From assembly GCA_017561935.1 (NCBI GenBank), contig JAFZBE010000043.1:1982-65981 (forward strand): 64,000 nucleotides of DNA. Reading direction: 5' to 3'. Below are positions 1 to 64,000 of this stretch, piece after piece (positions within the stretch are counted from its first letter, which is position 1; every line of letters starts with the position of its first letter). Origin of the DNA: Bacteroidales bacterium. Its GTDB lineage: Bacteria; Bacteroidota; Bacteroidia; Bacteroidales; UBA3663. Both the position numbers and the translations under genes were made by a program. The notes beneath the pieces were generated by a model. The model made no database searches. It saw only the letters and a program-made list of their open reading frames with translations, and was not told where the DNA came from.

Positions 1-257
1 TGATTCTTCATGGTCTGCATCTCGGCTTCTTTCCTGACCATTGCCTGCTCTTTCCTGCTGAGCTCCATCTGATAGGCAGTGGCGGCCTTGGCCTCGGCAG
101 CAGCCTGTTCGGCCTGATGCTGTGCATGTAGCTCGGCGATGCGACGACTTACCTCAGCATCAAACTCTGCATTCTTCACCTGGTTTACGATTGATGCATA
201 GTCTGCTTCATCGACGGTGAATACACTTCCGCAATTTGGACATTTCAGTTCTTTCAT
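1..257 (-). CDS. DUF2130-like protein, N-terminal part (gene runs off the left edge)
   Basis: Reverse-strand ATG at 255-257. My translation is MKELKCPNCGSVFTVDEADYASIVNQVKNAEFDAEV... followed by an Ala/Gln/Glu-rich coiled-coil-like stretch. The CPxCG start plus QV..EF pattern is what I remember for DUF2130. It is absent from the ORF track because it is truncated. Confidence 0.6.
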   Translation of the reverse strand, partial: MKELKCPNCGSVFTVDEADYASIVNQVKNAEFDAEVSRRIAELHAQHQAEQAAAEAKAATAYQMELSRKEQAMVRKEAEMQTMKN

Positions 258-270
258 ATTGTCGTTAATT

Positions 271-310
271 TTTTTTAAAAAACAAGCCGGCCTTCACAGG
301 GGGGCTTGTT
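271..310 (-). terminator. hairpin plus U-tract downstream of the LRR gene
   Basis: Minus strand reads AACAAGCC..(loop)..GGCTTGTT followed by TTTTAAAAAAAA. It lies between the LRR stop (423) and the DUF2130 ATG (257). A TAtcTTTG-like box at 351-358 (-) lies upstream of it, so it could instead be a 5' UTR attenuator. Confidence 0.45.
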
Positions 311-422
311 ATAGAAAAGAATTTAATGTTTACTACGATGTATTCGGGTGCAAAGATAAGGTATTTCTTTGAAAATACCAAATCTTTTCTCCCATTTTTT
401 TGTTTTGGAATGTAAAAAAGCT

Positions 423-1277
423 TCATTCTTCTTCCTTCACGTCCCTAAACATACTATATATGGGATGATTGGCATAGTCGATACGGGAACCTGCAGGCAC
501 ATACAACGTGATCTTTGACAAATCAATTCCCAAGAATGTATTGGGGAAATCGACAGGCTTTGTATGCCGGAGATGTATCTCGGTGAGGATTGAACAATCT
601 TCGAATACCCAAATACCGAGTTTTGACACACGGGCGGGAATCGTTACCGTGGTGAGGCTTGTACAATTACTGAACGCATTTTCTCCAATCTCGGTTACGC
701 TGTCGGGTATTTCTATCGAAGTGAGACTGGTGCAGTAGTCGAAGGCCTCTGTCTCAATCACTGTAACACTGTCGGGGATTTCGATCGATGCGAGGCTGGT
801 GCATCCCATGAAGGCACTGCATCCGATCTTGGTCACGCCGTGGGGGATCTTTACCGAGGTGAGGCTTTCGCAACCACTGAATAAATTGCTCTCAAGTTCG
901 GTCACTTTGCCGGGTATTTCGATTGTGGTGAGGCTAGTGCATTCGTGGAAGGCCCATAGACCTATTGTTCTTACATTGCTGGGGAGCATTATCGAGGTGA
1001 GGCTGGTGCATCCTCTGAAGGCATAGCCTCCTATCTCGGTGACACTTTCGGGAAGATTGATAGTGGTGAGATTGGGGCAATCGCTGAAGGCTGCAACCCG
1101 AATCTCTGTGACTCCGTTGGGGAGATTGATCGAGGTGAGGCCCTTGCAGTCTTTGAAGGCCCAATTCCCGATTGCTGTCACATGGTTGGGGATAGTCAGT
1201 TCGCCGGTGCAGCTCTTGTCGCAGTTGACTAAGGTCTTGCCGGAGTCGCTGTAGTGGAGAGGAGGGGTCTGATTCAT
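423..1277 (-). CDS. BspA-type leucine-rich repeat protein (LRR_5-like); no signal peptide or T9SS CTD seen
   Basis: About 10 tandem ~23-aa repeats of the form IP.SVT.IG..AF..C.SLTSI. Possible -7 box (rc of caaagata) at 1298-1305. Confidence 0.85.
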   Translation of the reverse strand: MNQTPPLHYSDSGKTLVNCDKSCTGELTIPNHVTAIGNWAFKDCKGLTSINLPNGVTEIRVAAFSDCPNLTTINLPESVTEIGGYAFRGCTSLTSIMLPSNVRTIGLWAFHECTSLTTIEIPGKVTELESNLFSGCESLTSVKIPHGVTKIGCSAFMGCTSLASIEIPDSVTVIETEAFDYCTSLTSIEIPDSVTEIGENAFSNCTSLTTVTIPARVSKLGIWVFEDCSILTEIHLRHTKPVDFPNTFLGIDLSKITLYVPAGSRIDYANHPIYSMFRDVKEEE

Positions 1278-1409
1278 AGTGGTTCGATTTTGTGGTGCAA
1301 AGATACGAATAATATTTCAATATCCAAGATTTTATTTCTTTTTTCTGACGAAAAGGGAGAAATAAAAGGCGAATAATGGATCCATGAAGATGAGCGCTGA
1401 TTCGTGTTT

Positions 1410-1619
1410 AAAGATCACGGATCTGCCAGATTGAACGGATTCGTTGGTTCGCCATCACGGAACCAGTGTTTATCGCTTCGCCAAACACTGGGCTGATAAC
1501 GCGGATGCGGGTCGCGTCAAACATCAGTGCAGATCCGCGCTGAGTGCGGCACAGTAATGCACTCAGCCATCCATTGCGGCCCAACTATATCCGTCAGATC
1601 TTGGTTATCCGTGATCTTT
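1410..1619. repeat. ~210-bp palindromic intergenic element, empty copy (same family as 8940-9571)
   Basis: Perfect 13-bp terminal inverted repeats: AAAGATCACGGAT (1410-1422) and ATCCGTGATCTTT (1607-1619). Internal hairpins: CCAGTGTTT/AAACACTGG (1463-1491) and CTGAGTGC..GCACTCAG (1540-1566). About 110 bp aligns with the left part of the element at 8940. Confidence 0.75.
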
Positions 1620-1851
1620 CTTCGGTTTCACTCATGTTATTATCTGCTTTTGTTTGCGATTATCGAAATGGTCGCTTCGTAGAAAAATCTAAAAAATAAT
1701 TCTGTACCAACTAATTATTTGAAAAATTCTGCATGACTGTTATTTATATAAACTCCACCTTGTGAAGAAGGGAAAAGGGCAAAGCTTAGAATAATATCGT
1801 ATATTCCATCATAAAAGTGGAAGATTATTTGGTGGGATGACAAGAAATGTG

Positions 1852-1859
1852 TATCTTTG
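1852..1859 (+). promoter_or_regulatory. Bacteroides-type -7 promoter box TAtcTTTG
   Basis: Exact TAnnTTTG match. It is the only such box I see between 1620 and the ATG at 2203. Confidence 0.5.
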
Positions 1860-1865
1860 CAGCGA

Positions 1866-2058
1866 CCATTTCGACAAGTCGAAAACAAAGACGAATTATA
1901 ACATGTAAAGGAGGTGAAAATGGATTTGAGACGTGGGCTTCAATAGCCCGTCTCACAATCCGGAAAATTGTCGCCTCAATGGCGACATAAAATTGCTATC
2001 GCATAAAATCCATCCGGATCCAAGTCTATTGAGCCCGCTGTCTCCTGCCATTTTCACA
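1866..2058 (+). promoter_or_regulatory. structured 5' leader with an SD-preceded 8-codon uORF upstream of the radical SAM operon
   Basis: Hairpin TTTCGAC-AA-GTCGAAA (1869-1884). AAAGGAGGTGAAAATG with uORF MDLRRGLQ* (1920-1946). Perfect 10-bp closing helix GTGAAAATGG (1914-1923) / CCATTTTCAC (2048-2057). Long imperfect hairpin 1922-1961. Hairpin TGTCGCC-TCAAT-GGCGACA (1969-1987). Alternative pairing of 1928-1939 with 2031-2044. Confidence 0.45.
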
Positions 2059-2202
2059 AGAATTAGAAATAAACACTTAAACCGTTTTTGGTATATAGAA
2101 GCGAGCAATTTAACCAATCGAAATACGTGGAAACGTTTACTTTTTGTAGTTTCCTTCATATATAGGTGAATGGACTACATTTTTACCACTGTATAAATAC
2201 GC

Positions 2203-3495
2203 ATGCTTTCACAAACTACAAAAACCATTTATCTGGCAAGGACATTGAGTCCGCTGCTGAATACGTCCTATCCCTTGCACAAGGAAGATTGGCTCGCCTA
2301 TCGTGTGGAAGGGACACTGCCGTATGATGACGTTGGGCCGATGTCGTTCTACCTGCATATCCCCTTCTGCCGTCATCTGTGCCGCTTCTGCGAATATACG
2401 CGCATGAGCCTGCCTGATGACATGCGTCAGCTGCGTTACCTCGATGTGCTTGCACAGGATATCGAACGATTCCTTGCTGCGCACCCCGACACGGTGCTTC
2501 AAGGCTTCGACATCGGAGGGGGCACGCCTACGGCTCTCTCTCTCGACAACTTCCAGCGCCTGATGACACTCTATGCCGACACCGTGCGCCGCGTGCAACT
2601 CACTTCCGATTTCGAACCCAGCATCGAAGGCACCTTCCTTACCCTCGACAACGAGAAGCTCGACGCTATCGCCCAGGCGGGCATCCGCCGCCTTTCGCTT
2701 GGTGTGCAGACCTCCTCCTCCACCGTATTGAATGCACAAGGACGCAACAATGTCGATGCCGACGTTATGCAACGCATCCTCGACCAAGCCCATGCAGCAG
2801 GCATCCGCAAGGTCAACCTCGACCTGATGTATGGCCTCGCTGGGCAGGACGATGCTTCAAGGCAACGCGACCTTGACGTGATTCACCACCTCATGCCCGA
2901 GCAGGTCACGCTCTACGAACTGCGCGTCAACATGCTGCCTGGGGTACAGTCGGCGAGCAAGGAGGAACTCTACAATGCCTATTGCTCCTGCTACGAAGCG
3001 CTCATCGGCATGGGCTACCACGCCCGCTTCGGACAGAACACCTTCTCGCGTTCCGACAGTGATTTCGGCGTCTCGTCATACCTGCGTAACCGTATGCTCA
3101 AGGGTACATCTTATCGCGGTTTCGGCATCTCGGCACAGAGCATGAGTGCCGCTGGCATCGCCTATAACCCCGGGAAGAACGAGCACAGGTTGTCGTCCTT
3201 CCTCGACCGCGCCACTTTCGACGAAGAGACACATTACGCCCTGCCACCCGAGGAACTGCTCTCGAAGTACATCGCCATCGCAGCCTACAGCGGCGGTTTC
3301 TCGCTCGACATTGCTTCGAACATCCTCGGGCACGATGCCGGCGAGCATTTCAGCGACGAGCTCGCCTTTTGCCTCGATGAAGGATTGCTCACCCTCGACA
3401 ACGACCGCGTGCAGATCACCCGCAAGGGGTTCCTCCACTACGGCGCCGTATTTTCATTATTCTATTTGAACCACAAAAACATTAAAACGAATTGA
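2203..3495 (+). CDS. class C (HemN-like) radical SAM enzyme, coproporphyrinogen-III-oxidase family
   Basis: CxxxCxxC in HIPFCRHLCRFCEY. FDIGGGTPT motif. 430 aa is a HemN/HemW/ChuW-like size. Stop at 3495 and the next ATG at 3497. Confidence 0.85.
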   Translation: MLSQTTKTIYLARTLSPLLNTSYPLHKEDWLAYRVEGTLPYDDVGPMSFYLHIPFCRHLCRFCEYTRMSLPDDMRQLRYLDVLAQDIERFLAAHPDTVLQGFDIGGGTPTALSLDNFQRLMTLYADTVRRVQLTSDFEPSIEGTFLTLDNEKLDAIAQAGIRRLSLGVQTSSSTVLNAQGRNNVDADVMQRILDQAHAAGIRKVNLDLMYGLAGQDDASRQRDLDVIHHLMPEQVTLYELRVNMLPGVQSASKEELYNAYCSCYEALIGMGYHARFGQNTFSRSDSDFGVSSYLRNRMLKGTSYRGFGISAQSMSAAGIAYNPGKNEHRLSSFLDRATFDEETHYALPPEELLSKYIAIAAYSGGFSLDIASNILGHDAGEHFSDELAFCLDEGLLTLDNDRVQITRKGFLHYGAVFSLFYLNHKNIKTN

Positions 3496-3496
3496 T

Positions 3497-4492
3497 ATGG
3501 AAGAACAGATACCCATGGCCGTCAAACTAAAGAACTACGGACAAGTGCGCACATTGGCCGATATCGCCAAGGCGCTCAATGAGCAGCACCACTACAAAAA
3601 ACTAAATGATTTCTACGAAGACCTCCAACAACAAATAAGCGACTATATGGAGCGTGGCACAATCACAGACGATGCCCTCGAAAGCTTCAAGCTGATGATG
3701 GACAAAAACGCCGGCAGTTGGTTCTCAGACGGGCACTTCGACACCGACCAGATGTTTGCACACCTCGAGAACGAAATCGACAACGATGCCACGACAGCTC
3801 TCGACCTCATCTACGAGCGTCGTGCCTATGCCAAACTCGGGCACTTTGTAATGCTGATGAATGAGATTGCACGTTTTACCGACCCGCAAACCCTGATGGA
3901 TGACATCCACATGGCGTTTGAACGTAAGACGGATGATTGTTCCGACCAATATTTTAGATGGAACGACGATTTTATTACCTATAACCTCCATTATAGCCTA
4001 AAAAAACACTGGCAACTCGTGATCGACAATGAGAAACACCTCGACAACGATAAGCTGGAGAAGTTCTTAATCGGCAAACATGAGATGCGTGTCAGGACCC
4101 TAGGACTCGATGAGGTTATCCGCCGTGACTATGAAAACGACTACTGCCAGACCAATTTAATGTACCCCAAGACAGGTGGTACAGGACCCATCTATTGGGA
4201 CCTCGAGGATGGTAACTATTTAAAGCTATGCAGTGCTACTCGCAGGCAAGTATTTCCCCCAGGGAAATATGAGTTACCAATCCTGACCCCCGTCCTTGAA
4301 CGTCTCTGCCAGGGTGATGATCCCGAATACATCCATTATTATAGTATATACCTTCCCATTCGCGATTTTTCACGGCCTATTTACAACGACAATGGCAAAG
4401 TCGTCTTCCGCGACGAAACAGACAAGAAACTCTATTTAATGCGGCTACTCAAGGAATACAAGGCACAAGAGAAGAATGATGAGCAATCATAG
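3497..4492 (+). CDS. hypothetical acidic 331-aa protein; no motif recognised
   Basis: Long ORF tightly packed between two radical SAM genes (2-nt gap upstream, 17-nt overlap downstream). Composition looks protein-like. No signal peptide or TM segment seen. Confidence 0.7.
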   Translation: MEEQIPMAVKLKNYGQVRTLADIAKALNEQHHYKKLNDFYEDLQQQISDYMERGTITDDALESFKLMMDKNAGSWFSDGHFDTDQMFAHLENEIDNDATTALDLIYERRAYAKLGHFVMLMNEIARFTDPQTLMDDIHMAFERKTDDCSDQYFRWNDDFITYNLHYSLKKHWQLVIDNEKHLDNDKLEKFLIGKHEMRVRTLGLDEVIRRDYENDYCQTNLMYPKTGGTGPIYWDLEDGNYLKLCSATRRQVFPPGKYELPILTPVLERLCQGDDPEYIHYYSIYLPIRDFSRPIYNDNGKVVFRDETDKKLYLMRLLKEYKAQEKNDEQS

Positions 4493-5363
4493 CCTGTTCG
4501 GACACCCTATCGAGCTGAAGACGCACGGCTGCAACAGGCCGGGCATCCCCGCGCAACCCATTCCCCCTGCGGTCAACCTCTTTGTCAAGGTGACCGCAGG
4601 GTGCAATGCACGTTGTCTCTTCTGCTCGAATGCAGGCACGCATGCTACGGGTGAGTTCGATACCGACAAGCTCTTCGAATGCATCGACGAGGTCTTGGCC
4701 CATGACATCATCGTCAACCGCATCAACATCACGGGTGGAGAGCCCTCTGTGGTCACTCCACGCGTCGCCAGCATCCTCGAACGGTTGTGCCATGCGCCTT
4801 ATCAGGATATCCACGTCCACCTCAACACCAACGGGCTCCTCCCCCAGTCGCAGGCCCTGATGCAGCATCCCCGATGGAACTCCATCTCGATGTCGCTCCA
4901 TCACTACGACCTCGGCAAACTCTCGGAGATCTACGACACCCGCATCCCACAGACGGCCTTCCAGTTTGAGGGCATCGACCTGCAGAAGGTGAATGCCAGC
5001 TGCAACCTCATCAGAGGCTACATCGACACGCCCGAAGAAGTGGGACGTATGCTCGACTTCGCTCTCTCACTCGGCCTCCCGCGTCTGGGCTTCGTCTCAC
5101 TCATGAAGGTCAACGACTATTGCCGTAGCCATTATGTTGATTTCTCGGAGATTTGCCTCGACACCATCCCCCATCTATACCCTACCCAGACGATGGACCG
5201 CGGGCTGGACTGCAAGTGTTCGAACTACCTCTACAACAAGGATCTCAAGATTCTGGAGGTCTATCTGCGGAACTATATGAATCCTCAGTTTTGTGCCTCT
5301 TCGCTTGTGTTTGATGGGCAGTTTCTGCGGCAGGGATTCCATTCGAAGAATGTTATTTATTGA
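4476..5363 (+). CDS. radical SAM protein with a MoaA/activase-like core
   Basis: VTAGCNARCLFCSN (CxxxCxxC), ITGGEPS and LNTNG motifs in MoaA-like order. Overlaps the upstream stop. Confidence 0.8.
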   Translation: MMSNHSLFGHPIELKTHGCNRPGIPAQPIPPAVNLFVKVTAGCNARCLFCSNAGTHATGEFDTDKLFECIDEVLAHDIIVNRINITGGEPSVVTPRVASILERLCHAPYQDIHVHLNTNGLLPQSQALMQHPRWNSISMSLHHYDLGKLSEIYDTRIPQTAFQFEGIDLQKVNASCNLIRGYIDTPEEVGRMLDFALSLGLPRLGFVSLMKVNDYCRSHYVDFSEICLDTIPHLYPTQTMDRGLDCKCSNYLYNKDLKILEVYLRNYMNPQFCASSLVFDGQFLRQGFHSKNVIY

Positions 5364-5376
5364 TGGGAGAAGAACA

Positions 5377-5406
5377 ACAGAGCCTCGGCATGTGCCGGGG
5401 CTCTGT
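5377..5406. terminator. bidirectional hairpin between convergent genes
   Basis: ACAGAGCCTCGGCA-TG-TGCCGGGGCTCTGT, a 14-bp stem with one mismatch. Lies between the rSAM stop (5363) and the GH3 stop (5435). Confidence 0.6.
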
Positions 5407-5434
5407 CATTGGGGAGGTGAATGTTGTATGAGCC

Positions 5435-7780
5435 TTACTTCAGGTCGTAGGCGAGGGACTGGAGAATGTTCTTCGAGGAGTTGCCGATGAGGAAGTTGAA
5501 GCGGCCGGGTTCGGCACGCCAATCGCGGGCGGCAACGTCGTAGAACTGGAAGGCGCGGTCGTTGAGAGTGAGGGTAACCACCTTGGTCTCACCTGGCTGG
5601 AGGAAAACCTTCTGGAAGGCCTTGAGCTCCTTGAGGGGACGAGCGACCGACGACTTGACATCCTGGACATAGAGCTGAACGACCTCGGCACCTGCACGGG
5701 AACCGGTGTTGGTGACGCTCACGTTGACCTTGACGGCACCTGGAGTGGCATCGACCACTGCGGCATCGTGCATGGTGAAGGTGGTGTAGCTGAGTCCGTA
5801 GCCGAAGGGGAAGAGGGGCTGGAACTTCTGACGATCGACGTAGCGATAGCCTACTTCGAGACCTTCGTCATAGTAGATGTCCCAGAGATGGACGGTGCTG
5901 TCCTGACGCTCGATGCCGGGATAACGGCGCGGATCGGCCACACGCTGACGGCCCTGCTTGAGAACGGGAGCATGGACGGCGCACTGGTCGAGCGAAGCAT
6001 ACCACGTCATGGGCAGATGGCCCGAGGGGTTGACATCGCCGAAGAGGACCTGTGCGAGCGAGGTGCCTGCCTCGGAACCGAGATACCAGTCCTGAAGGAC
6101 AGCGGGCACGTCGTTGATCCATGGCATGGCCACGGCATTGCCTGAGATGTTGACCACGACGAGACGCGGATTAGCCTTTACAAGAGCCTTGATGAGCTCG
6201 TCCTGTCCGTAAGGAAGGGCGTAGTCGGCACGGTCGGTGCCTTCGTTGTCCTGTCCACCGGACTTGTTGAGACCACCGATGAAGATGACCACATCGGCCT
6301 CGCCAGCCATGCGTACAGCCTCGTCGCAAAGCTCCTCGGCACTGCGTGAGTCGTTGAGGTCCTGACCGGTAGATACACCATTGTAGGAACCACCTGGGTC
6401 ACCCACATAGCCACGGGTATAGCTCACATTGACATGCGTGCCGGCCAGACGTGCCTTGATGCCATCGAGGGGCACGATCTCGTGCTGCGCCTTGAGGCTG
6501 CTGGAGCCACCGCCTACGGTCATCATCTTGATGGCGTTCTCGCCAACGACAAGAAGGCTGCGAACCTTAGACAGGGTCAGGGGAAGTAAGGGTTCTGAAA
6601 GGTTTGAAGGGTTTGAGAGGTTTGAGGGGTTTGAGAGGTTTGAGGGGTTTGAAGGGTTTGAGAGGTCGTTCTTGAGGAGGACTATGCCTTCGGCACCTAC
6701 CTGCTGGGCCAGCTGGATATGGGCTTCGCTGTTGATGGAGCCGAAGCCGCGATTGCGGTTCATGGTGGTACGGAAGATGAGACGCAAGACGCGACGCACC
6801 TTGTCGTTAAGCTCCTTCTCCCCTACCTTACCATCGAGGATGAGCTGGCGGTAGGGATTGGCCATGAGGTAGTTGTCGTAGGCGTTGGTGGCACCCATCG
6901 AGAGGCCATCGGTCCATGTGCCGAACTCAAGGTCAAGCCCGTTGTAGATAGCCTCCTGTGTGCTCTGTGTGCCTCCCCAGTCGCTGATGATGGCGCCGTC
7001 GAAGCCCCATTCACCTTTGAGGATCTCGTTCATGAGATACTGGTTGTGGCAGGCGTGCTGGCCGCGGAAGAGGTTGTAGCCTCCCATGAGCGTCCAGGCA
7101 CCACCCTCGCGGATAGCGGCCTCGAAGGCGGGCAGATAGATCTCGCGCAAGGTACGTTCGTCACAGATGGCGTTGGAGGTGTAGCGCTCGTGCTCGTTGT
7201 TGTTGAGCGCATAGTGCTTCACGCAGACGGCCACGCCCTGCTGCTGCACTCCCTTGACGTAGCCTACGCCCATGCGACCCGAGAGGTAGGGGTCTTCGCC
7301 CATGTACTCGAAGCTACGACCATTGAGGGGCGTGCGACAGATGTTGACACCTGGGCCGAGGAGGACGGACTTGTTGCGGTAGCGAGCCTCTTCGCCGATG
7401 GACTGACCATAGCGCAGGGCAAGGTCGGTGTTCCAGGTGGCGGCAAGACAGGTGAGGGCGGGGAAGGCTGTACACGAGTCGTTGGAGCAGCCAGCCTGCT
7501 CCCATTCGTCCCAAAGTACGTCGGGACGGATACCGTGGGGACCGTCGGTACACCAAAGTTCGGGAATGCCAAGACGGCCTACGCCTGGGCTGGAGAACTT
7601 GGATTGTGCATGGATGATGGCGATCTTCTCGTTGAGCGTCATGCGCGACAAGGCGTCATCGACACGTTCCTCGATGGTCTTGCTCTCGTCGAGATAGACG
7701 GGCAAGGTCTGGGCCTGAAGGGTACCTGTTGTGAGGAGCGATGCAAGAATTATCAGATTATGAGGTTTCATTTTTATCAC
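5435..7780 (-). CDS. glycoside hydrolase family 3 beta-glucosidase, secreted
   Basis: Signal peptide MIKMKPHNLIILASLLTTGTLQAQ. GH3 nucleophile motif ISDWGG. The LLKN...LPL domain-2 start is interrupted by an SN(P/L) repeat. Confidence 0.9.
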   Translation of the reverse strand: MIKMKPHNLIILASLLTTGTLQAQTLPVYLDESKTIEERVDDALSRMTLNEKIAIIHAQSKFSSPGVGRLGIPELWCTDGPHGIRPDVLWDEWEQAGCSNDSCTAFPALTCLAATWNTDLALRYGQSIGEEARYRNKSVLLGPGVNICRTPLNGRSFEYMGEDPYLSGRMGVGYVKGVQQQGVAVCVKHYALNNNEHERYTSNAICDERTLREIYLPAFEAAIREGGAWTLMGGYNLFRGQHACHNQYLMNEILKGEWGFDGAIISDWGGTQSTQEAIYNGLDLEFGTWTDGLSMGATNAYDNYLMANPYRQLILDGKVGEKELNDKVRRVLRLIFRTTMNRNRGFGSINSEAHIQLAQQVGAEGIVLLKNDLSNPSNPSNLSNPSNLSNPSNLSEPLLPLTLSKVRSLLVVGENAIKMMTVGGGSSSLKAQHEIVPLDGIKARLAGTHVNVSYTRGYVGDPGGSYNGVSTGQDLNDSRSAEELCDEAVRMAGEADVVIFIGGLNKSGGQDNEGTDRADYALPYGQDELIKALVKANPRLVVVNISGNAVAMPWINDVPAVLQDWYLGSEAGTSLAQVLFGDVNPSGHLPMTWYASLDQCAVHAPVLKQGRQRVADPRRYPGIERQDSTVHLWDIYYDEGLEVGYRYVDRQKFQPLFPFGYGLSYTTFTMHDAAVVDATPGAVKVNVSVTNTGSRAGAEVVQLYVQDVKSSVARPLKELKAFQKVFLQPGETKVVTLTLNDRAFQFYDVAARDWRAEPGRFNFLIGNSSKNILQSLAYDLK
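6591..6665. repeat. 9-bp in-frame tandem repeat (GGTTTGARR x about 8) inside the GH3 gene
   Basis: Seven full units from 6600 to 6662, plus a degenerate unit at 6591-6599. Encodes LSNPSNPSNLSNPSNLSNPSNLSEP. Confidence 0.9.
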
Positions 7781-7786
7781 GAAATA

Positions 7787-8899
7787 TTACTTTTGCCATA
7801 CACGCACCCAATCGACATCGAGGGAGACGGGGAGTGCGCTTTCGTCAACACCCTGGGCACCACCCCAGTCGCCGCCCCAAGCGAGGTTGAGGATGACGTA
7901 GAAAGGAGCGTTATAGGGCCAGTCGTCGTGGCCAAGACCGCGGTTGTCGTACGACAATTGTACCTTGCCATCGACGAAGGTGGTGATATTACTCTCGGTC
8001 CACAGGATGGAATAGGTGTGGAACTCGCCTTCGGCACCTGCGCAATACATCTCGTGGGTGACCTGCGTGCCGTTGGAATGCACATGTGACTTGGCATGGA
8101 GGCTCGAAGAAACGTAGTTGGGATGGTAGCCCACCTCCTCCATGATGTCGATCTCGCCATCGTCGGGCCATGCGCGGAAGTTGACAGGCATCATCCAGAA
8201 TGCGGGCCATGTACCCTTGCCCTTGGGCAGACGGATGCTGGCTTCGATGTAGCCATACTGCCAGCCCTTGTTGGCGTGGGCATAGACGCGGCCAGAGTAG
8301 ATCTTGCCGTTCTCCTTGAAGCAGTTGATGGAGAGGATGCCTCCCTTGACGGTGGCCACTTCGCGACCACCAGGTGATGCGACGTTGACGTAGGTCTGCA
8401 GCTCGTGGTTGACCCATCCGGCATTGGCTACCTGGTAGGTCCAGCCGTTCTGCTCGTCGATGGTACCGTCCTTCTCAAATTCGTCGTGCCAGACAAGTTT
8501 GAATTCATCGCCCATAGGACAGGTGATGCTGGGCTTGGTGGCGGCAGCCTGACTGACGGAGATGAACTCACGCTGGGTGCCTGCCTTGACGGTGATCTGG
8601 CCCTCACGGGCCTCGTAGTTGACGTTCTCGGTGATGGTAACAGTAAGGGTTGTGGAGCCTGCCTTTCCATTGGCGGGAGCGACGGTAAACCATGTCTCGC
8701 CATTGGTGGCAAAGGCTGCCCATTCGCGGTCGGCGGTGACGCTGATGCTGGCGGTGCCTCCTTCAGCGGCCATGCTGATGGCTGTGGGCGTAGCAGTGAG
8801 CTGGATGGCAACGGGATCTTCGTTGTCATCGCCACCGCCACAGGCCGAGAGGGCCAGCAGGGTGCTCAGAGCGACAGTAAGGATATTCATTGCTTTCAT
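7787..8899 (-). CDS. GH16 endo-beta-glucanase (laminarinase-like) lipoprotein with an N-terminal BACON-like domain
   Basis: Lipobox LALSAC. BACON-like segment (ISVTADREWAA..WFTV..G..TLTVT). Catalytic motif EIDIME. The track ORF starts at 8926; I prefer MKAMNIL at 8899. Confidence 0.88.
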   Translation of the reverse strand: MKAMNILTVALSTLLALSACGGGDDNEDPVAIQLTATPTAISMAAEGGTASISVTADREWAAFATNGETWFTVAPANGKAGSTTLTVTITENVNYEAREGQITVKAGTQREFISVSQAAATKPSITCPMGDEFKLVWHDEFEKDGTIDEQNGWTYQVANAGWVNHELQTYVNVASPGGREVATVKGGILSINCFKENGKIYSGRVYAHANKGWQYGYIEASIRLPKGKGTWPAFWMMPVNFRAWPDDGEIDIMEEVGYHPNYVSSSLHAKSHVHSNGTQVTHEMYCAGAEGEFHTYSILWTESNITTFVDGKVQLSYDNRGLGHDDWPYNAPFYVILNLAWGGDWGGAQGVDESALPVSLDVDWVRVWQK

Positions 8900-9058
8900 T
8901 GTATTTTTGTTAACTATTGAATGCACGAAAAGGTTTATAAAAGATCACGGATAACCAGGATTTAACGGATATTAGCCTGTAGAAAGAGGAATTCTGAGTG
9001 CATTACTTCGTCGCACTCAGCGCGGATAAAGCGGATGTTTGGTCAGATAAACTAGTCA

Positions 9059-9433
9059 TCACTTTACAATTCGAGTGAATTCCAATTTATCAAAGTGCCC
9101 AAAATTAAACAGAAGACCAAGCTTAAAACCTGTTGCTTTAAGGTAGTTATATACCTGATTCTTGTGAACGGTTTCAATCTCTGCAACCGCCTTTAATTCA
9201 ACTATAATTTTATTATAGCAAACAAAATCGGCCACATAAGTCTGAGTCAGTTCAACTCCATCATAGTGAATTTTAAGTTTCTTTTCCCGCTCATAAGGAA
9301 TACCCAGTTTCTTGAATTCAATTTCCAGAGCTTCTTGATAAACAGCTTCAAGGAAACCAGGACCCAGCGTATTATAGACCTTTAGAGCAGCTCCATTGAT
9401 CTTGTAACTATCTTCAGAATAGTAAAGTTCCAT
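9059..9433 (-). CDS. GxxExxY family protein (PD-(D/E)XK-like)
   Basis: GFLEAVY motif and ~124 aa, when started at MELYYSEDSYKINGAALKVYN. The longer track ORF start at 9478 lies before the likely promoter-proximal region. AT-rich relative to its flanks. Confidence 0.8.
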   Translation of the reverse strand: MELYYSEDSYKINGAALKVYNTLGPGFLEAVYQEALEIEFKKLGIPYEREKKLKIHYDGVELTQTYVADFVCYNKIIVELKAVAEIETVHKNQVYNYLKATGFKLGLLFNFGHFDKLEFTRIVK

Positions 9434-9516
9434 AAATCTTTTAAAACCAATTACGGAAAGAATGATCGCGTCAAGCATCTGTGTTATCTGTTCTGAGTGC
9501 GACGAAGTAATGCACT

Positions 9517-9524
9517 CAAAGATA
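9517..9524 (-). promoter_or_regulatory. -7 box TAtcTTTG for the GxxExxY gene
   Basis: Reverse complement of caaagata. It sits immediately upstream of the 27-bp arm, so the transcript would begin inside the arm. Confidence 0.45.
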
Positions 9525-9593
9525 ACTATCGACGATACATAATCCGTTAGATCTTAGTTATCAGTGATCTTAACCAATGATCATAGTAGAGGT

Positions 9594-9637
9594 AAAGAAA
9601 AGCTGCCTGACGTGTCCTGACGGGCACATCAGGCAGC
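9594..9637 (-). terminator. rho-independent terminator after the SGBP gene
   Basis: Minus strand reads GCTGCCTGATGTGCCC-GTCA-GGACACGTCAGGCAGC followed by TTTTCTTT. Confidence 0.65.
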
Positions 9638-9670
9638 GCTCACACACACATATATATAACTACTTACACA

Positions 9671-12061
9671 CTATTCAGCCTCCTGGATGATGATGTCCTT
9701 GATGGTGACTTCGCTGCCAGCGGGGTTGCCAGCGAAGTCGAATACCATCTTGAAGGTCTCGTTGGTGATGTCACCCTTCGAGAGGGCGAGGTCGGTGAGT
9801 TCGACTACAGTCTCCTCGTATGCTGCACAAGCATGGCGGTCGGCGGTGAGGTAGTTGTCGTCGTTGCCATTCTCGGTGAACTTGACAGTTACGCCGGGCT
9901 GATCCTGGTTGGAGTAGAGCGTGAAGCGCATGTTGTACTTCTTGTCGGCGCTAATGTCGGCCTTACCGAGCTCGGTAGCGATGTGCCACTGAGCCTGCCA
10001 CTGGTCGCTGGTAGCCTCGGGGAGCACGATGGAGTAGCTGTTACCCTCGACGACGGTCTCGGGATCGGCTATCTGTGCCCAACCTGGAGCATAGTAGAAC
10101 GAAATCGTGGGATGTGCGCCCTTGAGCCAGAGGTTGCGGTCGCCGGTGAGGTCCCAGTCGATGGTCTTCGGACCCTTGTGCTCCTGCAGGTGCATGTCGC
10201 TGATGGTGATGACAGCGTTGTCGGCATTGCCACCGAAGTCGAGGACGATCTTCATGTTGGTGATGTCGGCCATGTCGGTGCCGCTGGCAACCATCGGGAG
10301 GTTGACGAGCTCAATCCACTTTTCCTCGTATGCCGTGAGGGCATGACGGTCGGCAGTGATGAAGAGGTTATCGTTGTCCTCCTGAGTGATCTTGACGGTC
10401 ACGCCGGGATGATCGGTGTTGGAGACAATCTTGCAGCGGAAGTCATAAGTAAGATCCTTGCTGAGGGTGATGCCGGTGTTGTGGAAGCCGGCCTGTGCCA
10501 TCCACTGATCGGTGGTAGCTGCGGGCAGCGTCCAAGTGTAGGCATTGCCATTGATTTCGCACTCGGGATCGGCAATCTGCGACCAACCTGGTGCATACCA
10601 GTACTGCAGCTCGACGGGCATGCCTTCGAGGATGTTCTGACCCGACCAATCGACTTGCGGTTGAGGTTCGGGTTCGTCGCTCGGAGGAACGATGGTGTTC
10701 TTGGAGTGCTCGATGAAGCAGAAGTTCTTGATGGTCACCTCGGTGCCGGCAGCATTGCCACCGAAGTCGAGGAAGAGGTCGTAGGTGAGACCGCCGAGGT
10801 CGATGCCAGGCACGTCGTAGAAGTAATAGATGTAGTCCTCCATAGCACTTACCTTGACGCGGTCGGCGCAGATGAAGTTGCCATCATTGCCAGCTCCGGT
10901 CTGGACGAGCTTGACGGTGATGCCCGGGTGATCCTGCGTAGAGGTGATGACGCACGAGAAGTCGTAGTTCTGTCCGGTGGGCACGATGACGTTGTCGAGT
11001 GCGGTGTGGAGCGAGAACTGTGCCATCCACTGGTCGGTGGTTGCCTCGGGGAGACTTACCTTGACACTGTTGCCATCGAACTCGTATGGGAAGTCGGCGA
11101 TCTGTGACCAACCTGGAGCATACCAGATCGTGTTGAAGGTCGGGTTAGCCTGCTTCCAGAGGTTGTCGGGACTGTTGAAGTCGAAGCCAGCGAAGACGGT
11201 CTCGTGAGTGGTGGTAAGGATGTACTGCCATGCGATGCCTGGGGCTTCGCTGACGAGTGTCATCGACTTGGTGGTCATGTTGACCACGAGGTAACGTGGA
11301 TCCTGCCAGATGGCATCGTTGGCGATGTAGGGGAAGTAGGTCTGGGCAGGGAAGGTGAGGTAGAGGTTGTCGCCATCGACCTCGAAAGCATAGGTGGAGT
11401 TCATGTCACCGACGGGCAAGCTGAAGTCCTCGGTAGCACCTGTGGTGTTGAGGGCTGCGGTGCCGTAGTTGACATACATCGTACCGTTGGTTCCTGCGTG
11501 GAAGGTGTAGTGGTAGTCATCGGTGAACTCGAGGGAGTTGTCGTAGAGGCCGGTACCCTTCTTGTCGTCGGGCTGTGCCTTCCACCAACCAGTGGGATCC
11601 TCGACCGAAGGACCGCAGGCGAGGTGACCGACAGTCTGGTTATCGACATACCAGGGAGCCTTAGAGAGCATGGTGGTGTAGCGGGTGAAGTCCATGATGG
11701 TGTTGTCGATGTGGAAGGTCTTGGTGACCACGCCATCGCTGATGCCATCGCGGCTGCCGATCTGAACATCGACGCTGTAGTCGCCCGAAGAGGCGAAGAT
11801 ACGCTGGAAACCGTTGACGGTGCTGCGCTCAACCTTCTTGCCGGTGTTGATGTTCCAAACGGGATACACACCCTTGGCACCCTTGAGGTTGAAGGTGACC
11901 TGGTTGATGGACTGATCGACATTGATCTCGATCATGTCCGCGAAGCTGGAAGCCTCAGGCACGCCGCTCTCGTTGAGCCCTTCGATCTCGTCGGGTGAGC
12001 AGGCAGCGAGGGATGCTGCCATCAGAAGGGCACTGAATATATATTTGAATGACATTTTCAT
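9671..12061 (-). CDS. PUL surface glycan-binding lipoprotein (SusE/F-like position) with three tandem CBM-like repeats
   Basis: Lipobox LAACS. Three ~140-aa repeats share YAPGW(S/A)QIADPE...LPEAT(T/S)DQW(M/Q)AQ...DHPGVTVK. Sits directly downstream of susD. Confidence 0.8.
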   Translation of the reverse strand: MKMSFKYIFSALLMAASLAACSPDEIEGLNESGVPEASSFADMIEINVDQSINQVTFNLKGAKGVYPVWNINTGKKVERSTVNGFQRIFASSGDYSVDVQIGSRDGISDGVVTKTFHIDNTIMDFTRYTTMLSKAPWYVDNQTVGHLACGPSVEDPTGWWKAQPDDKKGTGLYDNSLEFTDDYHYTFHAGTNGTMYVNYGTAALNTTGATEDFSLPVGDMNSTYAFEVDGDNLYLTFPAQTYFPYIANDAIWQDPRYLVVNMTTKSMTLVSEAPGIAWQYILTTTHETVFAGFDFNSPDNLWKQANPTFNTIWYAPGWSQIADFPYEFDGNSVKVSLPEATTDQWMAQFSLHTALDNVIVPTGQNYDFSCVITSTQDHPGITVKLVQTGAGNDGNFICADRVKVSAMEDYIYYFYDVPGIDLGGLTYDLFLDFGGNAAGTEVTIKNFCFIEHSKNTIVPPSDEPEPQPQVDWSGQNILEGMPVELQYWYAPGWSQIADPECEINGNAYTWTLPAATTDQWMAQAGFHNTGITLSKDLTYDFRCKIVSNTDHPGVTVKITQEDNDNLFITADRHALTAYEEKWIELVNLPMVASGTDMADITNMKIVLDFGGNADNAVITISDMHLQEHKGPKTIDWDLTGDRNLWLKGAHPTISFYYAPGWAQIADPETVVEGNSYSIVLPEATSDQWQAQWHIATELGKADISADKKYNMRFTLYSNQDQPGVTVKFTENGNDDNYLTADRHACAAYEETVVELTDLALSKGDITNETFKMVFDFAGNPAGSEVTIKDIIIQEAE

Positions 12062-12081
12062 ATTAGTAGAATTTGTTTGGA

Positions 12082-13608
12082 TTAATACTCATTCTGCTTG
12101 AGAGCGACATCGGAATCGAGCTCAGATTGAGCGATGGGGATGTACTTCTTGCTTTGCGTCCATGTGCCTACACGGCCCTGGTCGTTGGGGTTGGTGCCAT
12201 CGCAGGGAGTGGGAACGAGGACTGTGGGAGCGAGACCTGTGCGGACGAGGTCCCAGTAGCGTTTGCCTTCGCCCACGAACTCGAGCTTGCGCTCGTTGAT
12301 GATGTTGTCGATAGTGGCATCGATAGCACCCAGACCGGCACGCTGGCGCACCTGGTTGAGCAGCGACTTGGCATCGCCGGAGCCGACGCGGAGCATGAGC
12401 TCGGCAGCGTTGAGCAGCGTCTCGGCAAAGCGGTAGTAACGCAGGTTGTTGTTGTAGTTGAGGTTGTTGTCAAAACCTGCATCGGCATTGTTGGCAGTCT
12501 GTGGACGATACTTCTTGAGCCAGATGTGGGTGTCCTGGAAGCGGTTGGTATATTCCACACCACGTACGTCCCAGCAGGTGGCATCGCGACGTACGTCGCC
12601 ATCCTCGAACATGTTGTAGGTAGCGGTGCGCACGGGGAGGAAGCCCCATCCGTCGGCGCCAGAGTTCCAGCCGTCACCACCGGGCCATGAGTTGGGTGAG
12701 ATGAGGGTGGGAAGCACGGTGCCGCCAATGGCGAGGGGACTGCCCCATCCGCGCTCGTTGTTGCCATCCTCGTAGTTGATCTCCCAGATGGACTCGTCGC
12801 ACCATTCGCCCGACTCCTCCCAGAGGTTTGCGTAGTCGGGGTTGAGGGCATACTTGCCGGAAGAGATGATCTCGTTCATGAAGCCGAGGGCCTTGCTGTA
12901 GCGGCTCTGGTCGTTCTGATACATCACCATCTCGGCATACATCATATAAACCATAGCCTGCGAGATGCGACCGCAGTTGGCGTCGTCCCAGCGCATGGGA
13001 AGAACATTCGAAGCGGCAATTGCCTCGAGCTCGACGATGAGCTGGTCATAGACCTCGTCGGCAGTGAGCTGTGGAGCAGTGTAGGGAGCGGTGAGGTTCT
13101 CGAGATAGAAGGGGATATTGCCGAAGTAGTGCCACAGCATGTTGTAGTAGAACACACGGAGGCTGCGTGCCTGCATCTCGTAGGATGACTTATTGGTCGC
13201 GGTCATATCGGGCACCTCGTACTCGATGTACTTGAGCACGTCGTTGCAGCGCTTTACGCCACTGTAATCGACGGTCCAGAGTGACGAGAGGGTATTGTTC
13301 TCGTTGGCCTGGTAGTTGGAGAGCATGTGCCAGTTCTGCATATCGGCGAGGTTGGAGCCACCTACCCAGAAGAGGTCGCCCATGATTTCGGCGTCGATGT
13401 TGAGTGCGTTGTACTGACCGAGACCCCAGTCGGGCCAATGGATAGGATCGTAGGCGGCGATGAGCGCCTCCTGTATATGTGCATCGGTGGTGTAGTATTC
13501 TTCAAGGGGTTCGCCTGACGGATTCTCCACCTCAAGGAACGAGTCGCTGCAAGCTGTCATGGCAAGCGTGGCAGCAGCCATCAGCAGGGCTGTATATTGA
13601 GTTTTCAT
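12082..13608 (-). CDS. susD: SusD/RagB family nutrient-binding outer membrane lipoprotein
   Basis: Lipobox MTACS. ~500 aa. Immediately downstream of the SusC-like TBDR. Confidence 0.9.
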   Translation of the reverse strand: MKTQYTALLMAAATLAMTACSDSFLEVENPSGEPLEEYYTTDAHIQEALIAAYDPIHWPDWGLGQYNALNIDAEIMGDLFWVGGSNLADMQNWHMLSNYQANENNTLSSLWTVDYSGVKRCNDVLKYIEYEVPDMTATNKSSYEMQARSLRVFYYNMLWHYFGNIPFYLENLTAPYTAPQLTADEVYDQLIVELEAIAASNVLPMRWDDANCGRISQAMVYMMYAEMVMYQNDQSRYSKALGFMNEIISSGKYALNPDYANLWEESGEWCDESIWEINYEDGNNERGWGSPLAIGGTVLPTLISPNSWPGGDGWNSGADGWGFLPVRTATYNMFEDGDVRRDATCWDVRGVEYTNRFQDTHIWLKKYRPQTANNADAGFDNNLNYNNNLRYYRFAETLLNAAELMLRVGSGDAKSLLNQVRQRAGLGAIDATIDNIINERKLEFVGEGKRYWDLVRTGLAPTVLVPTPCDGTNPNDQGRVGTWTQSKKYIPIAQSELDSDVALKQNEY

Positions 13609-13654
13609 AAGCTTGTTTTCAATTAATAATTAACAATTAATAATTAACAATTAA

Positions 13655-16600
13655 TTAGAATGAAATGTTGAATCCGACGGTCCAAGTGCGAGCCTGTGGA
13701 TAGACACCGCGGTCGATGCCGAGGGAGGTGCCACCCGAGGCGATTTCGGGATCGAAGCCCCAGTACTTGGTCCATGTGACGAGGTTCTCGACCATGCCGT
13801 AAACGCGAAGACGCTCGACGAAGGCCTTGCGTGTGAGCTTGGCGGGAAGGGTGTAGCCGAGGCTCATGTTCTTGATGCGGAGGTATGAACCATCGCATAC
13901 ATAGAGGTCAGACACCTGCCAGTTGGTCTCGTCGCTGAGTGCGAGGCGCGGATACTTGTCGGACGTGCCTTCGCCGGTCCAGCGGTTGAGCATCCATTTG
14001 GGATAGTTGCCGGAATATACGTCGCTACGGTAGGTTGCATCGAAGACATCGGCACCCTGAACACCCTGGAGGAAGATATTGAAGTCGAAGCCCTTCCAGT
14101 CGGCGTTGGCGTTGAAGCCGAAGGTCCAGTCGGGAGTACCGTTACCAATGTTGGTGCGGTCGTCGGTGGTGATGGACCCATCGCCGTTGACATCGACGAA
14201 GCGAACGTCACCAGGCACAGCTTTGGGCTGAATGAGTTCGCCCGATGCATTGGTGTAGGCACGTACCTCGTCCATATTCTGGAAGATGCCATCGGTCTTG
14301 TAACCATAGAAGAAGGGGAATGGCTGGCCGTTCTCGGCACGTGTGCCGCCACCGGAGATACCCTGGATGCCGTCGAAATTGAGGAAGCCTTCGGTATTGC
14401 CGAGGTTGATAAGCTTGTTCTTGAGGTAGGAGACGTTGCCCTTGAGAGAATAGTGGAAGTCGCGAACGTGACCCTTCCAACCGAGTTCAACTTCGACACC
14501 CTTGTTCTCCATGTCACCCACGTTGCCAAGAGGCTTGGTCTCGCCCACATAGCTTGGGATAGGCATGGTGATGATCATGCCGTTGGTCTTCTTGATGAAG
14601 TAATCGACGCTGAGGGTGAGTGCATCCCTCATGAAACCGAGGTCGATACCGAAGTCGTGCTGCTCGGACTCCTCCCACTTGAGGTCGGGGTTGGCAATAC
14701 GATTGGCCTTCGAACCGTTCTGCTTGGTGGCCATACGACCGAAGAGGACGTTGTTGCCCATCGAGGTGAGGGTGGTGTAGGTGAAGTCACCGATGTTGTC
14801 GTTACCGTTCTTGCCCCAGCTGTAGCGCAGCTTGCCGATGGAAAGCCAGGCGGGGAAGTTGAAGAACGGCTCACGTACGAAGTTCCAGCCGAGAGAGAAC
14901 GATGGGAAGACACCGTACTTGTTGTTGGAGCCGAAGCGGCTCGAACCGTCGCGACGTACAGTGAACTGGAGCATGTAACGCTCGTCGTAGTTGTAGCTGC
15001 CACGTGCGAAGAGTGACGAAACGGTGTGGGAAGTATAGGGGCCGCCCCAGACGCTGTACTGGACGGTGGCACCAGTGATGTTGCCGTCGGCATCGGACGA
15101 GAACTCGATGTTGCCGGTAGAGTAGTTGATTGACGGCTTGTTGATGTTAACGAGGTTCCAGCGGCTGCCGCCGATCTCGTCACCCTTCGACTTGAAGGCC
15201 GACTGACCGAGGACGATGTTGAAGCTGTGGAGACCGATGGTCTTGTCGTAAGAAAGGACGTTCTCGAGCTGCCATGTGGTTGACTTAGCCGAGAACTGCG
15301 AAGCGGAGGTATGCTCCTGCTTGTTGTTGCCCGAGAGGTAGTAGAGGCTCTTCACGGCACCATCGTAACCCCAGAAGGAGAGGTCGGTGCTGTAGGAGAA
15401 GCTGTACTTGAGGTTATCCCAAAGGCCGAGGCTGACGTTGAAGTGGGGCACGAACTTGTGGCTCCAGTTCTTGGAAGGATTGATGCAGTCGAGCATGGCG
15501 AGTGGGTTGTTCATTTCCTGATAAGCTCCACCGTAGCTGGCGATGGTATAGACATTGCCAGCAGCATCGACAGGCAGGTCATAGTCGGCATAGGTGGCCT
15601 TCATCTGCTCGGCATATCCACCCGTAACGGTTGGGGTGAGGATTGGCGACATGTAGAGGGCAGAACCGAGGACAGAGCCGAACTCGGAGTTGGTGGCGAT
15701 GCCGGTGCTGTGGGTGCGCATGTAAGAGAGGTTGACCGAGAGGTCGAGCTTGTTGAGGAACGTGCGCTCCTTGGTGGCATCGAGCAGGGTGTAATTGTTG
15801 TTGGAACGGATGGTCAGACGGTTGTAGTTGGACTGACCGTAGTTGCCGCCGACGATACCTTCCTGGCTGAAGTAGCCGATGGAGAGGTAGTAGTTCATCA
15901 TATCGCTGGCTCCGCTCACCGAGATGTCGTGATTGACGATGGGGGCATTGTCGTTGAAGACGAGCTCCTGCCAATCGGTACCGCCATTGACGGGGATAGC
16001 ATTGCCCATGGCATCGGTGAGATGATAAGGATCGGCGTAGGGTGCATCCTGGCCGGCGTTGATGTACTTCTCGTTCTGCAGAACGGCATATTCGGTGGCG
16101 TTGGCTACATCGCGGTGCTTCCAAGCTGTCTGCCAGCCCCAAGAAGCGTTGTAGTTGATCTGAGCCTTGCCCTTCTTGCCCTTCTTGGTGGTGACGAGGA
16201 TGACACCGTTGGCGGCACGTGCACCGTAGATAGCGCCCGAAGCGGCATCCTTGAGCACTTCGATACTCTCGATGTCGTTGGGGTTCACAAAGTCAAGACC
16301 TCCCTCGATGGGCATGCCATCGACGATGTAGAGAGGATCGGAGTCGTTGATGGTACCGGTACCACGGACACGAACACGCGAAGCTTCACCAGGCTGACCA
16401 GAGTTGGCGGTGACGTTGACACCGGCTGCGAGACCCTTCAGTGCATTGTCCATGCGGATGGGGGTCTTGTTCAAAAGGTCATCGCTGCTGACCTTGGCGA
16501 TGGCTGCCGTTACGACGCTCTTCTTTTGCACACCGTAACCAACGACCACAACGTCCTCAAGGAGCTTGTTGTCCTCGACCAGAACGACGTTCATCTGGGG

Positions 16601-16879
16601 ACGAGCAGCCTGCTCTTGGGTGATGTAGCCCACGAACGAGAACACGAGGGTGGCATTACTTGGAACATTGGAAATCGAGAAGTTGCCGTCAAGATCGGTC
16701 ACCGTACCCGTCGAGGTGCCTTTCACCACGACGCTGGCACCGAGGATGGGTTCGCCCATCTCATCTACAACGACGCCGTTCACCACCATCTGCTGGGCCC
16801 ATGCCCCCCATGGTGTGAACAGGAATAATGCAAGGAGCAATATAGCCCTTGACATCCACTTGTCAGAAGATTTTCTCAT
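13655..16879 (-). CDS. susC: SusC/RagA family TonB-linked outer membrane protein
   Basis: Carboxypeptidase-regulatory-like N-domain (VVDEMGEPILGASVVVKGT), plug motif (DPLYIVDGMP), C-terminal ...GFNISF. Start chosen at MRKSSDKWMSRAILLL rather than the track start at 16981. Confidence 0.92.
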   Translation of the reverse strand: MRKSSDKWMSRAILLLALFLFTPWGAWAQQMVVNGVVVDEMGEPILGASVVVKGTSTGTVTDLDGNFSISNVPSNATLVFSFVGYITQEQAARPQMNVVLVEDNKLLEDVVVVGYGVQKKSVVTAAIAKVSSDDLLNKTPIRMDNALKGLAAGVNVTANSGQPGEASRVRVRGTGTINDSDPLYIVDGMPIEGGLDFVNPNDIESIEVLKDAASGAIYGARAANGVILVTTKKGKKGKAQINYNASWGWQTAWKHRDVANATEYAVLQNEKYINAGQDAPYADPYHLTDAMGNAIPVNGGTDWQELVFNDNAPIVNHDISVSGASDMMNYYLSIGYFSQEGIVGGNYGQSNYNRLTIRSNNNYTLLDATKERTFLNKLDLSVNLSYMRTHSTGIATNSEFGSVLGSALYMSPILTPTVTGGYAEQMKATYADYDLPVDAAGNVYTIASYGGAYQEMNNPLAMLDCINPSKNWSHKFVPHFNVSLGLWDNLKYSFSYSTDLSFWGYDGAVKSLYYLSGNNKQEHTSASQFSAKSTTWQLENVLSYDKTIGLHSFNIVLGQSAFKSKGDEIGGSRWNLVNINKPSINYSTGNIEFSSDADGNITGATVQYSVWGGPYTSHTVSSLFARGSYNYDERYMLQFTVRRDGSSRFGSNNKYGVFPSFSLGWNFVREPFFNFPAWLSIGKLRYSWGKNGNDNIGDFTYTTLTSMGNNVLFGRMATKQNGSKANRIANPDLKWEESEQHDFGIDLGFMRDALTLSVDYFIKKTNGMIITMPIPSYVGETKPLGNVGDMENKGVEVELGWKGHVRDFHYSLKGNVSYLKNKLINLGNTEGFLNFDGIQGISGGGTRAENGQPFPFFYGYKTDGIFQNMDEVRAYTNASGELIQPKAVPGDVRFVDVNGDGSITTDDRTNIGNGTPDWTFGFNANADWKGFDFNIFLQGVQGADVFDATYRSDVYSGNYPKWMLNRWTGEGTSDKYPRLALSDETNWQVSDLYVCDGSYLRIKNMSLGYTLPAKLTRKAFVERLRVYGMVENLVTWTKYWGFDPEIASGGTSLGIDRGVYPQARTWTVGFNISF

Positions 16880-16977
16880 GCTAATGATGTTTTGATTAAT
16901 AATTATAATATGTGTAGAACATTGTTTCGTAGAGAGTAATAAAAAGCAGGGATAAACCCTTTGTCGCTTTCGACGGT

Positions 16978-16985
16978 GCAAAGAT
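16978..16985 (-). promoter_or_regulatory. -7 box TAtcTTTG upstream of susC
   Basis: Reverse complement of caaagata, ~100 nt upstream of the chosen susC start. Confidence 0.5.
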
Positions 16986-17103
16986 AGGGCTTATTTCAAC
17001 ATGTTGTATTAGCAAGTAATGTGTATCGGTAAGTTATACGATATAAGAATAGACTGTGTTTCAATAGATTAGAAAAATGAATCGGTAAACTTTGGTTGCG
17101 CAG

Positions 17104-18873
17104 TTAGGAATCGCTGAAACGGCCTAACTGTCGCACATATTGAACAAACTGCTCCTTCGGAACGATTGCTTTGTTGCGTATCTTGAGGCGGTTGTTATAG
17201 ACGGTCTGTGGTGAGACGTGAAGGAACTCGGCGATCTTGACACTGTCGGTGATGCCCAGTCGGACGAGGGCATAGATGCGCAGGTCGGTGTTGAGCAATT
17301 CGCCCTTACGGGGTTCGATGCGTTCCTCGGGTTGCAACAGGTTGTTGAAGTCGGTGATAAAGTCGGGGTAGATATGGAGGAAGAGGGCATCGAAGTTGTG
17401 ATAAAACTCCTTGAGCTCGTCCTGCACAAGCGTGGTCTTCTCGGTCATCTGGAGCACCTCGTCGTAAAGCTTCACCTTGGTCTTGCGGTTGATGTTCTTG
17501 CGGTATTCGTCCATCTTGCTGATGTAGTTGGAGCAAAGCGAGAAGACATAGCCGACATACTCCTCCTTGACGTAGTTCGACTCCTGGAGTTCGCGGTTGA
17601 CTTCGGCCTGCTGCTCCATGGCGGCCTGCAGCTTACGATTGGCTTCGGTGAGCTCGGCATTGGCATGGGTAAGTGCCGCACGGTGCTCGCTGAGTTGCAT
17701 GTTGGTGACCTCGAGCTGGCTACGGCTCTGGCTGAGCTTTCGGCGCTGACGCCAGCCCATGATGACGGCCACGAGGAGGATAACGAAGAGGATGGCCAAG
17801 ATCCAGGTGATGGCCTGCTGGCGGCGCTGCTGTTCGGACACTCGCTCACGATAGCTGGCGAGGATGTCGTCCATCACACGGGCGATGCTCACCGTGCGCA
17901 CCAGGTTGTTGTAGATGCGCGACGTTTCGAGGCAGACATTGATATAAGTATAAGCGCGCGACAGATCGACAGCACTCTGATCCTTTGACCCGAACAGGCC
18001 ATGACCACGCCGCGAATCGCGCTGAGAGATGTCGTAAAGGACGGAGGAGAGTTCCTCGAGAGAAGCGATATCCTGGTTGGCGGCACGGAGGTCGGCAATA
18101 CCCGAACGCGCCATGTACTGCAGGTAGAGGTCCTCGTCGTCCTGCTCCTGGTACATGCGAGCCAGACAATAGGCCAACATCGCATCGTGACGGGTGGTGA
18201 GCTTCAAGGTATCGACGACAGGGCGGAGCGCCAGGATGGCCTCATGCCCATTGCCCACACTGTAGGCACGCCACGACTGCCACCAGAGATAGTTGTCGTC
18301 GGTGGGCTCCATGATCTGATAGATGGAATCGGTGTAGGTCCACGCCTGTTGCTGGTAAGCCTCCTTCATGGGTTCGGACCACGAGTACTGTGCGAGGTGG
18401 GAATAGAGATACTCCTGCTGGGCATAGTAGTCGAGCCGGAGATGACGGTCCAACAGACTCGGCTTCAGGCCCTCCAAGGCATTGGTAGCCTCAAGCAACT
18501 GACCCGTGGAAGCCAAGATGAAACTGCGCTGTATCTGCCACTCGGCCATGCCATGGGCATCGTGACGCTGGCTGGCAATCTGCAGGTTGGCATCGACCAG
18601 ACTCATGGCCAACTCGCTGTCGAAAGTAAAGCATTCGTCATAGATGGTACGGTTGAGCTGATACAGTTCCTCGACATCACTCATGCCGCGCTGCATAGTC
18701 TGCATCTGCTGCAGACGATGGCGCTTCTGCTCGTTGATATGCTCACGCTGCTGCACAACGGAGTCCAACCGCTGAAGCCAACGTTCCGACTCGTCGTTAT
18801 ATGCGTACCCTCTTGCAGATGCAAGCAAAATGGCGAGAAAAATTAATAAAAAGATGTGCCTCTGGTGATTCAT
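17104..18873 (-). CDS. PUL-linked single-pass membrane regulator: TPR-like sensor, coiled coil and C-terminal HTH (DUF6377-like)
   Basis: N-terminal signal/TM MNHQRHIFLLIFLAILLA. Internal TM ITWILAILFVILLVAVIMGW. C-terminal LGITDSVKIAEFLHVSPQTVYNNRLKIRNKA. Start moved to 18873, with a TAtcTTCG-like box just upstream. Confidence 0.6.
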   Translation of the reverse strand: MNHQRHIFLLIFLAILLASARGYAYNDESERWLQRLDSVVQQREHINEQKRHRLQQMQTMQRGMSDVEELYQLNRTIYDECFTFDSELAMSLVDANLQIASQRHDAHGMAEWQIQRSFILASTGQLLEATNALEGLKPSLLDRHLRLDYYAQQEYLYSHLAQYSWSEPMKEAYQQQAWTYTDSIYQIMEPTDDNYLWWQSWRAYSVGNGHEAILALRPVVDTLKLTTRHDAMLAYCLARMYQEQDDEDLYLQYMARSGIADLRAANQDIASLEELSSVLYDISQRDSRRGHGLFGSKDQSAVDLSRAYTYINVCLETSRIYNNLVRTVSIARVMDDILASYRERVSEQQRRQQAITWILAILFVILLVAVIMGWRQRRKLSQSRSQLEVTNMQLSEHRAALTHANAELTEANRKLQAAMEQQAEVNRELQESNYVKEEYVGYVFSLCSNYISKMDEYRKNINRKTKVKLYDEVLQMTEKTTLVQDELKEFYHNFDALFLHIYPDFITDFNNLLQPEERIEPRKGELLNTDLRIYALVRLGITDSVKIAEFLHVSPQTVYNNRLKIRNKAIVPKEQFVQYVRQLGRFSDS

Positions 18874-19175
18874 TTGTGTGTCATAGTAATCAATAGACGG
18901 TGCGAAGATACGAACAATTTTCGAGTCGGCCAAATTTTCGGTCCATTTTTTGAAATTTTTGGAAATCTTTTACGCCAGAATCAAGAATATATCGCATCAT
19001 TTTGAAAAAGAAAAAACTTATTATTTGTTAATATTTGTACATTTCAGATGTTATAATTGTACCAATTCGGAAAATAAATAATAAAATAATCCTAATTTTA
19101 TCTCAACGAATTGCAAAAATCATTAAATATTCTCATATTTGCACCTTGGAAAATAAATTCCAGCCAAACAAAAAA

Positions 19176-20843
19176 ATGATTGAACGGTTTCTGAATCAGA
19201 CGGAGTTTTCGAGTTACGAAGACTTCATGCAACACTACAAGCTCATCGTTCCGGAGCATTTCAACTTCGGCTATGACGTCATCGATGCCTACGCAGAGGA
19301 GCAACCCGAGAAAGATGCCATCCTATGGACCAATGACCAAGGCGAGGTGAAGCATCTGAACTACCGAGACTACAAGAGACTCTCGGACAAGACGGCAAGT
19401 TACCTTTTGACGCTCGGCATACATCGTGGCGATACCGTCATGCTCATCCTGAAGCGCCGTCTGGCGTGGTGGATCACGATGGTAGCGCTGCATAAGATCG
19501 GAGCCGTGGCCATCCCTGCCACCCACCTTCTGACCGACAAGGACATCATCTATCGCTGCCATGAGGCCAACATCAAGGCCATCATTGCCGTGGGTGAATT
19601 CGACATCCTGCGCAACGTGATTGGTGCACGCGCGTTCTGTTCGTCACTTGAACATTGTATCTCGATAGGACCCAGGGTACCGCGAGGATGGGATAATTTC
19701 TGGAAAGGTCTGTTCGATGCTCCCGACTTCGTGAGCCAAAAAGGACAGAACCTGGCCACCGACAATTTCCTGATGTACTTCACCAGCGGCACTTCAGGCG
19801 AGCCGAAGATGGTGATGCATGACTACACCTATCCCCTAGCCCACATCCTCACGGCCAAATACTGGCACAACGTACATGAGGGCAGCCTGCACCTTACCCT
19901 CGCCGACACGGGATGGGGCAAGGCCGTGTGGGGCAAGTTCTACGGCCAGATGATTTCGGGTGCCACCGTCTTTGTGTATGACTTCGAAGGACACTTCGAA
20001 CCTGCCAACCTGTTGAAGATGATGCAGGACTTCCATGTCACCTCGTTCTGCGCACCGCCTACGGTCTATCGATTCCTGATTCGCGAAGACCTCTCGAAGT
20101 ATGATCTCAGTTCCCTGGAATACTGCACTACAGCAGGCGAAGCCCTCAACCCCAATGTGTTTCTGGAATGGAAGGAGAAGACGGGTATCATGATTTGCGA
20201 GAGCTATGGACAGACCGAGACGACACTCGTGCTGGGCACTTATCCCTACGTGAAGCCTGAACCAGGATCGATGGGTGTGCCCAATCCGCAATTCAAGGTT
20301 GACGTACTCGACAGCGAAGGCAACAGGTGCAAACCGATGGAGCACGGACAACTGGTGATACGCACGGACGATGGCAAGCCCTACGGCCTCTTCAAGGAAT
20401 ATTACCTCAATCCTGCACTGACGCAGAAAGCGTACAACAACAACATCTATTACACGGGAGATGTGGTCTATTACGACGAGAAAGGCTATTACTGGTTCGT
20501 GTCGCGTGCCGACGACGTGATCAAGAGCTCGGGATACCGCATCGGTCCCTTTGAGGTCGAGTCGGCCCTAATGACGCACAAGGCCGTGGTGGAATGTGCC
20601 ATCACAGGCGTGCCTGACGAAATCAGAGGCATGGTGGTAAAGGCTACCATCGTGCTGGCAGCGGAATACAAGCAGAAAGCCGGTCCGCGACTGGTGAAGG
20701 AGCTACAGGACCACGTGAAGCATGAGACGGCTCCCTACAAGTACCCTCGTGTCATCGAGTTTGTAGATGAACTGCCCAAGACCATCAGCGGAAAGATCCG
20801 TCGCGTGGAGATTCGCGAACATGATTGCCTTCCGAAGGGTTAG
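19176..20843 (+). CDS. AMP-binding acyl-CoA synthetase (medium-chain/acetyl-CoA synthetase-like)
   Basis: YFTSGTSGEPK AMP-binding motif, YYTGD, SGKIRR near the C-terminus. Start moved to MIERFLNQ because the track's N-terminal extension is AT-rich junk. Confidence 0.88.
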   Translation: MIERFLNQTEFSSYEDFMQHYKLIVPEHFNFGYDVIDAYAEEQPEKDAILWTNDQGEVKHLNYRDYKRLSDKTASYLLTLGIHRGDTVMLILKRRLAWWITMVALHKIGAVAIPATHLLTDKDIIYRCHEANIKAIIAVGEFDILRNVIGARAFCSSLEHCISIGPRVPRGWDNFWKGLFDAPDFVSQKGQNLATDNFLMYFTSGTSGEPKMVMHDYTYPLAHILTAKYWHNVHEGSLHLTLADTGWGKAVWGKFYGQMISGATVFVYDFEGHFEPANLLKMMQDFHVTSFCAPPTVYRFLIREDLSKYDLSSLEYCTTAGEALNPNVFLEWKEKTGIMICESYGQTETTLVLGTYPYVKPEPGSMGVPNPQFKVDVLDSEGNRCKPMEHGQLVIRTDDGKPYGLFKEYYLNPALTQKAYNNNIYYTGDVVYYDEKGYYWFVSRADDVIKSSGYRIGPFEVESALMTHKAVVECAITGVPDEIRGMVVKATIVLAAEYKQKAGPRLVKELQDHVKHETAPYKYPRVIEFVDELPKTISGKIRRVEIREHDCLPKG

Positions 20844-20907
20844 GAGCTCGGACTGAGGGAGAAGCGTTTTTTTGACGTGCTAAGATAGCGATTTTTGCAC
20901 AAATATA

Positions 20908-20946
20908 AGAATTTAGGTCAGTTTTTTGACCTAAATTCTGTTTTTA
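20908..20946 (+). terminator. rho-independent terminator
   Basis: GAATTTAGGTC-loop-GACCTAAATTC followed by TGTTTTT. Confidence 0.65.
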
Positions 20947-20972
20947 AAATGAGGTTTCGAAAAATTATTTGT

Positions 20973-20980
20973 ATATTTGC
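20973..20980 (+). promoter_or_regulatory. -7 box TAtaTTTG upstream of the fumarase gene
   Basis: Exact TAnnTTTG match, ~50 nt upstream of the ATG at 21032. Confidence 0.5.
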
Positions 20981-21031
20981 ACATCATTATAATCCAAATA
21001 CCATCACTCATCTATTTTAATTGTAAAAGTT

Positions 21032-22681
21032 ATGGCAAACGTTCCCTTTAAGTATGCGCCTATGTTCCAGATGGGCGAAGACAAGACCGAATACCGCCTC
21101 CTTACCAAGGAGGGTGTAACCGTGAGCACTTTCGAAGGCCATGAAATCGTGAAAGTATCGAAGGAAGCCTTGACTCTGCTTGCCCAGCAGGCGTTCCACG
21201 ATGTGGAGTTCATGCTGCGTCGAGAGCACAACCTGCAGGTAGCCAAGATCCTCCAGGATCCCGAAGCTTCAGAGAACGACAAGTATGTGGCACTGCAGTT
21301 CCTCCGCAATGCCGAGACTTCGGTCAAGGGCATCCTCCCCTTCTGCCAGGATACCGGCACCGCCATCATCCATGGCGAAAAAGGCCAGCAGGTATGGACC
21401 GGATTCGAAGATGAAGAGGCCTTGAGCCTTGGTGTATATAACACCTATACAGAGGACAACCTGCGCTATTCGCAGAATGCTCCGCTGAACATGTATGACG
21501 AAGTCAACACTCGCTGCAACCTGCCTGCACAGATCGATATCGAAGCTGTAGAGGGCGCCGAGTACCGTTTCGTCATGGTAGCCAAGGGTGGCGGCTCGGC
21601 CAACAAGACCTACTTCTACCCCATGACCAAGGCCACCATCCAAAACGAAGGCACGCTGCTGCCATTCCTCGTTGAGGAGATGAAGCACCTGGGCACTGCA
21701 GCCTGTCCTCCTTACCATATCGCATTTGTCATCGGTGGCACTTCGGCCGAGAAGAACCTCTTGACCGTGAAGCTGGCTTCGATCAAGTATTACGACAACC
21801 TGCCCACGACAGGCGATGCTACAGGACGTGCATTCCGCGACATCGACCTCGAGCAGAAGTTGCTCAAGGAGGCCTTCAAGATCGGACTGGGCGCACAGTT
21901 TGGCGGCAAGTACCTGGCTCACGACATCCGCGTGATACGTCTGCCACGCCATGGTGCCAGCTGCCCCATCGGTATGGGCGTAAGCTGCTCGGCCGACCGC
22001 AACATCAAGGCGAAGATCAACAAGGACGGTATCTGGCTTGAGAAGATGGATGACAATCCGGCTGAACTCATTCCAGAAGAATACCGCAACCCAGGCGAAG
22101 GTGGCAAGGGCATCGAGATTGACCTCGACAAGGGTATTGACGCTGTGCGTGCCGAACTCACCAAGTATCCCGTTTCAACTCGCGTGAACCTCAAGGGCAC
22201 CATCATCGTAGCCCGTGACATTGCACACGCCAAGCTGAAAGCACGCCTCGATGCAGGTGAGGGCATCCCGCAGTACTTCAAGGATCACCCCATCCTCTAT
22301 GCAGGACCCGCCAAGACACCCGCAGGCTATCCTTGCGGCTCGATGGGCCCGACAACAGCCAACCGCATGGATCCCTACGTGGATGAGTTCCAGGCCAATG
22401 GCGCTTCGCTCGTGATGATTGCCAAGGGCAACCGCACGCAGCAGGTTACCGATGCCTGCAAGAAGCACGGAGGCTTCTATCTGGGCACCATCGGCGGCGT
22501 AGCTGCCGTACTGTCGCAGAGCAGCATCAAGTCGATCGAATGTGTTGAGTACCCAGAGCTCGGCATGGAGGCCATCTGGAAGATCACCGTCGAAGACTTC
22601 CCCGCATTCATCCTCGTGGACGACAAGGGCAACGACTTCTTCAAGCAGCTGAAGCCCTGTGCAGGATGCACGATCCTGTAA
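21032..22681 (+). CDS. class I (Fe-S) fumarate hydratase
   Basis: 549 aa, the size of fused alpha/beta class I fumarases. Conserved CQDTGTAI motif. Confidence 0.88.
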
Positions 22682-22700
22682 GACGTAACCCCTCATAGAT

Positions 22701-22738
22701 TAGCCCCGCACCAACAAAGGTGCGGGGCTAATTGTTTC
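22701..22738 (+). terminator. rho-independent terminator
   Basis: TAGCCCCGCACC-AACAAA-GGTGCGGGGCTA followed by ATTGTTT. Confidence 0.7.
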
Positions 22739-22744
22739 AAGGGA

Positions 22745-22779
22745 ATCTAGATAATCTAGAATTTCTAGAGAATCTAGAG
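22745..22779. repeat. four TCTAGA palindromes phased every 9 bp
   Basis: TCTAGA at 22746, 22755, 22764 and 22773 (AATCTAGAN x4), in the convergent intergenic gap. Confidence 0.9.
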
Positions 22780-22788
22780 GAACCAGGT

Positions 22789-25284
22789 CTATTTTGTTGT
22801 CAACTTGAGCTGGGCAGGTTTCATGCCTGAGCAGGTGATCTTGACGGTGACGGGACCGGCAGAACGTGTAGAACGCAGGATGCCGAGCATGAAGCCCGAC
22901 TTGAGTGGCTTGCTGGTAATGTCGGAGGTGAAGAGCAGGTCGGTGTAGTGATCGACATTGTCGAGACAATAGAGCGAAGCGGCACCATTGACCTCAAAGG
23001 TCACGTCTCCGGAAGCATCGAACACACGATGACCTTTGCTATCGACAGCCCACACCTTGATGTACTGCAAATCCATGCCGTCGGCTTTCCAGTCATTGGG
23101 TGTCTCGGCTTCTGCACGAAGTGCCACAGCGCGGCCCGTCGTTTCGATCTGATGACGGGAAACTTCCTTGCCATCGTTGTACCCAACAGCCACCAGCTTG
23201 CCTTTTGCGAAAGTTACATCAGGCCATTGGATGATATGTTTCTTGGAGTTAGGCATCCCCACATCGTACTTGTCAAGGCCCTCGTTGCTCGTCCAAAGGT
23301 TGTTTGGCTTACGACCCAGACTCTTGCCATTGAGCAGGAGCTCCACCTCCTCGCAGTTGCTGAAGGTGTAGATGGTCTGCGTAGAGCCTTCGGCCTTGTT
23401 CCAGTTCTCGTCGAGGCGCAGACTGCCAACCTGAACATCATTCCAGTTGACACTTTCGCCTTCACCAGCATTGACGGCGATGCGGACGAGCGGCTCATCG
23501 GGAACAAAGGCACTCTTGATGAGATATGCGGTGGGATAAGGATTCAGTGCAGTATCGAAGAAAGAGTAGTTCCAACCCTTCTTGGGCCATTTGTTGGATT
23601 CCCCCCAATACTCGACGGCACCCCAATAGGCAAGGCCGACCATCTTGTCGCGATCCATGTTGAAGAATCCCCAAAGGAACTGCGATGTCTGGCATTCACT
23701 CTGGAACAGTATCATGTCGGGGTTATGCTGGAGGTACTCACTATAGCAGTTGCTCTGGTAGTTGAAGGAAGAGACCTCGGTGACCTGTGCCAACTCGGGG
23801 GCAACACAATGCTCCATGTCGCTGCCATCAGGTTCCTTGCGAAGACCACCGGCACGCGAAGGGAACATGGCGACTGTAGTCAGACGCGTATCGTCCCAAC
23901 GCTTCAGGTAGTCGTTGAAAATGCGATAGGTGGTGACACCCCAGTCGTTGGTGTTGAAACCCGACCAATCGTTGCGCGTCTGCAGCTCATTGCCAAGGCT
24001 CCAAAGAATCACCGATGGGCAGTTGCGGTCACGCTTCACCCACTCGGGGATGAGCTGGTGCCATACGCTGGTGAAAGGCTTACGGCCTCCCCAATAATCA
24101 TTGTCGCTCCACTTGTCGATCAGTTCATCGACCACAAGCATGCCTACCCTATCGGCAATACGAGTGAACGACTCGCTATAAGGGTTGTGCGAACAACGGA
24201 TACAGTTATAGCCAAAAGCCTTGGCTTGCAGCATCAGTCGCTCAATACCACGATCGAAGGAAGCTACGCCGAGGCCACCCATGTCGTGATGATTGGCCAT
24301 GCCCTGAAGGAACACCTTTCGACCATTGAGTATGAAGCCAAAGTCCTTCGAGAACTCTATCTTACGGATGCCAAACGTCTCGACAAGGCTGTCGGCAGTG
24401 ACACCGTCGGCAGTGACTACCACTTCAGCAGTGTAGAGATTCGGCATATCTAAGTCCCATAGCTGTGGGGTAGTCAAGGTCACGGGGTCGAGTTTCACCT
24501 CACTGCGCTGTTGATGCGTGAACTGCGGCATTTGGCCTTTCGTCTCGGCAACGACGTTACCTTGAGGATCACGTATGAGGGCCTGGACACTGGCATTATG
24601 CTTCTGCCACCCATCCACCTCGACTTGCAGTTGCACCGTGGCAGCCTCGGCCGACACTTCAGGCGTCGTGATGTAAACGCCATGACGAGCAATGTGTGTC
24701 GGATTCTTTACCTGAAGATAAACATCGCGGAAGAGACCGCCGCCCGTGTACCAACGGGAGCCCTTCGAAGGCCCAGTAGAAGCATAGACGGCCACCACAT
24801 TGAGCGTGTCATAACGCAGATATCTTGTGATATCGGCCTCGAAGCCCACGTAGCCATATTCGGTCGAAGCAACCTTACGGCCATTCATGTACACATCTCC
24901 ATAGAAAATCAATCCTCCAAAGTCGAGGCTCACCTTGCGGTTCTTCCAAACCTCGTCAGCCTTGAAGGTCTTGCGATACCAGCCATCGCACATCGGCTTG
25001 AAGCCGCGTGCACCGCCAGCACTTTCGTCCCACGGCTGTTCGAACTGGAAATCATGAGGCAGATCGACAGTACACCAAGCAGAATCGTCGTAAGCGGGGT
25101 TCTCGGCACCCTCCTGCGTACCCAACTGGAACTTCCAGTCGAAGTTGAAGAGCTGGTGCTGATAAGCTGCAAAGGCAGAGACTGGGATATTGGCAACGAG
25201 CTTTCGATCCTGCCTATCCACATATTGCGCGGAAAGGGCCATGATGGTGGCCGTAAAAGCCAGAGTGAGGAGTTGTTTCTTCAT
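22789..25284 (-). CDS. glycoside hydrolase family 2 (beta-galactosidase-like), secreted
   Basis: Signal peptide. NCIRCSHNPY and WSLGNE motifs typical of GH2. 831 aa. Confidence 0.85.
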   Translation of the reverse strand: MKKQLLTLAFTATIMALSAQYVDRQDRKLVANIPVSAFAAYQHQLFNFDWKFQLGTQEGAENPAYDDSAWCTVDLPHDFQFEQPWDESAGGARGFKPMCDGWYRKTFKADEVWKNRKVSLDFGGLIFYGDVYMNGRKVASTEYGYVGFEADITRYLRYDTLNVVAVYASTGPSKGSRWYTGGGLFRDVYLQVKNPTHIARHGVYITTPEVSAEAATVQLQVEVDGWQKHNASVQALIRDPQGNVVAETKGQMPQFTHQQRSEVKLDPVTLTTPQLWDLDMPNLYTAEVVVTADGVTADSLVETFGIRKIEFSKDFGFILNGRKVFLQGMANHHDMGGLGVASFDRGIERLMLQAKAFGYNCIRCSHNPYSESFTRIADRVGMLVVDELIDKWSDNDYWGGRKPFTSVWHQLIPEWVKRDRNCPSVILWSLGNELQTRNDWSGFNTNDWGVTTYRIFNDYLKRWDDTRLTTVAMFPSRAGGLRKEPDGSDMEHCVAPELAQVTEVSSFNYQSNCYSEYLQHNPDMILFQSECQTSQFLWGFFNMDRDKMVGLAYWGAVEYWGESNKWPKKGWNYSFFDTALNPYPTAYLIKSAFVPDEPLVRIAVNAGEGESVNWNDVQVGSLRLDENWNKAEGSTQTIYTFSNCEEVELLLNGKSLGRKPNNLWTSNEGLDKYDVGMPNSKKHIIQWPDVTFAKGKLVAVGYNDGKEVSRHQIETTGRAVALRAEAETPNDWKADGMDLQYIKVWAVDSKGHRVFDASGDVTFEVNGAASLYCLDNVDHYTDLLFTSDITSKPLKSGFMLGILRSTRSAGPVTVKITCSGMKPAQLKLTTK

Positions 25285-25356
25285 CGGAGATATTATTGGG
25301 AGATAGTGACTATAGCAGCTAAAGTAACTATAAAGGCTATTGGGGCTATAGTAGTC

Positions 25357-27030
25357 TTAGCTTTCCTGGTCGGCGCGAATGAAGTCGAGCATACGTTGTA
25401 CGGCCTCTTCGGCAGGAATGCCCTTTTGTACGCATTGCTTCCCCTTGTAGAGCGAGACAAGGCCGGGACCGGCACCTACGTAACCATAATCGGCATCGGC
25501 CATCTCGCCAGGGCCGTTGACAATGCAACCCATGACACCAATCTTCAAACCCTTGAGATCCTTGGTCGCCTCCTTGATGCGAGCCAGAGTGGTCTTGAGG
25601 TCGAAAAGGGTGCGGCCACAAGATGGACAGGAGATATACTCTGTCTTGGTGAAACGTGCGCGAGAAGCCTGAAGGATATTGAAGGCAAGATCGACGAGCT
25701 TTTCGGTGGGGAAGTTCACCTGATTGATGATGATACCATCGACGAGCTGGTCGATAAGCATTACTCCGAAATCGGCTGCCGCACAAAGTTGAACCTCCTC
25801 CCACGTATTACAGAACGAGTAATCGCGACTGATGATGACAGGATTGACGCAACCAATCTGACGAATACCAAAGAGGAAAGCACGCCACGCTCCCACAGGA
25901 TTATGATTGTTGGCTCGGGCGATGACGGGGGTCTGAGGATGTTCGAGCAGATATTCGAAGATAGAGTCGTCGGTATTGAGTTCATCAAGGCTGTAATTCA
26001 TCATTCCTGCAATATTGACGTCGGCACCAAACTTCGTGCTTCCGCAAACACAGACAGGCTGACCATCGCCCAACTTACCGACCCTGGTGGACTTGAAGCG
26101 CTGAGGTTCGATGGGATTGTAAAGGTTGAGACCTACATTCGGACCATCCAGGCGCTTATGCAATGCACGTTCCTCGAAATAATGCACCAACTGACATGCT
26201 ACCGGTATTTCTGCCTCAGGATCTTCGGACAGAGAAACTCGGATCGTATCACCTATGCCATCGGCAAGAAGCGCACCGATACCGACAGCCGACTTGATGC
26301 GACCATCCTCGGCATCACCTGCCTCGGTCACACCGAGGTGCAAAGGGAAGTGCATGCCTTCCTTGTCCATCTCCTGCACGAGAAGTCGCACGGTACGGAC
26401 CATGACCGAGGTATTTGAAGCCTTGATGCTGATCACCACATCGGTGAAATCCTGTTCGACACAGATACGCAGGAACTCCATACACGACTCCACCATACCG
26501 GCGGGGGTGTCGCCATAACGTGACATGATACGATCGCTGAGCGAACCATGGTTCACGCCTAAACGGATGGCCGTATGATGTGCCTTGCAGATATTGAGGA
26601 ATGGGATGAAACGTCTGCGAATCTTCTCGATCTCCTGTGCATACTCCTCGTCGGTGAATTCGAGTTTCACGAAGGTGCGACCTGGATCGACATAATTGCC
26701 TGGATTGATACGGACCTTCTCGACCACCTCGGCTGCAACGTCTGCCACCGCAGCATTGAAATGGATATCAGCCACAAGGGGGACATTGTAGCCATCGCGA
26801 TGAATGCCAGCTTCGATCTCCTTGAGCGCAAGTGCTTCCTTCTTGCCCTGTGCCGTGAGGCGAACGATGTCGGCACCCGCATCGACAATACGTTCGATTT
26901 GAGCCACAGAAGCCTCAACATCGTTGGTATTCGTGTTGGTCATCGACTGCACCCGAATCGGATTCTCTCCACCGATGGTAACATTGCCTACGTGGCACTC
27001 GGTGGACTTTCTTCTAATATAGTTGTACAT
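25357..27030 (-). CDS. ispG: 4-hydroxy-3-methylbut-2-enyl diphosphate synthase, long form
   Basis: [21 protein letters not shown]-terminus. Conserved CPSCGRT and GCIVNGPGE motifs. Start chosen at MYNYIRRK (27030), directly after the purE stop. Confidence 0.9.
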
Positions 27031-27031
27031 A

Positions 27032-27538
27032 TCAGTCACACTTATACTCATACTTGAGCTCAGCGAGCTCCTTATTGGCCTTGACAATCTTCTGGGCCAG
27101 ATTCTTCTTGTATGCGACAAACTTCTCAGCCAAGACGGGATCGCCTACCGAAAGGATCTGGACAGCAAGGATGGCTGCATTCATCGCACCATTGAGGGCA
27201 ACGGTTGCCACGGGGATTCCAGGGGGCATCTGTATCATAGCAAGCAGGGCATCCAAACCTTCAAGGCTGCCTGTAAGAGGCACGCCAATCACAGGAACGG
27301 GAGTGGAAGCCGCTACTACGCCGGCAAGATGTGCTGCCATACCGGCACCAGCAATGATCACCTTGATGCCACGACCGGCAGCACCCGTAGCAAACGCCTC
27401 CACCTCCTTGGGGGTGCGGTGAGCCGAGAGGGCATGCATCTCGAAAGGAACCTGGAACTCGTTGAGAAGATCGGCAGCTTTCTTCATGACCGGAAGGTCA
27501 CTGGTGCTGCCCATGATGATGGAAACAACTGGAGTCAT
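27032..27538 (-). CDS. purE: 5-(carboxyamino)imidazole ribonucleotide mutase
   Basis: [14 protein letters not shown] and [10 protein letters not shown] motifs. An alternative upstream ATG exists at 27553. Confidence 0.88.
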
Positions 27539-27587
27539 ATTGTCAAATAACAATTACAATTAACAATTAACAATTAGCGAATAGTTT

Positions 27588-28262
27588 TTAAAGTGTGAAG
27601 ATATCGGCCAAAAGCATGGAACAAATGCCGAGCAAGGTGCCTGCAGCCACCTGTCCAAGGGTATGACGTCCTAAATACACACGGGTGCTGCACACCATTC
27701 CTACAACAATGACGGCAGCAAGCGGCAGCCACAACGGCATCGACTCGGGGAAAAAGAAAAACAGCATCAGGAAGAAGGTGGCTCCAGCAGCATTGGCGGA
27801 AGCATGGGCCGAAATCTTCCATTTCCAGCTCACAATCCATGCCACAAACGTCAGGATAACCGAACCATAGTAAGGCATCAGTACCCAATCGGGGAGAAAT
27901 CCCGTGCGGGTAAGAACAACGGCATTGACCAGGTAACAGACAAAATTGGTGAAGAATGGCAACATGCGATCGCGACGATCACGCAAAGCCCAATGACCGA
28001 TGGTATTGGTAACATGTAGAAGGGTGATCACCAGAACCGGCATGACCAAGGTGTAGAGGAAGACCATGCCCACAAACCATGCCTTCACCTGGAAAGGCAA
28101 AGCCTTCATCGCGGTGAAGATGCAGATGACCAATGCGGTATAGGTGAGTACCAGCAACGGATGAAAAATGTTGCTGATGGACTGAACAAGGCCTTGATAA
28201 GGCTTGCGGGGCGCTGCTATCTGTGCCTCCTGCTCTTTTCGTATTTGTTCCTGTTGGGTCAT
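27588..28262 (-). CDS. PAP2-family membrane phosphatase
   Basis: Multi-TM protein with SAHASANAAG and RVYLGRHTLGQV, which are PAP2 motifs 2 and 3. Confidence 0.75.
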   Translation of the reverse strand: MTQQEQIRKEQEAQIAAPRKPYQGLVQSISNIFHPLLVLTYTALVICIFTAMKALPFQVKAWFVGMVFLYTLVMPVLVITLLHVTNTIGHWALRDRRDRMLPFFTNFVCYLVNAVVLTRTGFLPDWVLMPYYGSVILTFVAWIVSWKWKISAHASANAAGATFFLMLFFFFPESMPLWLPLAAVIVVGMVCSTRVYLGRHTLGQVAAGTLLGICSMLLADIFTL

Positions 28263-28271
28263 ATCTCTTGA

Positions 28272-29840
28272 TTATGCTTCTTTTCTCAAACGCGCCACCG
28301 GATAACCGAGGGACTCACGATACTTGACGACCGTGCGACGGGCTATCGGGTAACCCTGCTTACTGAGTTCCTTGGCAAGCGCCTCGTCGGTCAATGGATG
28401 ATGCTTGTCCTCGTCATCGATGATATGTTTCAATGCCTCTATCACAGCTGACTGGTTGCTTTCAGCGACTGCATTGGTAAACAGATCCTTCACCGGAACG
28501 ATGCCGAACTCCGTATCGACATATTTGCTGTTGGATACTCGGCTGATGGTCGAGATGTCGTAATGGCATCGATCGGCCACATCCTGCAGTGTCATGGGTT
28601 TGAGGGTCTCGATCAAACCTGTGAGGAAATAGGCACGCTGGATATCGACAATGGTTTGCATCACGTCCATCAGCGTATTCCGCCGCTGCTTCAACGCCTC
28701 GATGAATACACGTCCATTTTGGATGTTCTCACGCAGGAACCTGACGCCATCACGATCGTTGGCGATTGCCTCCTTGTTCCTTGTAACAGCATTCCCTTCT
28801 CCCGTGGCATCATTTTTGCCTTCGACACTCTTCTGCAAATCATCGTAAAGCTTCTCATAATCGGCGCTGATGCGGACCTGTGGGACATGTCCATCATTCA
28901 ACGTCACGACGAGCTGGCCATCCTCGTTACGCACGATGAAGTCTGGTCGGATCTGCTGGACCTTCAACTCATCGGTCTTTGCCGTAGATGGCTGCATATT
29001 GCCTGGCTTGGGATTAAGGTGGCGGATGACACGAAGCGCATCAACCAATTTGTCATGAGTCGATATGTTCAAATCCTGTTCGATCCTATCATAGCGTTTG
29101 TTCGAAAGGTCATCGAACTTCAGGTTGACAATATTGTAAGCGAGGAGAGTGGCAGGCGTAGCCTTGCGTGCTTCCAGCTGAAGAAGCATACATTCGCGCA
29201 GATCCCTTGCCCCAATACCACTAGGCTCGAGTTCCTGCTGAACGATTTCGACGAGAACGGCCTCAAGGTCTTCGACTGTAGTTTCATAATGTTGGGTCAT
29301 CTCGAGGTCATCGACCAATTCGATAAGTGGGCGACGAAGGTAACCACTCTCGTCCAGGCAATCGATGATATAGTTAGCCAGATAACGTTCCTCGCGGGTA
29401 ATGTCAAGCACTTCGACCTGTTTCTTGAGATCATCGCGGAAAGAATCCGAGTTGGCTGCATTATCGATAGGATTATAATCCTCGTCGTCAGGACCTTGAT
29501 TGCTCGATGTATTCACGGGGTCATCATCATCATTGTCGAAAGCGACAACATCACCTCTCTCGGTGTCAGGAATAGATGTATCATTCTCATCTGCTGAAGC
29601 CTGGGTGTCAGAATTGGGGAGTTTTTCTTCCTCACTCACATCAAATTCTCCCTCGTCATCACGCTCGGAGCCAGGGGTCAAGGTGTCGGTCTGGTCAACC
29701 CTCTCCAAAGCGACATTCTCCTGCAGCTTGTCGTCGATAAGTTGTTCGAGGTCATCGCTCGGTGCCTGAACCAATAACGAAGCCAGATACTTGATCGGGT
29801 TTTGCTTCGGCTTCTGTTCTATTTCTATTACTTGTGCCAT
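28272..29840 (-). CDS. rpoN: RNA polymerase sigma-54 factor
   Basis: C-terminal RpoN box ARRTVVKYRESLG. Acidic region II. 522 aa. Confidence 0.9.
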   Translation of the reverse strand: MAQVIEIEQKPKQNPIKYLASLLVQAPSDDLEQLIDDKLQENVALERVDQTDTLTPGSERDDEGEFDVSEEEKLPNSDTQASADENDTSIPDTERGDVVAFDNDDDDPVNTSSNQGPDDEDYNPIDNAANSDSFRDDLKKQVEVLDITREERYLANYIIDCLDESGYLRRPLIELVDDLEMTQHYETTVEDLEAVLVEIVQQELEPSGIGARDLRECMLLQLEARKATPATLLAYNIVNLKFDDLSNKRYDRIEQDLNISTHDKLVDALRVIRHLNPKPGNMQPSTAKTDELKVQQIRPDFIVRNEDGQLVVTLNDGHVPQVRISADYEKLYDDLQKSVEGKNDATGEGNAVTRNKEAIANDRDGVRFLRENIQNGRVFIEALKQRRNTLMDVMQTIVDIQRAYFLTGLIETLKPMTLQDVADRCHYDISTISRVSNSKYVDTEFGIVPVKDLFTNAVAESNQSAVIEALKHIIDDEDKHHPLTDEALAKELSKQGYPIARRTVVKYRESLGYPVARLRKEA

Positions 29841-29856
29841 ACATTCTTGGATTTGG

Positions 29857-31152
29857 TTATGGTTCGAGTTGTGCTACACCTAAAAGGCGGTCAAAACGAG
29901 CTCCAGGTGCGCGATAATAAACATATATGTCATATTGATTGCGTGCTTCATAATAATTGCCCTCACACACCGACAGGGTGGCGCGTGGGTCGGATCCGCT
30001 TGTGAAATCAGGCACCCACTCCTGTCCACAGAGGAACTGATAATTGTAATGACCTTGCTTCAAGAGTACCTGACCGACGAAACACTGCAGCTCAGGGTCA
30101 TAGTCCATACGGTAGGCATCGGTCAGCTCGCCGTAGGTAAAATCCCCAGTCAGATAGATGCTGCCACTCCCTTTGGGTGGCATCGCCCCTGCCAGCTTGA
30201 ATTCGGCCCAGAAATACTCGCATTCGGTGGCCTCATCCTCCACATTGTTCAAGGCATGAACCAGATAATGGCCATGCTGGTCCTGGTCATAACGATAGAA
30301 ACTGCCACTACGTGCCTGTTGTGTCACCAACTCGGCATGATAGAAGGGCGCATGATAGCGTAACTGTTCTATTCCAAATGTCGCATAATGACGATCGATG
30401 AACTCAAAACGACGGAACGTATTACCAGCTTCGAAGATGAGGTCACGGTCATGTTCGTACCATGCCTTGCTGGCCTCCATCCGTGATGGACGAAGGATGT
30501 CGCGACGCGTATCGGGACGATGATTTTGCGTCACCACCAGGTGCAGGTCGCTGGCCGGGCTGAGGAACGGCAATTTGCTCTGGCTCCATGTACATTGCAA
30601 GGTCAATTGCTGATGTTCCTGACGGAAGTCGATGTCGGTGTTGCCACTCACCTCGCCGCTCACGAACGCCATCTGCTCGGTGACACTGAAACAGGCGATG
30701 GCCAACTGTTCATCGGGATCGCTTTCCAGATGGAAAATCACTGCATAATTGCCGCTTATAAGCAGCTGCACATCCTCATTAGGGAAGGAGACAGAATAAT
30801 GCCAATAGTTGACAAAGGTATTGAACGAAGGAGACACATCAGTTACGCGCGTCGGTTGGAAACCATCGACATAATCGAGTTCAGAAAGATCGTCCTGTTC
30901 CCACTGGGCATCGCAGTGAATCACCTGATACTGGAGGAAGAGTTCTTCATCGGAAAGGATATCGAAGGAGATTTCGAGACTCGAATTCTCGGTGTTGTCG
31001 ATGACGGGCAGTTTCCGGAAATCACCATCGGTGATGACCTGCAAGGTCTTCACATCGTTCGATAGGGGGTGGGTATAGTATGTAGATGCTTGCAATGACA
31101 TCGAAGCCATTGCAAGCAATCCGTTGAATATGTATGCCGCAAACTTTTTCAC
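29857..31152 (-). CDS. secreted DUF5103-like protein, possibly the T9SS plug protein
   Basis: Signal peptide. ~430 aa. Located two genes from sprA. The family assignment comes from memory of size and context only, not from a recognised motif. Confidence 0.35.
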   Translation of the reverse strand: MKKFAAYIFNGLLAMASMSLQASTYYTHPLSNDVKTLQVITDGDFRKLPVIDNTENSSLEISFDILSDEELFLQYQVIHCDAQWEQDDLSELDYVDGFQPTRVTDVSPSFNTFVNYWHYSVSFPNEDVQLLISGNYAVIFHLESDPDEQLAIACFSVTEQMAFVSGEVSGNTDIDFRQEHQQLTLQCTWSQSKLPFLSPASDLHLVVTQNHRPDTRRDILRPSRMEASKAWYEHDRDLIFEAGNTFRRFEFIDRHYATFGIEQLRYHAPFYHAELVTQQARSGSFYRYDQDQHGHYLVHALNNVEDEATECEYFWAEFKLAGAMPPKGSGSIYLTGDFTYGELTDAYRMDYDPELQCFVGQVLLKQGHYNYQFLCGQEWVPDFTSGSDPRATLSVCEGNYYEARNQYDIYVYYRAPGARFDRLLGVAQLEP

Positions 31153-31153
31153 T

Positions 31154-32188
31154 TTACATCACTCCTCTCTCACGAAGCCTGGTCTGCCAACGCCAAGCAT
31201 TGGCAAGGGTTTCCTTGAGAGGCACTTGAGCCTTCCAGCCAAGCACGCTGTTGGCGCGACCTGGATTGCCCCAGATCTTCTCGATGTCGCCTTCACGACG
31301 TCCCTTGATGACATACGGGACCTTGACGCCTGTGGCATCCATGAAGGTGTTGACAAGCTCGAGCACCGAAACGCCATTGCCTGTACCGAGGTTATAATAC
31401 TCAATCTTCTCTTCCGACTTACCCTGAACCATGCGGTCGAGCGCACAAACGTGAGCCTTTGCCAGGTCGGTGACATCGATGTAGTCACGGATGCATGAAC
31501 CATCGGGGGTGTGGTAGTCGTCGCCAAAGACATTCAGCTCCTTACGGATACCCATTGCCGTCTGGCAAACGTATGGAAGCAGGTTCTGAGGAACGCCACG
31601 GGGAAGTTCGCCGATCTCAGCCGTCGGATGAGCACCGATGGGGTTGAAATAACGGAGAATGATGGCGTTGAAACCTACGCCGGTGTGGAGATAGTCCTTG
31701 ATGATCTCCTCGGCAATCTGCTTGGTGTTGCCGTAAGGAGAAGTGGCAGGCTTGATGGGTGCATTCTCGTCCACAGGGCTCTGGTCGGGCTCGCCATAGA
31801 CGGTGCAGGAGCTGGAGAAGACGAATCCCTTGAGGTGGAAGTCTGCTGCAGCCTCCATCATGTTCATAAGTGAAGATAGGTTATTACGATAGTAAAGCAA
31901 AGGCTTCTGGACAGACTCACCGACAGCCTTCGAAGCAGCGAAGTGAATCACGCCAGCAATGGGACCCTCCTTCTGGAAAGCCTGATATACATCACCCTTG
32001 TTGGTGCAGTCGATCTGATAGAACGCCGGGCGCTTGCCAGTGATACGCTCGATACCATCAACGACCGAGGCTTCCGAATTGGAAAGATTGTCAAATATTA
32101 CAACGTCATAGCCAGCATTCTGAAGCTCGACGCATGTGTGGCTTCCTATGAAGCCGCAACCACCTGTAAGTACGATTTTATTAGCCAT
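31154..32188 (-). CDS. galE: UDP-glucose 4-epimerase
   Basis: LTGGCGFIGSHT Rossmann motif. YGNTK catalytic motif. 344 aa. -7 box (rc of caaagata) at 32219-32226. Confidence 0.9.
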   Translation of the reverse strand: MANKIVLTGGCGFIGSHTCVELQNAGYDVVIFDNLSNSEASVVDGIERITGKRPAFYQIDCTNKGDVYQAFQKEGPIAGVIHFAASKAVGESVQKPLLYYRNNLSSLMNMMEAAADFHLKGFVFSSSCTVYGEPDQSPVDENAPIKPATSPYGNTKQIAEEIIKDYLHTGVGFNAIILRYFNPIGAHPTAEIGELPRGVPQNLLPYVCQTAMGIRKELNVFGDDYHTPDGSCIRDYIDVTDLAKAHVCALDRMVQGKSEEKIEYYNLGTGNGVSVLELVNTFMDATGVKVPYVIKGRREGDIEKIWGNPGRANSVLGWKAQVPLKETLANAWRWQTRLRERGVM

Positions 32189-32358
32189 GTTATTTTATTT
32201 AAAGGTGTTTCAATGCTGCAAAGATAAGCTTTTTTTCTGAAACATAAAAACATTTTCGTGCTTTTTTTTGACAAAGATGTTATTTTTCCTATTTTTGACA
32301 AATTCCTTATACAATAAAAGCGCTATGTTCACGTTTTATGGTTTAGATACTTTTTCGG

Positions 32359-35300
32359 ATGCGACAAATAAAGGGAAATCATCAGTTGCGTGTGCTTGGG
32401 TTAGGCATGATTTGCGCGATACTGTTTGGAAGCTTAGCTTACGGCTATGCTCCCACAACAATGTATGTCCCCGAGTTGCCGCAGAGCCAGGTTAATGGTC
32501 CGCAATCACAGATAAGCGAAGAGGAAAAGGATTCGGTTTATCACAGTCGTTACCCCGTTGCGCCCACCACACCTGACATGGCTCCCGACCTGGAAAAAGC
32601 ACACCCCGCTGACCTCAAGACGCCCGAAAACGTGAAGACGGTTGTGGAGTACGACTGGAAGAACAACCGCTACCTGATCAAAACGATGCTCGGCGAGCAG
32701 CAAATCGGCAATCCCATCCCGATGACGATGCAGGAGTATAGCAAATATACCGAGCGGAAACAACGCGGAGCCTACTTCCTCGACCAGTATCACAAAGCCG
32801 TGGAGGAAGAGGAAGGAAAGGGAGACTTTGACCTGCTCGACATGCAGTTCTCCCTCGGTCCAGCCGAGAAGCTATTCGGCCCCGGTGGCATTCGCGTGAA
32901 GACGCAAGGATCGGCATCCCTTTCGATGGGCATGAAGCACAACGTCGTTGACAACCCCACGCTCTCAGAGCGGGCACGTGACCAGTGGACGTTCGACTTC
33001 GACGAACAGATCCAGCTCAACATGAAGGCATCCATCGGCTCGAAGATGTCGTTCGACCTTAATTACAATACCCAGGCGACCTTTGACTTCGATGCCACAC
33101 AATTCAAACTTGCATTTGCAGGCGAAGAGGACGACATCGTGCAGAACCTTGAAGCCGGTAACGTCTCCATGACCACAGGCAACTCGCTCATCTCGGGCGG
33201 TGCCTCACTCTTTGGCATCAAGTCGCAGTTGAAGTTCGGCAAATTGAACATCACCGCCCTCCTGGCGAAACAGGAGTCCACCTCGAAGACCGTGTCGTCG
33301 AAAGGAGGCGTGACTAAACGCACGTACGAGATCCTACCTACCGAGTACGACGAGAACCGTCACTATTTTCTTGGTCATTACTTCCGCGATACCTATGACC
33401 AGAACATGGAGAAGCTCCCGCTCATCTCCTCGGGTATCGAGATCACGAAGATCGAAGTATGGATGACCAACAAGCGGTCGTCGTACGACAATGCACGCAA
33501 CATCCTTGCCTTTGCCGACCTTGGCGAAAGCAATCCTGAAGAGATGCAGCACCCCGGTTGGGCCTCAACGACAGGTACCCTTGCGCCAGCCAATGGAAAC
33601 AATACCCTCTACTCCACCCTGCGCGACAACTACCCTGCTCTGCGTGACATCACGCTGGTATCGAGTACCATGCCCACGATTGCGATTCCAGGGTCGGCAG
33701 ATATGATGGAAAGCGGCGCCGACTACGAGAAAATCGAGTCTGCACGACTGCTCTCAAGTTCGGAATATTCGCTCAACTCTGCCTTAGGCTATCTGTCCCT
33801 GAAGACACAGATCGACGATGACTGTGTCCTTGCTGTCGCGTTCCAATATACCAAAGGCGGACAGACCTATCAGGTCGGTGAATTCAGCACCGACAACTCC
33901 GACAATACGTCGAAGACCCTCTATGTGAAGCTGCTGAAATCGACCGCCGGCAATCCTGAGCACTCCATCTGGGATCTCATGATGAAGAACATCTACTCGC
34001 TGGGTGTCACCAACTTGCAGCAGTCGAACTTCACCATGCAGATCCAATATCTCACCGACTCGATCGGCGTCTATACCAACTACATCAACGAAGGTCCCAT
34101 TGCCCAGCAGTTGCTGATCAAGGTCATGAACCTCGACCAGTTGAACTCCCATCAGGAACGTCATTCCGATGGACAGTTCGACTGGGTGGCAGGCTACACC
34201 GTTCAGGCATCTACCGGACGAATCATCTTCCCCGTCGTCGAGCCCTTCGGCAGCCATTTGGCCAAGAAACTGGGTAATGACCCCACTTTGGTCTCCCGCT
34301 ACTGTTACCCTAACCTCTATTCGCAGACGCTGACCGATGCCGAGCAGGATGCTGAACACAACAAGTTCCGCATCAGAGGCGACTATACGGCATCGAGCGG
34401 TGCAGAGATCAGCCTGGGAGCCATGAATGTAGCCCGTGGTTCGGTACGCGTCACCGCAGGTGGCACCACGTTGACCGAAGGATCCGACTATACTGTGGAT
34501 TACACCATGGGCATCGTCACCATCCTCAACGAGTCGATTATCGAAAGTGGCACCAATGTCAGTGTAAGCCTCGAAGACCAGTCGGAATACTCACTGCAGC
34601 GCAAGACCATGATGGGCCTCGATCTTCAATACGACTGGTCGAAGGACCTTACCTTTGGTGCTACGGTCATCAACTTGAGTGAGACGCCATTGACCAGAAA
34701 GGTCTCGATGTCGGAGATCCCTATCAACAATACCATCTACGGTTTTAATTTCAAATGGAATAAGGACTTCATGTGGCTGACCAATGCCCTTGGTGCCATC
34801 CCTTGGATCAAGGCCACTACCCCATCGAACTTCAGCATCGAAGGCGAATGGGCTCAGCTCATAGCAAGCCATAGCGACGAGATTGGCAGCAACGGATCAA
34901 TTTATATTGATGACTTCGAGTCGTCGGAATCTTCGACCAACCTTGCCGTGCCAACACTCTGGCAACTCTCTTCCACCCCAGCCAGCATCGAGGGACGGGA
35001 TGTGGGAGGCATGTTGTTCTCCACCGCCTACAACGACCGACGTGCCCACCTTGCCTGGTATCGCATCGACAATCTCTTCACTTCACAGACCAGCAACCTT
35101 ACTCCAGCACACATCAAGAACGACCTCGTACAACTCTGTGATCCGCGTGTACGTCAGGTGACCTTCGAGGAGATCTATCCCAACAAGGAACTCGAATATG
35201 GCGAGACGGGTATCCTTGACGTGATGAACCTCAGCTATTACCCCCGCGAACGCGGACAATATAACGTCAGTGCGTCACGCATGCAGAGCGACGGCACACT

Positions 35301-38300
35301 GATCAATCCCCAAGAGAACTGGGGTGGTATGATGCGAGCCATGGATGTGACCAACTTCGAATCGGCCAACTATGAATACATCGAATTCTGGATGATGGAT
35401 CCGTTCATCGATGTAGAAGGTGACGACACCTGGAAGCCCAACGACGAAGGCAAGCTCATCCTGCAGCTCGGTGAGATTTCGGAAGATATTCTGAAGGATG
35501 GTTACAAGTCGTTCGAGAATGGTCTGGACATCAACGGCGATCTCTCAGCCATCAAGGAGACGACATGGGGACGCGTCTCGACACGCACTTCAACGGTGTA
35601 TGCCTTCGACAATTCATCTTCGTCACATGCTGCCCAGGACGTTGGTCTCGATGGCTTGAGCACCCTCGACGAAGCCACCTTCCCAACCTATCAAAGCTAT
35701 GTCGATTCGCTTCGCCAAAAAGTCTCGCCCGATGTGCTCGCATCGTGGCAGAACGACGAGTATTCGCCCATCAACGACCCGGCAGGCGACAACTACCACT
35801 ACTTCCGTGGCAGCGCTTTGGACAACAACAATGTGTCGATTCTGAATCGTTACAAATATATTAATGGTGCAGAAGGCAATGCCCCTTCGACAGCCGACAG
35901 CCAGGAATCCTACAGCACAGCCTACAAGAGCACACCCGACGTCGAGGACATCAACTCGGACAACACGCTCAACGAAAACGAGCGATTCTACGAATACGAT
36001 ATCGAACTGGTTCGTGGCCACATGAACCTGGCCGAGAACAAATATCTCGCCGACATCAGCACCCGACAAGTACGTCTGCGCGATGGTCTGACCCACGAAG
36101 TAAAGTGGTACCTGTTCCGTGTGCCCCTACGTTCACCCGACCGAAGAGAAGGGAACATCAGCAATTTCAAGTCCATCCGCTTCATGCGAATGCTCATGAC
36201 CGGTTGGCAGGAGGCACAGGTACTACGATTGGCCACCCTTGACCTCGTGCGAAGCGATTGGCGCACCTATTCCAACGATCTCTCCGACCCAGGATACCCG
36301 CAAAGCAGCGATGCATTGCTTTCGTCAAGCACCGTCAATATCGAGGAACACTCGGGCTCCCTACCAGTCAACTACGTTCTGCCTCCCGGCATCTCGCGTA
36401 TCGTTACTCCAGGCACCAATGCTGTTCAGCAGAACGAACAGGCTCTGGCCCTGAAGATCTCAAACCTCGATCCGCACGATGCCAAGGCCGTGTACAAGAG
36501 CTCCGGTCTCGACCTTCGCCAATACGACAACCTGCAACTTTTCGCCCACATGCATGCCAATGCAGGCGAGGAAGACCAACTGCAGGATGGCGACCTGGCC
36601 GTCTTCCTTCGCGTGGGTTCCGACTACAAGGACAACTATTACGAATACGAGGTACCGCTCCACAAGACCTTCGCCGGCAACTACAACAACAACTCGACGA
36701 GCGACCGACTCCTCGTTTGGCCAGAAGACAACATGATCAACGTGGAGCTATCGAAGTTCACCGCGTTGAAGCGTGAACGCAATGCCAAGAAGGAGCAGGG
36801 CTACGAAGGCGTGAGCTACACGCTCGAATACTCGGCCTATGACGAGGACAACAAGTCGAACCGAATCTCGGTCAAGGGTAACCCGTCACTCGGCGAATGT
36901 ACTGTCTTCATGATTGGTGTGCGTAACGTGGGACGCGCTACACGTTCGGCTGTCGTTTGGGTCAATGAGCTGCGCACCGATGGCATGGACGAGAGCGGTG
37001 GCTGGGCAGCACGCGGCAACGCAACGTTGCGCATCTCCGACCTTGCAACCATCAATGGTTCGGGCTCGTACACAAGTGCCGGATGGGGCACTGTGGAGCA
37101 ATCCACCGCCGTGCGTTCGCTGTCGAAAGACTACGAATACAACATCTCAGGTCAGACAGATATCGGCAAGTGGCTGCCCTCACAAATCAAGCTGAATGCT
37201 CCTTTCTACTACAGCTACTCCAAGTCGGTGAGCACGCCCAAGTATGACCCGTACAACGAAGACCTCACCGTCGATGAGACACTCGACACCTACCCCACCG
37301 ATCGTCAGAAGGATTCCATCAAAGCCCTTGTCCAGACCACTGCTGAGACAAAGTCATTGTCGCTGACAGGTGTGAAGTTTGACGTCAAGTCGAAGCATGC
37401 GATGCCATGGGATCCTGCCAATGTGACGATGGGATATTCGCAGAACAAACAAACCTCCCACGATCCCACCACAGAGTACGAGTACAACAACACGTACAAG
37501 GGCAACATCAACTACAACTGGTCGCCCTACTTCAAGCCTTGGAAGCCATTTGCGACGAAACAAGGCAACAACGCCAAGGGAAATGCCAACGCTCGAACAG
37601 GCAGAGATAGCCAGGAACAAAGAAGATCCAATGCTACCAACAGTCGAACAAATGCGTCAAACAGCAAGGCACCCTTCAAGAAACTGAAGGATGACTTCCA
37701 ATTCAACTGGCTGCCCAACAACATCTCCCTCTCGGCACAGGTCAACCGCACCTACCACGAGGAGCAGTTGAGGAACGTCGAGACGTACGAGTCCGATTTC
37801 ACTATTCCTGTCTCCTACACCAAGACCTTCACTATGCTGCGTCAGACCAGCATCTCCTGGGATATCACCAAGAGCCTGAAGGTCAACTTCCAGTCAGCTT
37901 CAAATGCCAGGATCGACGAACCGGACACCCCAGTGAACCGTTATCTCTATCCCGACGAATACGAACGCTGGAAGGACACCATCTGGACACAGATATGGAA
38001 ACTGGGCACTCCAGTGGACTACAACCAGTCGTTCGACGTCACATGGAACATCCCCATCAACAAGATCACCTGGACCGACTGGATCAACATGTCGGCCAAG
38101 TACAAGTCCACCTACCAATGGAACCGTGGCACACAAATCGACGAAGAGACATCGACCGGCAACACAATCCAGAACAATGCACAGTGGCAGATCGACGGCA
38201 AGTTCAACTTCGAGACGCTATACAACAAGTCCAAGTTCCTGAAAAAGGTGAACGACAAATTCAAGGCCCAACAGTCGAACAACAGCCGAAACAACCGCAA

Positions 38301-40062
38301 TCAGCCCAAGAACAACAACAAAAAGACGCAGAACGACACAAAGACCAAGGCGAAGAAGGACTACAAACAACAGATCAAACTGGTCGGGAACGACACTACC
38401 ATCGTCCTCAAGCATTCACTCGACACGCGTCGCATCATCGTCTCGGCGAAGGACAACGAGACCGGTCTTACCTATCCGCTCAATTACAAGAGGGTGGACA
38501 ATAACAACATCCGGATCAGCACCTCGGACAGTGCGACTATCGAGGTGGTAATCAAGGCAGGCAAGCCCTTTGACGACGAGATCTGGTACAAGACTATGCA
38601 GGTAGGTTCACGAATCCTCATGGCAGTGCGCAGCATCCAAGTAGGCTATAAGCAGACGCAAGACACTTATCTACCTTACTTCCAGTCGAACGTGGGAGAC
38701 TTCTACGGACAAGGACCGAGCGATGCCGGCCTCGTGCCAGGACTGGGCTTTGCCTTCGGCCTCGAGAATGGCGAATCCTTTACCGAGAAAGCTGCACGCA
38801 ACGGTTGGCTGATCGTCAACGATTCGCTCACCTCTCCTGCCGTCTATAACTTCACGAAGGACCTCACCTACTCGGCCGTCCTTGAACCCTGGACCGGTCT
38901 GAAGATCAACATCAACGGAACATGGAAAAACAATGAACGCAAGTCTAACCAGTTCATGTATCCCGACCTTCCCATCACCCGTTCGGGCTCGTTCCAAATG
39001 ACCACCATCGCCATCGGCTCCAGCTTCGGTGGCAATGATGCAGGCGACAACTATTCGAGCGAGGTCTTCCACCAGTTCATCCTCAATCGAGAAATCATCT
39101 ACCAGCGTCTTCTCGCAAGATATGCTGAAACTGTCTTCCCATCCGAGGGTGGATTCATCAGCAACATGGACAACAAGGATTTTGCAGGAAAGAATGTTGT
39201 CAGCTACAACCCCGAGACAGGGTTGTACGAACAGCCTTTTGGAGCCTCCCGAATCAATTCGAGCGATATCCTGGTCCCTGCCTTTGTCGCTGCCTATCTG
39301 GGCGGTGACGCACACACCGTCAGCCTCAACCCGATTCCTAAGATGTGGAAGGCATTGCCCAACTGGAAGGTCACCTACGATGGCCTGCTTCAGCTGTTCC
39401 CGAAACTCTCGAAGTGGTTCAAGACCATTCAGTTCAGCCATGCATATAACTGTACGTACGCCATCGGCAACTACCAGACCTACACCAACTATGTTGAACT
39501 GGAAGAAGGTCTTGGCTATACGCTCGATGTGACCAATAACTGCCCACTACCCTCGTCGGAGTTTGATATCGGCACAGTGACATTGACCGAGAGCTGGGCA
39601 CCCCTCGGTGGCGTGAATGCAACACTTGTCAACGGTCTCACCGTGAGAGGCGAATACAAACATACACGTTCGGTTTCGCTGGCGATGTCGAGTGCACAGA
39701 TCACCGAAAACGTCTCGAAGGACATGACCCTCGGACTTGGCTATAAGATTCTCAACTTCAACCAGAAGATTGGCATGCCCGATGGCAATCAGAAGGGCGT
39801 AAGCCACGACCTCAACCTGAAGTTTGACATGACTTACAAGAACCAGATGTCACTGCTTCGCAAAATCAACGACGAATATACACAAGCCACTTCCGGCAAC
39901 TCCGCATGGTCATTCAAGTTCTCGGCCGATTACCAGTTCTCGAAGATGCTGCAGATGAAACTCTACTATGATAGGCAGGTCAACACACCGCTCATCTCGA
40001 CATCTTATCCTACGGTCAACAGCGATTTCGGCATGACATTGACCCTTCAACTCACCCGCTAA
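32359..40062 (+). CDS. sprA: T9SS translocon SprA (Sov)
   Basis: 2567 aa. N-terminal LKTPENVKTVVEYDWKNNRYLIKT matches the SprA N-terminal pattern I remember. Beta-rich throughout. Confidence 0.85.
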   Translation: MRQIKGNHQLRVLGLGMICAILFGSLAYGYAPTTMYVPELPQSQVNGPQSQISEEEKDSVYHSRYPVAPTTPDMAPDLEKAHPADLKTPENVKTVVEYDWKNNRYLIKTMLGEQQIGNPIPMTMQEYSKYTERKQRGAYFLDQYHKAVEEEEGKGDFDLLDMQFSLGPAEKLFGPGGIRVKTQGSASLSMGMKHNVVDNPTLSERARDQWTFDFDEQIQLNMKASIGSKMSFDLNYNTQATFDFDATQFKLAFAGEEDDIVQNLEAGNVSMTTGNSLISGGASLFGIKSQLKFGKLNITALLAKQESTSKTVSSKGGVTKRTYEILPTEYDENRHYFLGHYFRDTYDQNMEKLPLISSGIEITKIEVWMTNKRSSYDNARNILAFADLGESNPEEMQHPGWASTTGTLAPANGNNTLYSTLRDNYPALRDITLVSSTMPTIAIPGSADMMESGADYEKIESARLLSSSEYSLNSALGYLSLKTQIDDDCVLAVAFQYTKGGQTYQVGEFSTDNSDNTSKTLYVKLLKSTAGNPEHSIWDLMMKNIYSLGVTNLQQSNFTMQIQYLTDSIGVYTNYINEGPIAQQLLIKVMNLDQLNSHQERHSDGQFDWVAGYTVQASTGRIIFPVVEPFGSHLAKKLGNDPTLVSRYCYPNLYSQTLTDAEQDAEHNKFRIRGDYTASSGAEISLGAMNVARGSVRVTAGGTTLTEGSDYTVDYTMGIVTILNESIIESGTNVSVSLEDQSEYSLQRKTMMGLDLQYDWSKDLTFGATVINLSETPLTRKVSMSEIPINNTIYGFNFKWNKDFMWLTNALGAIPWIKATTPSNFSIEGEWAQLIASHSDEIGSNGSIYIDDFESSESSTNLAVPTLWQLSSTPASIEGRDVGGMLFSTAYNDRRAHLAWYRIDNLFTSQTSNLTPAHIKNDLVQLCDPRVRQVTFEEIYPNKELEYGETGILDVMNLSYYPRERGQYNVSASRMQSDGTLINPQENWGGMMRAMDVTNFESANYEYIEFWMMDPFIDVEGDDTWKPNDEGKLILQLGEISEDILKDGYKSFENGLDINGDLSAIKETTWGRVSTRTSTVYAFDNSSSSHAAQDVGLDGLSTLDEATFPTYQSYVDSLRQKVSPDVLASWQNDEYSPINDPAGDNYHYFRGSALDNNNVSILNRYKYINGAEGNAPSTADSQESYSTAYKSTPDVEDINSDNTLNENERFYEYDIELVRGHMNLAENKYLADISTRQVRLRDGLTHEVKWYLFRVPLRSPDRREGNISNFKSIRFMRMLMTGWQEAQVLRLATLDLVRSDWRTYSNDLSDPGYPQSSDALLSSSTVNIEEHSGSLPVNYVLPPGISRIVTPGTNAVQQNEQALALKISNLDPHDAKAVYKSSGLDLRQYDNLQLFAHMHANAGEEDQLQDGDLAVFLRVGSDYKDNYYEYEVPLHKTFAGNYNNNSTSDRLLVWPEDNMINVELSKFTALKRERNAKKEQGYEGVSYTLEYSAYDEDNKSNRISVKGNPSLGECTVFMIGVRNVGRATRSAVVWVNELRTDGMDESGGWAARGNATLRISDLATINGSGSYTSAGWGTVEQSTAVRSLSKDYEYNISGQTDIGKWLPSQIKLNAPFYYSYSKSVSTPKYDPYNEDLTVDETLDTYPTDRQKDSIKALVQTTAETKSLSLTGVKFDVKSKHAMPWDPANVTMGYSQNKQTSHDPTTEYEYNNTYKGNINYNWSPYFKPWKPFATKQGNNAKGNANARTGRDSQEQRRSNATNSRTNASNSKAPFKKLKDDFQFNWLPNNISLSAQVNRTYHEEQLRNVETYESDFTIPVSYTKTFTMLRQTSISWDITKSLKVNFQSASNARIDEPDTPVNRYLYPDEYERWKDTIWTQIWKLGTPVDYNQSFDVTWNIPINKITWTDWINMSAKYKSTYQWNRGTQIDEETSTGNTIQNNAQWQIDGKFNFETLYNKSKFLKKVNDKFKAQQSNNSRNNRNQPKNNNKKTQNDTKTKAKKDYKQQIKLVGNDTTIVLKHSLDTRRIIVSAKDNETGLTYPLNYKRVDNNNIRISTSDSATIEVVIKAGKPFDDEIWYKTMQVGSRILMAVRSIQVGYKQTQDTYLPYFQSNVGDFYGQGPSDAGLVPGLGFAFGLENGESFTEKAARNGWLIVNDSLTSPAVYNFTKDLTYSAVLEPWTGLKININGTWKNNERKSNQFMYPDLPITRSGSFQMTTIAIGSSFGGNDAGDNYSSEVFHQFILNREIIYQRLLARYAETVFPSEGGFISNMDNKDFAGKNVVSYNPETGLYEQPFGASRINSSDILVPAFVAAYLGGDAHTVSLNPIPKMWKALPNWKVTYDGLLQLFPKLSKWFKTIQFSHAYNCTYAIGNYQTYTNYVELEEGLGYTLDVTNNCPLPSSEFDIGTVTLTESWAPLGGVNATLVNGLTVRGEYKHTRSVSLAMSSAQITENVSKDMTLGLGYKILNFNQKIGMPDGNQKGVSHDLNLKFDMTYKNQMSLLRKINDEYTQATSGNSAWSFKFSADYQFSKMLQMKLYYDRQVNTPLISTSYPTVNSDFGMTLTLQLTR

Positions 40063-40101
40063 AATGCAAAATAAGGGGGGCACAAACGACTCTAAACTTA
40101 C

Positions 40102-40143
40102 AAATCGGACATGTTTCGCCAAAAAATATGTCCGATTTTTTTG
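40102..40143 (+). terminator. rho-independent terminator after sprA
   Basis: AAATCGGACAT-loop-ATGTCCGATTT followed by a T-run. Confidence 0.7.
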
Positions 40144-40162
40144 TTACATTATAAATAATGAG

Positions 40163-40170
40163 TATATTTG
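40163..40170 (+). promoter_or_regulatory. -7 box TAtaTTTG upstream of pheT
   Basis: Exact TAnnTTTG match, ~47 nt before the ATG at 40217. Confidence 0.5.
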
Positions 40171-40216
40171 CGCGCGATTTTTAACGCGTAATAAGCAATA
40201 AAACAAGATACATTCT

Positions 40217-42808
40217 ATGAACATTTCCTACAAGTGGCTGAAGGATTATCTGAAGTTCGACCTCACACCCGAGGAGACTTCGGCAGCCCTTACTTCCATC
40301 GGTCTCGAAACAGAAGGCGTTGAAGAGATCGAATCCATCCGCGGTGGTCTCAAGGGCCTTGTCATCGGACAGGTGCTGACATGTGACGTACACCCCAACT
40401 CCGACCACATGCACGTCACCACCGTTAACTTAGGCAATTCGCAGTGGGTAGCTGATGCCTACGGCACACTCTGCACGAAGGACGAGGCAGGCAACACCAT
40501 CGCACAAATCGTTTGTGGAGCTCCCAATGTGGCCGCTGGTCAGAAGGTTGTCGTTGCCACACTCGGTACCACCCTTTATGATGGTGACCAGACCTTCAAC
40601 ATCAAGAAAGCCAAGTTGCGTGGTATAGAATCGAACGGCATGATTTGCGCCGAGGACGAGATTGGTGTAGGCACCGACCACAGCGGAATCATCGTTCTCC
40701 CCGAGGACACTCCCGTTGGTATGCCAGCTTCCGAATATTATCATCTGGAGAGCGACTATTGCATCGCTGTTGATATCACTCCTAACCGCGTGGACGCAGC
40801 TTCACACTACGGAATCGCCCGCGACCTCAATGCGTACCTTGGTGCGCATGACCTTCCACACGAACTCACCAAACCATCCGTCGCAGAATTCGAGAAGGTT
40901 CTTGAGTCAGACAAAGCCATCCATGTGAATTACAAGCCCATCTCCATCAAAGTCGAAAATACCGAGGCTTGTCCACGATATTCCGGTCTCACCATCGCTG
41001 GTGTGACCGTGAAGGAGTCGCCCGAGTGGCTGCAAAACCGTCTGAAGGCCATCGGGCTGCGTCCCATCAACAACATCGTCGATATCACCAACTACATTCT
41101 TTTTGAGACTGCCGTGCCCATGCACACCTTTGATGCCGATAAGATCAAAGGTGGTCAGATAGTCGTTAGAACCTGCGCCAACGGCACTCCCTTCATTACC
41201 CTTGACGGACAGGAACACAAGCTTTCGGAGAGCGACCTGATGATCTGCAATGCCGAAGACCCCATGTGCATCGCTGGTGTATTCGGTGGTCTCGAATCAG
41301 GCACAACGGAGCAAACCACCAATGTCTTCCTCGAGTGCGCCTGCTTCCATCCCACCTGGGTTCGCAAGACGGCACGCCGTCAGCAACTTTCGACAGATGC
41401 ATCTTTCCGTTATGAGCGTGGTGTTGACATCAACAACATCCCATACGCACTTCGTCGCGCTGCCCTCCTTGTCAAGGAGTTGGCAGGAGGCACCATCGTA
41501 AGCGACATTCAAGATGTTTATCCTGTCAAGAATGTTCCGGTTGTCGTAGATCTCACCTACAAGCGCGTAAATACGCTCTCGGGCATCAAGATTGCTCCTG
41601 AAAGGGTGAAGCAGATTCTCGGACTCCTCGAGATGGAGATTCTCTCGGAGAATAATGAGGGCTTGACGATACAGATTCCCGCTTACCGTGTGGATGTCAC
41701 CCGCGACTGCGATGTTATCGAAGACATCCTCCGTATCTATGGCTACGACCGTGTGGAACTCCCCGGCACCGTACGCACCAGTGCTGTCGGAAGAACTGCA
41801 ACAGACGTTTCGAACAGCCTCCAACAGATCATCAGCGAACAGCTCACTGGTGCCGGCTTCAACGAGATCTTGTGCAATTCGCTTACGGCCGAGGCATTCT
41901 ATGAGGGTCTGGAGACCTTCCCACAGAGCAAGCTTGTCCATGTGATGAACCCGCTTTCGAGCGACCTCAACGTGATGCGACAGACACTCCTCTTCGGTGG
42001 TCTGCAGTCCATCAGCCGCAACATCAACCACAAGTCGCCCAACTGTCGCTTCTACGAGTTCGGCAACACCTCCTTCTACAATGCCGAGAAGCAGGCAGTG
42101 ATCAACAACCAGGTGGCCAGTGGTGAGAAGACGGCACTCGAAGTACAACAAGAGGGCCGTGCCCTCGCCGGTTATTCCGAGGAAAGTCATCTGGGACTCT
42201 GGCTGACAGGCAATCGCCATCAGGGTTCGTGGGCTGTTGCCGATACAAAGGCCACCGTATTCGAACTCAAGGCAGCCGTGCTCAACATCCTGAGGCGTCT
42301 TGGTCTCGACATCGCACTGCGCCAGAAGCAGTTCAACTCCGACATCTTCGCCGTTGGTCTTGACATCACTAATCCAAAAGGCAAGGTGTTGGCAACCCTC
42401 GGTATCGTTTCGAACAAGATACTGACCCGCTTCGACATTGATCAGGAGGTTTGCTATGCTGATCTCAATTGGAAAGCCCTCATGAAGGATGCTGCCAAGG
42501 TGAAGGTCGAGCAGCAGGAGATTGCCAAGTTCCCGCCAGTGAAGCGTGACCTGGCCCTTCTCGTTGACCAGAGCGTACAGTTCGCCGACATCGAGCGCAT
42601 AGCCTACGACACAGAGAAGCGTCTCCTCAAGAGCGTCACCCTCTTCGACGTTTATGAAGGCAAGAACCTCCCCGCCGGCAAGAAGTCGTATGCCATCTCA
42701 CTCATCCTCCAGGATACCGAGAAGACACTCAACGACAAGGCCATCGATGCCACCATGCAGAAGTTCATCAAGATGTTTGAGACGAAACTCGGTGCATCTC
42801 TCCGTTAA
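40217..42808 (+). CDS. pheT: phenylalanine--tRNA ligase beta subunit
   Basis: MNISYKWLKDYL start. IVCGAPNV tRNA-binding domain motif. B3/4, B5 and FDX-ACB order consistent with PheT. Confidence 0.92.
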   Translation: MNISYKWLKDYLKFDLTPEETSAALTSIGLETEGVEEIESIRGGLKGLVIGQVLTCDVHPNSDHMHVTTVNLGNSQWVADAYGTLCTKDEAGNTIAQIVCGAPNVAAGQKVVVATLGTTLYDGDQTFNIKKAKLRGIESNGMICAEDEIGVGTDHSGIIVLPEDTPVGMPASEYYHLESDYCIAVDITPNRVDAASHYGIARDLNAYLGAHDLPHELTKPSVAEFEKVLESDKAIHVNYKPISIKVENTEACPRYSGLTIAGVTVKESPEWLQNRLKAIGLRPINNIVDITNYILFETAVPMHTFDADKIKGGQIVVRTCANGTPFITLDGQEHKLSESDLMICNAEDPMCIAGVFGGLESGTTEQTTNVFLECACFHPTWVRKTARRQQLSTDASFRYERGVDINNIPYALRRAALLVKELAGGTIVSDIQDVYPVKNVPVVVDLTYKRVNTLSGIKIAPERVKQILGLLEMEILSENNEGLTIQIPAYRVDVTRDCDVIEDILRIYGYDRVELPGTVRTSAVGRTATDVSNSLQQIISEQLTGAGFNEILCNSLTAEAFYEGLETFPQSKLVHVMNPLSSDLNVMRQTLLFGGLQSISRNINHKSPNCRFYEFGNTSFYNAEKQAVINNQVASGEKTALEVQQEGRALAGYSEESHLGLWLTGNRHQGSWAVADTKATVFELKAAVLNILRRLGLDIALRQKQFNSDIFAVGLDITNPKGKVLATLGIVSNKILTRFDIDQEVCYADLNWKALMKDAAKVKVEQQEIAKFPPVKRDLALLVDQSVQFADIERIAYDTEKRLLKSVTLFDVYEGKNLPAGKKSYAISLILQDTEKTLNDKAIDATMQKFIKMFETKLGASLR

Positions 42809-42865
42809 TTCTTTAAGAAACATAAATTAAAAATAATAAAACCCTAAGAATAAAAAGACAAAACT

Positions 42866-43600
42866 ATGGGAAGAGCGTTTGAATATCGCAAAGCACGCAT
42901 TATGGCGCGCAACAGCAAGAACAGCAAGATGTTCTCAAAACTCAGCAAGGAAATCACCATGTGCGTGAAGGCTTCTGGTCCTGATCCCGACAACAACAGC
43001 CGTCTGCGTACCCTCATTGCAACTGCCAAGTCGGCAAGTATGCCCAAGGATACCATCGACCGTGCCATCAAGAAGGGCAGCGACACCGATGCCGGCAACT
43101 ATAAGGAACTCACTTACGAAGGATACGGCCCATTCGGCATCGCTATCGTCGTGGAGGCAGCTACTGACAACAATACCCGTACCGTTGCCAACGTACGTTC
43201 CTACTTCACCAAGTACGGCGGTACCCTCGGCACCTCTGGTTCGCTGAGCTTCCTCTTCGCTCACAAGTCGGTATTCACCGTGAAGGCCAAGGAAGGTGTT
43301 GACATGGACGAGCTCGAACTCGAACTGATCGACTACGGTGTAGATGAGTTGTACTTCGACGAGGAAGAGAACACCATTACCGCATACGGCGAATATGAGT
43401 CGTACGCCCAGATGCAGCAGTATTTCGAAGAGAATGGTTTCGAGATCGTCAGTGCCGAATTCGTACGCATTCCCAACGACACCAAGGAAGTGACGCCAGA
43501 GCAGCGCGAGACCCTCGACAAGCTGCTTGCCAAGTTTGATGAAGACGAGGATGTCACCAACGTCTTCACCAACATCAAGGAGGAGGACGAGGAGGAGTAA
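42866..43600 (+). CDS. YebC/PmpR family DNA-binding regulator
   Basis: MGRAFEYRKA... and YEGYGPFGIAI motifs. 244 aa. Confidence 0.9.
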   Translation: MGRAFEYRKARIMARNSKNSKMFSKLSKEITMCVKASGPDPDNNSRLRTLIATAKSASMPKDTIDRAIKKGSDTDAGNYKELTYEGYGPFGIAIVVEAATDNNTRTVANVRSYFTKYGGTLGTSGSLSFLFAHKSVFTVKAKEGVDMDELELELIDYGVDELYFDEEENTITAYGEYESYAQMQQYFEENGFEIVSAEFVRIPNDTKEVTPEQRETLDKLLAKFDEDEDVTNVFTNIKEEDEEE

Positions 43601-43666
43601 TAATCCCCTCCCGCTCACCTTTCTTAATTCATTATTGGCAAATTTTTCGCGCGTACATCTTAATAT

Positions 43667-45229
43667 ATGTCAATTCAACTACAAAAGATACAGGAACTAA
43701 TCAAGAATCGCGAGACTGCACGCCTTGGCGGTGGCGAGAAGCGCATTGCTGCCCAGCACGCCAAAGGCAAGCAGACCGCTCGCGAGCGTATTGATGCGCT
43801 GGTCGATCCAGGTTCGTTCGAAGAGACCGACATGTTCCTTGTCCATCGTTGCACAAACTTCGGCACCGACAAGTCACACCCGTTTGGCGACGGTGTTGTC
43901 ACAGGTTCGGCCACCATCGGCGGACGCCTTGTCTTCCTCTATGCCCAGGACTTCACCGTCAGCGGAGGATCGCTCAGCGTCACCATGGCCGAGAAGATTT
44001 GCAAGATCATGGACATGGCCATGCGTGTAGGCGCTCCATTCATTGGGCTGAATGACTCGGGTGGCGCCCGCATTCAAGAGGGTATCGCGTCGATGGCCGG
44101 TTTCGGCGAGATTTTCGAACGCAACATCCTTGCTTCGGGTGTCATCCCGCAGATCTCCTGCATCATGGGGCCGTGCGCAGGCGGTTCGGTCTATTCCCCC
44201 GCCCTCACCGACTTTGTGCTGATGGTCAAGAACACGTCCTACATGTTCCTCACCGGACCCAAGGTCGTCAAGGAGGTACTGGGCGAAGTTGTCGATCAGG
44301 AGCAGCTTGGTGGCGCATCGGTTCATGCCACCAAGTCGGGCGTCGCCCATTTTGCTGCCGAAAACGAGGAGGAAGCCATCGGGATGATCCGTCAGCTGCT
44401 CAGCTATATCCCCCAGAACAACATGGAGGAGGCACCACGCATCAAATGCACCGACCCCGTGGACCGCATGGAGGATTCCCTCAACGAAATCATCCCCGAG
44501 TCGGCCAACCAGGCTTACGACATGTACCAGGTCATCGCCTCCATCGTTGACCATGGCGAAATGTTCGAAGTACATGCCGGCTGGGCCAAGAACATCATCG
44601 TAGGTTTTGCTCGCATGAACGGACAAAGCGTCGGCATCGTTGCCAATCAGCCCAGGGTGATGGCAGGATGTCTCGACTCTAATGCTTCACGTAAGGCCGC
44701 ACGTTTCGTGCGATTCTGTGATGCCTTCAATATTCCTCTTGTCACTCTCGTTGATGTACCGGGCTTCCTTCCTGGTACGGGACAGGAGTACAATGGCGTC
44801 ATCGATCATGGAGCTAAGTTGCTCTATGCCTACGGCGAATCCACCGTTCCCAAGGTCACTGTGACCCTTCGCAAGAGCTACGGAGGCTCGCATATCGTGA
44901 TGAGCTGCAAGCAGCTTCGCGGCGACGTCAACTATGCCTGGCCCTCAGCTGAGATTGCGGTCATGGGTTCTGGAGGTGCCGTTGAGGTGCTCTATGGCAA
45001 GGAAATCAAGGCAGCCGAGACTCCGGAGGCCAAGGCTGAGATCATTCAGGAGAAGAAGGCCGAGTACGAAAAGCTCTTCTGCAACCCCTATGATGCCGCC
45101 CATAAGGGCTACATCGATGATGTCATCGAACCGCGCAACACCCGTTTCCGCGTCATCCGTGCCCTTGAGAAGCTTCACAACAAGCGTGTCGAAAACCCCG
45201 CCAAGAAGCATGACAATCTGCCGCTCTAA
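43667..45229 (+). CDS. acyl-CoA carboxyltransferase (methylmalonyl-CoA decarboxylase alpha / propionyl-CoA carboxylase beta type)
   Basis: 520 aa. GGARIQEG and carboxyltransferase N and C halves. Followed by OadG-like and biotinyl-carrier genes. Confidence 0.88.
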
Positions 45230-45272
45230 GGCGTAAAGAACTCTCGCCAATAGGCGGGAATCCCATAAGAAC

Positions 45273-45746
45273 ATGATGAAGAAAACTACAATCATTGCCT
45301 CGATGCTGGCTGGTACAGCTCCTGTTGCACTAGCAAGCAATGCCGACAATTTCGCCCAGAACGATCCCATCGGCTGGATGATGGCCATCATCTCCATGTC
45401 GGTGGTCTTTACCGCTCTGCTCGTCCTTTTCCTGTGCTTCAAGTACATCTATCCTCTTTTCGCCCTATTTGGTTTGAAGATGATGAAGTCGGCGCATCGC
45501 AAGAAGCAGTTCGAACAGATCACCGATCGGCGTGCGCAGATGCATCGCAACATGAAGGTGGTCGAGAAGTCGTCGGGTAAGAAGGTCGATGATGTTTCAC
45601 TCGCGGCCGCGATTGGCGTGGCGCTCTTCCTGCATGAAGATGGCATGCATGACAAAGAGTCAAATGTTCTCACCTTGGCACCCAACAACAGTTCCTGGAC
45701 GGGTGCCGGCAACAACCAGAAACGCTCTCCCATCCGTCGTTTCTAA
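45273..45746 (+). CDS. OadG-family small membrane subunit of a Na+-decarboxylase
   Basis: One TM segment (GWMMAIISMSVVFTALLVLFLCF). Position between the carboxyltransferase and the biotin carrier. Confidence 0.65.
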   Translation: MMKKTTIIASMLAGTAPVALASNADNFAQNDPIGWMMAIISMSVVFTALLVLFLCFKYIYPLFALFGLKMMKSAHRKKQFEQITDRRAQMHRNMKVVEKSSGKKVDDVSLAAAIGVALFLHEDGMHDKESNVLTLAPNNSSWTGAGNNQKRSPIRRF

Positions 45747-45763
45747 ACCCATAGAGCTTTTTT

Positions 45764-46207
45764 TTGATGAAGACCTATAAAATGAAGATCAATGGCAACG
45801 AATATGAAGTTGCCATCAAGGACGCCAACGGGCAGAACATTGAAGTCGATGTCAACGGCAAGACTTACACCGTTGAACTCGCTGATAGTGCTCGTGCTGA
45901 ACGTCCTACGCCTGTCATCACTCGCCCTGCTGCGCCTGCCTCTGCTGCCGTCACCCCTACAGTTGTCTCTTCTCCGCAGGAGGATTCCCACGCCGTCGGC
46001 GCCACCAAGTCGCCGCTGCCAGGCACTGTGCTTAGCATCAATGTCACTGTTGGCCAGTCGGTCAAGGCTAGCGATGTAGCCATCGTCCTCGAAGCCATGA
46101 AGATGGAGAACAACATCAACTGCGGACGCGATGGCGTAGTAAAGGCTATTTATGTCCAGAAGGGGGACAATGTCCTTGAGGCTGCCGACCTCCTCCTCAT
46201 TGAATAA
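45764..46207 (+). CDS. biotin carboxyl carrier (biotinyl/lipoyl domain) subunit
   Basis: EAMKMEN biotinylation motif. Ala/Pro linker. Confidence 0.88.
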   Translation: MMKTYKMKINGNEYEVAIKDANGQNIEVDVNGKTYTVELADSARAERPTPVITRPAAPASAAVTPTVVSSPQEDSHAVGATKSPLPGTVLSINVTVGQSVKASDVAIVLEAMKMENNINCGRDGVVKAIYVQKGDNVLEAADLLLIE

Positions 46208-46210
46208 TAA

Positions 46211-47797
46211 ATGAGAATCAAGCGCATTTATACGTTCATGCTGCAGACTTTTCTGCCGCTCTTCCTCATGACGTTCTTTATCTGCCTCTTCATCGTGTTG
46301 ATGCAGTTCCTGTGGCGTTATGTGGGAGATTTGGTAGGCAAGGGACTGGGCATCGACATCCTTGCGCAACTCTTTTTCTATGCCTCGCTCACCTTTGTGC
46401 CGATGGCATTGCCGCTGGGCATCCTTTTGGCTTCATTGATGACGTTCGGCAACCTGGGCGAGAGTCTCGAACTCCTGGCGATGAAGGCCTCAGGCATCTC
46501 TTTGCTCAAGATCATGAAGCCACTTACAGCTTTCATGGTAGTGCTGGCCATTGCCACGTTCTTCTTCCAGGACCGCATCCTGCCTTTGGCCAATACAAAG
46601 ATGTACTCCATCCTCATTGGCATCAAGCACACCTCGCCCGAACTCGAAATCCCCGAAGGCATCTTCTACAAGGAGATCAACAACTATAACATCTATGTCG
46701 ATCACAAGGACTACGATACGGGTATGCTGCATGGAGTGACCATCTATATCTTCGATGGCTCCAACATCGAGGATGCGACCGTCACCGTGGCCGACAGCGC
46801 CAAGATTGCCATGGCCGAAACCGGCAAGCACCTCAAGCTCACCCTATGGAGCGGTCAGCAGGTAGGCACTTTCCGTCAAGGCACCGGCAACAGCTACCAG
46901 CAACAGCAGAAACACCCCAAGTATCGTCGCGAATCCTTTTCCGAGAAGGAAGTGTATATTCCATACGACAATGGATTCGACACCGACGAAGAGTCTATCT
47001 CCGACCGCCATGTCGGCAAGAATCTGGCTCAGTTGTCACATTCAGTGGACTCCCTCAACCAGCGAATTGATTCCATCAATTACGGGTATGGGAAGAAACT
47101 GGTAAAAAGTGTTTACTACACGAGTGTACGCGAATCGGTAAAGGACGATTCGGCATACTTCGCCGAAAAAACCGAAAAGCCCCAGAAGATGGTGATCGAC
47201 CTCGACAGCATCTATGCGTCACTGACTCCGGAACAGATGGAGAAACTGACCGAGAAGGCGACATCACGTGCGAAAAACGTCATCCAGACCTTCGCCATCC
47301 AGCGTGAAATGCAGGCCTTCGAGCAGAAGAACGTGAACTATCATGCCATCGAGATGCACCGCAAGTTCACACTCTCCGTAGCTTGTCTGTTGTTCTTCTT
47401 CATTGGAGCACCTCTCGGTGCCATCATCCGCAAAGGAGGCATGGGCATTCCAATCATCACAGGTGTACTCTTCTTCATCTTCTACTACATCATCGACAAT
47501 ACGGGCTACAAGGCCGCCAAGAACGGCTCGATGCAACCGTGGTTCGGCACTTGGCTCTCATCGATGGTTCTTGCACCCATTGGTCTCTGGTTGACATGGC
47601 GTGCCGTTAACGACTCACCGCTCTTCGACTGGGACACCTACAAGATTCGCTTCACCCACCTGATGCGCAAGCTGATGCGTCGCAGTCGTCCCATCCTCGA
47701 GTTTGCCAAGCGACATCGCGAGCAGCGAAGCAACCACAGCGCATTCTTTGGCCGCAGGTTCCGCAAACGAAATAACACCGCCAATCCATTCTCATAG
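46211..47797 (+). CDS. LptF/LptG family permease with a basic C-terminal tail
   Basis: YjgP/YjgQ-like N-terminus (LQTFLPLFLMTFFICLFIVLMQFLW). Six TM segments with a large periplasmic insert. Confidence 0.8.
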   Translation: MRIKRIYTFMLQTFLPLFLMTFFICLFIVLMQFLWRYVGDLVGKGLGIDILAQLFFYASLTFVPMALPLGILLASLMTFGNLGESLELLAMKASGISLLKIMKPLTAFMVVLAIATFFFQDRILPLANTKMYSILIGIKHTSPELEIPEGIFYKEINNYNIYVDHKDYDTGMLHGVTIYIFDGSNIEDATVTVADSAKIAMAETGKHLKLTLWSGQQVGTFRQGTGNSYQQQQKHPKYRRESFSEKEVYIPYDNGFDTDEESISDRHVGKNLAQLSHSVDSLNQRIDSINYGYGKKLVKSVYYTSVRESVKDDSAYFAEKTEKPQKMVIDLDSIYASLTPEQMEKLTEKATSRAKNVIQTFAIQREMQAFEQKNVNYHAIEMHRKFTLSVACLLFFFIGAPLGAIIRKGGMGIPIITGVLFFIFYYIIDNTGYKAAKNGSMQPWFGTWLSSMVLAPIGLWLTWRAVNDSPLFDWDTYKIRFTHLMRKLMRRSRPILEFAKRHREQRSNHSAFFGRRFRKRNNTANPFS

Positions 47798-47836
47798 ATA
47801 GAACATATTATTCACAAAGAAACTTAAGGTATTTGT

Positions 47837-49036
47837 ATGGAAAATTTATCAGCACGCCTCTGTGCATTGTCACCATCAGCTACGTTGGCCATGTCACAGA
47901 AGAGTCAAGAGCTCAAGGGTCAAGGCCTCGACATCATCAACCTGTCGGTCGGCGAGCCTGACTTCTTTACTCCTGACCACATCAAGGAAGCTGCAAAGAA
48001 GGCTGTAGATGACAATTTCTCGTTCTACACCCCAGTCCCCGGCTATCTGTCTCTTCGTGAGGCTATCAGCCGCAAACTCAAGAGAGAAAACAATGTAGAA
48101 TTCTCGCCGGCCCAGATTGTCGTAGGCAATGGAGCCAAGCAGGAGATCTGCAATGTCATACTATCCATCGTTGACAAGGGCGATGAAGTGATCATTCCCA
48201 CCCCGGCATGGGTAAGCTACTTCGAGATGGTCAAACTAGCCGAAGGAGTCAACGTACCTTTCCATTGTGGGCAGGAACAGGACTTCAAGATCTTGCCTCA
48301 GCAGCTCGAGAGCCTCATCACCCCGCGCACCAAGGCATTCCTCTTCTGTTCACCCTCCAACCCCACGGGTGCCATCTATAGCAAGGAGGAACTGGCAGCC
48401 ATCGTTGAGGTGCTGGCCAAGTATCCGCAGATCATCGTCATCGCTGACGAGATCTACGAACATATCACCTACTGCGGGCAACCCACCTCCATCGCCGCAT
48501 TCCCCGCCATGCGAGATCGTGTGGTCATCATCAATGGCGTTTCAAAGGCCTACGCCATGACAGGCTGGCGCATCGGCTTCTGTGCCGCTCCCGCCTATAT
48601 CGCCAAGGCCGTCAACAAGCTACAGAGCCAATACACCTCTGGTTGTTCCAGCATCGCACAGAAGGCCGCCGAAGCTGCCTACAATGGCCCACAGGATTGC
48701 GTCGAAATGATGCGTCAGGAGTTTGAACGTCGTCGCGACCTCATCTGCTCGGCTGTGCAGGATATCCCGGGGTTCCGTCTCGACAAGAAGCCCAGCGGTG
48801 CCTTCTATGTCTTCCCCGACGTCAGCGCCCTCTATGGCAAACGTACGCCCGAGGGCAAGTTGATTGCCAATGCCGACGACGTAGCCATGTACCTGCTCGA
48901 AGTAGGTCACGTGGCTGGCGTGAGTGGAGAAGCCTTTGGCGACCCCTCATGCATCCGTTTCAGCTATGCCACGTCGCAGGCCAAGATTGCCGAGGCCATG
49001 CAACGCGTTCGAGAGGCAGTTTTGAAACTCAGCTGA
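47837..49036 (+). CDS. PLP-dependent aminotransferase class I (aspartate aminotransferase-like)
   Basis: INLSVGEPDF, SPSNPTG and GVSKAYAMTGWR (PLP lysine) motifs. Confidence 0.88.
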   Translation: MENLSARLCALSPSATLAMSQKSQELKGQGLDIINLSVGEPDFFTPDHIKEAAKKAVDDNFSFYTPVPGYLSLREAISRKLKRENNVEFSPAQIVVGNGAKQEICNVILSIVDKGDEVIIPTPAWVSYFEMVKLAEGVNVPFHCGQEQDFKILPQQLESLITPRTKAFLFCSPSNPTGAIYSKEELAAIVEVLAKYPQIIVIADEIYEHITYCGQPTSIAAFPAMRDRVVIINGVSKAYAMTGWRIGFCAAPAYIAKAVNKLQSQYTSGCSSIAQKAAEAAYNGPQDCVEMMRQEFERRRDLICSAVQDIPGFRLDKKPSGAFYVFPDVSALYGKRTPEGKLIANADDVAMYLLEVGHVAGVSGEAFGDPSCIRFSYATSQAKIAEAMQRVREAVLKLS

Positions 49037-49087
49037 ACAATCAGCACGTGTGAACTGAACATCATACAATCTGTAATACTTTCATAA

Positions 49088-51448
49088 ATGCTAAAATTAA
49101 CCAAATACGTTTGCCTAGCTCTTTGGGGAATCTTCATCCTCGGTCTTCTGATCGGAGGAGGTGTCCTGTGGGCCATCTCCAGTGGGTTCATTGGCGAGAT
49201 GCCATCCATCGAGGAACTTGAGAACCCGCAGAGCAAGTACGCTACCATCGTCTATTCGGCCGATTCCGTCGAACTGGGTCGTTTCAGCCGTGCCAAGGAA
49301 AACCGTGTCTTCATCAACTACAACGAGTTGTCGCCCAATCTGATCAATGCACTCGTAGCTACTGAGGATGCACGATTCCTCGATCACTCCGGCATCGACA
49401 TGAAGGCCCTCTTCCGTGCAATCTTCAAGACCGTTTTGCTTCACCAGCGTTCGGCCGGTGGTGGTTCCACCATCACCCAGCAGCTAGCCAAGCAGGTTTA
49501 TACCAAGGAGGTGGCTTCGAACATCTGGGAACGTGCCATGCAGAAACCCATCGAATGGGTAATCGCTGTCAAGCTCGAGAGGCTCTACACAAAGGAGGAG
49601 ATCATCAACATGTATCTCAACCATTTCGACTTCTGCTACAATGCCGTCGGTATCCGTTCAGCTGCACGCATCTACTTCGACAAGCTCCCCTCCGAGCTCG
49701 ATGTCGATCAGTCGGCCATGCTCGTAGGCATGCTCCAGAATCCCTCGCTCTACAATCCTATCCGTCGTCCCGAGAAGACGAAGAATCGTCGAGCCGTCGT
49801 ACTCAACCAAATGCTCAAGACCGGCTATCTTACCCAAGCCGAGTACAACGACTATAAGGAACGTCCGCTGCTGCCACAGGTTGACCGCGACGGCAACTAC
49901 AAGCTGGCGCATTCGGCCGATCACAAGGAGGGCATGGCTCCTTACTTGCGTGAATACCTGCGCAAAATCATGCGTGCCAACAAGCCCAACCGTTCACGTT
50001 ACGCTTCTTGGCAGGACCAGCAGTTCTACGACGATTCCCTCGCTTGGGAGACCAATCCCCTTTATGGCTGGTGCAACAAGAACAAGAAACCCGATGGCAC
50101 GCACTACGACCTCACCACCGATGGTCTTCGCATCTACACAAGCATCAATTCCCACATGCAGCAGTATGCCGAGGAGTCGCTTGTCGAACATCTGCGCGAC
50201 AACCTGCAGCCTGCCTTCAATAAGGAGAAGCAGGATCAGCCCAATGCTCCCTATAGCCGCAAGCTCACCGACGACGATGTGAAGAACTCCCTGCGTCGCG
50301 CCATGCGTCAGTCCGAGCGCTACACGCTCATGAAGGCCAACGGCTACTCAACCGAAGAGATCGAAAAGGCATTCCAGAAGCCCATCGCTATGAAGATTTT
50401 CTCCTGGGCCGGTGAGATCGACACCATCATGAGCCCATGGGATTCGCTGCGTTGGCAGAAACAGTTCCTGCGTGCCGGTTTCATGTGCATGGATACCCTG
50501 GGCTATGTCAAGGCTTACGTCGGCGGACCCGATTTCGCCTTCTTCCAGTACGATATGGTGACAGCTGGCCGTCGTCAGGTGGGTTCTACCATCAAGCCCC
50601 TGCTATACACCCTGGCCATGGAAGAAGGACGCACACCCTGCGACGAGGAACTCAACACCCAGCCTGTGCTCTACGATGCCATCGGACGTCCCTGGACGCC
50701 ACGCGATGGTGGCAGACAGCGTATTGGCGAGATGGTCACCCTGCGATGGGGCCTCATGCGATCCAACAACTGGATCTCCGCGCGTGTGATGAGTCGTATG
50801 ACGCCCGAACACTTCGTCGATTTCCTCCACTCGGCGGGTGTCCGCAATCGTCTCGACCCCGTGCTCTCGCTCTGCCTGGGTTCTTGCGACATCTCCGTTG
50901 AAGAGATGGTCACCGCCTACTCGGGCTTCCCTGGACGAGGCATGCGCAGCCAGCCACTCTATGTCGTGTCCATCTGCGACAACTCGGGCATGGAACTTGC
51001 CCACTTCACCCCTGTCCGCAAGGAAGTCTTCTCGGCCGAAGCTTATTATAAGATGCTGCCCATCCTCCGCGATGTTGTAGATTATGGCACAGGTGCTCGC
51101 ATCCGCTCACGCTACGGCATCACTGCGCCCATGGGTGGCAAGACGGGTACGACCAACGACAACTCCGACGGATGGTTCATGGCATTCACGCCCGGTCTCG
51201 TCGGTGGCACCTGGGTAGGTGGCGAGGAACGCACCATCCACTTCGACCGCACTGCCGAAGGTCAGGGTGCTGCCATGGCATTGCCCATCTGGGCACAGTT
51301 CATCAAGAGGGTGCTTGCCGATCCCACACTGCCCTACAGCTCCTCCGACACGTTCTACTATCCCTCGGGATATAACCCCTGCCATGTCGAAGGAGCCTTC
51401 GAGCATGTCGAAGAGACGCCCGAAGTCGAAAGCAGTTTCTTTGATTGA
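49088..51448 (+). CDS. mrcA: penicillin-binding protein 1A (bifunctional transglycosylase/transpeptidase)
   Basis: GT51 motif EDARFLDHSGID. Transpeptidase SxxK in GSTIKP. KTGTT motif. Confidence 0.9.
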   Translation: MLKLTKYVCLALWGIFILGLLIGGGVLWAISSGFIGEMPSIEELENPQSKYATIVYSADSVELGRFSRAKENRVFINYNELSPNLINALVATEDARFLDHSGIDMKALFRAIFKTVLLHQRSAGGGSTITQQLAKQVYTKEVASNIWERAMQKPIEWVIAVKLERLYTKEEIINMYLNHFDFCYNAVGIRSAARIYFDKLPSELDVDQSAMLVGMLQNPSLYNPIRRPEKTKNRRAVVLNQMLKTGYLTQAEYNDYKERPLLPQVDRDGNYKLAHSADHKEGMAPYLREYLRKIMRANKPNRSRYASWQDQQFYDDSLAWETNPLYGWCNKNKKPDGTHYDLTTDGLRIYTSINSHMQQYAEESLVEHLRDNLQPAFNKEKQDQPNAPYSRKLTDDDVKNSLRRAMRQSERYTLMKANGYSTEEIEKAFQKPIAMKIFSWAGEIDTIMSPWDSLRWQKQFLRAGFMCMDTLGYVKAYVGGPDFAFFQYDMVTAGRRQVGSTIKPLLYTLAMEEGRTPCDEELNTQPVLYDAIGRPWTPRDGGRQRIGEMVTLRWGLMRSNNWISARVMSRMTPEHFVDFLHSAGVRNRLDPVLSLCLGSCDISVEEMVTAYSGFPGRGMRSQPLYVVSICDNSGMELAHFTPVRKEVFSAEAYYKMLPILRDVVDYGTGARIRSRYGITAPMGGKTGTTNDNSDGWFMAFTPGLVGGTWVGGEERTIHFDRTAEGQGAAMALPIWAQFIKRVLADPTLPYSSSDTFYYPSGYNPCHVEGAFEHVEETPEVESSFFD

Positions 51449-51523
51449 AACACTTAATCACATCCGGTGATTTAATTCATATTATTAAACATCATTATTA
51501 ACCCTTAATCAACAATCTGCTCT

Positions 51524-52198
51524 ATGAAAAAGTACTTTGCAGAATTGGTCGGCACCTTTGTGCTTACCCTTCTTGGCTGCGGCACCGCCGTTAGCCTCAA
51601 CTGTGGCATCGACACTGCATCTGTAGTCGGCACTGCCCTTGCCTTTGGTCTTGCTGTTGTTGCTATGGCCTACACCATCGGCGGCATCTCCGGTTGCCAC
51701 ATCAACCCTGCTATCACTCTGGGCTGCCTTCTTTCCGGCCGTATCTCAGGCAAGGATGCCGGCATGTACATGATTTTCCAAGTCATCGGTGCCATCCTCG
51801 CGTCATGTGTTCTCTACCTTTTGGTTTCCACTTCTCCCGAACTTGCACTCGGCACCAAGACTGGCGCTAACGCTTGCGCAGGCACTGTCACCAACGGTCT
51901 CATTGCCGAAATCGTGCTCACCTGCCTCTTCGTGCTCGTAGTCCTCGGCACCACCGATGCCAAGAAGGGTGCTGGCAACTTCGCAGGTCTCGCCATCGGT
52001 CTCTCGCTCGTGCTCATCCACCTCGTAGGTATTCACTACACTGGAACCTCTGTGAACCCCGCTCGCTCCATCGGCCCAGCTCTCTTCGAGGGTGGCAAGG
52101 CGCTCAGCCAGCTCTGGGTATTCATCGTTGGTCCATTCGTAGGTGGCGCACTCGCTGCTTTCATCTGGGCACTTATCGGCTCCGACGACAAGAAATAA
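51524..52198 (+). CDS. aqpZ: aquaporin Z (MIP family)
   Basis: Two NPA boxes: HINPAIT and SVNPARS. 224 aa. Confidence 0.92.
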   Translation: MKKYFAELVGTFVLTLLGCGTAVSLNCGIDTASVVGTALAFGLAVVAMAYTIGGISGCHINPAITLGCLLSGRISGKDAGMYMIFQVIGAILASCVLYLLVSTSPELALGTKTGANACAGTVTNGLIAEIVLTCLFVLVVLGTTDAKKGAGNFAGLAIGLSLVLIHLVGIHYTGTSVNPARSIGPALFEGGKALSQLWVFIVGPFVGGALAAFIWALIGSDDKK

Positions 52199-52214
52199 TT
52201 AACACCATAACCAT

Positions 52215-52239
52215 GCCCTGCCAATTCGTTTGGCAGGGC
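52215..52239 (+). terminator. hairpin terminator after aqpZ
   Basis: GCCCTGCCAA-TTCG-TTTGGCAGGGC. It overlaps the track's upstream start (52230) of the next ORF. Confidence 0.6.
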
Positions 52240-52250
52240 TTATCCTTACT

Positions 52251-53360
52251 ATGAAAAAAGATATCAAGCAAATTGTCCTCACAGGCGGTCCCTGTGCCGG
52301 AAAGACTACCGCCCTGGTACGCATCAACGAGTATTTATCCAACCTCGGGTACAAGGTATTCATTGTGCCCGAAATACCGACTATGGTCACAGCGTCGGGA
52401 TGGAGCTATCTCACCAACAACCACGATTTCTACTACGAAGGCGAGAAGATCATTCTCGAACTCCAGCTAGAGATGGAGGACAAGATGCGTCGCCTAGCCG
52501 AAACGTGTACCGAACCTTGCGTCATCGTCTGCGATCGAGGCGCACTTGATATCTCAGCCTACATCTCGCCCGAGATGTTCGACGAACTCTGTGCAGCCTG
52601 CCACACCAACGTCGAGGAACTGCGTCATGGCAACCGTTATGATGCAGTATTGCACCTCGTGTCGGCAGCCGACGGTGCCGAAAGTTTCTATACGACGGCA
52701 AACAACGCCTCACGCTACGAGAAAGCCGACGAAGCCGGACTCCGTCTCGCCCGCGAACTCGACAAGAAGGTGATTCAGGCATGGACTGGGCATCAGCACC
52801 TGCGCGTCATCGACAACCGCAAGGACTTCGAACAGAAACTCAATCGTGTGCTCTACGAAATCAATTCTGTCCTCGGCTTACCGCAAGCCATCGTCGAGGA
52901 GCGCAAGTACATCGTCGAACTCATCGGCGAACTGCCCGGCGACTGCATCGAGAGCTATATTCAACAAACCTACCTCTCTTCCGAACCTGGCTCCGAAGTG
53001 CGCATCCGTCGCCGCGTCACGGGCAACCACACCGTCAATATCCACACCACACGCCGCCGCATTTCCACCAACGAGGAAATTGTTACCGAGCGCCAAGTAT
53101 CCAATGCGCTTTACGAGACACTCCTACTACAGGCCGATCCTTATCGTCACACCATCAGCAAGCGGCGCAAGAGCTTCATTGCAGGTGGACAGTTTTTCGA
53201 GCTCGATGCCTACGAGGCTCCGCACGAAGGCCTGATGATCCTCGAAACCAAAGGCATCGCGTCACACGCCGATCTCCGTCTGCCCCCATTCCTCCGCATC
53301 GTCAAGGACATCACCGGCGACTTCGACTATTACAACTACAATCTGGCTTTGCGCAAATAA
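52251..53360 (+). CDS. P-loop NTPase (AAA_28/NadR-like) fused to a C-terminal CYTH domain
   Basis: Walker A LTGGPCAGKTT. C-terminal half has CYTH-like beta-strand signatures: EERKYIV, IQQTYL, VRIRRR, FELDAYE, LMILETKG. Start moved to MKKDIK after the terminator. Confidence 0.7.
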   Translation: MKKDIKQIVLTGGPCAGKTTALVRINEYLSNLGYKVFIVPEIPTMVTASGWSYLTNNHDFYYEGEKIILELQLEMEDKMRRLAETCTEPCVIVCDRGALDISAYISPEMFDELCAACHTNVEELRHGNRYDAVLHLVSAADGAESFYTTANNASRYEKADEAGLRLARELDKKVIQAWTGHQHLRVIDNRKDFEQKLNRVLYEINSVLGLPQAIVEERKYIVELIGELPGDCIESYIQQTYLSSEPGSEVRIRRRVTGNHTVNIHTTRRRISTNEEIVTERQVSNALYETLLLQADPYRHTISKRRKSFIAGGQFFELDAYEAPHEGLMILETKGIASHADLRLPPFLRIVKDITGDFDYYNYNLALRK

Positions 53361-53367
53361 CACACAC

Positions 53368-53402
53368 AAAAAAGTATCGTCCTTCGGAACGATACTTTTT
53401 TT
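53368..53402. terminator. bidirectional terminator
   Basis: AAAAAAGTATCGT-CCTTCGGA-ACGATACTTTTTT between convergent genes. Confidence 0.75.
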
Positions 53403-53421
53403 GTAGAAAGGGGAAAAGATA

Positions 53422-55002
53422 TTACAAACTAATCAGGAACTGCTCGCCCCACGGCACCAGAAGGTCATGGCCTTGGGGATTAAGGTGGGCACGATCGCGG
53501 GGATGCTGGAAGTACTGCCGACGGAATTCCTCATTCTCCACCTCAATACCGCTCGTGGTGGCTGCATTGAGGAAGGGGAAGCCATGACGCTCACAGGCAT
53601 CCTGAATGGCACGTATCACCAAGGGGAAACCTTCGTGCGACAGGTTCCACGGTGAAACGACGGCAATCTTGGCATTCGGGTACTTCTGGCGCAATCCCAC
53701 ATAGAAATCGTCCAGATGCTGGAGGAAGGTAGCCAGTGAATCTGGACCCATGAGGACGAAGCTGGCATCGTTATGACCTGCCACCACAAGCACGTAGTCG
53801 GCATCATCGACCATATCGGCATAGCGCACATAGAGCGCCTTGCCGAAGTTGCGGTTTGTGCGGTCGAAAGCGATGGCGCCACCATTGCGACCATAGTTGT
53901 TATAGGTCATTCCGTGCTTGGCAGCCACCTTGTAGTGCCAGGCATTCTCATACGACTGGACATGGTTCTGCACATAGCTGTCGCCAATGATGTTGATGGT
54001 CTTTCCTGCCAATGGGTCAGTCTTGAGTGGCTCGATGGTGATGGGACCACCATAGGGATTGAAATCGCACAACAGATCATCGCCCTTCAGGATCAAGGGC
54101 AGATTCTTGCCGTCCTGCACCGCACGATATCCGAAAACCTTCTTCGCAGCCTTAGTCCCAGGCTTGGGCATACCACTCACCTTCAAGGTCAGTTTCTCCG
54201 CAAAGAGTACAGGATCCAAGTCCAACGAGGGTGTCACCGTAATGATTCCCTTCTTCTTGGCCACATCAAGTCGGACGGCTTCGCGTTCCACCACGTAGGC
54301 ACCCACCTTCGCAAAGGTCTCGGTCCAGATCGTATCGCTCTTGTATGCCAGTTCACGGAACAAGTCCCAAAGGATCCAAGGCTCTTCCCAACGGTCCCAG
54401 GCCGTATAGATGCCATGACTCATCGTCACGCCCCAGGTGCCATTGTCAATCTGTTCCCTGAGCCATCGTCCGACGCTCTCACGCGTCTGGTGCGAGTTGG
54501 CCTGTCCCAATCCGAACTGATACTCCCGATTGCAGATCCTGCCCTTCAAGGTGGCTGCTCTTACACGATCATCCACCGCATTATACGGATAGATGAAGGT
54601 GACAGGACGCTTCCCCGTCTCCTTTTCTATGGCCGAATCGTTTCGGGCAATCTCCATGTGCAACGAATCGTCATCCAACCCCGTCAGATGGGGATGCGAC
54701 CACGAGTGATTGCTCAACTCATGGCCCGAACGCACCAGTGAGCGACATTCCTCCCACGTCATACGCGGGGAATAATGGTCATCCAAGTCACCCAGCACAC
54801 TTGCGTTGATTGCAAAAGTCGCCTTCAACGCATATCGGTCCAGATGTGGCGCAATGAGGGTATAATCTTCCTGCACGCCATCGTCGAAAGTCAAACTCAC
54901 CGCACACTGCCGATCCCCTTGGTAACGTGCCACGCTCACTTCCTGCGCCGTAGCAAGCATACCCACCGAAAACATTGACATCACTACATAAATGCTTTCC
55001 AT
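53422..55002 (-). CDS. secreted bifunctional carbohydrate esterase: NodB/CE4 deacetylase N-domain plus SGNH/GDSL hydrolase C-domain
   Basis: TFDDG NodB motif and HSWSHP. C-terminal IIGDSYV (GDS block) and GHND-like block. Confidence 0.8.
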   Translation of the reverse strand: MESIYVVMSMFSVGMLATAQEVSVARYQGDRQCAVSLTFDDGVQEDYTLIAPHLDRYALKATFAINASVLGDLDDHYSPRMTWEECRSLVRSGHELSNHSWSHPHLTGLDDDSLHMEIARNDSAIEKETGKRPVTFIYPYNAVDDRVRAATLKGRICNREYQFGLGQANSHQTRESVGRWLREQIDNGTWGVTMSHGIYTAWDRWEEPWILWDLFRELAYKSDTIWTETFAKVGAYVVEREAVRLDVAKKKGIITVTPSLDLDPVLFAEKLTLKVSGMPKPGTKAAKKVFGYRAVQDGKNLPLILKGDDLLCDFNPYGGPITIEPLKTDPLAGKTINIIGDSYVQNHVQSYENAWHYKVAAKHGMTYNNYGRNGGAIAFDRTNRNFGKALYVRYADMVDDADYVLVVAGHNDASFVLMGPDSLATFLQHLDDFYVGLRQKYPNAKIAVVSPWNLSHEGFPLVIRAIQDACERHGFPFLNAATTSGIEVENEEFRRQYFQHPRDRAHLNPQGHDLLVPWGEQFLISL

Positions 55003-55029
55003 ATTCTCAAATATATTAACGTTTCTTCT

Positions 55030-55730
55030 AGTAAAAGCCCCGAAGGGGTGTCAAGACCACAGGCGAGGGTGCCAACCCCCGGATCAGATGCCCCATAAGC
55101 CAAAGCCCTGAAGCGGCGACAGACTACTAACTTAATCGCTGAACACATATCTATCATCGTATTTGATACCATACGCCTCCAAAAACAATTTATACTCTTC
55201 TTGGAAGCTACGTTTCCGATGATGTTCTTCCTGCTTACGTATGTATTCGATTGTCTTATCCATCAGCGACGGACTAACAGAAAAAGCCCCATATCCATCT
55301 TGCCATGCAAATAATTTGTAACGAACGTTTAACTGCTTTATCCATTTGCTGCTGCTTGCTTTTATTTCTCTCACAAAATCTACCAATGATATGGATTTTG
55401 GAAGCGATGTTAGGATATGAACATGGTCTTCAACGCCACCGATTTCAAACGGAATACCGTTCAAACCTTTGATGGTCCCACCGAGATATTGGAATATTTG
55501 TGGAAGGTCTTCTTTTTGCATATTTACACCCGTTGTTTTCACGTGGAAAATGAGATGGATATCGATTTTCACCAATGAACTTGCCATTCTTTACTGTTCT
55601 TTCGCCCATTCAGGGCTAATTAATCATTTATTACTCATTTCCGGGGGTTACACCACCCGTCTGTATTCTTATAGCCCTTTCAGGGCACCAGTTTCTGTTT
55701 TCGACTTGTCGAAATGTCCGCTGCAAATAT
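55030..55730 (-). mobile_element. RayT/IS200-like Y1 transposase cassette with nested inverted repeats
   Basis: Inverted pairs: AGCCCTGAAGCGGCGA (55104-55119) vs TCGCCCATTCAGGGCT (55601-55616); GGTGCCAACCCCCGG (55068-55082) vs CCGGGGGTTACACCACCC (55640-55657); small GCCC..GGGC hairpins outside them. -7 box at 55722-55729 (-). Confidence 0.6.
55132..55587 (-). CDS. REP-associated tyrosine transposase-like (IS200/IS605 TnpA Y1 family)
   Basis: HUH motif in DHVHIL. Catalytic Tyr context YIRKQEEHH. 151 aa. Confidence 0.85.
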   Translation of the reverse strand: MASSLVKIDIHLIFHVKTTGVNMQKEDLPQIFQYLGGTIKGLNGIPFEIGGVEDHVHILTSLPKSISLVDFVREIKASSSKWIKQLNVRYKLFAWQDGYGAFSVSPSLMDKTIEYIRKQEEHHRKRSFQEEYKLFLEAYGIKYDDRYVFSD

Positions 55731-55792
55731 ATGAATAAAAAACTGAATGACCAAAAAAATCAGCGGAATAGTCTACATTCCGCTGATTTTTA

Positions 55793-58351
55793 TCATTGAA
55801 GTCGGCTCTTTTCCTCGTTTCCTGCACCCGTACCTCTATACTTCGATCGCGTGACGTTGAAATTGTACGATAGGGTGATGCCCACTTTTTGCGTGTATTG
55901 ATAGACATCCTGCACCGTTTTACCGATGTCATAGTAGGTGGTCGCCTTGGTCCTGACGGTGCGGAAGATATCGTTGGCGTAGAGCGTGCACGACAAACGT
56001 TCCTGCCAAAAACTCTTCTGCAGACGGGCATTCACCATGAAGTTGCTGCCGCGATACATCATCCCCCAGTGATTGCTGCCCGAATAGCCGATGTCAATCA
56101 AGACCTTGGCCGTTGCACCCATGATGAACCAGCTTTGCAGACCAGCTGAGAACTCGGGCTTGTTCAGCTTCTTCGGTGCACCGTAGGCTTCAGCATCAAA
56201 CATCTGCTGATAATAGTGCAATGTGGCAGTGGGTTGCCAGAACCCGAACTTGGGCGATGCCACGAGGGTAGCATAGACACGGTCCTGATGATCGAAATTC
56301 ACCGTCTGGAAGATGCCTATCTCCTTCTCCTCGTCATACACCTTGACGATGTGGGTGAAGAAGTCCTTTTCGCGTGTGAAGCCTGTTACAAAGTTCAGCC
56401 ACGAATAGGTCAGGTTGAAGTCGATGCTCTGACGTACCGAAGGACGCAGCAGCGGGTTGCCTCCCTCATAAAACATTCGGCTGTCATAGACAATCACGGA
56501 GCTCAACAGGCCGTACGGCGGACGGGTGATGCGCTTGCTATAGCTCAGCTGTGCGCCCCATTTGTCCTTATGCCACAAGGCCGAGAGGTTCGGGAACCAG
56601 TCGTTGTAGGTGCGACTGGGCTCCGCCTGCCATTCGCCGAACGAACTGTAGTCGGCAGCCACGTGCTCATAGCGCAGTCCTGCATTCAGGTACCACTGCC
56701 CCAACTGCATCTCATATCCGGCAAAGCCAGCAATGTTCTTTTCCTTCATCTCGTTGTCGGCCTCAGGGATGATGTTCTCCTTGTTGAAATTGTTGCCGTG
56801 GCTCTGTGTCGATGTAGCCTCCGAACCCACACTCAACACGCCCTTCCAGATGGGATAAGTCAGCACCAGCTTGCCTGCCGCCATCGTATTTTTCTCCTGA
56901 TTAACAGTGGTGATGGTGCGATTACCCAGTTCTGCACTATACTCTGTCTGGTCGAGGTTATTTTCCGATTCGCGTCGCAGCAAAGTAGCATTCAGGTCTA
57001 TGCCCAGTTTTCCCGCCTTTCCGACATAATAGGTGTTCAGTTCCCACACGGGTTTGTCGAGTTCCTCGATATCCGTCAACAGGTTGACGTCGCCATAGAA
57101 TGCGCCGTTTTTCAGATAGTGTTGCGTCATATCGGTCTTGAAGTGGTTCGAAAGATTCTTTTTCGACGAAAAACTCAATCCGATGGAATGGTCAGCATTG
57201 AAATCGTAGCTCAAGCCTGCCTTATACTGCAGCTCCGTCCAGGCACTCCTCACGGGAATAAAGGCATTGACATCGAACACATCCTTTTTGATGTGCAGCT
57301 CTTGATCGACATCCTCGTCATTGCTGTAGTGGCCGTAGTCGAATGCCACGTTGGCAAAGGCTTCCAACCCACCCGTACGGTACTTCAATGTCAAGTCGTC
57401 GTAGTTGCTCCATTTGTTGTTGCGCGAAGTCTCGCTATATGCCTGCACGCTGAAGCCGTCGCCCTGTGTCTTGAGCGTCTTGATGCGAATCACGGCATTC
57501 ACCTCCGCATTGTATTGCGCACCGGGTGCGGTGATGACATCGACGTTCTTGATGTCGATCGACTTGAGCTGTTTCAGCTCTTTGGTGTCGTTCACCTTCT
57601 TGTTGTTGATGTAGATCTCCGGCTCGCCTTTCGCCAGAACGGTGAATTCGCCATCGCGTCCCTGCACTAATGGAAGCATCGAAAGCAGGTCATCGGCCGT
57701 CCCCACGTCATGCAAGATGGAGTGTTCCACCTCCACTGTCACGCCGCCCGTCGTCATCTTGTATTGCGGCATCGTGCCCTTCACCGACACATTGCCAATC
57801 GTGTGGGGTTCTGGTTGCAGGCGTATGGTGCCCATATCCTCCTCTGTGCAAGGCTTCCACACCGTCTTGTAACCTATGTATGTGATGCGGACGATGACAT
57901 CCTTCTGGTCAATAGGGATGACGAAGATACCGCTCTCGTTCGAAACGCCGCCGTTGAGCAAAGTGGAATCCTGTGGATTGAGCACGGCGATGTTGGCCAA
58001 AGCTAAGGGCTCGTTGTTCTCGTCGGTGATGATGCCCGTGAGATGCCGATTGGATTTCTGCACACATTCCACATAGATCTCTCGATCCTCCCGGTTTACG
58101 GTCATTCGGATGGGATAGAATCCAATCATCTGACGGATGGCTTCGGGCAAGGTCTTGCCCTCGATACTGGTTGTGACGCGAAAGTCCTCCAGATCATTAT
58201 ACAGGAAGTTGATCGTATAGTTCGACTGCTCGTCATTCAGTTGACGCAAAGCCTGGTCGAGGGGCACATTATTAAATTCGCGCGTAATGCGCTGGGCCTG
58301 GATTGTGAAACAAACAACGAAACAGGCCATCATGCAAAATAGTCGTCTCAT
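55793..58351 (-). CDS. TonB-dependent-type outer membrane beta-barrel receptor with an N-terminal signalling (STN-like) and CarbopepD_reg-like domain
   Basis: Signal peptide. N-terminal FNNVPLDQALRQL... domain like the one paired with FecR-type anti-sigmas. GIITDENNEPLALANIAV carboxypeptidase-regulatory fold. Beta-rich C-terminus. Confidence 0.8.
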   Translation of the reverse strand: MRRLFCMMACFVVCFTIQAQRITREFNNVPLDQALRQLNDEQSNYTINFLYNDLEDFRVTTSIEGKTLPEAIRQMIGFYPIRMTVNREDREIYVECVQKSNRHLTGIITDENNEPLALANIAVLNPQDSTLLNGGVSNESGIFVIPIDQKDVIVRITYIGYKTVWKPCTEEDMGTIRLQPEPHTIGNVSVKGTMPQYKMTTGGVTVEVEHSILHDVGTADDLLSMLPLVQGRDGEFTVLAKGEPEIYINNKKVNDTKELKQLKSIDIKNVDVITAPGAQYNAEVNAVIRIKTLKTQGDGFSVQAYSETSRNNKWSNYDDLTLKYRTGGLEAFANVAFDYGHYSNDEDVDQELHIKKDVFDVNAFIPVRSAWTELQYKAGLSYDFNADHSIGLSFSSKKNLSNHFKTDMTQHYLKNGAFYGDVNLLTDIEELDKPVWELNTYYVGKAGKLGIDLNATLLRRESENNLDQTEYSAELGNRTITTVNQEKNTMAAGKLVLTYPIWKGVLSVGSEATSTQSHGNNFNKENIIPEADNEMKEKNIAGFAGYEMQLGQWYLNAGLRYEHVAADYSSFGEWQAEPSRTYNDWFPNLSALWHKDKWGAQLSYSKRITRPPYGLLSSVIVYDSRMFYEGGNPLLRPSVRQSIDFNLTYSWLNFVTGFTREKDFFTHIVKVYDEEKEIGIFQTVNFDHQDRVYATLVASPKFGFWQPTATLHYYQQMFDAEAYGAPKKLNKPEFSAGLQSWFIMGATAKVLIDIGYSGSNHWGMMYRGSNFMVNARLQKSFWQERLSCTLYANDIFRTVRTKATTYYDIGKTVQDVYQYTQKVGITLSYNFNVTRSKYRGTGAGNEEKSRLQ

Positions 58352-58354
58352 AGT

Positions 58355-59002
58355 TTATTTCACGATTAGCTGGTTATCCTTCAGTTCCACAGTAATGCTC
58401 TCAAAAAGGTTGAGCCGACGCAAGGTGGCATCCAGCGACTCATGCTGTTTCCATACGAAATAGAAACGAAGCTGACGAACTTCGCCATTCTCGAACACCA
58501 CTTCCTTGCCATAATAGGCGGCAATCTGCTGAAGCATCTTCTCCAATGGAATGTTGTCGAACACGACCAGTTCATCGTCTGCATCGGCTTCCAATCCGTC
58601 AGATTCTACCGACGCAGGTGTCGTGGTAGTGGCCTCCGATTGCTCGATCACCGTCTCATCAATCTTGCCACCGATCATCCTCACTACATGAATGGCCGCG
58701 AAGGTCACACCAGCCATCAGGAGGATTCCGACGATGCTGGCAGCCACCTTGAAGAACCATCCCCGCTGGGGACGATCCATTTCGGCAGCATGTTCTCCTA
58801 CAAACTTCTTCCATTCCTCATCGACGGCGACATCTTCCTCGTCCACCTCGCGTTTCACGAAAGCGCGCTTCGTCAGCGCCAGCTGCTCCATAAGCTCAGC
58901 CAACTCCGGGTCTTCGGCGAGCATTTTCTCCAGCTGCTCGTCGGTGTATTGTTCCGGATGCTCCTGCATTGATAGCAGAAGATTCAATTTGTCCTGTTTC
59001 AT
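58355..59002 (-). CDS. FecR-like anti-sigma factor (single TM)
   Basis: Position between the ECF sigma and the receptor. TM segment VAASIVGILLMAGVTFAAI. C-terminal FecR-C/DUF4974-like segment. Confidence 0.7.
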   Translation of the reverse strand: MKQDKLNLLLSMQEHPEQYTDEQLEKMLAEDPELAELMEQLALTKRAFVKREVDEEDVAVDEEWKKFVGEHAAEMDRPQRGWFFKVAASIVGILLMAGVTFAAIHVVRMIGGKIDETVIEQSEATTTTPASVESDGLEADADDELVVFDNIPLEKMLQQIAAYYGKEVVFENGEVRQLRFYFVWKQHESLDATLRRLNLFESITVELKDNQLIVK

Positions 59003-59007
59003 AATGG

Positions 59008-59508
59008 TTATCGTTTTACTTGTTCTTTACTGAAATACTCCTTGATGCGTTGCAGCGACTGGGAAAGATGATTATACACCGTGACCTTGCTCACGCCCAC
59101 TTCTTGCGCCACCTCCTCGTAGGTCATCTCCCGAAGGAAACGCAGACGCAGAATCTGCTGGCTCAGTGGCGGCAATTCTCGTTCGATGTACAGCATCAGC
59201 CGATCCAATCGCTCATCCTCGTTGCGGGCGGCGATGCGATGTTGCTTCAACTCTTGCGAAAACAGTTTCTCCACCTGTTCGCGCACCGACTTGTGGTTGA
59301 GGACATCCAGACAACGGTTGCGAACAGCCATCATCAGGTAGCCTTCCATCTTGTCGGCTTGCACAACAACATCGCCTCGAAGCAAGCGCACAAACACATC
59401 GCTTACCACGTCTTTGCTTTCGTCAGCATCATATAGTATCGTCCTGGCCAGACGATACATAGCAGCATAATGCCGACGGAATAGGGTCTCTACTTCTTTT
59501 TGTGTCAT
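59008..59508 (-). CDS. ECF-type RNA polymerase sigma-70 family factor
   Basis: Region 2 (DVVSDVFVRLL) and region 4 HTH (MTYEEVAQEVGVSKVTVYNHL). 166 aa. Confidence 0.88.
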   Translation of the reverse strand: MTQKEVETLFRRHYAAMYRLARTILYDADESKDVVSDVFVRLLRGDVVVQADKMEGYLMMAVRNRCLDVLNHKSVREQVEKLFSQELKQHRIAARNEDERLDRLMLYIERELPPLSQQILRLRFLREMTYEEVAQEVGVSKVTVYNHLSQSLQRIKEYFSKEQVKR

Positions 59509-59646
59509 ATCAAGACTTTTTTACTTCAAAGACGGTTCAGCGAACCGAAAAACTAAGCAGAACGATAACTTTTTTTGATAGTATAGTATTTTTTTTGAAT
59601 CCCCTTGCCAACTCTCTGTCATGGAAAAAATTCTTTACGCTGCTCC

Positions 59647-59810
59647 ACAAGTTACCAAATAGAGCAATCTCACAACGAACTTGCATTACTTGGTTCAAAG
59701 TAGTGCAATCTCGCGACGAGCGTGCATCACTTGGTACAAAGTAGTGCAATCCCACGACGAGCATGTGCCACTTGGTACAAAGTAGTGCAATCCCATATCG
59801 ACGCAGTATT
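59647..59810. repeat. four degenerate 41-bp head-to-tail tandem repeats
   Basis: Units start at 59647, 59688, 59729 and 59770. Core is CTTGGTACAAAGTAGTGCAATCCCACGACGAGC. Units 2-4 are nearly identical over their first ~25 nt. Confidence 0.9.
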
Positions 59811-60018
59811 TCAATTATCTTATCCTTTTATGAATATATAGACTCCCAATGTTGGTATAATGACCAACAGAAAAAGCGCAATCTCCACGAATGCATACGA
59901 CCCGAAATAGTCAACCAATTTCTGGAATTTCAGTACTCCATCAACCTTTATAACTGGTTGATCATTCTTATCTCCTCTTACTTGTTCATCGTTGATATTA
60001 TTGGGTTAAGTTTGCTCG

Positions 60019-60073
60019 TGCAGAAATATAGCACTTTTTCCAAACAACTCCAATTATTCATAAAAAAACGCAA
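60019..60073. repeat. ~55-bp direct repeat, left copy, abutting the ATPase stop codon
   Basis: GCAGAAATATAGCACTTTTTCCAAACAACTCCAATTATTCATAAAAAAACGCA, compared with the copy at 61368-61423. Confidence 0.8.
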
Positions 60074-61327
60074 TTATTTCCACAAATCGATTTTCCCTAA
60101 AAGGAAATCGTAAAGACCGACCACCAATATGCCGGCGTCGTTATATGCAGTGGAGAACCGATCTCCTGCAATGATTATTTTTCGAAAACCATCAGCGACA
60201 TGAAGTAACGAATCCTGCTCCTGATCGACCTTTTCTTTTGATGGCAGGGCGTATGCCGATTGGATATAGAGACGTTCATCATGACGATTTACAACAAAGT
60301 CTATTTCCAGATTCCTCCGCTGAATTACGTTATTATGATCGCGTCGATAACTTTCGACCAGCCCGACATCGACAGAGAATCCATTTTGACATAGTTCGTT
60401 GTAAATCACGTTCTCCATGGCGTGAGTGGCTTCTATTTGCCGGAAATCGAGAATAGCATTTCTTATGCCCATATCTTCGAAATAATACTTGGTCTCAGAC
60501 CCAATGTATTTCCTCCCCTTAATGTCGTAACGTAAAGCCTCACCGATGATGAAGGCATCCTGAAGACATTCAATATATTTAGCTATAGTTGCTGGCGTGA
60601 TATCAAGACCTGCTGCCGACTTGAAAGTATTTGATATACGTCGAGCATTGGTACTTGCGCCGATACCAGAGGCAAGGATTCGTACCAATTCCCTCAAACC
60701 TTCTGCATTCTTCAAATGATTACGCTCCAGAACATCTTTCAAATAAACAGTTTCGAATATTTCCCTTAGATAGTTCTGTTTGTCATCTGCCCTTTCAAAC
60801 TGTGCGACAGCTGGTAACCCGCCATACCTGTAATACATGTCAAGGGCTTCTGCCTTTTCTCTGCCTACGGCATCATAGTATTCAGAGAAACTCAATGGGT
60901 GAATTCTTATTTCCCATCCTCGTCCTCGGAATTCAGTAATCACATCTTTAGACAGGAACTTCGCATTTGATCCAGTGACATATACTTCGGCATTAGATAT
61001 ACCAAGGTAAGAGTTCAAAACGTCTTCAAACTCTTTGACCAATTGAATCTCATCGATCAGGATATAATACTTGCCAGCATCTTTCATCAAACCATCTATA
61101 TGCCGAAGAAGTGCATCTGGGTCGCGTAGTTTCTTATTCCTACGATCTTCGAGATTCACTTTTATGATGTGATCCTCGTTGATACCTCGTGTCAATAGTT
61201 CCTTGTGAAAAAGATTGAACAAAAGGAATGATTTGCCACAACGACGAATTCCGGTAATGACTTTAATCATGCCATTGCCATCTGCTCTATGAAGTTGCTC
61301 GAGGTAAGATTTACGTCCAAATACCAT
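60074..61327 (-). CDS. AAA+ ATPase of the AAA_14/DUF4143 (COG1373) type
   Basis: Walker A GIRRCGKS. Walker B ILIDEIQ. C-terminal DUF4143-like region. 417 aa. Confidence 0.85.
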   Translation of the reverse strand: MVFGRKSYLEQLHRADGNGMIKVITGIRRCGKSFLLFNLFHKELLTRGINEDHIIKVNLEDRRNKKLRDPDALLRHIDGLMKDAGKYYILIDEIQLVKEFEDVLNSYLGISNAEVYVTGSNAKFLSKDVITEFRGRGWEIRIHPLSFSEYYDAVGREKAEALDMYYRYGGLPAVAQFERADDKQNYLREIFETVYLKDVLERNHLKNAEGLRELVRILASGIGASTNARRISNTFKSAAGLDITPATIAKYIECLQDAFIIGEALRYDIKGRKYIGSETKYYFEDMGIRNAILDFRQIEATHAMENVIYNELCQNGFSVDVGLVESYRRDHNNVIQRRNLEIDFVVNRHDERLYIQSAYALPSKEKVDQEQDSLLHVADGFRKIIIAGDRFSTAYNDAGILVVGLYDFLLGKIDLWK

Positions 61328-61367
61328 ATTTTACTTAATTTTTCTGTGTCATGACACAAATTTTTGC

Positions 61368-61423
61368 TGCAAATATAACACTTTTTCTAAACAACTCCAA
61401 TTATTCCCCCATAAAAAATGCAG
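61368..61423. repeat. ~55-bp direct repeat, right copy, containing the ATPase promoter
   Basis: GCAAATATAACACTTTTTCTAAACAACTCCAATTATTCCCCCATAAAAAATGCA. The reverse complement gives TAtaTTTG (61370-61377). A perfect 14-bp palindrome TGTGTCATGACACA (61345-61358) lies between the box and the ATG. Confidence 0.8.
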
Positions 61424-61456
61424 CTATATGCGCATTTTTCTCATTTCCTGCTTCTT

Positions 61457-61699
61457 TCACCCCAAAAACGGAAGAAAAAAGTGCAAGAGCTGGGAATCCA
61501 AATCTTTCAGTTTAATTGAACACCGGCTACAGAAAAAGGAAAGTCGCTTTGATCGGGACATCAATGTCCTTACCAAATCGAGCCTAAATTCCTTCAGCTT
61601 CTCTTCTTTGCAAATGAAATATCCATTCTTGTCTTTGATGGGACAACCCTGAAGATAGAGTTCGGTATCAAGGTCGGCAAATAGAGAAAGGTCTTTCAC
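61457..61699 (-). pseudogene. possible gene remnant (no ATG; GTG start only)
   Basis: Open frame ..VKDLSLFADLDTELYLQGCPIKDKNGYFICKEEKLKEF.. bounded upstream by an in-frame TAA. Overlapped by an equally weak plus-strand ORF (61428-61652). Confidence 0.25.
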
Positions 61700-61779
61700 C
61701 TCGATAGAGAAGGAAAGATTATCTTCCTTGATTGGCGGTTATTAAATATATACAAGAACCACGGAATGTGATGCTCGTT

Positions 61780-62019
61780 TTATTTGTAGTTGTTATAGAA
61801 ATCTTCTGACACCTCTTTGCCTTGATACCACGCCATCATTGCGAATTTTGGATCTATATCGCTCAAAGGAATCTCTTTACCCCCGCTTAACTTGCGATAG
61901 ATAATATCCCTTGGGTCGCCATAGCCATCAACAACGCACTTTAAGACTACGAAATTGTCATAATCCCAATACTTGAAGGCAGTCCTTCTCATGTTCTTTC
62001 TAATGGTCTTCTGTTTCAT
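61780..62019 (-). CDS. small hypothetical protein (79 aa)
   Basis: Start moved to MKQKTIRKN because the track's upstream ATG (62061) lies inside a terminator hairpin. No recognised motif. Confidence 0.45.
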   Translation of the reverse strand: MKQKTIRKNMRRTAFKYWDYDNFVVLKCVVDGYGDPRDIIYRKLSGGKEIPLSDIDPKFAMMAWYQGKEVSEDFYNNYK

Positions 62020-62045
62020 ATCAATCTTTTGTTTTATATAATGAT

Positions 62046-62074
62046 GGAAAAACCCCGCCATAAGAATGACGGGG
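62046..62074 (-). terminator. rho-independent terminator
   Basis: Minus strand reads CCCCGTCA-TTCTTA-TGGCGGGG followed by TTTTTCC. Confidence 0.6.
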
Positions 62075-62224
62075 CCGCAAGGATTTGCTTACCCGAAATT
62101 ACGGAGCTACTCTGTCCTTGCGCGGATTGGCTCAGGAGTTGAACCTTGGCAATATGCTGCCCTTTCGGGAAGCCCCGCTACCGATGCGACCATCAATCCG
62201 TTGTAACCTATATTTTTGATTGTC
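62075..62224 (-). ncRNA. candidate structured RNA (~150 nt) between the ASCH-like gene and the terminator
   Basis: Perfect 8-bp helix 62076-62083 / 62115-62122. Perfect 7-bp helix 62123-62129 / 62194-62200. Hairpin 62156-62173, which has a GAAA loop on the minus strand. No ORF. Ends at a terminator. Confidence 0.35.
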
Positions 62225-62722
62225 TTAGCGATTCAGCTTTGCTGCGATGACCTTGCCAAGATGATAAGTGATCTCCTCGCGGAAATATGCCTCGTAGTTC
62301 TCAATGACGTTATTGTTCTCGTCGAGGGCTTCGAGAGTGTCCTCGTCATAGTAATGCGGGAAGACTTCCTTGCGGGTGTACTTGTCGATGAAGTAGAAAA
62401 TAGGTTCATTGTTGTCATCGATGTATAATGCCGTTTCGGCACTCTCTACTCCAACCAACGCTGCTTGGCGATTGGACTGGTACCCCGCATAGAGAAGCAG
62501 CGCATCGTATTGGATGGGCACGGTGTTGCCGTTCTCGTCTTCGATAGGATAACCGTCTTGGTCGAACAGGATGTACTTGCGCTCGGTACTCGGTTTGATT
62601 TCACGAGACTCCTGCTTCTTGGTGCCTGCCATGATATCGTCGAAATACTGATTCTTGATGATAAGGGTTAGGACTTTCTTACCAGATGACACATAGGCTT
62701 CGACTTGTTCTTTGAAGTTCAT
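62225..62722 (-). CDS. ASCH/PUA-like domain protein
   Basis: N-terminal LTLIIKNQYFDDIMAGTKKQESREIK resembles the ASCH beta1-alpha1-beta2 signature (..F..I..G.K..E.R). -7 box (rc of caaagata) at 62751-62758. Confidence 0.45.
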   Translation of the reverse strand: MNFKEQVEAYVSSGKKVLTLIIKNQYFDDIMAGTKKQESREIKPSTERKYILFDQDGYPIEDENGNTVPIQYDALLLYAGYQSNRQAALVGVESAETALYIDDNNEPIFYFIDKYTRKEVFPHYYDEDTLEALDENNNVIENYEAYFREEITYHLGKVIAAKLNR

Positions 62723-62827
62723 AGTTGATGAGTTTTTTATGTTTTACGCTGCAAAGATAGCCTTACATTGTGAAAAAATGATTCCCACAACTAAAAAATA
62801 AGAAAAAAAAATAAAAATATACAGGGT

Positions 62828-62844
62828 GGGAAACAATATTTCCC
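62828..62844. promoter_or_regulatory. palindromic operator candidate GGGAAA-N5-TTTCCC between divergent promoters
   Basis: Lies 11 nt upstream of the plus-strand -7 box TAtcTTTG (62855-62862), i.e. over the expected -33 region of the WYL gene promoter. Confidence 0.4.
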
Positions 62845-62893
62845 GCTATTTCTTTATCTTTGCAACATCAAAAGAAAAAAAACTATTAGAGCA

Positions 62894-63829
62894 ATGAGAG
62901 AGACAAAAGAAAACCACAGGCTGCGAGCACTGCTGTGGATAGTTAGACTGTTAGAGACACATGGAGCGTTAACACTGAAGGAGATCAACGAATACTGGTG
63001 TGCAGACGAGGACCTGAGCGATGGCATGCCCATCGAACGGCGTACGTTCTACAACTACAAGAATGCTATCGCCGACCTGCTGAAGATCGTGATTGAGTGT
63101 GATCAGCGCGACGAGAACCGCTACAAGATTGTGGCGCGTGACGATGACGAACTCAGCAAGTGGCTGGTGAAGTCGTTCACCGTGAATGAAATCCTTTCGA
63201 ACAACGCGGACATGCGCAGCCGCATTCTGTTGGAGGACATTCCAGCAGGACAAGAGTACCTGCTGGAAATCCTCGGTGCCATGCGCACGGGCTTCAAGAT
63301 CAGTTTCGAGTACAAGCGGTTCACAGATTGTCAGGCCCAGAAGGTGAAGGGCGCTCCTTTTTGCGTGAAGCTGTATCATCAGCGCTGGTATGTGCTGGTG
63401 AAGGAGTGGCGCACGCTGCTTGTGAGTCATGATCTGAAGGAGGAGATGCACGTCTATTCGCTCGACCGCATCCTGTCGATGAATGTTACTGACGAGAGGT
63501 TTGAGAAGGACGAGAGTTTCGATGCCCGGGAATATTTCAGATATGCCTTCGGCACTCGTGTGGAACGCAACAATCCGCCACAACGTGTAAGGCTGAAGGT
63601 GGTCGATTGCCAGCGCGACTACCTTCGCACCTTGCCGCTCCACGCTTCGCAGCGTGAGGTGGAGACGCATGAGGATTACAGCATCTTCGAGTTATACGTG
63701 GCTCTAACCATCGAGTTGACGATGCAGATCCTGTATTATGGAGCAAGAGTGGAGGTGCTGGAGCCTCAGGAGCTACGCGAAGAAGTTGAGGAAGAGGCCT
63801 ATCGGCTGAACTTGGTGTATTTGAGATGA
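62894..63829 (+). CDS. HTH-WYL-WCX transcriptional regulator (BrxR/CapW/PafBC-like architecture)
   Basis: N-terminal wHTH (LLWIVRLLETHGALTLKEINEYW). Central WYL-like segment (ISFEYKRF...FCVKLYHQRWYVLV..VYSLDRI). C-terminal extension. 311 aa. Confidence 0.75.
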   Translation: MRETKENHRLRALLWIVRLLETHGALTLKEINEYWCADEDLSDGMPIERRTFYNYKNAIADLLKIVIECDQRDENRYKIVARDDDELSKWLVKSFTVNEILSNNADMRSRILLEDIPAGQEYLLEILGAMRTGFKISFEYKRFTDCQAQKVKGAPFCVKLYHQRWYVLVKEWRTLLVSHDLKEEMHVYSLDRILSMNVTDERFEKDESFDAREYFRYAFGTRVERNNPPQRVRLKVVDCQRDYLRTLPLHASQREVETHEDYSIFELYVALTIELTMQILYYGARVEVLEPQELREEVEEEAYRLNLVYLR

Positions 63830-64000
63830 TTGATAAAATCATCGATAATCATTCCTGAAATCTCATCTGGCGACGAAATCAAGATATCGTCGCCTTCTTT
63901 TGAGCCATATAGTTCATCTATCGGGTAATTACCAGAATAGATGAACTCGTTACGTATCCACGTGCCAAAACCAAAGTGCAAATCTATGGGGTCTGCTTTC
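63799..64000 (-). CDS. hypothetical protein, C-terminal part (gene enters from the right edge)
   Basis: The frame is open from 64000: ..KADPIDLHFGFGTWIRNEFIYSGNYPIDELYG.. The track's M is a TTG codon. The stop at 63799 overlaps the WYL gene 3' end by 31 nt. Confidence 0.4.
   Translation of the reverse strand, partial: KADPIDLHFGFGTWIRNEFIYSGNYPIDELYGSKEGDDILISSPDEISGMIIDDFINHLKYTKFSR

Follow-up and report, generated by a model that had tools for sequence, protein, structure and literature searches.

The window, by which we mean the whole 64,000-nucleotide stretch of Bacteroidales DNA that was analysed, carries three closely packed genes encoding two radical SAM enzymes, rSAM-A and rSAM-B, and between them the orphan protein MID (Table 1). 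The spacing of rSAM-A and MID is 1 nt (position 3496) rather than the 2 nt given in the first-pass annotation. The 17-nt overlap of MID and rSAM-B described there is present at 4476-4492, and it becomes 14 nt when rSAM-B is started at its second ATG (4479), the start favoured by the homologues. All three genes are under purifying selection. In comparison with the related locus L001, dN/dS was 0.12 for rSAM-A, 0.28 for MID and 0.09 for rSAM-B, and dS was 0.65 for MID and 0.31-0.39 for the flanking rSAM genes.

Table 1. Genes and features of the triad locus and its surroundings (positions in the window)
Feature	Position	Strand	Description
BspA-type LRR gene	423-1277	-	adjoining region
-7 promoter motif, Bacteroidetes-type (TATCTTTG)	1852..1859	+	pattern match; likely promoter
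338-nt leader	1865..2202	+	unique to window
rSAM-A	2203-3495	+	430 aa, intact ORF, HemN-like (class C-type) radical SAM
MID	3497-4492	+	331 aa, intact ORF, orphan partner protein without macrodomain
rSAM-B	4476-5363	+	295 aa, intact ORF, small MoaA/viperin-like radical SAM
GH3/GH16/SusD polysaccharide-utilisation locus	starts 5435		

The surroundings match the first description in part. Besides the LRR gene and the polysaccharide-utilisation locus, they include a small repeated element and a structured leader, both in the intergenic stretch upstream of the trio. The block at 1789-1864 is the only upstream sequence shared with L025 and L026 (83-89% identity), and there, too, the operon follows it. 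The motif TATCTTTG falls inside this block and is likely the promoter of the operon. Where the window has the leader, L025 and L026 carry a 138-aa gene without homology to it. The sole other match of the leader in the window and the fetched loci was 21 nt long and lay in the window. The leader contains an inverted repeat (1928-1946 / 2026-2044), its RNA fold was calculated at -89 kcal/mol (z = -4.9 against shuffles), and it had no match in Rfam.

The CxxxCxxC motifs reported for both flanking proteins were read from the translations. The rSAM-A family keeps C56-x3-C60-x2-C63 and GGGTPT without variation, and likewise the N-terminal NTSYPL..DW motif, which is the family's own. CxxxCxxC together with GGGTP places the protein among HemN-like enzymes by features of the superfamily level only. 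rSAM-A matched Pfam Radical_SAM (E 7e-15) and weakly HemN_C (23.1 bits against a cut-off of 24). The best NCBIfam match was the STM4012 family NF006067, with 145.7 bits against a cut-off of 380 (142.4 bits for the L005 homologue) and an alignment near full length (residues 46-416). Assignments as HemN (TIGR00538; 124.7 bits against the equivalog cut-off of 324.95), HemW (TIGR00539; 120.4 against 205.4) and ChuW/HutW (TIGR04107; 132.5 against 400) were rejected; their E-values were 1e-35 to 1e-38, and the HemW and ChuW/HutW matches were limited to the N-terminal half, residues 46-244. In the PDB, the best sequence matches were HemN 1olt (5e-23, residues 45-411) and then NocN 9p2u (6e-13).

In rSAM-B, C43-x3-C47-x2-C50, GGEP and NTNG are all invariant. 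The further invariant cysteines C19, C176, C246, C248 and C273 could hold an auxiliary Fe-S cluster. The protein matched Pfam Radical_SAM (E 5e-12). MoaA (TIGR02666 / TIGR02668; 46.8 and 52.5 bits against 284 / 325, E 1e-12 to 1e-14), prokaryotic viperin (NF038283; 32 bits against 180) and HxsC (41.3 bits against the equivalog cut-off of 267.9) were each rejected as assignments, and no moaC, moaB, moaD or moaE gene was found near the trio in any locus. The PADLOC pVip matches (E 3e-8, and 1.5e-12 for the L018 homologue) covered only positions 5-98 of the 257 in the profile. PDB sequence matches were PqqE, viperin and BlsE at about 1e-3. The likeness of rSAM-B to nucleotide-acting enzymes (MoaA, viperin/pVip and QueE) lies mainly in the generic radical SAM core, about residues 30-140, and protein- or peptide-acting families in NCBIfam (HxsC, NrdG/PflA activases, SPASM maturases) scored similarly. 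A SPASM domain is absent from this 295-aa protein, whose matches cover the core only. Neither enzyme reached the cut-off of a curated NCBIfam family. The two represent different subfamilies, one HemN-like or class C and the other a small MoaA/viperin-like core, in agreement with the first-pass annotation.

MID is acidic and hydrophilic (pI 5.05, GRAVY -0.77). It remained an orphan, with no match in Pfam, NCBIfam or PHROG, no profile or sequence match in the PDB and no Foldseek match for the orphan domain. The window protein gave a weak match to PADLOC Orf5 (E 0.0022). The invariant residues of the family include G15, T19, D22, N122, D136, W172, C217, C245, E259 and Y278. The most conserved segment is CHPEV..PK..GTGPVYV...KSCGEGKGP, with two invariant cysteines; the window clade does not keep the GEGKGP after the second cysteine and reads LCSATRRQ there. 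Compared with the syntenic loci L010 and L026, the window MID has a deletion of about 490 bp that removes the N-terminal domain. The 331-aa MID is a truncated form that has cleanly lost a macrodomain.

All fetched loci whose flanks could be read had the three genes side by side, and two orders occurred among the Bacteroidales loci, A-MID-B and MID-B-A. Since the same adjacency recurs in every one of these loci, the trio is more than a chance arrangement. The first-pass annotation held that the three genes act together, and their co-conservation across Bacteroidales in two different orders supports this. Identity across loci was 56-95% for rSAM-B, 42-93% for rSAM-A and 23-88% for MID. Against each of L025, L001 and L026, the window enzymes were about 91% (rSAM-A) and 94% (rSAM-B) identical, and MID was 88%, 69% and 54% identical, respectively. 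The nucleotide identity with L001 was 91-93% and dropped to 71-85% only within MID. Judging from these identities, the enzymes are constrained and their partner MID is variable.

The rSAM-B search returned 831 homologues at E <= 1e-20, and nearly all of the 120 listed were 292-294 aa long. The MID family formed 109 clusters at 50% identity and comprised at least 1872 proteins at 90% clustering. The triad is thus not a one-off. Its identifiable sources were Bacteroidales of rumen and gut, among them a P. pectinovora protein and a 205-kb Prevotella plasmid that carries one copy of the trio; an IMG/VR search with the patterns used found no relative. In L034, a 91%-identical relative, recN stands at the junction in place of the trio, and the region first described as accessory-looking does vary between close relatives. 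The triad is accessory and mobile. It is a radical SAM module of three components, conserved in Bacteroidales and so far undescribed, and the window holds a reduced copy of it.

The A1S_2505 N-terminal domain was found in 25 of the 71 MID family members, and the N-terminal domain of MID relatives scored 129 bits against NF049995. The structure model of this domain, P0006 (pLDDT 85.7), matched TARG1 4j5q, DarG 5m3i, MacroD1/2 and CHIKV nsP3 macrodomains in Foldseek with probabilities of 0.9-1.0 and target TM scores of 0.5-0.63; the E-values were weak (0.05-0.5), though uniform. The model indicates the three-layer alpha/beta/alpha macrodomain fold. Other MID relatives are fused to ADP-ribosylglycohydrolase (ARH) or DUF1810, so that most relatives carry an N-terminal macrodomain-fold module, ARH or DUF1810. 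Upstream of the trio, NUDIX/NrtR and ARH genes were present in L020/L021, ARH, NUDIX and DUF1810 genes in L024, and a NUDIX gene in L012. No ADP-ribose-related gene was found around the window trio within the 64 kb, and no ADP-ribosyltransferase appeared as a conserved partner of the triad. The fusions and neighbours tie the triad to ADP-ribose/NAD biology and not to heme, menaquinone or natural products. The earlier interpretation was partly supported; the truncation of MID, the ADP-ribose link and the helicase and AAA ATPase pair of the nearest non-syntenic relatives had been missed. The A1S_2505 domain was also found in 453 phage records.

Some loci lie in defence islands. The trio adjoins BREX PglZ/BrxL and ShosA/ShosT in L018, WYL, Fic/RhuM and GmrSD genes in L020, and a DEAD/MZB helicase and a Schlafen-AlbA protein in L022. 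In L002, L005 and L007, an IetA-like AAA ATPase and an AAA_34/Helicase_C_4 helicase lie beside the trio with differing outer flanks; the window copy is without this divergent helicase and AAA ATPase pair of its nearest non-syntenic relatives. Several other loci lie among ordinary genes (peptidase, fucosidase, CobB-type SIR2, UvrA, TcdA and FHA proteins), and enrichment in defence islands is therefore not established. The SIR2 is a canonical CobB that has its catalytic His, rather than a SirTM, and occurs in one lineage only. In PADLOC-DB 2.0, no model matched rSAM-A or MID of any architecture at <= 0.001; the matches were a generic pVip core for rSAM-B and an IetA-like model for the neighbouring AAA ATPase. 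A description of the triad turned up neither in PADLOC 2023 nor in the literature that could be searched. Together with the family scores below cut-off, this agrees with the first view that no characterised pathway matches the trio.

We propose, with a confidence of about 0.4, that the reduced triad copy is a nucleotide- or ADP-ribose-centred conflict module of the anti-phage type. We infer a substrate class, a reaction order and a defence role as follows. rSAM-B would start radical chemistry on a ribose-containing substrate, and rSAM-A, of the class C type that uses two SAM molecules, would add a methyl or methylene-derived group. MID would be a fast-evolving third subunit of orphan fold that binds or presents the substrate and sets the specificity. 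The macrodomain, ARH and DUF1810 modules of MID and the NUDIX and ARH neighbours suggest that the substrate, product or regulator is derived from NAD+/ADP-ribose, or is an ADP-ribosylated macromolecule. The window copy has neither the macrodomain nor the helicase and AAA neighbours and would therefore be a minimal catalytic core. For the triad in general, it is a tentative and rather unlikely proposal that it forms a new immune or conflict system in which the radical SAM enzymes would either produce or modify a molecule derived from ADP-ribose/NAD, or else modify an ADP-ribosylated target, with MID as sensor or specificity factor and a new protein fold family. On this reading, the kinship of the macro-like module with a domain common in phages would hint that both sides compete for one metabolite in an arms race. 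To our knowledge, radical SAM chemistry of such kind on ADP-ribose has not been reported.

Alternatively, both enzymes might modify MID itself, for example at Cys217/Cys245 in its beta-subdomain, and so mature it into an active effector or carrier. In that case, the role of the macro, ARH and NUDIX modules would be to control MID through reversible ADP-ribosylation, as reportedly occurs in SirTM-macro-GcvH-L operons. The strict 1:1:1 linkage of translationally coupled genes and the two invariant cysteines within the most conserved segment of MID are consistent with such maturation. So are the similar scores of rSAM-B against protein- and peptide-acting families (HxsC 41 bits, NrdG/PflA, SPASM), and its extra conserved cysteines, which suggest an auxiliary cluster comparable to those of twitch/SPASM maturases. 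A precedent is the HXS system, in which two radical SAM enzymes, HxsB and HxsC, mature the protein effector HxsA (PMC13128918). However, MID is a folded protein of about 330 aa whose invariant polar residues (D22, N122, D136, W172, E259 and Y278) look more ligand-binding or catalytic than substrate-like. The GEGKGP after its second cysteine is not conserved in the window clade, it has no HxS-type repeats or leader peptide, and the SIR2 neighbour is neither of the SirTM type nor found beyond a single lineage. We consider maturation of MID doubtful.

Ordinary anaerobic cofactor metabolism, with a HemN/HemW/ChuW-type rSAM-A, a MoaA/activase-type rSAM-B and MID as an accessory chaperone, is very improbable. 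The NCBIfam E-values given above, HemN 1olt as the best PDB sequence match of rSAM-A and the housekeeping surroundings of several loci would fit this explanation. However, all of these family scores are far under their cut-offs, and none of the fetched loci has a heme, molybdopterin or glycyl-radical enzyme gene next to the trio. The triad is also present or absent among close relatives and can be plasmid-borne, and its obligate partner MID belongs to a macrodomain-fusion family. Least probable of all is a RiPP or natural-product cluster in which the enzymes tailor a small ribosomal peptide or secondary metabolite encoded nearby: class C enzymes (NocN/NosN, TbtI) do tailor thiopeptides, rSAM-A has NocN second among its PDB matches and rSAM-B weakly matches SPASM peptide maturases, but no small ORF is conserved with the triad across loci (as the first-pass annotation had found near the trio), the 138-aa upstream gene is confined to L025/L026 and absent from the window and all other loci, the genes 3' of the triad change from locus to locus, no RRE, protease, transporter or other biosynthetic gene is conserved beside it, Pfam and NCBIfam gave no RRE or PqqD-type match, and rSAM-B has no SPASM domain.

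For rSAM-A, MID and rSAM-B alike, there is no functional annotation, curated family or solved relative. If the conflict-module reading is true, the triad would be a third radical SAM strategy in bacterial immunity, beside viperin-type chain terminators and HXS protein maturation. Radical SAM enzymology and ADP-ribose signalling would then be connected, which would be biochemistry of a new kind, and the A1S_2505 macro-like domain present in hundreds of phages would gain a function. If the triad does not serve defence, its strictly conserved pair of radical SAM enzymes and their orphan partner still make a well-defined target for discovering enzymes. A natural minimal version, lacking both the macrodomain and the helicase and AAA pair, occurs in the window, L025 and L001 and would be convenient for reconstitution.

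Among known systems, rSAM-A shares CxxxCxxC, GGGTP and a weak HemN_C tail with HemN, HemW, ChuW(HutW), NocN-NosN and STM4012. However, it scores 2.5 to 3 times below each curated cut-off of the class C enzymes and STM4012, it is never beside heme genes in the fetched loci, and its obligate partners are rSAM-B and MID. The neighbours in the STM4012 cassette are presumably STM4011, 4013, 4014 and 4015; an STM4011-type partner was absent from the 25 best NCBIfam families of rSAM-B, and MID matched no NCBIfam family. rSAM-B is similar in size to MoaA and viperin/pVip, with the same radical SAM core and GGEP and NTNG-type motifs, and its conserved C-terminal cysteines recall the auxiliary cluster of MoaA. 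Their spacing, CxC-x24-C, is, we presume, unlike that of MoaA, the alignment to MoaA and viperin is limited to about 100 residues of the N-terminal core, and rSAM-B has no MoaC or kinase partner.

The HXS system (HxsA-D) likewise has two co-operating radical SAM enzymes and a protein partner in one operon, and shows that such a pair can mature a protein effector (PMC13128918). However, HxsB is a SPASM enzyme, is not HemN-like and was not among the matches of rSAM-A. The trio has no HxS-repeat effector, peptidoglycan-binding domain or small HxsD equivalent, and MID looks cytoplasmic, is unrelated in sequence and contains no HxS repeats. For ADP-ribose-processing systems, no pairing of macrodomain, ARH or NUDIX modules with two radical SAM enzymes was found in the searchable literature, and the window MID is without the macro-like domain altogether. 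In most MID relatives, the N-terminal domain has the predicted fold of TARG1, DarG and MacroD and is shared with the A1S_2505 phage proteins, and ARH and NUDIX modules are fused to MID or lie beside it in several loci.

Three adjacent intact ORFs encode a HemN-like radical SAM (rSAM) enzyme (rSAM-A), an orphan middle protein (MID) and a small MoaA/viperin-like rSAM enzyme (rSAM-B). The 17-nt overlap of MID and rSAM-B reported by the first-pass annotation is present in the ORF list and shortens to 14 nt with a second ATG, as the starts of homologues suggest; the gap between rSAM-A and MID is 1 nt, not the 2 nt given there. The motifs it had read were all found: C56xxxC60xxC63 and GGGTPT in rSAM-A, and C43xxxC47xxC50, GGEP and NTNG in rSAM-B. 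Pfam Radical_SAM matched both enzymes (E 7e-15 and 5e-12, respectively), and HemN_C matched rSAM-A marginally. Its description of the middle protein as acidic and motif-less also holds, as MID has a pI of 5.05, is hydrophilic and has no Pfam, NCBIfam or PHROG match. The G+C content is about 0.56 in both enzyme genes versus 0.47 in MID.

Features of the window and of the loci of relatives (L numbers)
Feature	Locus	Position	Strand	Remarks
rSAM-A	window	2203-3495	+	intact ORF, 430 aa
MID	window	3497-4492	+	intact ORF, 331 aa
rSAM-B	window	4476-5363	+	intact ORF, 295 aa
BspA-type LRR protein gene	window	423-1277	-	LRR_5, 234 bits
Intergenic repeat element	window	1378-1700		5' of trio
Partial repeat copies	window	8940-9027; 9466-9571		
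Bacteroidetes -7 motif TATCTTTG	window	1852-1859		within conserved promoter block
Unique leader	window	1865-2202		338 nt, between conserved promoter block and rSAM-A
Inverted repeat of leader	window	1928-1946 / 2026-2044		long
GH3 beta-glucosidase gene	window	5435-7780	-	
Tandem repeat in GH3 gene	window	6588-6666		9/18/27-nt
138-aa gene	L025; L026	7889-8305; 238-654		between conserved promoter block and rSAM-A, directly 5' of rSAM-A
CotH gene	L001; L026	3313-5628; 4460-6778		between trio and GH3
Helicase + AAA pair	L002; L005; L007	3486-8432; 2935-7986; 3037-8113		divergent; three different flanking contexts
DUF3990/ART-PolyVal gene, then NADAR gene	L005	15751-17068		3 kb downstream of trio
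Defence genes	L018	1-7974		upstream of triad
LRR-domain genes	L024	2655-3779; 11880-13604		both sides of triad

The first search with MID returned only 13 relatives, mostly of about 495 aa. When all cluster representatives were scanned with HMMER, 109 MID clusters at 50% identity were found, and the family profile covers at least 1872 proteins at 90% clustering. For rSAM-B, 831 homologues were found at E <= 1e-20, and nearly all of the 120 listed are 292-294 aa long. A GTDB scan with the A1 patterns returned 8 loci. In every locus with readable flanking DNA, the three genes had homologues side by side. The gene order is A-MID-B in the window, L001-L010, L025 and L026, and MID-B-A in L011-L016, L018-L024 and L027-L033. 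Identity to the window proteins was 56-95% for rSAM-B, 42-93% for rSAM-A and 23-88% for MID. The trio is thus a conserved module: the triad is obligate and its two enzymes are strongly constrained. That adjacency has been kept through gene rearrangement strongly supports a joint function of the genes.

Most MID relatives are extended at the N-terminus by a domain of about 165 aa that scores 129 bits with NCBIfam NF049995 ("A1S_2505 family phage non-structural protein"). This domain was present in 25 of 71 sampled family members; 453 phage records contain it as well, as do crAss-like phage polyproteins. A full-length relative carrying it (P0006) was modelled from a 76-sequence alignment (pLDDT 85.7, pTM 0.78). 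All Foldseek matches of its N-terminal domain were macrodomains (TARG1, DarG, MacroD1/2, PARP14 and alphavirus nsP3), with probabilities of 0.9-1.0 and target TM-scores of 0.5-0.63 at weak E-values of 0.05-0.5. The C-terminal 330 aa, which correspond to the whole window protein, were modelled as a helical domain, a small beta-subdomain and a long terminal helix, and Foldseek found no structural match for this MID domain in PDB or BFVD. Modelling the window protein itself from 14 sequences reached a mediocre pLDDT of 74, and this model had no PDB match either. A sequence profile restricted to the MID domain likewise gave no hit in PDB (best E 3.9). The invariant residues, in window numbering, are G15, T19 and D22 (motif YGQVRTLAD), N122, D136, W172, C217, C245, E259 and Y278. 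Two identities for MID were considered and dropped: a glycyl-radical protein, as there is no RVxG[FWY] motif, and an ADP-ribosyltransferase, as the candidate triad lacks a conserved His and no ART fold showed up.

MID usually carries, or adjoins, ADP-ribose-processing modules. Some family proteins have gained an ADP-ribosylglycohydrolase (ARH) domain (737-875 aa) and others DUF1810 (about 766 aa), whose only match was Rv1873 (PDB 2jek), a molecule named without a function. An FtsZ/tubulin domain is a rare addition, and the macro-like block is retained in the ARH and FtsZ forms. In three family members, among them P0033 (724 aa), this GTPase domain lies between the macro-like and MID domains. 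The ADP-ribose/NAD theme also appears among the neighbours. A NUDIX-NrtR-type regulator and a separate ARH gene lie directly upstream in L020 and L021, and a NUDIX gene lies upstream of a MID without the macro domain in L012. Plasmid pE2-28 of Prevotella sp. E2-28 (L024) encodes, in order, ARH, NUDIX, DUF6717, two DUF1810 proteins, a stand-alone MID of 293 aa, rSAM-B and rSAM-A. A divergent SIR2 gene adjoins the triad in L013 and L027-L029. As its motifs mark it as a canonical CobB deacylase, its assignment as an ADP-ribosylating SirTM was dropped and it was given little weight in the ADP-ribose theme.

We believe that rSAM-B and rSAM-A may act in sequence on a ribose-containing substrate of the NAD+/ADP-ribose type, or on an ADP-ribosylated macromolecule. 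MID would bind or select this substrate, and the macro, ARH, NUDIX and DUF1810 modules would supply, recognise or clear the ADP-ribose species. This reading is inferred as a whole, and we give it a probability of about 0.4. The main rival is that the two enzymes mature MID itself, at its invariant Cys217/Cys245 pair. There is a precedent in the HXS system, where HxsA is matured by HxsB and HxsC (PMC13128918), and we regard such maturation as possible but rather unlikely.

By superfamily, rSAM-A belongs with the class C/HemN-like enzymes, and rSAM-B is an enzyme with a MoaA/viperin-like core. Scans of the three window proteins against Pfam, NCBIfam, PADLOC and PHROG gave superfamily-level matches only, all under cut-off, and neither enzyme qualified as a member of a curated family. 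Against NCBIfam, rSAM-A scored 146 bits with the uncharacterised STM4012 family (cut-off 380), 132 with ChuW/HutW (400), 125 with HemN (325) and 120 with HemW (205). Among solved structures, the closest in sequence to rSAM-A are HemN (1olt, 5e-23) and NocN, a class C methyltransferase (6e-13). The only conserved cysteines of rSAM-A are the three of the cluster, and it has a family-specific N-terminal NTSYPL..DW motif. The NCBIfam matches of rSAM-B were confined to the rSAM core: 47-52 bits with MoaA (cut-off 284-325), 41 with HxsC (268), 38 with NrdG (131) and 32 with Viperin (180). PADLOC pVip matches spanned only the first ~100 profile positions, and PDB sequence matches (PqqE, viperin, BlsE) were at about 1e-3. 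In an alignment of 11 family members, C19, C176, C246, C248 and C273 of rSAM-B are invariant beyond the SAM-cluster cysteines; a second Fe-S cluster is plausible because these extra cysteines are invariant. A role in ordinary heme or molybdopterin metabolism is very improbable, and a RiPP cluster slightly more so, because the curated cut-offs were missed, pathway neighbours are absent and no small ORF is conserved.

The window copy is a minimal form of the triad. It shares synteny with L001, L010, L025 and L026, which have the same GH3/GH16/SusD locus downstream. Compared with L010 and L026, about 490 bp are missing after rSAM-A and before the YGQVRTLAD region; the macro-like domain has been cleanly deleted. 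The deletion leaves a new MID start codon 1 nt past the rSAM-A stop and is common to the window, L001 and L025. None of the helicase, AAA, NUDIX, ARH, DUF1810, SIR2 and macro genes seen in relatives occurs anywhere in the 64 kb of the window. Its leader occupies the place of the 138-aa gene and has a predicted RNA fold of -89 kcal/mol (z = -4.9); Rfam gave no match in the window or the leader. A sigma-70 promoter and terminator scan of the window performed no better than on shuffled sequence. The 138-aa gene matches the PHROG family phrog_1238, which is annotated as phosphoheptose isomerase, weakly (E 6e-7) and nothing in Pfam. It was dropped as a fourth component, being missing from the window and every locus except L025 and L026.

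The trio/GH3 junction is a hotspot of gene gain and loss, because the CotH gene is inserted in syntenic relatives (L010 has the same spacing) and missing in the window. The relative L034, which is 91% identical, lacks the trio at this place: its GH3 gene is followed by a YkvA-like gene and recN. No trio was found beside 80 metagenomic GH3 homologues, of which only L034 and L035 were close enough to inform. The macro deletion, the exchange of leader and 138-aa gene, and the CotH and recN differences show that the trio site is variable among close relatives. The GH3 gene itself encodes a low-complexity NPSNLS-type insert with a tandem repeat, and at this position L034 has a different, non-repetitive peptide. 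The repeat element 5' of the trio is probably the palindromic repeat element mentioned in the first-pass annotation; its copies are 73-77% identical, and the partial ones sit between genes of the neighbouring polysaccharide-utilisation locus. LRR genes adjoin the triad both in the window and on pE2-28. LRR genes are common in Prevotella, so this adjacency may be coincidence.

The dN/dS values against L001 were 0.12 for rSAM-A, 0.28 for MID and 0.09 for rSAM-B, and the trio genes of the window are not decaying. MID is 88, 69 and 54% identical to its counterparts in L025, L001 and L026; for rSAM-A the value stays near 91% and for rSAM-B near 94%. Nucleotide identity to L001 falls to 71-85% only within MID, where dS is 0.65 versus 0.31-0.39 in flanking genes. 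Such fast divergence beside near-constant neighbours suggests that MID alleles have been replaced or that MID is under diversifying pressure.

The distribution of the triad is accessory and mobile. In the nearest non-syntenic relatives of the window clade (L002-L004, L005 and L007-L009), a conserved, divergent two-gene pair adjoins the trio, and the outer flanks differ. The first gene encodes a strawberry-notch-like helicase (AAA_34/Helicase_C_4 domains) that is about 1092 aa long and has no PADLOC or NCBIfam match. The second encodes a 550-aa AAA ATPase resembling the anti-phage ATPase IetA (PADLOC E 5e-27; under the NCBIfam cut-off). The pair may form a five-gene system with the trio, or may be a separate two-gene candidate defence system. 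The DUF3990/ART-PolyVal (ADP-ribosyltransferase-like) and NADAR genes of L005 look like an ADP-ribosylation toxin-antitoxin-type pair.

Three loci are clearly defence islands. In L018, BREX PglZ/BrxL, ShosA (215 bits), a ShosT-like 640-aa protein, a HAD phosphatase and an ExoVII-large-subunit-like protein are encoded upstream of the triad, and umuDC and an IS1595 transposase lie downstream. Downstream of the triad in L020 are WYL, RNase T, Fic/RhuM and two GmrSD genes, and upstream in L022 are a DEAD/MZB helicase, a transposase and a Schlafen-AlbA protein. Ordinary genes flank the triad in L011-L016 and L027-L031, and a pattern scan of IMG/VR found no relative with the patterns used. The defence association is therefore suggestive and not established.

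We regard the triad as a genuine and conserved type of system that has so far not been described, because it is absent from PADLOC-DB 2.0 in any architecture, NCBIfam and Pfam hold no MID model, full-text literature searches found no description of it, and the known systems differ. The nearest named rSAM defence systems are Ophion, which consists of rSAM, PHP and PRTase, and HXS, and the components of both differ from those of the triad.
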